Shown piece by piece: positions 1-32,000 of a stretch of DNA of 32,000 nt (the first letter of the stretch is position 1; each line of letters begins with the position of its first letter). The notes beneath the pieces are model-generated. The model was not told the DNA's origin, ran no database searches, and was given only the letters and a program-made list of their open reading frames with translations. A program made the translations under genes and the position numbers. The stretch covers positions 43,775 through 75,774 of the forward strand of contig CANMZP010000007.1 of NCBI GenBank assembly GCA_947502355.1, in the 5' to 3' direction. The DNA is from an uncultured Thalassotalea sp. Its GTDB lineage: Bacteria; Pseudomonadota; Gammaproteobacteria; Enterobacterales; Alteromonadaceae.

Positions 1-192
1 CTTAGATTCTAGACTTCTCTGCTCATCAACATCTAATTCATCTAAAGCAGCTAAGACAACAAGTTCTACAAAATCCTGTAACAAAATTATCCCAGCGGTA
101 CATGAATGTTTATCACCTGAGTTAACTAGATATTTTGTTTCACCAAAAATCGATTTTGCAACCAACAGTGTATTTAATGTCGATGATTTCAT
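1..192 (-). CDS. hypothetical protein, N-terminal part only (gene runs off the left edge)
   Basis: ATG at 192-190, with GGAG 4 nt upstream (ctcc at 197-200 on the + strand). The frame is open to position 1 and reads MKSSTLNTLLVAKSIFGETKYLVNSGDKHSCTAGIILLQDFVELVV... It is co-directional with, and 105 bp downstream of, the SIR2-like gene. Confidence 0.4.
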   Translation of the reverse strand, partial: MKSSTLNTLLVAKSIFGETKYLVNSGDKHSCTAGIILLQDFVELVVLAALDELDVDEQRSLESK

Positions 193-296
193 ATTGCTCC
201 TATAAAAAAACTTAAGCCGCATTAAGGTGCGACAAGCGCGTGCCATACTAGTGAGCGAAGCGAAACCGGCACGCGTTTGGAGTCACTCTTAAATGC

Positions 297-1469
297 TTAG
301 GCCTTTCTTCGATAACTAAAAAGAAAATCAACCGCTTCAGATGAAAAGCCATCATAGAAAAATTCAGACTTATCATCATCAAAGAATTTATAGCAACTCC
401 TTAGCTCATCTCTTCCTTTAGCATTAGTTCTGAAATCTACCACTTTGATGAAATCTTTGAGTTTATCAAGCATTTCAAAATCCCAGTTAACCTCTTGATA
501 ATTTTGAGCCATTTTAAACAATGTTACTTTGAGGTAATCATCATGTTCTGGTAGAGAGAATCCAATAATATTTAAACCAAAGTGTCCTCCCCCTACCTGA
601 CCGAGACCATGCCAGAAATCTATAAATGGTGTGGCATACACGATCTTCATGTATGAGGGAGATAAAATCAGGGGTATACCAGGAGGAGAAGCGTTACTGT
701 AGAAGTCGTCAATATGTCTTAGACGATATACGTTATTAAGGGGGTCTTCTTCGCTACGAAGACCATCAACTAAAGGGTATGCTCCATATCTATCACCGCT
801 GTTGAAAATGGGATCATTTGGAGCACCGTCAACCCCCTGTTTTTTAAAAGCTTCAACACCTGACAAGTATTGCTTATTACTAAACCAATCTAAAGATCCA
901 TGTAATTTCAAAATTTTCACTTCTTCTAGCGAATCATCGATCGTGTTTGAATACTGACTAACGGACTTATATCTATAAGGGAAAAGACGATAAGCCTTCC
1001 CTACAAACTCTAAAGCACGTTCTAATATAACATCATAATTTAGTGTAATAACGAGGTCTGTTGCTTGAAGTTGCTTCGCAAAATCATAATACGCTTGAGG
1101 AAGTGCATCAGGTGCTGGGGTTCGTTCATGTATAACTTGACCAATATATCTTTTGATAAACATTTGAGCAGAATTACCATGTTCACTGATAGTGTCACTG
1201 CCTTCAAGCCACAAAAAATGCTCAATATCTAAAAAAGTCATAAAGTGCTCTAAGTCAATATTATCTATACTAACTTCAACACCATCAGCACGTTTTCGAT
1301 ATTCTATATATTCATATAGTGAGCGATGAAATTTAGTCTCTTGACCATGATTTCGCTCAATTCTTGTTCTCACTTCTTTATAAAGTTCTACAGCTGTTGG
1401 TAAGCCAGCAGGTACAGAGAATCCAGCTCCAATTATAAATACTCTAAAGCTATTTTTATCTTCCGACAT
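297..1469 (-). CDS. SIR2-like (SIR2_2-type) domain protein, putative NAD-consuming defence effector
   Basis: 390-aa ORF. N-terminal Rossmann motif FIIGAGFSVPAGLPT, then ITLNYDVILERA (catalytic Asn context) and ILKLHGSLDWF (catalytic His context), as in SIR2_2 defence proteins. The C-terminal ~150 aa are unassigned. Confidence 0.75.
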   Translation of the reverse strand: MSEDKNSFRVFIIGAGFSVPAGLPTAVELYKEVRTRIERNHGQETKFHRSLYEYIEYRKRADGVEVSIDNIDLEHFMTFLDIEHFLWLEGSDTISEHGNSAQMFIKRYIGQVIHERTPAPDALPQAYYDFAKQLQATDLVITLNYDVILERALEFVGKAYRLFPYRYKSVSQYSNTIDDSLEEVKILKLHGSLDWFSNKQYLSGVEAFKKQGVDGAPNDPIFNSGDRYGAYPLVDGLRSEEDPLNNVYRLRHIDDFYSNASPPGIPLILSPSYMKIVYATPFIDFWHGLGQVGGGHFGLNIIGFSLPEHDDYLKVTLFKMAQNYQEVNWDFEMLDKLKDFIKVVDFRTNAKGRDELRSCYKFFDDDKSEFFYDGFSSEAVDFLFSYRRKA

Positions 1470-2106
1470 ATTTTCTTCTTATTAATATTAAAGTGAATGT
1501 GTTCACAAAAGTCCAACGCCATCTTAAGTGGCTAAATATAGTTAATTAAAATATTGAACGATGTGAAAATAGACAACTGTATTTTGTCAGTTTGAAGTTC
1601 TTATGTGTTTTTGAGCGCCAATTGATAGTCATTTCAAGCACTCGCCCAACTTTTGAAAAACAACCTGTGTTATGTACTCAACTCACGCATATGATTGAAT
1701 ACTTCAGCAACACCATCAGCACACCAGAAATCAAGTATTATTGGGCAATAGGAAATGGACCTTCACTTCTACGAGAAGATAAACCAAACACTTTTTAAGC
1801 ATTTAATTTAACTGGAAAAAAACATTAAAACAAACTTTATTTGTTCTGATTGAAATAATGCACTCTCCAGCGTTTGAATGCTCAATTGCGAGTATTGATG
1901 CATTAGAAAAAGTATTGAATGATATGAACAGGTAAATGTCCGGTAAGCGAACAGAGTTAGCATTAGCAGTTTTATGATGAATGACCGCTTCGGTGGCTTA
2001 ACCGCCGTACAATAATATCAGAACCTACATGCTGAACACCCGTAATTGCCACAGTATAGGGCCCGACAGATATAACTGCGTCGTTACTCCTAGATTTAAA
2101 CATAAT

Positions 2107-2138
2107 AAAAAGGCTCAATAAAAATATTGAGCCTTTTT
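2107..2138 (-). terminator. rho-independent terminator downstream of parB (bidirectional shape)
   Basis: aaaaaGGCTCAA-taaaaata-TTGAGCCttttt. The stem is flanked by an A-run and a T-run and lies 16 bp after the parB stop. Confidence 0.7.
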
Positions 2139-2153
2139 GGAAAGTTTGAAATA

Positions 2154-3092
2154 TTACTTTTGAAGTTCTTTAATAAAATCCAATAGCAATTTCTCTTTTT
2201 CTTCAGTCAACGACTTAGAGGTAAACTTCAGAGCTAAAGAACCATTGGCTGCCTTTGTAGCCTTGATGCCTTTAACTTCCTTTAAATCGTCCCACATTGA
2301 AGGTTTTGGTGGCTGTTTTCTTTTGGCCTTCTTGCCCTGGAGTAAACCTAAAATTTCAGATTCCAACTTCACCGCTTTAGTCCTTACAGTTTCCAAAGTA
2401 TCGTCTGAATCAACATCAAATTTGGATACTGTACTTATCGCCTTCAAAAGCTTATCTTCATCCTCTTTCTTAGCTTTTATGGCGTCTCGCAAAAAGGTGT
2501 AGCTAATACATGTCAAAGAAGGGAACAAATCAAACAATGAATCTGGCAATTTAGTGAAATTCATAACTTCTGAGGCTTGGCCAGTAGAAATTTCAAATGC
2601 TTCACTGATATCATCCAAAGTTACCTTGTCTTCAGAAGCTTTGCGGTAAGCAATAAGGCTGAAACCTAAATCCACTTTGGTTGGTTTAGAATATTCATCA
2701 GAACGCTTTGCTAGTTTCTTCTTTTCCTCTTCGGTTAAGCCCTCATACAAATGGATGTGGAACTCGCCATCCTTAAGCATGGAAACACAGTAACTTCTTC
2801 GCATACCAGCCAAGATATAAATAATATCTCCATCTTTATAACCAATGGCCGGTACGGAGTTTTTCTTAGCAGACTTTATTTCTGGAAAGATATCCAAAAC
2901 AGAGGCTAACGATAAGTGTTCAGCACTTCGCGTATTATATGGACTCTTTTTTGTTTGATCGTTAATTTCACTGCTTTTAATCACATGAGCAGTAGCAAAT
3001 ATATCTCTGTCACCGGCAGGGGAGGGCACTTTAAACTTTTTAGTTCGTTCGGCTCTACCTCGAACTGGTGCACCAGCTTTTAATAGACTCAT
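2154..3092 (-). CDS. parB: ParB-family partition protein (plasmid/chromid type)
   Basis: 312-aa ORF beginning 2 nt after the parA stop. It has a ParB-box-like LAGMRRS (GxRR) motif and a helix-turn-helix-like segment DISEAFEISTGQASEV. Confidence 0.8.
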   Translation of the reverse strand: MSLLKAGAPVRGRAERTKKFKVPSPAGDRDIFATAHVIKSSEINDQTKKSPYNTRSAEHLSLASVLDIFPEIKSAKKNSVPAIGYKDGDIIYILAGMRRSYCVSMLKDGEFHIHLYEGLTEEEKKKLAKRSDEYSKPTKVDLGFSLIAYRKASEDKVTLDDISEAFEISTGQASEVMNFTKLPDSLFDLFPSLTCISYTFLRDAIKAKKEDEDKLLKAISTVSKFDVDSDDTLETVRTKAVKLESEILGLLQGKKAKRKQPPKPSMWDDLKEVKGIKATKAANGSLALKFTSKSLTEEKEKLLLDFIKELQK

Positions 3093-3094
3093 AA

Positions 3095-4324
3095 TTATTT
3101 GACCCCATATTTTTCAATTACAGTAATAAACTCGCGCTTAACAGTATTTAAGCTTAAAAGCGCCTTATCTAATTGTTTATCAGAACAGAATTTTTCGACT
3201 TTGCGAATATCTAAAACAGTTCTTAAATTCTGACTTGCTTGTTCAAATGCCGTAGATCGGGCAATTGAGTTATAAAACATATCTTCACCCAATGCTCTTT
3301 GCATTCTCTTGATGATATTCATATCTCTATCATGTTCATCATCAAAGTTAGTTGCTAAGACTTTCCACCATTTTAAGTTTTCGCCTCTTGAAGGTAGTTG
3401 CTCTGTAATTCCTGGTAGAATTTTCATGAAGTTTGAAGTACTTTTCCAATCCAGTGCATGTGGTGTACATGGCACTAACAAGCCGTTAGCTGCTTCTAGA
3501 GCTGTCCACACTAGTGGGTTAAGCTGTGGAGCGGTATCAATAAAAATGAAGTCAAAATGAGGTTTTAGTACGTCAATAACTTTAGTTTTTAATAATGACA
3601 GGAAATCAGTTGTTTCATCGCCATTCCATTGCTGATCCCAAGCCATGCTATTGAAGCGTTCATCATTAGAAAAAGCTGGAAGTATCTTCAGGTTTGGAAT
3701 GTGGGTGGTTAACAGTGATTCAAGTACAATTTCTTCATGCATAAAGCCTTCATCAAGGAATTCTTGATAAACAGAGTCTTCCTCATACTCACCAAGCATC
3801 AAATCAACGGCAGTTAAAATATCGCCATCGCTTTCTACATCGATGTTTGAATATTCACTTTGAGAGCCTTGAGGGTCAAGGTCAATAACCAATGTACGTG
3901 GGCGTTCCTGATAATCTAAAGCAATAGAAGCTGCTAGGCTGATACAGCTATTAGATTTGCCTGTACCGCCTTTCAAGTTTTCAATGATGATTACTTGAGC
4001 TTCAGTAAATCTATCTGACCACTTAGGTTGTTCAAACAAATCCATTGTTTTTTGGGTATGTTCAATAGTAAATCGGTATTGGTTCGCAACCTTTTCAATT
4101 TCTTCTAAAAGCCCTGTTTTAACGGCTTCTGCAACTCTATCCATTAGGGTAGGCTTAGAAACACCACATAATTGAGCGACTTCTGTAGCGGGCTTTGTAT
4201 GATTGAAAATCAGCCTATCAAAGCCATCTTTGGTTTTTGTTTTTTTGCCGACTTTCTTTTTGTGTTCTTGTTCGTCTTGAGTAATGCGGTTTGAAGCATC
4301 TCTTAATTGCTGCGTTATAGTCAT
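3095..4324 (-). CDS. parA: ParA partition ATPase, type Ia (long N-terminal HTH extension)
   Basis: Deviant Walker A IENLKGGTGKSNS and VIDLDPQGS. The N-terminal ~100 aa carry an HTH (ATEVAQLCGVSKPTLMDRV). I prefer the ATG at 4324 (MTITQQLRD) because AAGGTGG lies 4 nt upstream. The track ORF extends to 4435 without an SD. Confidence 0.88.
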   Translation of the reverse strand: MTITQQLRDASNRITQDEQEHKKKVGKKTKTKDGFDRLIFNHTKPATEVAQLCGVSKPTLMDRVAEAVKTGLLEEIEKVANQYRFTIEHTQKTMDLFEQPKWSDRFTEAQVIIIENLKGGTGKSNSCISLAASIALDYQERPRTLVIDLDPQGSQSEYSNIDVESDGDILTAVDLMLGEYEEDSVYQEFLDEGFMHEEIVLESLLTTHIPNLKILPAFSNDERFNSMAWDQQWNGDETTDFLSLLKTKVIDVLKPHFDFIFIDTAPQLNPLVWTALEAANGLLVPCTPHALDWKSTSNFMKILPGITEQLPSRGENLKWWKVLATNFDDEHDRDMNIIKRMQRALGEDMFYNSIARSTAFEQASQNLRTVLDIRKVEKFCSDKQLDKALLSLNTVKREFITVIEKYGVK

Positions 4325-5572
4325 ATTCCACCTTATTATTGCTTTTAGCGTTCTCAACCAAAAATCACCAAGAGAACGATATATTCCAAATATAACACCA
4401 AAACAAGTTTTTAGGCAATAACTAAAATAAACCAAATAAAAAAATACCTACGAATAAATTTATTTCGCAATAATGGTCAATAAACATTACTCCGTAATTT
4501 TTTACCTAGATAAGGTTAGGGAGATTGTGACTTAAAAGGGAGCATATGAGCACTCTTAGTTTATGTAAAATAAGCGCGGTTTTAGACCGGTGTTAACAAC
4601 GAGAAAGCAATTGAGCCACTTACTAATAGAAAACAATATTAAGTTAATGAATCCAATGAAATAGCCTTAAAACAGCTTACAGAGACTTTACTAACTTCTT
4701 AAAATTGATAACTAACATACTAAGACTAAAACCCCTAGCTGATAATCCGAACAAAGATATTCAGCAATCAGTGAAAATTGCATATTACGACGCCAACCAG
4801 CTACCGTTTCTACACAGCGTATCGGTTACAAGTAAATACATTTAATTGGCCACAAGGGGACTAAAAGTGGTTGTAATCGAGTTAAAGCTCAATTGCTAGT
4901 AGTCAAGTGCCATGAAAAAATAGCTAACGCTCGAGTTGATTTCCAATCATAAAGCCTCTAGAGATCTCGTTGACGAAACTAATCTTGAATAGTTGAGACA
5001 TTGAAATCAGCTAATCAGATGAAAAACGTAAACTGGCCAAACAGGTAGCTGATGCCTCATGGCATAGCTTTATCGTAACCGTAGAGAATACCCCGTGAAC
5101 TGAACGAAGCAAAGTCGCGGGATAGTTTACTGTTAAGTCGGAATAAAAGCTGATAAGCACCTAGTGAAATTCGAACAGTGGTAAGCCTCCTATAAGGATT
5201 GCCATAATTGCGGTTTATAACTTATTGAAAGCCCTAATTATAATTAGTTCGCAAATGGGATTGCCCTCTTAGGGACCCTAGATATAGATCGCGACTTAAA
5301 TGCCCTTAATATCTCTGATAAAAGCATTCTTGAATTAAAAGCGGCAAGGGGGCGTATCTGCTTATGTAAGCTGTGCAATTATCGATACTATAGAGAAACG
5401 GCTAACTAAATAAGAGGCAAGTCTAGATAGGGCGATGAGAAGTCCGATGTCACCATGAATTTGACTCCAAATAGTATTTAATCAGGGGGGTAAGGCAAAA
5501 TGGCTTACCTGTAAAAGGAAAAATCAAAGAAGTGAAAGGAATGGTTTTTTCGAAAGAGTAGGGCGATTCACT

Positions 5573-5619
5573 CTTGAAAAAGTTACATAATCAAATGTTG
5601 ATTTTGTAACTTTTTCAAG
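5573..5619. repeat. perfect 15-bp inverted repeat (CTTGAAAAAGTTACA / TGTAACTTTTTCAAG) with a 17-nt spacer; possible rep terminator or protein-binding site
   Basis: Arms at 5573-5587 and 5605-5619. The spacer contains a nested ATCAA-atg-TTGAT palindrome. It lies 49 bp downstream of the rep stop. There is no T-run after the stem, so it is not a canonical terminator. Confidence 0.55.
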
Positions 5620-5667
5620 TTGATAATCAGCTCATCACCATGCTTTGAACAAAATCTGTGAATAAGA

Positions 5668-7323
5668 TCATTTATTTTGGGCAATCATTTCTTTGATCAA
5701 AGCTTCAAATTGGTACATTGCCAAATCTTTCCTGATATTAAGGAATGTTAAATCCCTCGAAGCATCTGGATAGCATATTATGAAGTTTTCAACAGACTCT
5801 TGGGACAAGACACCATGAATTGTAGCTTGGTTAATTAACCAGGATTTATAAGCTCCTAACGTATTTCGGGTTAGAACTTCATAAAGTGGTGTTTTCACAT
5901 CATGAATATCTAATACTGCCTTCTGCGCCCAAATGCCAAATTTATTTTGCTTAGCCAGCTTTAGAAATTGAGTATCTTTCACAGCGATACCTTCATCTGT
6001 ATTTACAAACAAAGTTAATGCTTGTTCCCATCGAGCACGTTTATATGCATTGAAATACCGGTTTAATCTTCGAGCATGTTTTAGCAATAGTTCACGACGT
6101 TCCTCATTTTCTTCGTGGGATTTTTTTTGTTCCGGATCTATCTTGGATTCTTTTAGAAACTTTTTAATTAGTGATTCAATGTGCTTTGATTTTGGTGTTC
6201 GAAAGCAAGTAGCTGCATAGTTGTAAATTTTACTATTTTCTTTTGAGAAATAGCCATCTATCCACTGTTGGTAAATTGCCGTTGAGATACACAAAATTTG
6301 ATTTGTTGCTAATTGAGGCTGTTCCACAAATTTATACTGAGTCAGAAATTCATTAGCAAATTTATCTACTAGTCTAAATTGTTTAAGAATATTGAAAAGA
6401 ACATCTCCGCTATAAGAGGTTTTGGGATCAACAAAATATTGATTCCAATAATTTTTAAGAATTTGGGTCAATTGATTAGGATCTAGTGGTGAAGAATCAT
6501 CACTCTCTAACGTGCCAATAGCAATGTTAAAAGACTCTTTTTCTTCCAGAACAAACACTAACTTATCAATTCTTCTACCTTTCTTGATGGTTTCAACATC
6601 GGTAATAGAAAAATTGATGTGTGGATTATTATTTAGGGTTTCTACTGCCGGAGTTATTACACTTCTATTAAAATATCTAAAATCTGTCGCACCAGTTTTT
6701 TCGTTGATGTATTGGTCAGAAAGGTTCATAAACCTTTTAAGTTCTTCAATACCGATTATCTGAGTTCTTCCATTGGATACATAGGGTAGGCAAAGAAGGA
6801 TAAGGTTTTTGGCAGCGTTTGCACCTTTATCGCCAGATAATGATGTAAACATATTAAGTTCTATACGATATTTTTCTTCTAATGGCGTATTTTGTAAGAC
6901 CTCAATCAGCTCTTTTAAGATCCGATACTCCAAAGCAACAACATTACTCTCATCGTCATGAGTAACTTTAGTAGGGCCAAGTGCTTGGAAACTTTCTTGA
7001 ACTGTTTGTTTACTGTTTAGGATGTACTCATTTTTAGTGATAATTGTGGTTTGTAATTCAAGTAATTTTTCTTCAAGTCTTGAATATGACCATCGAGTAC
7101 CTAAGGATCGCCAGATTTCACCAATAGGTATTTCCGTGTTATTAACCGGATATTTCTTACTTTCAGAGTCAGAAAGTAATGCTGCCCAAATCTTAAATGA
7201 GGGAAGGGACATTTTTTGGTACATCTCTAATATTTGTCTAGGCGCAGTAAAAAAGCCTTCATCAATTAGGGCCGTACCTTGTTTTTCATCTGTTAAGTTT
7301 AATGATAATCCGTTATTGTTCAT
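5668..7323 (-). CDS. putative replication initiator (Rep) of the iteron origin
   Basis: 551-aa ORF directly abutting the iteron field, with inverted iteron units in its promoter and parAB on its other side. I recognised no family motif, so the call rests on context. Confidence 0.6.
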   Translation of the reverse strand: MNNNGLSLNLTDEKQGTALIDEGFFTAPRQILEMYQKMSLPSFKIWAALLSDSESKKYPVNNTEIPIGEIWRSLGTRWSYSRLEEKLLELQTTIITKNEYILNSKQTVQESFQALGPTKVTHDDESNVVALEYRILKELIEVLQNTPLEEKYRIELNMFTSLSGDKGANAAKNLILLCLPYVSNGRTQIIGIEELKRFMNLSDQYINEKTGATDFRYFNRSVITPAVETLNNNPHINFSITDVETIKKGRRIDKLVFVLEEKESFNIAIGTLESDDSSPLDPNQLTQILKNYWNQYFVDPKTSYSGDVLFNILKQFRLVDKFANEFLTQYKFVEQPQLATNQILCISTAIYQQWIDGYFSKENSKIYNYAATCFRTPKSKHIESLIKKFLKESKIDPEQKKSHEENEERRELLLKHARRLNRYFNAYKRARWEQALTLFVNTDEGIAVKDTQFLKLAKQNKFGIWAQKAVLDIHDVKTPLYEVLTRNTLGAYKSWLINQATIHGVLSQESVENFIICYPDASRDLTFLNIRKDLAMYQFEALIKEMIAQNK

Positions 7324-7358
7324 ATTATATATTTTTTTTAGTACATCTTCCTAATTGG

Positions 7359-7483
7359 AACCTGTAAAATTCGTGATTTAAAAGTCACAATTCGATGTTA
7401 TGCTGTAAATCGAAAAGGATCAACAAAGATCTGACTATTTCTAAAAATACCTGTAAAACCCATTGGGGTGTTCATCACATTTG
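7359..7483 (-). repeat. two iteron units in inverted orientation in the rep promoter region (likely autoregulatory operator)
   Basis: AACCTGTAAAAttcgtgatttaaaaGTCACAATT (7359-7392) and ACCTGTAAAAcccattggggtgttcATCACATTT (about 7449-7483). These are reverse complements of the AATGTGA...TTTTACAGGTT unit. Confidence 0.5.
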
Positions 7484-7626
7484 GTTTTCACTTAAATACA
7501 TGCTTGTTTATATATAGTAATAAAGAATAAGAGATCTCTTTCTCTTAACTTTCTTAAGAAAGAAGAGGCATTACAACTACTCTACAAGCCATTAAAAACA
7601 AGGGTTTCATTTTTTTTTCAAGTTTA

Positions 7627-7828
7627 AATGTGATCAGCCATCCAGAAAACAACCTGTAAAACCCTCTTAATGTGATCAATCCCCCAAAAATGTCGGTTTA
7701 ATGTGATCATTCTCCCAGTGGATAAACCTGTTTTACCCGTGGGGGGCGGATCACAATTAACTGGAGCATTGATCACATTAAAATTGAAGTCTTTTTAATG
7801 TGATCAGGGCCCCAATCTTATGTGATCA
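7627..7828. repeat. cluster of seven GATC-bearing (T/A)ATGTGATCA repeats, five direct and two inverted
   Basis: Direct copies at 7627-7636, 7669-7678, 7700-7709, 7797-7806 and 7819-7828. Inverted copies at 7748-7758 and 7770-7780. Each contains a Dam site (GATC). Confidence 0.75.
7717..7725 (-). promoter_or_regulatory. DnaA-box-like 9-mer
   Basis: agtggataa on the + strand equals TTATCCACT on the - strand, an 8/9 match to TTATCCACA. It lies inside the GATC repeat cluster. Confidence 0.35.
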
Positions 7829-7973
7829 ATCCCCCAACGGGTAAAAATAGGGGTTTTACAGCTATATGTGACTTTCGCCCCAGTGATGAACCTGTAATTT
7901 TTATATCGAACCAATTTAGCGGGGACCCCAAAACTATAGCTTTTAAAGAGCTAAAGCCTATTTTTACTACCTA

Positions 7974-8368
7974 AATGTGATCTACTATCCACTATTTTTT
8001 CAGATTAAGGCTTTGCTCATTGGGTCTTAAGACATTTTAAGTCATCGTAACTGTGATGTTTTATCAACAAAAACTACAGGTTTTGATCTTTATGTGACCT
8101 AGCATTCCTTATTTTTACAGGTTTACGGGGTAAATGTGATAATCAATCCAGTGATTTTTCAAGTTTCACTTTAAATGTGACAAACAGGACAGCGATTTTA
8201 CAGTTTAGACAATTTACGTGACTTGCTATCCATGATTTTTACAGGTTTGGCCTTAATGTGAATTATCATCCAGTTATTTTACAGGTTCACAGGTTAATTG
8301 TGATAATGAATTTAGTATTTTTACAGGTTAGTCCCTTAATGTGATCTTCAATCCAGTATTTTTACAAT
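7974..8368 (+). repeat. array of nine composite iterons, eight of them phased at 40-42 bp
   Basis: Unit consensus is AATGTGAt-n5-ATCCAGT-a-TTTTTACAGGTT. TGTGA cores start at 7976, 8052, 8093, 8135, 8176, 8217, 8257, 8299 and 8340, giving spacings of 76, 41, 42, 41, 41, 40, 42 and 41 bp. Confidence 0.8.
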
Positions 8369-8462
8369 TTCCAATATGGATTTTATACCATATGAAAAAT
8401 GGAAGTGGTTATAGCGGTTTAGGCCTGTGAGTTGACCTTAACAGACCAAGTAAAAAACAGAA

Positions 8463-9395
8463 TTAATTAACCAGATAAAGATTAAGCCTTTCAATAATCA
8501 ACCTTCGGTTACTTCTTTTCTTGCCAGTACCGGTTCTTTGGTCAGTTAACCGGTAATTGTCCAGAGGCTTTATCGACGGATTGTTATCACCAGAAGATAA
8601 AATGATAAATGGGGAAGGGCATGGGATTTGTTTGCCATCGACGATGGCAACTGGTTGAACTTTGGTTTCACGAATAAAACGTAGATTTTCCTTGTTGGAA
8701 ACTGATTTTAAATCGATTATTTCAGCATCCACCATTTTCATCCAATCGCTGTCATTTGCTTTCCAGGCTTTTGACTTTTCCAGTTTAGTTTCTAGCTGGG
8801 GAACGTTCACTTTATTAATGAGTTCTTTATTGGCCCAGATGAAGTTTATTCGTTCTGGGTTTTGAAAGTAATTAATCCGGCGATAAACGCTAAGAGTGAT
8901 CAAGCCTTTGTAATGGCGCTCATGCAAAATATCAAAACGCTGGTCTTTGTCTTTGATTTCGAGTGCTGCAGATTTGAACCTTGCTTTTAGGTCATTTACC
9001 TTTTCCAACTTCGAAATTAAAGCTTGGATTTCAGACCCGGACATCTTAACTTGGATGTAGCCTGGTTTCCTTTGGGCAGCCTTCGTACTGTATTTTATAT
9101 CACCAATTCCAAAATATTCGAAGACTTCTTTGATGATAGTTTCTTTAGCCTGGTCCGAATCATCCAAATCAACATCAATGCTTTCTGGCCTGTCATTTTC
9201 TGCTTCTTTGGTAATGAGCCCTAAATCATACAATTGAAAAGAGCTGTCCGGGGCTTCACGCAATATAGCTTTTACTTCATTGCCGGTTTGAATCAGTTCA
9301 TCAAAAATTATGTCCAGTTCAGATTTAATATCAGTGATAGAGCATGCATCAGCTTTCATGGTTTGATCATTGTTGGTATTGTTCTCAGATTTCAC
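8463..9395 (-). CDS. tus: DNA replication terminus site-binding protein Tus homologue
   Basis: 310 aa, against 309 aa for E. coli Tus. Collinear matches by eye: HERHYKGLITLSVYRR vs HRHLPGLITLNAYRT, INFIWANKELINK vs LRFGWANKHIIKN, KVQPVAIV vs KVQPIARV, and C-terminus RRLIIERLNLYLVN vs LRLIIPRLHLYVAD. GTG start at 9395 with AAGGTGA 6 nt upstream. Confidence 0.85.
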   Translation of the reverse strand: MKSENNTNNDQTMKADACSITDIKSELDIIFDELIQTGNEVKAILREAPDSSFQLYDLGLITKEAENDRPESIDVDLDDSDQAKETIIKEVFEYFGIGDIKYSTKAAQRKPGYIQVKMSGSEIQALISKLEKVNDLKARFKSAALEIKDKDQRFDILHERHYKGLITLSVYRRINYFQNPERINFIWANKELINKVNVPQLETKLEKSKAWKANDSDWMKMVDAEIIDLKSVSNKENLRFIRETKVQPVAIVDGKQIPCPSPFIILSSGDNNPSIKPLDNYRLTDQRTGTGKKRSNRRLIIERLNLYLVN

Positions 9396-9493
9396 GTAGC
9401 GTCACCTTATATAGTCAGTTATTGGCTGTTACCCGATGAAAACACATCCTGGCAACAGCTGGTGGTACAGTACAGTCCTAAATTTATCACTCA

Positions 9494-9510
9494 TTAATTA
9501 CAACATACTC
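9494..9510 (-). promoter_or_regulatory. Ter-like Tus-binding site (proximal, in the tus upstream region)
   Basis: The - strand reads GAGTATGTTGTAATTAA, a 15/16 match to the E. coli TerB core AGTATGTTGTAACTAA, including G6 and GTTGTAA. It lies ~100 bp upstream of tus and in the same orientation as tus, as TerB does in E. coli. Confidence 0.7.
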
Positions 9511-9672
9511 AATACAAAGGAACAAAATCTAGTGTCGCACCCAACCTTTCCTTGCTAAACAACCGCTCGTGAGAGCGGAAAGTTCGCCGTTTTCGCGCGC
9601 GTTCGTTCGTTGAATTGGAAGATATACTCTCATGCGCCGAAGGCGCACATAGCTTTTCAATCATAAAACACA

Positions 9673-9689
9673 GAGTATGTTGTAATTAA
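9673..9689 (+). promoter_or_regulatory. Ter-like Tus-binding site (distal, opposite polarity)
   Basis: GAGTATGTTGTAATTAA on the + strand, the exact reverse complement of 9494-9510. Confidence 0.7.
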
Positions 9690-9709
9690 ACATATGGTGA
9701 TGATATAGT

Positions 9710-10174
9710 TTGTTTGAAAAATTAACAAGTACCTTTTTATTTACTTTATTTTCTGAGATACCAACTATGGCTAAAAAAATAATTAACGCTTCTGACATCG
9801 GCAAAACCGCCTATTGTCCCAAGGCTCATTACCTTTCTACCAAGCATCGTCATGGTTGGGATACCCAACAACGGCTTAATACCGGCAATTACAAGCATAA
9901 CCAAATGACTAAACGTGCTATGACCAAGCAAGATAAGCGCTGCTTTGTTGCCTCCTATGCGCTTGGTGAAAATCACCTGGTCACTCAAGATTTGCGTAAT
10001 TTTCGTGACGAAAAACTACTTACAACGGGATGGGGTAGAGCGTTTGTGGCAGCTTATTACTTTTTATCACCCAAGTTTATTTGGCTGTTTGGAAACTCAA
10101 AAGCAATGAAAGCGTTTTCCCAGGGCTTTGTGCAGAAGTTCCATGCCTGGTTCGCTGCTAACTCTAATAAATAG
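9710..10174 (+). CDS. small protein with a Cas4-type N-terminal Cys motif and a C-terminal hydrophobic CF(V/I)A...YYxxSP segment
   Basis: SDIGKTAYCPKAHYL resembles the Cas4/RecB-family N-terminal YCPRK motif. RCFVASYALGE...LRNFRDEKLL...GRAFVAAYYFLSP resembles a recurrent membrane-hairpin motif. The start is ambiguous: TTG at 9710 (GGTGA 9 nt upstream) or ATG at 9767. It ends in TAG, in frame with the next ORF. Confidence 0.55.
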   Translation: MFEKLTSTFLFTLFSEIPTMAKKIINASDIGKTAYCPKAHYLSTKHRHGWDTQQRLNTGNYKHNQMTKRAMTKQDKRCFVASYALGENHLVTQDLRNFRDEKLLTTGWGRAFVAAYYFLSPKFIWLFGNSKAMKAFSQGFVQKFHAWFAANSNK

Positions 10175-10186
10175 GATAGAACTATC

Positions 10187-10705
10187 ATGATTTACATTAT
10201 TTTATTGTTTGTTGGTTACTACTTCTTTGTTTACCTTGGTGAAAAGAAGCGCTTAGAACGTGAAAAAGGGTTAGATAATCCGTTTTCAATGTATGGCCAG
10301 CTGGTGTACGCCGATGGCCAGAGCAAAAAAAGCAGAAGTTTTGTGAATAAACGCTTCGGCCTATGTGCCAAGCCGGACTTTATATTCAGAAACGAGCATG
10401 GTACTTATACACTAATCGAATATAAGTCCCGCCAAGGTAAAGTTTATCAATCAGATATTCAACAAACCATCGCAAGCGTTATGGCTGCCAGGACAAAATT
10501 TAATATCACCGAAGCATACGTTCACACCGATAATTTTAGAATGGCAATCGACGCTGGTAAATCAAATGCCGAGTTGTATTCTGTAATTGAACGAAATGCT
10601 GATTTAACCAGAGATATAAAATCAGGGCGCCAGGTTAATATTACCAATGGCTCGCAATACAAGTGCCCAACCTGTTCTATGAAGCACAAGTGTGATAAAT
10701 GGTAG
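10187..10705 (+). CDS. PD-(D/E)XK nuclease of the Cas4/RecB family with an N-terminal transmembrane helix
   Basis: N-terminal hydrophobic MIYIILLFVGYYFFVYL. Nuclease core CAKPDF...LIEYKSR (D...ExK). C-terminal CPTCSMKHKC is the C-x2-C-x5-C Fe-S triad typical of Cas4/AddB. Confidence 0.7.
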   Translation: MIYIILLFVGYYFFVYLGEKKRLEREKGLDNPFSMYGQLVYADGQSKKSRSFVNKRFGLCAKPDFIFRNEHGTYTLIEYKSRQGKVYQSDIQQTIASVMAARTKFNITEAYVHTDNFRMAIDAGKSNAELYSVIERNADLTRDIKSGRQVNITNGSQYKCPTCSMKHKCDKW

Positions 10706-10727
10706 CAACTACCATTTATCACACTTG
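10687..10727 (+). terminator. 19-bp perfect stem-loop overlapping the stop codon of the Cas4-like gene
   Basis: CAAGTGTGATAAATGGTAG-caa-CTACCATTTATCACACTTG. The T-run after the stem is weak (ttgtg). Confidence 0.5.
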
Positions 10728-11043
10728 TGCAGGGCCTAGTTTGTGGAGGATTTTTCGAAGGTATCTCCATGACCACCAAAACTTTAAATAATACATTAAT
10801 TGGAATTGGTTAAAAAACAGGCTTATTAGCAATTACGAGGGGATGGGCCCCCCCCTTATTGTTCCACTCTCATAACAACCAGTTTGGGAGACTTCAATGT
10901 GTGGAGGTTGAACTTAATGTAGGGGATGTAGTTGAGTATCTTTAGCCAACCATTGATAAATGGGGAATTATCATATTGCGTGCCCCTAAAGCTTTTGTTG
11001 GTAACAAGTGTTAGGAATATCTAAGCCTTCAAAAGGCCAAAGA

Positions 11044-11862
11044 TTATTTTAGTTTTCGGTGCCTGTAAACTAATTCTTCTTTGAAACTCGCCATGGACTC
11101 ATTTGTCTTGCTGTCATTAAGTATTCTGATGAATTCATTTGCTTCTTTTAACTCAGCAACCTTTTGTTCCTTCTTGCCCCTGTGCTTATGGTCATAAGGG
11201 TTTTTCCTTTGGCTTACCGTTTTTTGATATTGCATACCTTCTTCAAAAGCATCAGCAATAAGTTCTTCCATTATCAATTTCAGCTTCTTTTGTTGATGAT
11301 AATGCAAATTGGGCGCTAAAGTCTTTAGGTAGGTATATGGGGATAGCCCTTCCTCGGCAAGTGGCTCTTGCACTTCAAGCCTACCATTGATGTCAACAAC
11401 CTTTGACGATGATTCAGCAGAGCCTTCCAGTAAATAAATAAGTACATCATCCAAATTATCTTTTTTATCAAACAGCTTTTCTTTTAAATCGGTGAGTATA
11501 GTATGGGCTCTCTCTGGTACGACGATAATATGGTGTTTCTTTTGACGCTGCTTGAATTTTGAAAAGGCTTGTTTGATTTTAGGCTGACCTAGTTCAGTTG
11601 CCAACTTGGAAAATATGGCGTTGACGGCTTCAACCGTTACTGGTGCGTTGGCCACTTCCGTTTTTATTAGTTCTTGTTTGTCCTGGTTATACCAACCTAA
11701 AGCAATATGATTAGTTAGAGTATTAGGATGAATATCAGCATAATATTTTTTAAATAATTCAACTTCATTTTCTTTGAAGGGGACAAGTTTACGTTTTCTG
11801 ATTTGACCAGGCATAAGGACAAGGTGAATGGCTAATAGGTAAGGAAAAGAATAACACAACAA
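11044..11862 (-). CDS. hypothetical protein (basic and charged, possibly DNA-associated)
   Basis: 272-aa ORF. TTG start at 11862 with TAAGGA just upstream; an alternative ATG at 11814 (MPGQIRKRK) lacks an SD. No motif recognised. Confidence 0.55.
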   Translation of the reverse strand: MLCYSFPYLLAIHLVLMPGQIRKRKLVPFKENEVELFKKYYADIHPNTLTNHIALGWYNQDKQELIKTEVANAPVTVEAVNAIFSKLATELGQPKIKQAFSKFKQRQKKHHIIVVPERAHTILTDLKEKLFDKKDNLDDVLIYLLEGSAESSSKVVDINGRLEVQEPLAEEGLSPYTYLKTLAPNLHYHQQKKLKLIMEELIADAFEEGMQYQKTVSQRKNPYDHKHRGKKEQKVAELKEANEFIRILNDSKTNESMASFKEELVYRHRKLK

Positions 11863-11977
11863 CTATCCTTACGATAGATAAAAAAGAGAAAGCCCCAGTA
11901 ACTACTGAGGCTTCAATTGAAGATCTTTAAATTGATCTTCGATTTGGATGTATTGCAGTTTCCTGCTTTTCGTACAA

Positions 11978-12163
11978 TCATGAGAACATTAACACATCGT
12001 CAGTTGCCGATATGTTGCAGTATTTAACTAGATGTTTTTTGATAATATCAAATGAAAATTCATTCTCAATTGCGCCTGTTGGAACAAAGCAAAAATCACC
12101 GTTATCGTAAGTTAAAATACCTGTTTCTCTATCGAATAAGTGTACTGTGTTGTTGATGCTCAT
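11978..12163 (-). CDS. hypothetical small protein (61 aa)
   Basis: ATG at 12163 preceded by AAAGGAAA. The track ORF extends to 12232 without an SD. Confidence 0.35.
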   Translation of the reverse strand: MSINNTVHLFDRETGILTYDNGDFCFVPTGAIENEFSFDIIKKHLVKYCNISATDDVLMFS

Positions 12164-12378
12164 TGGTCTATTTCCTTTAATTGTTGATGCTTCGCAAAAA
12201 CCACTATTAAAATGAGCTTTGTGAAGCACCAACAGGAATAAACCGAGCTTAGAAAAGATAACTTTTCAATTTGGAATAAGGGTAAAAATAGTGGCTCTAT
12301 AACCCTGCCACTCTGTTCTACAAAAGTAGAAAAGTAAGTCCATAATACGTTTTACCCTGACTGTTGTAAATTGCTTTT

Positions 12379-12651
12379 TTAGCAGATTATAATTTTCCTA
12401 TTTCTAATTTTCTTTAATTTTTTTAACTCTAATTGCATTGGTTCTATGGTCGCTACTTCATCTTCAAACAATGCCAACTCAGATTTATTCTTTAGCCGTT
12501 TGGCTGCGTTCACACGCAATTTCAATTCTTCTATAGCAAAGATTAACTCTAATATTCGCACCTGGGATTTTGCTAAAACGTGCCTTAAAACAACGTCTTT
12601 AGCTTCATCAAGCCGTTCAAGCAAAGGATACTCCTTTAGCTCGCTCGGCAC
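12379..12651 (-). CDS. hypothetical coiled-coil protein (90 aa)
   Basis: GTG start. Heptad-like sequence ILELIFAIEELKLRVNAAKRLK. It is in frame with the 38-codon ORF upstream. Confidence 0.4.
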   Translation of the reverse strand: MPSELKEYPLLERLDEAKDVVLRHVLAKSQVRILELIFAIEELKLRVNAAKRLKNKSELALFEDEVATIEPMQLELKKLKKIRNRKIIIC

Positions 12652-12672
12652 TGGCGCATAGTAAGTTTCTGG

Positions 12673-12789
12673 CTAACACAAAGGCTTAGGTTCTGGTTTG
12701 AGGTCGATTTGCTCTACTCGGCAGTTATCCAGGTTGTCTTTGTCGATTACTGCGATGTATTTAGATCCAAAGTAAACACCCATATTCAT
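12673..12789 (-). CDS. hypothetical 38-aa ORF
   Basis: AGGAG 3 nt upstream of the ATG at 12789. Reads MNMGVYFGSKYIAVIDKDNLDNCRVEQIDLKPEPKPLC and ends with TAG at 12675-12673. It is below the track cutoff. Confidence 0.3.
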   Translation of the reverse strand: MNMGVYFGSKYIAVIDKDNLDNCRVEQIDLKPEPKPLC

Positions 12790-12993
12790 TATCTCCTGTT
12801 AATTGAAAGTCGAAGTCACCTATTGAGGTTTTCAAATAAGCTTGGTCACTATAAACAAAAACAGCTTAAAACAAAATTAAAAAGAACCTTTTTATTTCAT
12901 TTATTTTTCTTGCCTTATTCCTCAATGAGTAGTAAATTTAAATCTAAAGGGCATCTTCGACTCAAGCCCATGACGCTAAACAAGGTGATTTAA

Positions 12994-14568
12994 ATGAATG
13001 CTTTATCCATACCAGCTTGCAATCTAACTGCTTCAAATACTTTCTTTGAACCGATTCAAACCAATGTAATCGAACAACTACTTTGGCAGTACCGAGGTAC
13101 GCTTAAACACATTCAAAAAGTGGGTGAAATTGCTACAGATAACAGCAATCAAAACGCGATAAATTACTTCATCGAGGGTAATAATGATCGATACACACGC
13201 TATACAGGTACAGTTAAAGATCTATTTAATGTTACCAAGGCGGTTAAAGCGTTAAATGCTGATTATTGGCGCAAAGCCCTCGATGCCACTGGCGTACTGG
13301 AACATATGTGTCAAACCCGCAAGAGTGAGTGGACTACTTCTATTCAAGAAATGAAAACGCCTGATTTCTGTGAAGAATCTGTATTTGCAACGCTCAAAGA
13401 ATTGCTTCTGGCTCGTGAAAATCACCTGTCCGAATTTGTAGCCAGTGTTTTTAATTCCTTGTCTAGCGAACATATTACAAATAGCCCTGCCGGTTTCGGA
13501 AAAAAGATGATCACTTGGTATGCTGATAGCTACGGCTTTGTTAGTCATACAAAAGCGGGTTATCTCAATGATTTGAGATACTTGATTGCAAAATTGATGA
13601 ACAGAGAGTTACCGAAGAACCACAGCTCATATCAAATTTTAAATAGCCTTAAAGACCAAACTGGCGAATGGTTTGAAATTGATGGTGGTGCTATTCGTAT
13701 TAAGCTGTTCAAAAAAGGTACTTTGCATATTGAGGTTAGTCAGGAAATTGCTTGGCGCTTGAATGAAATCTTAGCTATCAACTTGCCAAATGCGATCCCT
13801 GCGGAATTCAGACGCAAGCCGAAAAAAACCAAAATTGAAGATTTAAAGTTTACGCTGACACAAAACTTTATCCCGACTGAAGTGCTAAACCTTTTAGGGT
13901 CAAGCAATTTAGCCAGAAACGGCCTAGAAATGTGGATCGACTATCAAGCCGATAAATATATAAAAGCCGAATTAACAAAGGTTTTAAGTGCTATTGGCGG
14001 GGTTGTAGGTACTACCGGCAAAGTGAATTTTGATTATGATGCTCATGCTGTAATTAATTATATTTTGAGAGTTGGCCACTTACCGGATCACAAATCACAT
14101 CAGTATTACCCTACAAGCGAAAAGGTTGCCCGATTTGTCGTGGATAATGCTCAAATTGAGGAAAACCATCGTTGTTTAGAGCCGAGTGCCGGCACAGCAA
14201 ACATTGCACAGTTTATGCCTAGTCATACTCATTGTGTTGAAGTAAGTGAATTGCATTGCAAGGTACTTGAAAGTAAGGGCTTTACTGTTGTGAATGAAGA
14301 CTTCTTAAAATTCAGCCAAAACACAACTAAGCGGTATGACAGAATTTGTCTAAACCCACCATACTCGCTTCATAGGTTCAAAACCCATACCGATGCAGCT
14401 ATCCGCTTGCTCGATACAGATGGCATGTTGGTGGCTGTACTTCCATTAAGTGCTAAGAAAAAGTTTGAAACGAGCATCGATTATAACGTTGAGTTTCTAA
14501 ATGACTTTGAAAATGAATTCGCAAACCCCCAAATTGCGGTAACGGTGATGCGCGTCACTAAAAAATAA
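12994..14568 (+). CDS. orphan N6-adenine DNA methyltransferase (C-terminal gamma-type MTase domain; resembles plasmid/ICE DUF4942-type MTases)
   Basis: 524 aa. Motif I LEPSAGTANIA precedes motif IV CLNPPYSL (NPPY). AAGGTGA lies 5 nt upstream of the ATG. The N-terminal ~380 aa are unassigned. There is no adjacent restriction endonuclease or specificity gene. Confidence 0.8.
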   Translation: MNALSIPACNLTASNTFFEPIQTNVIEQLLWQYRGTLKHIQKVGEIATDNSNQNAINYFIEGNNDRYTRYTGTVKDLFNVTKAVKALNADYWRKALDATGVLEHMCQTRKSEWTTSIQEMKTPDFCEESVFATLKELLLARENHLSEFVASVFNSLSSEHITNSPAGFGKKMITWYADSYGFVSHTKAGYLNDLRYLIAKLMNRELPKNHSSYQILNSLKDQTGEWFEIDGGAIRIKLFKKGTLHIEVSQEIAWRLNEILAINLPNAIPAEFRRKPKKTKIEDLKFTLTQNFIPTEVLNLLGSSNLARNGLEMWIDYQADKYIKAELTKVLSAIGGVVGTTGKVNFDYDAHAVINYILRVGHLPDHKSHQYYPTSEKVARFVVDNAQIEENHRCLEPSAGTANIAQFMPSHTHCVEVSELHCKVLESKGFTVVNEDFLKFSQNTTKRYDRICLNPPYSLHRFKTHTDAAIRLLDTDGMLVAVLPLSAKKKFETSIDYNVEFLNDFENEFANPQIAVTVMRVTKK

Positions 14569-14601
14569 ACTTCGACAATAAAATAAACAAGGTATATCTC
14601 A

Positions 14602-14952
14602 ATGAATGCAATCCAAAACCACGCAGATTATTTAAAAATCGTCGGCATTAATAGCTTTACTCAAGTAAAAACAGAATCAACGCCTCTTAGATGTTTTTTA
14701 GAATCGATACCAGTTGGCCAGTGGGCAAAATATCGCGGTATCACTGTTGATCACAGATTAGGTTTCCAAGGCCGACTATCATTTCACACTGTATATCAGC
14801 TAATGAATTGGCTTGGCCATAACAAGAAGGTACGAAAAGGCCAAAGAATGCCTTACCAGTCATGGATGAACCGACATTTTAATAAGCCAATTACAAAGGA
14901 ATTATTTGAAAGTTGTTGTGCGGTATCGCCAAATAGAAAAAAGAAAGGTTAG
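14602..14952 (+). CDS. hypothetical protein (116 aa)
   Basis: ORF 33 bp after the MTase stop, on the same strand. It is followed by the hairpin CTGGAAAC-n13-GTTTCCAG (14961-14989). Confidence 0.55.
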   Translation: MNAIQNHADYLKIVGINSFTQVKTESTPLRCFLESIPVGQWAKYRGITVDHRLGFQGRLSFHTVYQLMNWLGHNKKVRKGQRMPYQSWMNRHFNKPITKELFESCCAVSPNRKKKG

Positions 14953-15038
14953 AATGGGTGCTGGAAACAGGCTTCGACTCCCGTTTCCAGCTGTTGACAT
15001 TAAACAAGGTGCAAAACGCCAACGGAACGAATAATACC

Positions 15039-15296
15039 ATGCAAAATACTGAATATAAAAGACTAACGAATGAAATATTAGATACAGCTTCCGAGTTCCT
15101 ATCTAATTTAAAAACGGATAAGAAAGTTATCCTGGTACTTGGTATCACATACTCCAGACATAGAACTTACGTTACCGGTGAACGAGCGGTACCAAAATAC
15201 ATTGCAGCATCCATTGAGGCCCATTCACTGTTATCTACGACTGAGCTAAAAGAATTGCTGCAGAGCAGGGCAGCTAAAGAAGGTATTGATTTATGA
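15039..15296 (+). CDS. small putative HTH DNA-binding protein (85 aa)
   Basis: LGITYSRHRTYVTGERAVPKYIAASIEA resembles an XRE-type HTH. I prefer the ATG at 15039 because the track GTG start at 14958 lies inside the preceding hairpin. Confidence 0.5.
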   Translation: MQNTEYKRLTNEILDTASEFLSNLKTDKKVILVLGITYSRHRTYVTGERAVPKYIAASIEAHSLLSTTELKELLQSRAAKEGIDL

Positions 15297-15712
15297 TGGA
15301 TAAATTGAAATGTAATCAAATACTAGAACTTTCTGGTTTGTTCCTAATTCTACTAAGCATATTTATTAATGTGTTTTTATATAATGATTTTAGTCCGGCC
15401 CAAACAAGCCACTATCAAGAGAAAATTTCCCAACGTGTTGATGAATTATATAAAAGGCAAGGTCTTCTTGAAGATGGTTTAAATATCGTATTAAAAGGGC
15501 AGCAAGAAGGTTTGAACCTACTGAGTAACGGTGATTGCAAAGGAATCAATTGTGACAATGAAACCCCACCAAAAACTCATTTTGACCTCGACAACAACAG
15601 GTTAACTGAATACACCAAATTTTTTGGGTATTTGTCAGGGGGTCTATTTGTACTTGGATCAGCTCTAACTTTATTTGGAAAGTACAAAGAATTCAGCTTA
15701 TCGGATAATTAG
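15293..15712 (+). CDS. membrane protein with two predicted TM helices flanking a soluble loop
   Basis: Its start overlaps the previous stop (ATGA). Hydrophobic segments LSGLFLILLSIFINVFLY and GYLSGGLFVLGSALTLFG. Confidence 0.6.
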   Translation: MMDKLKCNQILELSGLFLILLSIFINVFLYNDFSPAQTSHYQEKISQRVDELYKRQGLLEDGLNIVLKGQQEGLNLLSNGDCKGINCDNETPPKTHFDLDNNRLTEYTKFFGYLSGGLFVLGSALTLFGKYKEFSLSDN

Positions 15713-15723
15713 GCAGCCGTCTT

Positions 15724-16161
15724 ATGAAAAGTATTCTAAAACTATTATCAGTCATGTTTATTTGTTCTTATATACCTTTCGGCAATACAACCGAAGGAAA
15801 TACACTTCAAATAACAATGAAAGGATATGCCAAGTTCTATGGTAAAAATAAACCCTTTAAAGTTTTAAACTTTACGATTAACCGCGGCGAAGTAAAAGCA
15901 TTGACTCTGGTAGAGCAAAAAGACAAATATTCAAATTCCAAGTCGCGTACTCAAAAGATTTACGTTGCATACAATGACTTTGAAAATGTCCTGGCCATCG
16001 ATACTGCAAACACCGAAAGGTTGTTCAGCAACATTGGGCATCTTATTGAACTAGAGGGTAGTTGGTTTAACCAGAATGGCAAAACGTACCGCAACATCTT
16101 AACCCCCAAGGGCTCATATGGTGAGCTGAATAGAACCACTGTTCGAGTTAAAGCTTTATAA
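15724..16161 (+). CDS. secreted/periplasmic hypothetical protein
   Basis: N-terminal signal-like sequence MKSILKLLSVMFICSYIPFG. It starts 11 bp after the previous gene. Confidence 0.6.
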   Translation: MKSILKLLSVMFICSYIPFGNTTEGNTLQITMKGYAKFYGKNKPFKVLNFTINRGEVKALTLVEQKDKYSNSKSRTQKIYVAYNDFENVLAIDTANTERLFSNIGHLIELEGSWFNQNGKTYRNILTPKGSYGELNRTTVRVKAL

Positions 16162-16226
16162 ACCTGAAAATCGGGCCCCAAATGCTGGGGGACACATTAA
16201 TGTGCTAATAGCGCATTGGATAATAT

Positions 16227-16844
16227 ATGCAAAATAAAAACATCATCATCACTCCATGTTCAGATACCAAAATTCACAACGAATCACCGGCATACCTTAT
16301 GTACAAAAGTACATTAATGCAAATGATAAACAGCGTTGGTTTTGAGCAAGTTTCAGCAAAATTTGAGGTTTTATTCTTATCTGCTCGATATGGTTTAATC
16401 CACAGTTCGACAATCATTAAAAAATATAATGAAGTCCTGAATGGTGATGATAGCCAGTTGAATGCTTTTGTTGTAAAGCATAGGGGTTCAGCTAATAAAT
16501 TACTAAACAGTTTTGCTAATTCACAAGTCACTGTTTATACATTTCTTTTCAAGAATTACCTGAAAGTCTTCAGAGCACTAAATTTAGTGTCTTTGAAAAA
16601 GTTTAAAGGCGTTTACCATTCTGAAAATGTTCGTGGCTCTGGCGACCACAGAGGGCGTTTGAGTAAGGTTATTCACACAAAGCTTTACCCATCCACTAAA
16701 GCACCAACTTACTTTCGTAGCGGCTGCTGTAATGACACAGAATTTTTGGGATTCTTAACAGCGGGTGAAGCAATTGGGACTTCGTTAGCTTATATTTCCA
16801 AAAACAAGAAACTGTTCCAATACTCTCTTGACGCCATCAACTAG
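16227..16844 (+). CDS. DUF6884-like protein (N-terminal module of a probably disrupted longer gene)
   Basis: IIITPCSDTK...YLMYKS...VLFLSARYGLI...YNEVL matches the xxSCSxxK...lY...iLSAkyGL...Y pattern I associate with DUF6884. It ends at a TAG that is in frame with the following ORF. Confidence 0.5.
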   Translation: MQNKNIIITPCSDTKIHNESPAYLMYKSTLMQMINSVGFEQVSAKFEVLFLSARYGLIHSSTIIKKYNEVLNGDDSQLNAFVVKHRGSANKLLNSFANSQVTVYTFLFKNYLKVFRALNLVSLKKFKGVYHSENVRGSGDHRGRLSKVIHTKLYPSTKAPTYFRSGCCNDTEFLGFLTAGEAIGTSLAYISKNKKLFQYSLDAIN

Positions 16845-17540
16845 GGAAAGCCGGTCTTTATTGATAATGGGGTTATAACCGCTACTAATGCTGGTAAATC
16901 AATATCAAATCAGCAAGTTATGACGCAGTACACAAACCTTGTAAGTAGCATTGCTGATGCGTCCTCGCTTTCTATTGTGATACCTGACTGTCCCCACTCA
17001 CAAGATGAATCCCTTAAAGTGATCAGAACATATAAGAATTCAATAAAATGGTTAGCCAAGAGTTGTAACGTAATTATCGTATTCCACAAGGGTAGCGATT
17101 GGACACCCCTCGACCATTTGAGAAAAGTTACCAAGGAACTTGGTGAAGACATCAATTTTACTGTTGGTATACCTTGTCGCACTACCAGCCAACATGACTG
17201 GCGCCTTCCTGCAGCAGATATTGAAAAGCTATTTAATTATAAAGTCAGTGTTGGAAATTATTTTGTTAAAAAAGCTCATTACTTGGCGTTGTCTGAATTT
17301 ACCCGGGGCCAACACCATATTGATTGCATGAACCTATGAGAAATGTACGGCGTTGAATTGTTAGCAGATAGCCCGAGAGTACCCGCGTTATTCGGTAATG
17401 AGCAATCTTCTAATCGCCAAGGCAGTGTTGTATCTCGACAGCTTAGGGCAGCATCACCAAATCCAATATCCAATCTGACCAAGGATATATTGATTACAAC
17501 CGAGAAAATGAGATTGATGAAGCACACTTATGGGATTTAA
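16227..17540 (+). pseudogene. probable decayed gene: one 438-codon frame interrupted only by TAG (16842-16844) and TGA (17337-17339)
   Basis: ORFs 16227..16844, 16920..17339 and 17343..17540 all share one frame. The 25 codons between the TAG and the next ATG are open (GKPVFIDNGVITATNAGKSISNQQV). A further overlapping open frame, 17447..17836, suggests an additional frameshift. Confidence 0.4.
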
Positions 17541-17572
17541 TAAACGACCTTGATTGGCAGAAGAAATTTGAC

Positions 17573-17836
17573 TTGTGGGAAAAGGTTTCTGGCATTGAGC
17601 TATGTTCCGTTTCCGAGTTCGCTAATGAAATGGATCTTGAGGAATATTACTGGCAAATAGTTAGCTATGTTGAGTCATGGCCACAGGTATTTGAGAAAAT
17701 TAAAGACCACTTTTATCATGAATTTTGGCAACCAGAACATAATGCTAATAGTTCTCTGGTGCGAACCGAAGCGATAATAGCCTGTCATGGCATTAATCGA
17801 GTTAGAAACTCAGTTCAACTGCCTTTCGGTTTTTAA
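17573..17836 (+). CDS. hypothetical acidic/aromatic protein or C-terminal remnant of the decayed upstream gene
   Basis: TTG start only. The frame is open from 17447 with no ATG or GTG. The sequence (DEAHLWDLINDLDWQKKFDLWEKV...) looks protein-like. Confidence 0.35.
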   Translation: MWEKVSGIELCSVSEFANEMDLEEYYWQIVSYVESWPQVFEKIKDHFYHEFWQPEHNANSSLVRTEAIIACHGINRVRNSVQLPFGF

Positions 17837-17849
17837 TTTTATAACCTCT

Positions 17850-19013
17850 CTACCCCCTATAAGCGCCTAAGTTTGCCTTATCAAGCATCCTTTCAAAAAG
17901 GCTTTTCTTAAATAGCGATTTGGATTTTTTAATAACTAAAAGTAACTTTATAAATTCAGTAGAATCAGCAAAAAAGTTAGGATATGCAGCCTTAATTTCG
18001 TCTAGATGCTCGGTGTAGACCAATGCGACCACCATATTCCTTCCTCGGTTTACCGTTTCTTTTTCAGCTTCAGTGTATGCTGCTTCAGCATTTTTAGAAT
18101 CGTCTTCGGCAAAAATTCGGTATTGTAAGGTTGATTTTTTTATATCGATGTTTATAAGAACGTAGCCACTTAAATCATCATCAATTTCCGAAAGGGCTTG
18201 GTCAACCATTTTAAGGGATGATGCAAAAGCATTTAGCTTTTCTAAAACCCCTAATTCATCTTCCAAATCAATGACTGTTAAGGCTTCATCTGCTAACCCC
18301 CTGTCCTTAACTAACTTGGTCATGTACTCTTTCAATTGATAAGAATTATTTTGTCTTCCGAAAAGGTGAACTTTATCCATCACAGAAAATTGCCCGGAGA
18401 TTTTATAGAAAAACTCGCTCCATAACTTCTCACCTTGGTTAGTTTTTAATGATTGTTTTGTAAAAAGATCAACAATTTCAAGAGCTGTAGCCCAGTAGTG
18501 CTGGATGTTCGTTCTTATTTGAACCTCAATAGTGTGTAGTTTGCCATTTTCATCTGGAAAGTGGCCCATAATATGATGACTTCTATAGCCATCTCTTTTA
18601 GGTCTTTCTAAATAATTCTTCTGCCTAATTTGTCCTTTGGCGCACTTAAATTCAGGCCTTTTTCTGAGGGCCCTAACGATTTGAGTAACTTTTTTCTCGT
18701 TTTCAACAATAACTCTGCAGCCTCCAATATCCTGCATATTCTTTAGGCTCATTTTGGGAAAACGACGCAGCTTTAATACAATAGATGGGTATCTCTTTAA
18801 TCTTTTAGCGTACAGTGCATTAGCTTCTATCGGGGTTACAACTTCTTTGACAACCTTTAAGCCATTTTCTAAAGGGGTTGTATGGCAAGCCCTCCAATAT
18901 GAAAGGGTATCCATAGTCTTGTTGAACTTTTCCTTGTTCTTTAATGTTTCCTCGCATAAAAAGTTTTGACCTGCTTTAGTTATTTGTTTTCCTGAGTAGC
19001 TAACATCTGCCAT
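17850..19013 (-). CDS. RelA/SpoT-domain nucleotide pyrophosphokinase (small alarmone synthetase-like) with a ~190-aa C-terminal extension
   Basis: Synthetase motifs are intact: AKRLKRYPSIVLKLRR, MQDIGGCRVIV, DGYRSHHIM and IEVQIRTNIQHYWATALE. There is no HD hydrolase, TGS or ACT domain. I prefer the ATG at 19013 (GGAAGA 9 nt upstream) over the track TTG at 19022. Confidence 0.85.
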   Translation of the reverse strand: MADVSYSGKQITKAGQNFLCEETLKNKEKFNKTMDTLSYWRACHTTPLENGLKVVKEVVTPIEANALYAKRLKRYPSIVLKLRRFPKMSLKNMQDIGGCRVIVENEKKVTQIVRALRKRPEFKCAKGQIRQKNYLERPKRDGYRSHHIMGHFPDENGKLHTIEVQIRTNIQHYWATALEIVDLFTKQSLKTNQGEKLWSEFFYKISGQFSVMDKVHLFGRQNNSYQLKEYMTKLVKDRGLADEALTVIDLEDELGVLEKLNAFASSLKMVDQALSEIDDDLSGYVLINIDIKKSTLQYRIFAEDDSKNAEAAYTEAEKETVNRGRNMVVALVYTEHLDEIKAAYPNFFADSTEFIKLLLVIKKSKSLFKKSLFERMLDKANLGAYRG

Positions 19014-19153
19014 GAAGTACAATCTTCCAATTTCAATATGAAATATAAATACTATCGGATTTTTGGTGATTGTTATAGAGCGTATGGAACTGTTTTAAAA
19101 ATAAAAAAGGGAACATCAAGCCCCCTTAAACATCAAATGTTGAGAGTTTCTTA

Positions 19154-19318
19154 TCATTCATTGTTAATGCGGTTGTAAATTTCCTCACGATGCACAGGTA
19201 CATGATTTGGTGCTCTAACACCAATTCTAACTTGATTACCTTTAACACCTATTACAGCTACTACGACGTTGTTACCAATGTGAAGTTGTTCGCCTACGCG
19301 ACGAGTTAGGATAAGCAT
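19154..19318 (-). CDS. csrA: CsrA/RsmA-family RNA-binding translational regulator (54 aa)
   Basis: Hand translation gives [54 protein letters not shown]. This is near-collinear with E. coli CsrA ([51 protein letters not shown]). It is absent from the ORF track because it is shorter than 60 aa. Confidence 0.85.
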
Positions 19319-19411
19319 AATATTAAGTTCTTTTTAATTAAGTTGAATTTATGTGCCTATTAACAAGGCACAATTTAAGTGTAGATGAATTTACCAAGTC
19401 AAAAAAAATTA

Positions 19412-19885
19412 CTAACTTTCTTGCTCGTGTAAATCAAGTAAATCACAAATATCCAAAGCCATCGTGCCTGGGCAAATCCATTTTTCTGTATATCCATTTC
19501 TTATATCTTCTAACTCATATTCATCAGGCCAATTTGATGCAATGTTTTGAACTATATGAGAAAGATACTCGGTTAGAATATGAAATTTATCGTATTCAAG
19601 CTCTAACTCGGGATGATGTTCAAGAGCATATAATTCAAAGTGCAAGTAGGAATATATAGCCTCTAAAAACACTTCGCTGACCATCTTTACCTGGGCAAGA
19701 CATAGGCCATCAATGACCCTTTTAAGGTCGTGATATAACATTGCTTCGCCGTTTTGACAGTTATCAATACAGCTTTCCCAATTGGTAGAGCTTTTGGTTT
19801 GATCTAATTCAGTAATGATTTGTCTACTCATTTGCAGAAGTATTTCATCAGCTGAGATAAGTGATTTGGTACCCATTAATAGCAT
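19412..19885 (-). CDS. hypothetical acidic cytoplasmic protein (157 aa)
   Basis: ATG at 19885 with GGAG overlapping the stop of the upstream gene. The track start at 19942 would overlap that gene by 53 nt. Confidence 0.55.
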   Translation of the reverse strand: MLLMGTKSLISADEILLQMSRQIITELDQTKSSTNWESCIDNCQNGEAMLYHDLKRVIDGLCLAQVKMVSEVFLEAIYSYLHFELYALEHHPELELEYDKFHILTEYLSHIVQNIASNWPDEYELEDIRNGYTEKWICPGTMALDICDLLDLHEQES

Positions 19886-19889
19886 AATT

Positions 19890-20324
19890 TTACTCCGGCG
19901 TTGTGATTGCTTTAATTTCTGAAATCTTTTGTACTTCCACATCTGTAAGGGAATCTTTATTCAAAGCGAAAAACCTACCTTGCGTTGTGTAGCCGGTATC
20001 GTCATTTCCATTCGCCATTACCAAGTAGTTGTACTTATTTATTTGAGATTTGTATAAAGGGGATGAACAACCCCCTTCCAGGTTGGTTAACTTAATAGTT
20101 TCAGTTAGCACCTTGCCTTTTAAAACTTCAATTACCTTGAGCTTTACTTTCTGGTCCGGGGAATCAACCAGGGAAACCACTTCACCAATAAATACAACAT
20201 CATGCCTTTGAGCGACTTTTGATGGATCAAAATACGTGATACCTGAACTACTTACCTGACATGCAGTGCTACTTGTTGAAAAGAAAATAATCACAGAAAT
20301 TAGGAAAAAAATTATGTGTTTCAT
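19890..20324 (-). CDS. secreted protein, possibly with a TIMP/NTR-like OB fold
   Basis: Signal peptide MKHIIFFLISVIIFFSTSSTAC. The mature N-terminal Cys followed by DVVFIGEVVSL...KVKLKVIEVLKG resembles bacterial TIMP-like domains. This is weak and by eye only. Confidence 0.55.
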   Translation of the reverse strand: MKHIIFFLISVIIFFSTSSTACQVSSSGITYFDPSKVAQRHDVVFIGEVVSLVDSPDQKVKLKVIEVLKGKVLTETIKLTNLEGGCSSPLYKSQINKYNYLVMANGNDDTGYTTQGRFFALNKDSLTDVEVQKISEIKAITTPE

Positions 20325-20629
20325 AAAACCTCAGTTAGTTTAAAAATTTGATTTCTTTTAAACAGTACACGTTTGAAAAGCAGCTGCAGAAAATGGCCCA
20401 GGTGAAATTCATAAGGTCATTAATGCGCTATTATTGCATTGGGTTGTATGTAATACTGACTTTATAAATAGGGGCTTTGCACCCATCCCCTCGAAATTTA
20501 TAAATACCTAGTTACATGTAACATTGAGTGAGTAACTGATTTATATGGTTTTTTCTCTTGTTACAGTTTCTGATTAATTTAATACGATAAAACTCTTTCA
20601 CTTCAATTTAAATTAAGCAATAAATACAA

Positions 20630-20938
20630 TCATTTAGTGTAAGAAAGCTGTGTTATATTGCTGTCTTTAGCACTCAAGCTGCTTAACTCCATATTTTTCC
20701 GTATCAACGTCGCATTTTGTGATTGAACCTTAGCGAGCATCGCTTTTAACTCAGCAACCTCGTTTCTAAGTTCACGGTTGCGCTCTTTACATTCATTTAG
20801 TTCTGCATGTTTGGCATCTCGCTGCTGTCGAATACCTTTATTCACACCACCTTTGATGCGCTCTAACAGGTCGGGGCAATCTCGATGGATCAACGCTCGA
20901 CTGACACCCGCTTCCTCGGCAACAGCCGCCACACTCAT
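20630..20938 (-). CDS. HTH DNA-binding protein with a C-terminal coiled coil, possibly 5'-truncated
   Basis: VAEEAGVSRALIHR is an HTH. NRELRNEVAELKAMLAKVQSQN is coiled coil. The frame stays open 40 codons upstream of the ATG (to 21058) with protein-like sequence (KQVRLAIIRIEKGRPNIISDHRK) but no ATG, GTG or TTG. Confidence 0.5.
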   Translation of the reverse strand: MSVAAVAEEAGVSRALIHRDCPDLLERIKGGVNKGIRQQRDAKHAELNECKERNRELRNEVAELKAMLAKVQSQNATLIRKNMELSSLSAKDSNITQLSYTK

Positions 20939-21373
20939 TTTTCGGTGATCGGAAATGATATTAGGGCGACCTTTTTCGATGCGAATAATGGCAAGTCGAA
21001 CCTGTTTGTGTGTTGGTTGGTTTTTCTTTTTGGTTAGATCAGGAAAGATTGAACGATATTAAATTGGGAATTAACATTTATCACCTCAATTTATTTTCTC
21101 TGATGTAAATTGACAATAAAGTTTCATACTATTGAGTTAAATATGGCTCAGTTTTTAAAATTTCGAAGATGGTTATGATAATAAAGTTTAATACTTTATG
21201 TGAATTGCTCTATTTTAATTCCTAGTTACTGCGCTACAGCTGTTAGCGCTTGATCAATATTAAAAAAGTTGCCAACAGTCGCTTCAGTGCCAAAAGTAGG
21301 GATGGTGACCAGGAAAAGTCATCCACGAGACGTTGTGGATCTCAAATTGAAATGCGACCGGCCCTTCAGTGCC

Positions 21374-23125
21374 CAGACTGTGTGAATATTGATTGTGAAT
21401 TAGAACGGTATATCGCTTTTCTATAGGGTGAGCGTAGCGAACCCGAAATTTTGAAATTTCCAGATATCGCTTTATTCCTATGCTTTTAAGATGATTTTTG
21501 GGGCTGCTATAGCTTTTTCATTCTGTTTTACGCAAAAATAATGGCCGTTAGGCCATTATTGCCCTCATTAACGAACCTGCACCAACTATGTTTATCATTC
21601 TCTGGATATTGTAGGCGAGAACACTCAAATCCATTTCTGTGCCAACATTTTTGAAGCCTTTAGTTAAGAAATGAGTCGCTCCCATCCTCATTTTTATCGT
21701 ACCAAATGGGTGCTCAACCGTTTGCTTTCTTATCACCGTTGTATCCGGTGCTTTTTCGTACCTCTCAAGCATGTCATCAATTTCATTTTCATGAACCCAG
21801 CGCTTCATTTTTCTAGGGGCTGATTTGGATGTCGTGCATTTAGCTCTAATTGAACATAACCGACAAGCGGCATGATCTCGATATACTTTGAGCTCTAAGC
21901 CTGCTTCATGCACAGTCGATGCAAAAGGCAATTCATTTCCTGCTGGGCAAGTATATAAATCTTTTTCCCTATCGTATTTAAATACAGAGCGATTGAAGAT
22001 ACCTTTCTTATCCGAGCCAGATGTATCTCCCTTAGGAACCAGTGCTTCGGCGCCGGTATCTTGACAGCCTTTGATATCTGCTCTGCTGAAGTAACCTTTA
22101 TCAGCTATCACGGTTATGCCTTTCTGTCCTAACGCGCTCTGTGCTTGTTTTGTCATTTCTGTTAACTGCCCACAGTCAGGAGTGTTTGTCACGTCATGGG
22201 CGAGGATTAAATGATTTTTTGTATCAACGACACTCTGTACGTTGTAACACACTTGCCGCTCATAGTTGCGGGTCTTCATTAGTCTGGAATCAGGGTCGGT
22301 TTCTGAGATTTGTTTATCTGGATGAGCTTCTACTTTTTCTTTAATTTCATTGAATTCGGCGAGCTTACTTTTTAGATAAGAAATTTTCTGCTCTATGCTT
22401 TCTTTTGATTCACTACCTTCATCGTTATCAGCAGAATCAAGTTTATCCAGATAGCGTTGGATATGCTTTTCAACGCGTTCAATATGGAATTTTAATTTGC
22501 CTGGCGTGTAGTTTTTCGACTTGTTATTCACGGCCTTAAACTTGCTGCCATCTACAGCAACAACAGCGTCTTTGAACATGTTTAATTGTCGGCAAATATC
22601 AATGAAGGTACGGCAAACGTTTTTTATGCCTTTGCTATTGTCTTTACGGAAGTCGGCTATGGTTTTAAAGTCGGGTGCCAACCGACGAGTCAGCCACATG
22701 AGTTCGACGTTTCGTTGCGCTTCGCGCTCTAAACGACGGCTAGATTGGATACGGTTAAGGTAGCCATAGAGATAAAGCTTGAGCATGGTTGCAGGGTCAT
22801 ATCCTGGTCGACCGACATGCTTTGGTCTTGCACGTTGAAATCCCATCTCTTCAAGATTAAGTTCATCTACAAAAACATCGAGTACACGAACTGTATTTTC
22901 TTCGGAGATAAAATCATCAAGCACTTCTGGAAACATCGTTGCTTGAGTTCGACTTCTCCCTTTAATATAGCCAGCCATATCAGCGCCTTATCTGTATTCT
23001 TATAATATCTAGAATATCAAAAGCTAGAACTACTGGCTAATAAATGAGCAGTCTTAACTAGATTAATTGATCATAAGATCAGGATTAATATGCCCGATTG
23101 GAATTAATAGTTTTCACACAGTCTG
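21374..23125 (-). mobile_element. IS1182-family (IS5-related) insertion sequence, 1752 bp, apparently intact
   Basis: Terminal inverted repeats CAGACTGTGTGAA (21374-21386) and TTCACACAGTCTG (23113-23125), with further imperfect matching inward. Flanked by a direct TGCC at 21370-21373 and 23126-23129 (4-bp target duplication). Contains a single full-length transposase ORF. Confidence 0.8.
21548..22978 (-). CDS. IS1182-family DDE transposase
   Basis: 476 aa. The N-terminal segment MFPEVLDDFISEENTVRVLDVFVDELNL...GRPGYDPATMLKLYLYGYLNRIQSSRRLEREAQRNVELMWL is characteristic of IS1182/IS5-type transposases. Confidence 0.9.
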   Translation of the reverse strand: MAGYIKGRSRTQATMFPEVLDDFISEENTVRVLDVFVDELNLEEMGFQRARPKHVGRPGYDPATMLKLYLYGYLNRIQSSRRLEREAQRNVELMWLTRRLAPDFKTIADFRKDNSKGIKNVCRTFIDICRQLNMFKDAVVAVDGSKFKAVNNKSKNYTPGKLKFHIERVEKHIQRYLDKLDSADNDEGSESKESIEQKISYLKSKLAEFNEIKEKVEAHPDKQISETDPDSRLMKTRNYERQVCYNVQSVVDTKNHLILAHDVTNTPDCGQLTEMTKQAQSALGQKGITVIADKGYFSRADIKGCQDTGAEALVPKGDTSGSDKKGIFNRSVFKYDREKDLYTCPAGNELPFASTVHEAGLELKVYRDHAACRLCSIRAKCTTSKSAPRKMKRWVHENEIDDMLERYEKAPDTTVIRKQTVEHPFGTIKMRMGATHFLTKGFKNVGTEMDLSVLAYNIQRMINIVGAGSLMRAIMA

Positions 23126-23217
23126 TGCCATTAACAGACCTTCATGTGACTTTGTAATCTGGGAGCAAATCGTATGAATAGCCCCACAGAAAAATAAAAT
23201 GGGGCTAGATAGAGTCG

Positions 23218-26200
23218 TTATGACGTAAATTCTTTAATTTTTCCTTTAGAAAAGAACTTATATAGGCTTGGTACAACAAATAACGTGAGTAACGTCGCTG
23301 TAATTAACCCTCCAACAATAACGCTAGCAAGTGGTCTTTGAATTTCAGAGCCAACACCATTTGACATTAACATAGGTATTAGGCCTAACGCTGAAGTAAT
23401 AGCAGTCATAAGCACGGGGCGCAATCTTGAGGTAGCACCATCAAATATTGCTTCAACGGTTTCAAGTCCATCTTTGATTCGTTGATTAATGCTTTCCACC
23501 ATTACTACACCATTAAGCACCGCCACCCCAAACAAGGTAATAAAACCAACAGAGCTTGGAACTGATAGATACTGACTTGAAAGGTATAGTGAAAATACAC
23601 CGCCAATAACAGCTAATGGAACATTAAGTAAGATCAGCATCGCTTGTCCTACTGAACCAAATGCAAAATAAAGGAGTAATGCGATTAAAGCCAGTGATAA
23701 CGGTACGACGATAGAAAGACGCTGCTGTGCTCGTTGCTGATTTTCGAATTGCCCACCAATCGACACTGAATAACCTGCGGGCAATTCTACATCAGAGGCT
23801 ATCTTTGCTTGAATATCATCAACAACACTTCCCATGTCTCGGCCTTGGACATTGGCTTGAATAACCACCCTACGCTGAACATCATCACGTCTAACCTGTG
23901 GAGGGCCAGACTCAAAAGAAACAGAAGCTACATCGCCAATGCGTACCCAAGCTCCTGTCGGAGATTGCAGTCTAATATCGGCAATTGCTTCACTATTGGC
24001 TATAAATTCTTCACCTAGGCGCACGTATATATCATAACGTTCGTTACCATTAATAATTTGTCCAGCCTCAACACCACCAATACCGTCTTGAACCACTTCC
24101 ATGATATCACCAACAGATAAACCGTATCGAGAAAGCTCAAGCCTATTAGGAGCGATAACAAGTTGTGCTTCACCTGCAATCTGCTCAAGTGCAACGTCCT
24201 TTGCACCATCAATTGACTTAATCGCAGTTTCAATTTCTCGTCCTTTATTTGCTAGCACCTGTAAGTCAGAGCCAAATAATTTAATCGCAAGTTGTGCTTT
24301 GACTCCTGATAACAACTCATCAACGCGAGTAGCTATTGGCTGAGAGAAATTTAGTAAAAGACCCGGAAACTCCTCTAATGAGCGCTCCATTTCATCTTGC
24401 AGCTCATAACGATTAGAGGCGCTTGTCCATTCTGAAACAGGTTTAAGGCCAATGTAGATTTCAATGTTGTTCACTGGCTCTGGGTCGCCGCCAATTTCTG
24501 CTCGACCAATTCGGCTTAACGCGTAAGTCACTTCAGGAAATGCCATCAACTTTTCTTCCAATATTGGAGCAACAGATAGCGCTGTTTCCAAACTTGAAGA
24601 AGGGGCTAGTGTCACTCTGAGGTTAATCGTTCCTTCTTCTAACTCTGGCACAAACTCTGTTCCAATTTGTGGAATGATTGCCGCTGCCGAAGCGACGAGA
24701 GCTAATGACACAAAAACAACAAACTTGGTTCGCTTTAATGCAATTCTCAACAACTTTCGATACAAAATGTCGATAGGCTTTAAAATCAAACTTTCCCTTT
24801 CTTTCACCCCTCGCTTAAACATAAAAGTGGCAAGCGCAGGGACAATAAACAAAGCAACGACAATAGCTGACACCACAGCCAGCATAATGCTGACAGCCAT
24901 TGGCTGAAATAGCTTTGCTTCAACACCTTCGAAACTAAACAATGGTGTAAAAACAACGAGAATGATTGACGCTGCGAAAAAGATCGGGCGAGCAACTTCT
25001 TTACCTGCCAATTTTAACTTTTGTTTAGTTTCAATACTTGCATCAGCGCTCTCGCTTTCTAGTTGTCTGTTTAGGTGTTTAAACATGTTTTCAACCATAA
25101 CAACTGAACCATCGACTAACATGCCAATAGCCACCGCGATACCGCCGAGCGACATCAAGTTGGCTGAAATACCTAACCAAGCCATCACCATTAATGCAAT
25201 TCCAATGGAAATTGGGATTGAGATAAGCACTAGAAATGTTGCTCTTAAATTCATTAAAAATAGAGCAAGTACAATAGTTATAAAAATAAAAGCCAAAGTA
25301 AGGGCTTCAACAACGGTCGCCACGGCTTTTTCAATTAAGTCAGCTTGGTCATAAAAAGGCTCAAATCGCACACCTTCTGGTAATGCCTGATTGATAAGCT
25401 TTGTTCTAGCATTAATACCATCTATCGTCGCTTTGGTATTCGAACCCATGCGCTTTAATACGATGCCAGAAACCACTTCACCTAAGTTCTCAACACTGCC
25501 ATTGTCCGTTTTGCGGGTCATAGTGACAGCGCCTTGTCTGATCTCAGCACCAAACTCTACGTTCGCGACATCAGAAACAGTAACGACTACACCATTAAGT
25601 GTTTTCACAGGCACCTGCTGAATGTTTTTTATACCTTTTTCACCACTTTCGAACCAACCAGTACCACGAATAACGAGCTGTTCTTGGCCGCGATTCATGT
25701 ACCAGCCACCTACATTGGCGTTGTTATTTTCAAGCGCGGATACCACGTCCGCTTGGGTTAACTCGTAGGATAATAATTTTGAAGGATCAACATTAACTTG
25801 GTATTGGCGAACGTTACCACCGAATGACAGCACATCTGTTACGCCGTCTACAGGCATTATTAGCAGTTTAATGATCCAGTCATTCAGACTTCTAAGCGCC
25901 ATCGAATCATATTTGCTTGTGTCATCTGATATCAGCAAATATTGAAATACTTGCCCTAAGCCGGAAGTGTTTGGTCCCATCTCTGGTGTCCCAACTCCAG
26001 CAGGTATAAGCTCTTTCGCAGCCTGTAAGCGTTCAAATACCAATTGCCTTGCAAAATATATATCCGTACCTTCTTTAAAGACTACAGTGACACCCGACAA
26101 ACCTGTTTTTGAAATAGAGCGCACTTGTTCTACATCTGGTAATGCGTACATCACAGCTTCAATTGGATATGTGATAAGTTGCTCTACTTCTTCTGCGGCT

Positions 26201-26367
26201 AAACCCGGCGCTTCGGTATTAACAGCAACTTGTACGTTTGTAACGTCTGGAAACGCATCCAAATTCAACTTGGGTATGGTGATAACAGCACTTGCGATTA
26301 ATACAATTAGCGTTATTAGTACAAGCAGTCTGTTGTTAATAGACCAATCAATAATTCGATTAAACAT
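23218..26367 (-). CDS. czcA: heavy-metal efflux RND pump, CzcA/CusA family
   Basis: 1049 aa. The N-terminus MFNRIIDWSINNRLLVL...LDAFPDVTNVQVAVNTEAPGLAAEEVEQLITYPIE is typical of HME-RND. AAGGAGG lies 5 nt upstream of the ATG. Confidence 0.92.
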   Translation of the reverse strand: MFNRIIDWSINNRLLVLITLIVLIASAVITIPKLNLDAFPDVTNVQVAVNTEAPGLAAEEVEQLITYPIEAVMYALPDVEQVRSISKTGLSGVTVVFKEGTDIYFARQLVFERLQAAKELIPAGVGTPEMGPNTSGLGQVFQYLLISDDTSKYDSMALRSLNDWIIKLLIMPVDGVTDVLSFGGNVRQYQVNVDPSKLLSYELTQADVVSALENNNANVGGWYMNRGQEQLVIRGTGWFESGEKGIKNIQQVPVKTLNGVVVTVSDVANVEFGAEIRQGAVTMTRKTDNGSVENLGEVVSGIVLKRMGSNTKATIDGINARTKLINQALPEGVRFEPFYDQADLIEKAVATVVEALTLAFIFITIVLALFLMNLRATFLVLISIPISIGIALMVMAWLGISANLMSLGGIAVAIGMLVDGSVVMVENMFKHLNRQLESESADASIETKQKLKLAGKEVARPIFFAASIILVVFTPLFSFEGVEAKLFQPMAVSIMLAVVSAIVVALFIVPALATFMFKRGVKERESLILKPIDILYRKLLRIALKRTKFVVFVSLALVASAAAIIPQIGTEFVPELEEGTINLRVTLAPSSSLETALSVAPILEEKLMAFPEVTYALSRIGRAEIGGDPEPVNNIEIYIGLKPVSEWTSASNRYELQDEMERSLEEFPGLLLNFSQPIATRVDELLSGVKAQLAIKLFGSDLQVLANKGREIETAIKSIDGAKDVALEQIAGEAQLVIAPNRLELSRYGLSVGDIMEVVQDGIGGVEAGQIINGNERYDIYVRLGEEFIANSEAIADIRLQSPTGAWVRIGDVASVSFESGPPQVRRDDVQRRVVIQANVQGRDMGSVVDDIQAKIASDVELPAGYSVSIGGQFENQQRAQQRLSIVVPLSLALIALLLYFAFGSVGQAMLILLNVPLAVIGGVFSLYLSSQYLSVPSSVGFITLFGVAVLNGVVMVESINQRIKDGLETVEAIFDGATSRLRPVLMTAITSALGLIPMLMSNGVGSEIQRPLASVIVGGLITATLLTLFVVPSLYKFFSKGKIKEFTS

Positions 26368-26378
26368 GCTTGGCCTCC

Positions 26379-27605
26379 TTAATGATTGTGCGGGTCGAAG
26401 CCGCCCTTAGCTATCTCAGAGGCGACAAAAAAAGCACCACGTGTAACGACTTTTGTTCCAGATTCAAGGCCGAAAATTTCTCGATATTCGCCAAATGACC
26501 GACCTCTTGTTACTTCTACTGCTTTAAACTCATTTGTGTGGTCTTCAATAAATACAGTCCAATCACCGTCACTGCTTCTAATCAACGCTTCTTCTGGTAC
26601 TGCAATGACTTCATCGCTTGATTCGAACTGCAAATAGACTTTCACAAACATACCTGAATGAAGCTTATGTCCAGTATTAGTAACCGACAGTCTTACTGTT
26701 CGGGTTCGTGTAATTGGATCAATAGTGTGAGCTTCTTGAATGACGTTGGCTTGGTATTTAATACCATTTAAATCAATTAAGGCAGGACTGCCTAAGGCTA
26801 AATTTAACTCTTTATTAGGAGGAACATTTGCTTCTACCCAAAGGTCTGTCTCATCGGCAAGTAACATGATGGTTTCACCCGCTTCAATGCGCTGACCTTG
26901 CATGAAGTCATCTTGCAATACAACGCCTTCCCGCTCAGCTATAAGCACGTACTGCCCAAACGTAGCGCTATCTTGTTGGGCTATTTTGTCAATTGCTTGT
27001 TTTGTTAAACCAAAAGCTACTAATTTGCCATAAACACCTTTATAGATGTTTTCTGCTTCAACAAGCGTACGTTCGCTTATGTTGTTACTTCCTAGCTTTT
27101 TCGCTCGCTTCCAATTAGAAGAGGCTATTAAAAAGTCCGCTTGAGTTTGAGCCATCGTTTCACTGAACAAGGTAACTAATTTTTGTCCAGACTTTACGTG
27201 GTCTCCTAAGCTCGCAAGGCGATTAATAACCACTGAATCTGTGCGAGGTGATACCAGATAGCTCTTATAGCCATTGGCTTTCACTTCTCCGGGAGCGTAT
27301 ACCGTATTTTGGTATTTCTTCGGAAACAACTCCTCAATTTTTATGCCTGCTAATTCAACCTTTTCAGCACTTAAAGAAATCCCCTCAACATGTTCCTCTT
27401 CTTTAACGAGACTCTCGGTTTTATGTTCTTCATCCTCTGCATGGTCATGTTCATCAGTAGCTTTCTTGATAGACTTTTCATGTTCATGCGAATGTTCATC
27501 GTGTTGTGTGTTATTTTGACTTTCATTAGCCAGTGCTGTGTTTATTGAAAACACAGCAAGAATGATTACTAACGCTACGCCAGTAGTTCGAAAAATATTA
27601 TTCAT
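26379..27605 (-). CDS. czcB: RND periplasmic adaptor (membrane fusion protein), CzcB-like, with a His-rich N-terminal region
   Basis: 408 aa with a signal/anchor sequence and then HDEHSHEHEKSIKKATDEHDHAEDEEH. It has MFP-type beta-barrel/lipoyl sequence and lies directly upstream of czcA. Confidence 0.85.
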   Translation of the reverse strand: MNNIFRTTGVALVIILAVFSINTALANESQNNTQHDEHSHEHEKSIKKATDEHDHAEDEEHKTESLVKEEEHVEGISLSAEKVELAGIKIEELFPKKYQNTVYAPGEVKANGYKSYLVSPRTDSVVINRLASLGDHVKSGQKLVTLFSETMAQTQADFLIASSNWKRAKKLGSNNISERTLVEAENIYKGVYGKLVAFGLTKQAIDKIAQQDSATFGQYVLIAEREGVVLQDDFMQGQRIEAGETIMLLADETDLWVEANVPPNKELNLALGSPALIDLNGIKYQANVIQEAHTIDPITRTRTVRLSVTNTGHKLHSGMFVKVYLQFESSDEVIAVPEEALIRSSDGDWTVFIEDHTNEFKAVEVTRGRSFGEYREIFGLESGTKVVTRGAFFVASEIAKGGFDPHNH

Positions 27606-27671
27606 AATGACTCTTAACTTTTATTAAACCAAATTGTGTTTGCGCAAAAGCGCACTGTATGGAGTAAAAAG

Positions 27672-28013
27672 TTAAGCGATAGGTGGTCGGTAGAGCCTAG
27701 ATTGAACGCCCAAAGGCAACAAAGTTAATTTGTTGAAGTTATGTGAATGATTTAAAGACAGGTTTGGTACAAATGCTTTTACCAAAATCCAACTGGTATG
27801 ATTGCCACTACAGTGCCCACAATGATGGCAGTCTTCTATATCGTGCTCGTTATCACTATCTAACTGAGGAGAATGATCTGTTTCGTGGTCATGAATGGTT
27901 TGGATATGCTCAACGTCTAACTGATGAGTTTCCATGCTTGCAGATACAGCGACAAACGATTGTAAAACAATCGATATAATCAGCAGTATTTTTAAAGCAA
28001 TGTTAGTGTTCAA
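27672..28013 (-). CDS. small exported His/Cys-rich protein (CzcI-like position upstream of czcBA)
   Basis: 113 aa, TTG start, signal-like MNTNIALKILLIISIVLQSFVAVSA, then HDHETDHSPQLDSDNEHDIEDCHHCGHCSGNH. Confidence 0.55.
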   Translation of the reverse strand: MNTNIALKILLIISIVLQSFVAVSASMETHQLDVEHIQTIHDHETDHSPQLDSDNEHDIEDCHHCGHCSGNHTSWILVKAFVPNLSLNHSHNFNKLTLLPLGVQSRLYRPPIA

Positions 28014-28098
28014 TATTCTATTCTCTTCATTAGACGTTGGTAATATAACAAATTTCTGAGTACAAATCTAAGCCAGTTAATAAATGTAAATGTAAATG

Positions 28099-28986
28099 TT
28101 AATCATCTCTGCAAACTTCATTGGGAAATTCAAACTCAATGGTGGTATGCGACAAATCAAAAGCACGTAAGTCTTCAGAAATTATTTGCTTGAGAGATTG
28201 TAACTTAGGTACATCGTACGGAGCATTCAAAACAAGGTGCGCTGTTAGCACATGACTTTCGCCATCTAAAGACCAATAGTGCAAGTGGTGAACTTCTCTT
28301 ACCTCAGATTTCGAAAGTAAGGCTTCAGTTATCTTGGCTTGTGTTTCTTTATCAGGTGACGCTTGTAAAAATAATGCTAACGTAGACCTTAAATTTTTTA
28401 AGACGTTAAACAGAATAAACAGCGTAAAAGCGATAGATAGCAATGGATCTAAAATAGGCCAATCCACAAACATCAAGATAATTGATACGATAAGGACAGC
28501 AACCCAGCCTAGGACATCTTCTAATAGATGCCATGTTAATACCTTTTCGTTTAGTGTGGTTCCCGCCTTAAGTTTGTATACGGCATAACCATTTACTGTA
28601 ACCCCAAGTAACGCCAATCCTAGCATTCCCTCTACCATTGGCATTTCTGGGTTAGATAATCGAGGAATTGCCTCAACTAAAATAAAGATCGAGCCAGCAA
28701 TTAAAACAACGCTATTTATTAAGGCACCAAACAGTGACAAGCGCTTATAACCGTAGCTGTGCGTCGAAGATGCTTGTTTATCTGAAAAGTGGCTCAACAA
28801 CCAAGCAAAACCGATAGATATGCTGTCACCTAAATCATGAACTGCGTCAGCCATGATTGCCGTACTATTGGTTAGCCAACCGCCGATGAATTCAATGATG
28901 GTGAAAGTTACATTTAGAAAAAATGTCCAACCAATGCGCTCATTTTTGTCATGTGCATGGTGGTGATTATGATTGTGGCTGTGCAT
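28099..28986 (-). CDS. czcD: cation diffusion facilitator (CzcD/ZitB-like) Zn/Cd/Co exporter
   Basis: MHSHNHNHHHAHD His tag-like N-terminus. TM2 and TM5 metal-site contexts ADAVHDLGD and HLLEDVLGW, plus a C-terminal cytoplasmic domain. I prefer the ATG at 28986 (GAGG 5 nt upstream) over the track GTG at 29007. Confidence 0.88.
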   Translation of the reverse strand: MHSHNHNHHHAHDKNERIGWTFFLNVTFTIIEFIGGWLTNSTAIMADAVHDLGDSISIGFAWLLSHFSDKQASSTHSYGYKRLSLFGALINSVVLIAGSIFILVEAIPRLSNPEMPMVEGMLGLALLGVTVNGYAVYKLKAGTTLNEKVLTWHLLEDVLGWVAVLIVSIILMFVDWPILDPLLSIAFTLFILFNVLKNLRSTLALFLQASPDKETQAKITEALLSKSEVREVHHLHYWSLDGESHVLTAHLVLNAPYDVPKLQSLKQIISEDLRAFDLSHTTIEFEFPNEVCRDD

Positions 28987-29707
28987 TTGCACCTCTAGCT
29001 TTGTCACCAGTGTTTCTCAGGCGATTGACATTCATATTGATAAGATGACGAATCACCGATTGATATAACCAGCGTTTGACTCCTGACAAATTAGTACCTT
29101 TCTCGCTGTAAAATTCATCTGGCGAGTTGTATAAACCAAAGTCATCATGAATGCCTTCCTTTTGAATGTATGTATTTTTTCCTGTCCATTCTGTCTCAGG
29201 GTTTTCCAAACAGGTGGTTGCGATACCATATCCACAGAAACTACCTTTATCTTGACTGAATCTAGATTGAACTGAGCTTAGATAATCATTGTCGAGGATA
29301 AAACCTTCTAGGTTGATCCACTCTCCATCAAAAAAGACTTCAACCCAGCTATGGATAATATATTTAGGCGCAAGCCAAAACACGTAAGCGGGAATAGCGC
29401 CTTTTTGCAGTTGTTGATCAATAGTGAAACCATGAAATCTGCACTGAATACCTAGCGCCCGTAGTAGAGCCATTAACAAGTTTCCCTTGGTATTGCACTG
29501 TCCATAGCCATCAGCCAAAACTTCACTTGCTGCTATATCATCACTGCGGTTATATCCGAACTGAATTTCGTCTTTAACATAAGTGTAAGCAACACCTATC
29601 TTGTTATACTCATCTAAAGCTTGCCACTTTCGCTCGGCTATTAGCGATTGGATGGTGTGATCATCAAAATCCAATATATGTGTTTTCTCTAAATAATTAG
29701 CACTCAC
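28967..29707 (-). CDS. transglutaminase-like cysteine protease-fold protein
   Basis: GYGQCNTKGNLLMALLRALGI (catalytic Cys context) and HSWVEVFFDGEWINLEG (His...Asp/Glu context). I prefer the GTG at 29707 (AAGGAG 7 nt upstream). Its 3' end overlaps the czcD start by 20 nt. Confidence 0.7.
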   Translation of the reverse strand: MSANYLEKTHILDFDDHTIQSLIAERKWQALDEYNKIGVAYTYVKDEIQFGYNRSDDIAASEVLADGYGQCNTKGNLLMALLRALGIQCRFHGFTIDQQLQKGAIPAYVFWLAPKYIIHSWVEVFFDGEWINLEGFILDNDYLSSVQSRFSQDKGSFCGYGIATTCLENPETEWTGKNTYIQKEGIHDDFGLYNSPDEFYSEKGTNLSGVKRWLYQSVIRHLINMNVNRLRNTGDKARGANAQPQS

Positions 29708-29719
29708 TATCAATCTCCT

Positions 29720-30376
29720 TTAAGAATATGATTTTGATTTACTTCCACTACAGCTATTGTTTTCGTTTGTTGACTCTGCCTTGCTCAGCTCTTCCTTCGC
29801 ATCAGTAATAATGAGGTAAGCCCCTCTTAAAATTAGGGTTGCAATCACACTACCAATGACAATATCAGGCCAGCGAGAATCAAGCAGCATCACCAACACA
29901 CCAGCAGCAATAACGCCCATATTTGCGATCACATCGTTGGCTGAAAATATCCAGCTTGCACGCATATGAACTTCACCATTGTTATGCTTTCTTATTAAAA
30001 CTAAACAAATGACGTTTGCTATTAATGCTACAAAACCAAAGCCGATCATGAACCAAGAGTGTGGCTCGGCTTCGCCGAGTGCTCTTCGAACTATGTCAAA
30101 GATGATCAAAAGCCCAAGGGTTAGCTGAAAGTAACCGCTAATCAGAGCAGCATTGGCTTTATGCTTTAGAGTTCTGCTTACTGCGTACAAAGCAATGCCA
30201 TAGACAATTGCATCAGCAAGCATATCCATTGAGTCTGCTATCAATGCAGTCGAATTTGCATATAAACCGACGGTAATATCAACAAAGAACATAAAGGCAT
30301 TGATACCGAGCAACCAGTAAAGCACATGCTTTTGTTTCGCATCTTTTAATTCAACTTCGCAACCACAACCGCTCAT
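29720..30376 (-). CDS. short CDF-like cation transporter (membrane domain only, 218 aa)
   Basis: MSGCGCEVEL N-terminus. ADSMDMLADAIVYG and FSANDVIANMG resemble CDF TM2/TM5 sites. There is no C-terminal cytoplasmic domain. AGGAG lies 8 nt upstream. Confidence 0.72.
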   Translation of the reverse strand: MSGCGCEVELKDAKQKHVLYWLLGINAFMFFVDITVGLYANSTALIADSMDMLADAIVYGIALYAVSRTLKHKANAALISGYFQLTLGLLIIFDIVRRALGEAEPHSWFMIGFGFVALIANVICLVLIRKHNNGEVHMRASWIFSANDVIANMGVIAAGVLVMLLDSRWPDIVIGSVIATLILRGAYLIITDAKEELSKAESTNENNSCSGSKSKSYS

Positions 30377-30407
30377 ATTTCAAACTCCTATTAGCTTGTA
30401 TACTTAA

Positions 30408-30438
30408 ATCATAGACTCTATAGTTGCTATAGGGTCAA
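30408..30438 (-). promoter_or_regulatory. MerR-type promoter with a 19-bp spacer and an operator dyad
   Basis: The - strand reads TTGACC-ctatagcaactatagagtc-TATGAT. The spacer is 19 bp and contains the dyad GACCCTATAG-caa-CTATAGAGTC (one mismatch), similar to CadR/ZntR/PbrR operators. It drives the CDF operon, and the MerR-family gene diverges from it. Confidence 0.72.
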
Positions 30439-30455
30439 GCTAAAATTGAATTACT

Positions 30456-30845
30456 ATGAAAATAGGCCAACTAGCCAAGGTATCTGGCTGTTCAATACAA
30501 ACGATTAGGTATTACGAAAAAGAAGGGTTACTGAATCCGCCTAGCCGTAGCGAAGGAAATTTTCGGCTATATGATGAAAAAGCTCTGAAAGAGTTAGAGT
30601 TTGTAAAACATTGTCGAAGCCTCGATATTCCTTTGATAGACATCAAGACTTTACTTGAGCTTAAAAATAGACCTGAAGAAAGTTGCTCCTCGATAAATGA
30701 CCTGATTGCAAAACAGCTCGATTTAGTTAACCAGCGCATTAAGGAGCTGAAAGTATTAAAGTCAGAGCTTCAAATAATGAAGAAAGCTTGCTCTTCAGAC
30801 AATACAGTTGAAAGATGCGGCATAATGAAAACGCTGGAAGTGTAA
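30456..30845 (+). CDS. MerR-family metal-responsive regulator (ZntR/CadR-like)
   Basis: MKIGQLAKVSGCSIQTIRYYEKEGLL is an HTH. A dimerisation coiled coil follows, and there are Cys residues at ...ESCSS... and ...KKACSSDNTVERCG in metal-binding positions. Confidence 0.88.
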   Translation: MKIGQLAKVSGCSIQTIRYYEKEGLLNPPSRSEGNFRLYDEKALKELEFVKHCRSLDIPLIDIKTLLELKNRPEESCSSINDLIAKQLDLVNQRIKELKVLKSELQIMKKACSSDNTVERCGIMKTLEV

Positions 30846-30934
30846 TTGAAAACCTCAGTGTCCGCTTGTCGCTCTAAAAAGACATTAACCTCTTCAGTTA
30901 GTTAACGTCAAACTTGGAGCCAAACGATATATCA

Positions 30935-31447
30935 TTAAATATTTGTAGCGCTCACAATATCGTCTAGCTTCTTAAGATTTTCTATATCTATGCTCTTAAT
31001 ACACAAAGGGCTTCCCGTGTATACAACAACTTCATACGCACCAGCTCCCACCGCTAATTCTCGAAAGGCCCTGTCTTCAATGTGACTCAGTCCACCCTCA
31101 AGTTTTTCCATTGGGTGGATTACAATGGTGGGTGCAGGTTTAAGAGAAAACTTCCCGATTAAAGTATATATAGCATGCTGCAAAATTTTCTCAGCAACGA
31201 AAAAGTTATTAAGTAAAAAACGCGGGTGGGAAAATGGGTTTATCGATTCTTCATTGGAGGATGTTGCATGCTGGGCATTATTACCAATTGCCGCTATGAC
31301 CTTAACCCCTTTGCCGTTTTCCCTGGTCAATAGATAGGGTTTTTCATCAAACTCTTTGCCTGTTTTCGTATCCACAACTCTTAAGCGGTTTTCCCATATT
31401 TGGACATAAATAATAGGGCTAAACTTGTTTAAAATTTTTCTAAGCAT
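30935..31447 (-). CDS. hypothetical protein (weak resemblance to one half of an MreB/actin-like fold)
   Basis: 170-aa ORF. IVIHPMEKLEGGLSHIEDRAFRELAVGAGAYEVVVYTG is reminiscent of MreB (viavP...E.rA..ea...aGa.ev). By eye only. Confidence 0.5.
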   Translation of the reverse strand: MLRKILNKFSPIIYVQIWENRLRVVDTKTGKEFDEKPYLLTRENGKGVKVIAAIGNNAQHATSSNEESINPFSHPRFLLNNFFVAEKILQHAIYTLIGKFSLKPAPTIVIHPMEKLEGGLSHIEDRAFRELAVGAGAYEVVVYTGSPLCIKSIDIENLKKLDDIVSATNI

Positions 31448-31569
31448 TTAATACTTCATCCATCATGATACTGCTTCGGCGAACGGCTGTAGTTCGACCT
31501 AGGAGCCGTTGACTTTCAATACCTTACGCCTATTTTAACTGACTAGCAAGATGGTGCCATAATTGGAAA

Positions 31570-31962
31570 TTAGCTCTTGAGGTGTGCTCTTCTTGAATCT
31601 AACCATTTTACTGCCTCTTCCATTAAGTGTTGTTGAAATTTTATTTCGGCTTCATTTCTCGGTAAGTCAGTATAATAAAACAATGTAGAGCCATCTCGAC
31701 AATCCCATATCTCTCTTAGCCAACAAAAGATATGTTCAAAACCTAAGTTGCTACCAAGGTATTTTCCGTCTGGAAGTTCTTCGTCAATTTCATGGTGTAC
31801 GTCATTATATAAAAAATTAGCACCATCCATTAAATCAATGGAACCAGCAACCATCCTTTGCAGTATATCTTCAGCAACAATCCAAGCGGATTCAATTCTC
31901 GTTGGAATAGCTACATTTAACTCTTCCATAGCTTTCTCAAACAAATCCGAAACCTCATACAT
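31570..31962 (-). CDS. hypothetical acidic protein (130 aa)
   Basis: Clean ATG-started ORF with no recognised motif. Confidence 0.5.
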   Translation of the reverse strand: MYEVSDLFEKAMEELNVAIPTRIESAWIVAEDILQRMVAGSIDLMDGANFLYNDVHHEIDEELPDGKYLGSNLGFEHIFCWLREIWDCRDGSTLFYYTDLPRNEAEIKFQQHLMEEAVKWLDSRRAHLKS

Positions 31963-32000
31963 TTTTGGATCTTTATGGGTCTGTAAGATGTTAATACTAT

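Follow-up and report, generated by a model that had tools for sequence, protein, structure and literature searches.

A plasmid-borne tus gene with an inward-facing pair of predicted Ter sites close to an iteron origin: a putative origin-proximal fork trap and its relatives

Introduction

Paired Ter sites are known from several plasmids. In R6K the sites terR1 and terR2 reportedly form an inverted Ter pair that works with Tus as a small plasmid terminus; it does not adjoin a single origin, and R6K is not known to carry a tus gene. That R6K has a specific terminus is also noted in a 2023 review, according to which the pair of the IncFII plasmid R1 imposes one-way replication and prevents multimers and rolling circles, both of which arise in R1 without Tus when forks run on into already replicated DNA (PMC10331603). 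The R1/R100 sites, terRL and terRR, are an inverted pair with inward faces on one side of the origin, and they depend on the Tus of the host.

The Tus-Ter system of Escherichia coli has been proposed to be domesticated from plasmids (Galli et al., 2019), and the ancestral trap has been proposed to contain no more than two Ter sites, one of them beside tus (Toft et al., 2021, PMC8707476). The 'type I' trap of Edwardsiella has just two Ter sites, the tus-vicinal one being innermost (Toft et al., 2021, PMC8707476). Neither of the two studies shows a plasmid with both tus and a defined Ter pair. In chromosome 2 of Pseudoalteromonas tus lies beside ori2 and sequencing depth indicates one-way replication, yet its authors found no Ter homologues near the expected terminus (PMC7858055), and in the 2023 review the site carries a question mark (PMC10331603).

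Here we analyse a stretch of 32,000 nucleotides (the window) from an uncultured Thalassotalea sp., which is part of a replicon of ~164 kb; Ter sites were counted within the window, and the rest of the replicon may carry further Ter sites or a second origin. We consider it quite probable that its own Tus and an inverted Ter pair make up a fork trap of ~200 bp, located 1.1-1.3 kb from an iteron origin, which renders replication effectively one-way.

Results

The ORF at 8463..9395 (-) encodes 310 amino acids and had been recognised by eye as a Tus homologue in a first-pass annotation of the sequence. It is a real Tus: it matches Pfam Ter/Tus PF05472 over nearly the entire profile (positions 4-296 of 296; E=1.2e-51; 176 bits, cut-off 22) and the E. 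coli Tus chains 1ECR/4XR0 (E=4e-23). The AlphaFold model (pLDDT 92.8, pTM 0.85) aligns with 1ECR_A in Foldseek at E=3e-25, with TM-scores of 0.83/0.85 and an rmsd of 2.8 Å over 309 columns, and below E=1 this search returned no fold other than Tus. The protein is 27% identical to E. coli Tus. The cytosine-lock pocket of the E. coli protein reportedly consists of I79, F140, H144 and G149. In our alignment E49, F140 and H144 (E. coli numbering) are shared without exception by E. coli, the plasmid Tus family and Pseudoalteromonas; G149 is kept in the window Tus but is not conserved in its relatives, and I79 is not conserved across the family. As the first ~19 residues were modelled with low confidence and the homologues begin ~19 residues further in, the true start of tus may be the ATG at 9359 instead of the GTG at 9395.

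On the plus strand, TTAATTACAACATACTC occupies 9494-9510 and GAGTATGTTGTAATTAA occupies 9673-9689. A repeat search returned the two 17-mers as an inverted repeat of 17 nt, 100% complementary, with 162 nt between the arms. Taken along the coding strand of tus, the proximal Ter (9494..9510, (-)) reads GAGTATGTTGTAATTAA and precedes the GTG by 99 nt, and its G6 face looks right, toward 9511; the distal Ter (9673..9689, (+)) reads GAGTATGTTGTAATTAA with its G6 (non-permissive) face to the left, toward 9672. Compared with the TerB core AGTATGTTGTAACTAA, the window sequence AGTATGTTGTAATTAA is equal at 15 of 16 positions, the sole difference being C17 to T, and both G6 and GTTGTAA of the Ter consensus core GTTGTAACTA are present in the window sites. 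The inversion, the spacing and the resemblance to TerB, all reported in the first-pass annotation, were thus reproduced. To our knowledge C17 is invariant in the Ter sites of E. coli. In the plasmid family described below position 17 is T in all 12 Ter sites of the six lineages, and T11 is replaced by G in both sites of two lineages. Across the 32 kb of the window the 15-nt core GTATGTTGTAATTAA is matched perfectly just twice, at the two Ter sites; allowing up to 3 mismatches yields six matches, the other four with 3 mismatches each, a total that does not exceed chance (3.5 expected).

E. coli TerB, which arrests clockwise forks, precedes tus by 11 bp on the coding strand of that gene. The proximal site is likewise upstream of tus and in the same orientation relative to it, as had been suggested earlier. 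The rule that the G6 side is the non-permissive face, also applied in the first-pass annotation, agrees with this arrest and with the published polarity (PMC8707476). As the proximal site shares the orientation of TerB, the rule predicts that the non-permissive G6 faces of the two opposed sites point into the 162-bp interval, and the same holds for all six lineages described below, the window included.

The region at 7359..8370 is taken as a plasmid-type origin based on its repeat families D1-D3, iterons of 21-39 nt at a spacing of ~41/82 bp and in both orientations. Directly repeated iteron arrays adjoin a Rep3-family initiator, as in Rep3-type iteron origins. The initiator (5668..7323, (-), 551 aa) matches Rep3_C PF21205 with E=2.5e-11, and a Pfam profile search gave no match to an N-terminal WH1 domain; a homologous initiator of 552 aa lies beside tus in the related lineage L002 and its duplicate L015. 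On the other side of the Ter pair, a conserved small protein (9767..10174, (+); N-terminal ASDIGKTxYCPxxHYLS) is transcribed away from the distal site. It aligns at 36-54% identity with proteins at the same position in four related loci. It is followed by a PD-(D/E)XK-type protein (10187..10705, (+); motif AKPDFI...EYKSR...YKCxxCxMxxxC) with 41-49% identity in five related loci, whose orthologues in L004/L005 match PDDEXK_1 weakly.

The layout Ter(-)-spacer-Ter(+)-tus recurs in five further diverged metagenomic plasmid lineages (L002, L004, L006, L009 and L013), with Tus proteins 34-42% identical. Across the six lineages the spacers measure 153-188 nt and the invariant core is GTATG(T/G)TGTAATTAA, the T/G variant being identical at both sites of a pair at every locus. 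In the window the iterons are 1.1 kb from the pair on its tus side, with tus in between; on the same side they are 2.8 kb away in L002 and 2.1 kb away in L013, and no origin was found within 8 kb of the pair in L004. These relatives were recovered solely by an exhaustive HMMER search. Neither a megablast search with 5.2 kb nor a tblastn search with the Rep protein found close relatives in PLSDB, and scans of genome contigs and viral contigs gave none either; a scan of metagenome contigs gave one match, L015, a duplicate of L002, and a word-indexed protein search returned the query alone. Other plasmid-borne tus genes (Vibrio, Aeromonas, Photobacterium, Alteromonas, Glaciecola, Shewanella, Klebsiella) had no E. 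coli-like Ter core nearby and no obvious upstream inverted 13-mers, barring scattered single weak pairs. A Morganella 'plasmid' match to tus was rejected: it is a segment of chromosomal type (tus-fumC-manA) whose TerB-like site is ordinary.

In E. coli, tus is autoregulated through TerB (PMC10331603), and by analogy the proximal site probably lets Tus repress its own gene. The distance from the end of the 15-nt core to the tus start codon is 45 nt in L002, 12 nt in L004 and 50 nt in L009. The pair is located farther upstream of tus in L006 (1.1 kb) and L013 (0.44 kb), so that direct autoregulation cannot apply to every lineage. Autoregulation raises the alternative that Tus is mainly a repressor and that the two sites are operators of the divergent promoters of tus and of the small-protein/PD-(D/E)XK genes, fork arrest being incidental. 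In its favour, a sigma-70-like promoter with an extended TG (TTGTAA-18-TATAGT) starts within the distal site and is directed toward the gene at 9767, and in the window as well as in L004 and L009 a divergent gene pair adjoins the distal site. In L002, L006 and L013, however, the distal site has no divergent gene next to it and instead borders on the terminator of an incoming gene, and still these three lineages keep the inverted geometry and the spacing of the pair. Furthermore, promoter scans detected no promoter at a position conserved across the six loci, the cytosine-lock residues F140 and H144 are conserved and would be needless in a plain repressor, and R100 retains its Ter pair without any tus gene. 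We therefore regard operators alone as an improbable explanation and favour a fork trap. L002, L006 and L013 have strong terminators just beyond the distal site, as would fit if these protect the permissive face against transcription coming in.

The interval inside the putative trap (9511..9672, 162 bp) contains a two-hairpin element and short sequence boxes; the two-hairpin element was missed by the first-pass annotation. Hairpin 1, TGCGCC-GAA-GGCGCA on the plus strand (9633..9647), holds the mini-hairpin motif CCGAAGG, which is the motif of RSF1010 ssiA (PMC13037366). The distal site begins 25 nt after it and G6 follows 27 nt after it; in 6/6 lineages the hairpin lies 23-28 nt from the distal Ter core, and its stem shows 18 compensatory changes and no one-sided change. 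Hairpin 2, CCGCTC-GTGA-GAGCGG on the plus strand (9563..9578), emerged from the hairpin scan and the covariation counts. It lies ~54 nt from the proximal Ter in five of the six lineages, the stem sequences differ, and over sequence pairs its stem shows 42 compensatory and no one-sided changes. On the anti-tus strand the loops of hairpin 1 in the six lineages are GAA (four) and AAA (two), and those of hairpin 2 are GAA (two), GGA (two), GTGA and CTTG. The spacer hairpins thus carry GNA/GNNA mini-hairpin caps as in single-strand initiation signals of the G4 / RSF1010 ssiA type. A start triplet CTG of E. coli DnaG was not conserved across the six loci.

A G+C box with an A/T run ahead of it (9590..9601; TTTTCGCGCGCG on the plus strand, CGCGCSC-AAAAGG in the tus sense) stands just before hairpin 2 in 6/6 lineages, and a second box, T(T/A)GTYT(A/T/G)GCAAG on the tus-sense strand (9550..9562, (-)), comes directly after the hairpin. 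In the six lineages GCAAG of the latter is invariant and TnGTnT nearly so. Rfam gave no match over 9400-9700 even at E up to 1. The folding energies of whole spacers are not exceptional (z -0.45 to -3.0), so the signal resides in two local hairpins and not in a globally folded RNA. A 51-aa ORF spanning the spacer (9509-9664, (-)) was rejected as coding, as the other loci have unrelated frames and segment lengths that differ by non-multiples of three. In the literature searched we found no description of a role for a hairpin element inside plasmid traps.

Conserved ends enclosing a variable interior are a pattern shared by MITEs, in which case the 17-mers would be terminal inverted repeats and their resemblance to Ter an accident. 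Such an element would be expected neither to occur as one copy per locus, always beside tus, nor to lack a flanking target-site duplication, as is the case here. The repeats match an experimentally defined E. coli Tus site at 15/16 positions and the interior, instead of drifting, covaries structurally at fixed distances from the ends, leaving a MITE-like origin extremely unlikely.

Discussion

Based on these data we propose the following mechanism for the fork trap. A Tus-Ter complex would block a helicase arriving at its G6 side, and with both G6 faces turned to the interval, forks could enter from either side and could not exit. The fork leaving the origin via tus would reach the proximal site from its permissive side, pass it and halt at 9673-9689 after ~1.3 kb. 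The other fork would copy the remaining replicon and enter past the distal site, whereupon it would either fuse with the stalled fork or halt at the proximal site, 9494-9510. These are the arrest sites named in the first-pass annotation for the origin-side and the right-hand fork, and the polarity rule leads to the same prediction. Replication would thereby become effectively one-way, ending at a fixed terminus next to the origin, and the trap would keep the returning fork from running on into already replicated DNA.

Two features of the sequence bear on the direction of the long-arm fork. Right of the pair, GC skew with the gene-strand effect removed is -0.038 (95% CI -0.059 to -0.014), and this negative sign, expected if the region is copied toward the trap and not away from the origin, hints at such a direction. 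Left of the origin the skew term is ~0 and rests on four genes, in a region that has an IS and probably acquired genes. The skew shows no sign change across the origin and trap, and third-codon-position GC skew was too noisy for use. In addition, 61-77% of coding bases are co-oriented with tus when both sides of the cassette are pooled, in all six loci. One-way replication, as originally suggested for this locus, is therefore in weak agreement with the skew right of the pair and with gene orientation.

Paired plasmid Ter sites had been invoked earlier as a precedent with R6K as the example; the closest system is the origin-proximal pair of R1/R100. In both R1/R100 and the window an inverted pair with inward faces sits on one side of a plasmid origin. 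The core-to-core distance is 137 bp in R100 and 181 bp in the window, and the pair is roughly 50-250 bp from the origin in R100, as opposed to 1.1 kb in the window. The initiator is IncFII RepA in R1/R100, whereas it is of the iteron/Rep3 type here, and the window plasmid encodes its own Tus, with tus between the origin and the pair. As tus is plasmid-encoded, the comparison of sequences places the cassette as a putative R1-type origin-proximal trap with its own Tus, a variant of the R1/R100 trap and not a member.

The likeness might be taken further, to a strict R1 mechanism: the leading strand would start right of the distal site, the long-arm fork would move rightward, the short back-fork would halt at the proximal site, and the fork returning via rep, the origin and tus would halt at the distal one. 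The order origin, near Ter, far Ter does match oriR, terRL, terRR of R100, and the leading-strand start of R1 is placed beyond the pair (PMC10331603). Such a start, however, predicts a positive plus-strand skew right of the pair, opposite in sign to that observed, and would make 70-77% of the genes head-on, rep, parA and tus included, whereas the R100 genes to either side of the pair run in the direction of replication reported for that plasmid. Moreover, on its way to such a start a helicase coming from the origin would first run into the blocking side of the distal site. It is thus distinctly improbable that the window follows R1 in this respect; unlike in R1, skew and gene orientation suggest that the long arm of the window leaves on the origin side, as our mechanism has it.

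R100 resembles the plasmid family in one further detail. A hairpin, CCGGCCC-GAA-GGGCCGG, lies 21 nt before G6 of its far Ter, so that R100 and the plasmid family alike have a GC-rich GAA-loop hairpin 21-28 nt before the blocking face of the origin-distal site. This hairpin is retained in IncF variants, one of which has a compensatory change and another a flipped loop. The window family has a second hairpin and the GCAAG box, both absent from R100. A hairpin element is thereby revealed as a conserved part of plasmid traps, including that of R100.

It is conceivable that Ter, hairpins and Ter form a self-contained 'stop-and-start' module. The covarying GNA mini-hairpins would lie on the single-stranded lagging-strand template of a fork stalled at the distal site and would prime in the manner of ssi signals, and such priming would fix, inside the trap, the start of the long-arm leading strand or of the last Okazaki fragment. 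The R1/R100 hairpin would then be an unrecognised part of the trap, and the cassette a portable ancestor of the chromosomal two-Ter ('type I') traps, which would derive from it by spacer expansion. We offer this as a speculation with a small but real chance of being correct; if true, the hairpin before Ter in IncFII R1/R100 is an overlooked functional part of plasmid fork traps.

With the E. coli trap the window shares the protein family, the fold, a near-identical Ter core (15/16, with G6) and a Ter site beside tus. Chromosomal traps span 18-270+ kb, lie opposite oriC and enclose dif, whereas the putative trap of the window measures 0.2 kb and sits beside a plasmid origin. The cassette is a plasmid object of the kind that neither the 2019 nor the 2021 study showed, comprising tus, an inward-facing predicted Ter pair and, wherever it was located, an origin 1-3 kb away. 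It retains a near-E. coli Ter core despite ~27% Tus identity, and it is shared by six diverged lineages that belong to a plasmid family not otherwise described and without PLSDB relatives. As such it bears a resemblance to the plasmid form that has been proposed as ancestral to the E. coli termination system. Both the domestication hypothesis and the hypothesis that an origin-proximal trap gives one-way replication become directly testable with a small orthogonal Tus-Ter pair.

The cassette also indicates where the Ter sites of Pseudoalteromonas chromosome 2 may be sought. The order on that chromosome, sites-tus-repA-ori-parAB, is that of L002, and its origin is likewise of plasmid type. Directly upstream of tus we find inverted Ter-like 14-mers, at least two inverted copies, the tus-proximal one in TerB orientation; their interval has no GC hairpins, unlike that of the window. 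The motif, AGTA(A/T)GATGTGTTC, agrees with E. coli Ter at 8 of 13 core positions.

Results

At 9494-9510, the Ter site proximal to tus (on the minus strand), the window reads TTAATTACAACATACTC, and the distal site (9673-9689, plus strand) is the exact reverse complement; a repeat search returned the two as an inverted repeat of 17 nt, 100% complementary, with arms 162 nt apart. The 15-nt core GTATGTTGTAATTAA, in which position 17 departs from that of E. coli Ter, occurs exactly twice in the 32-kb window. Allowing up to 3 mismatches yields 6 matches, the remaining 4 of which carry 3 mismatches, a total no higher than expected by chance. The two perfectly inverted Ter-like sites described in the first-pass annotation are thus confirmed.

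In the tus region of E. coli K-12, TerB reads AATAAGTATGTTGTAACTAAAGT and lies 11 bp upstream of the ATG on the coding strand of tus. TerB halts clockwise forks, i.e., forks travelling along its written direction. The Tus-Ter lock forms once unwinding from the TerB-written (G6) side frees C6 (PMC8707476). As TerB stops clockwise forks and the lock depends on the freed C6, the G6 side is the blocking face. The proximal site presents GAGTATGTTGTAATTAA on the tus coding strand, as TerB does, so that its blocking face would look toward higher coordinates, and the distal site presents GAGTATGTTGTAATTAA on the plus strand, so that its blocking face would look toward lower coordinates. With both blocking faces looking into the 162-bp interval, we infer a trap that forks may enter and not exit. 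The polarity assigned in the first-pass annotation, including which fork would stop at which site, is correct by the E. coli TerB orientation and the lock rule (PMC8707476).

The 310-aa ORF at 8463-9395 (minus strand), assigned earlier to Tus by eye, is indeed a full-length homologue: the profile search proposed for it gave a match over the whole of PF05472, the Tus family of Pfam, scoring 176 bits where the cut-off is 22, and chains of the E. coli Tus crystal structures were matched at E=4e-23. An AlphaFold model built from a 36-sequence alignment (pLDDT 92.8) had E. coli Tus-DNA complexes as its sole PDB structural neighbours (TM 0.83-0.85). In an alignment with E. coli Tus, the relatives and one Pseudoalteromonas Tus, residues E49, F140 and H144 are invariant, and I79 and G149 are not conserved. 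According to Mulcair and colleagues in 2006, F140 and H144 reportedly form the cytosine pocket of the Tus-Ter lock. As the ~19 N-terminal residues are poorly modelled and missing in homologues, the true tus start may be the ATG at 9359.

An exhaustive HMMER search returned 148 Tus relatives, the closest 8 at 32-43% identity, and contigs were retrieved for 7 of the closest clusters. Five lineages besides the window (loci L002/L003/L015, L004/L005, L006/L007, L009 and L013) share its layout, which in the orientation of tus is an inverted Ter followed, after 153-188 nt of spacer, by a direct Ter. The contig of L008 ends at tus, and no Ter pair of this type was found in the more distant clusters L010-L012 and L014. 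Four lineages carry the core variant GTATGTTGTAATTAA and two carry GTATGGTGTAATTAA, with the same variant at both sites of every pair, as one would predict for pairs that are each recognised by their own Tus. The neighbours of the distal site vary, being a divergent gene in some loci and an incoming gene with an abutting strong terminator in others; the Ter-spacer-Ter-tus cassette therefore behaves as a unit, independent of adjoining promoters. Strong intrinsic terminators of incoming genes lie directly outside the distal Ter in L002 (7625-7675), L006 (~4640-4680) and L013 (~3005-3045), consistent with their keeping transcription away from the trap's permissive face.

Diverging from the distal Ter of the window are two conserved plus-strand genes, encoding a small protein with the motif ASDIGKTxYCPxxHYLS and a hydrophobic tail (9767-10174) and a 172-aa PD-(D/E)XK protein with a C-terminal YKCxxCxMxxxC (10187-10705). 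All five related lineages have the nuclease gene, and four also have the gene for the small protein; in four of the five, the two genes are found immediately upstream of the distal Ter. Together the two look like a split Cas4/RecB-type nuclease.

Within the spacer, two GC-rich hairpins occupy fixed positions in six of six lineages. Hairpin 1 (9633-9647 in the window) lies 23-28 nt from the distal core across lineages, and hairpin 2 (9563-9578) ends ~54 nt from the proximal core, or 100 nt in L004, where there is an insertion. The stem sequences vary between lineages and yet pairing is perfect, all 67 base pairs being Watson-Crick; over sequence pairs we counted 18 compensatory differences in hairpin 1 and 42 in hairpin 2, and no one-sided ones. 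Shuffled spacers with at least two such hairpins, at any position, amount to 5-25% per locus. Hairpin 2 is preceded by a conserved box, CGCGCSC-AAAAGG (9590-9601), and followed by another, TnGTYTnGCAAG (9550-9562). The two strands differ in their loops. Read on the plus strand of the window, which is the anti-tus strand, the loops of hairpin 1 are GAA four times and AAA twice, and those of hairpin 2 are GAA and GGA twice each, GTGA and CTTG.

Stems capped C-GNA-G belong to a class of unusually stable DNA hairpins, the 'mini-hairpins', which are recorded at single-strand priming sites such as those of phage G4, RSF1010 ssiA (CCGAAGG) and the N4 hairpin promoters (PMC13037366, a 2026 review). 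Hairpin 1 of the window contains CCGAAGG, the exact ssiA heptamer. A fork that stalls at the distal site would use the plus strand as its lagging-strand template, so the hairpins would sit single-stranded just behind the stalled helicase. Given this predicted exposure and the GNA-type loops, our leading idea, possible rather than probable, is a strand-specific role in single-stranded DNA, as a priming or restart signal. Alternatively, the spacer may act as RNA, in connection with a promoter or by binding protein; it has no Rfam match and no coding potential, its hairpins lack a convincing terminator tail in most of the six loci, and no promoter is conserved across the spacers of the related loci.

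The initiator of the window (5668-7323, 551 aa) matches the Rep3_C (WH2) domain only. The iteron arrays (7359-8370) lie 1.1 kb from the proximal and 1.3 kb from the distal site, with tus in between. L002 has a homologous 552-aa Rep and 41-bp iterons 2.8 kb from the Ter pair, and L013 has 42-bp repeats 2.1 kb from it, both on the tus side; in L004 the surroundings of the pair yielded no origin. In L008 an initiator with an RctB_central domain, of the Vibrio chromosome 2 type (907-2925), stands beside tus in place of the Rep3-type protein and therefore the tus cassette travels with different replication modules. Mid-origin in the window (7731-7845) is an imperfect 53-nt inverted repeat of iteron-like units, 72% complementary, which produced weak, spurious matches to Rfam miRNA families.

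The GC skew was read over the 32-kb window of a ~164-kb contig, ~130 kb of the replicon lying outside it. Skew of the plus strand is negative on both sides, at -0.039 to the left of the origin and -0.049 to the right of the Ter pair. When per-gene skew was regressed on gene strand, the replication term came to -0.038 on the right-hand side of the pair (95% CI by bootstrap, -0.059 to -0.014) and to about zero left of the origin, where there are 4 genes only. In six of six loci 61-77% of coding bases are co-oriented with tus. These indicators, weak and confounded as they are, agree that the fork of the long arm may exit the origin away from the trap and come back past the distal site. The same indicators speak against replication in both directions from the iterons and against a rightward long arm.

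Discussion

Plasmid R100 offers the closest likeness. In NC_002134 84000-94281 its module (6066-6235) consists of Ter(-) TGTCTGAGTGTTGTAACTAAAGC and, 137 bp on, Ter(+) ATTATGAATGTTGTAACTACTTC, and follows both repA and the DnaA box of oriR; as in the window, the blocking faces look inward and the pair lies beside the origin. It agrees with the terRL/terRR pair of R1, which is reported to enforce one-way replication, R1 forming multimers and rolling circles when Tus is absent (PMC10331603). The R100 spacer also holds a hairpin, CCGGCCC-GAA-GGGCCGG, whose end is 21 nt short of G6 in the site farther from the origin, in the position of hairpin 1 of the marine family. In three IncF variants this hairpin shows, respectively, a compensatory G-C to C-G change, a loop flipped to TTC, and degradation, with one mismatch and one wobble pair. 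The R100-type module is present in at least 5000 plasmids of PLSDB. By this likeness, the system of the window would be best described as an R1-type origin-proximal trap carrying its own tus.

Earlier publications already describe tus genes on plasmids, the hypothesis of a plasmid origin, an ancestral trap with two Ter sites and the precedent of R1. In the searchable literature we found no plasmid family that has, besides its own tus, a defined Ter pair of E. coli type adjoining the origin, no conserved hairpin element inside Ter pairs and no candidate Pseudoalteromonas Ter sites. Neither megablast with 5.2 kb of the window nor tblastn with the 551-aa initiator returned relatives of the family in PLSDB. 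Members were recovered from metagenome assemblies and from a small number of NCBI assemblies; as a plasmid family it appears not to have been described before, and metagenomes, marine and other, are its main source.

In Pseudoalteromonas, tus is always beside ori2 (Galli et al., PMC6549158), and one-way replication of chromosome 2 was shown by Xie et al., who looked around the expected terminus and found no homologues of Ter there (PMC7858055); a 2023 review gives its Ter site a question mark (PMC10331603). In three chromosome 2 records we find a 14-mer, AGTA(A/T)GATGTGTTC, which has GTATG-TGT in common with Ter and a chance expectation of 0.01 matches per locus. Inverted copies lie directly upstream of tus (L022, 5738-5965; L026, 4140-4994; L027, 2638-5971). 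In two of the three records one copy is immediately 5' of the tus start and oriented like TerB, and a further two, inverted, lie 0.1-0.9 kb upstream; P. piscicida has several inverted copies and one direct copy beyond tus. We regard these 14-mers as candidate divergent Ter-like sites; they would support inverted Tus sites beside a plasmid-type origin as a general pattern, and connect such a predicted arrangement with a replicon whose one-way replication has been measured.

Elsewhere the window holds possible defence or stress genes, namely a SIR2_2/AbiH-like gene (297-1469), a DUF4942 gene with a methyltransferase-like C-terminus (12994-14568) and a RelA_SpoT-domain gene resembling small alarmone synthetases (17850-19022). 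The segment 21548-31447, with an IS (DDE transposase) followed by an RND efflux pump (AcrB-type with an HlyD-type adaptor) and a cation-diffusion-facilitator transporter, has a more negative GC skew and a higher G+C than the rest of the window; it probably represents a block of metal or drug efflux genes that was acquired.
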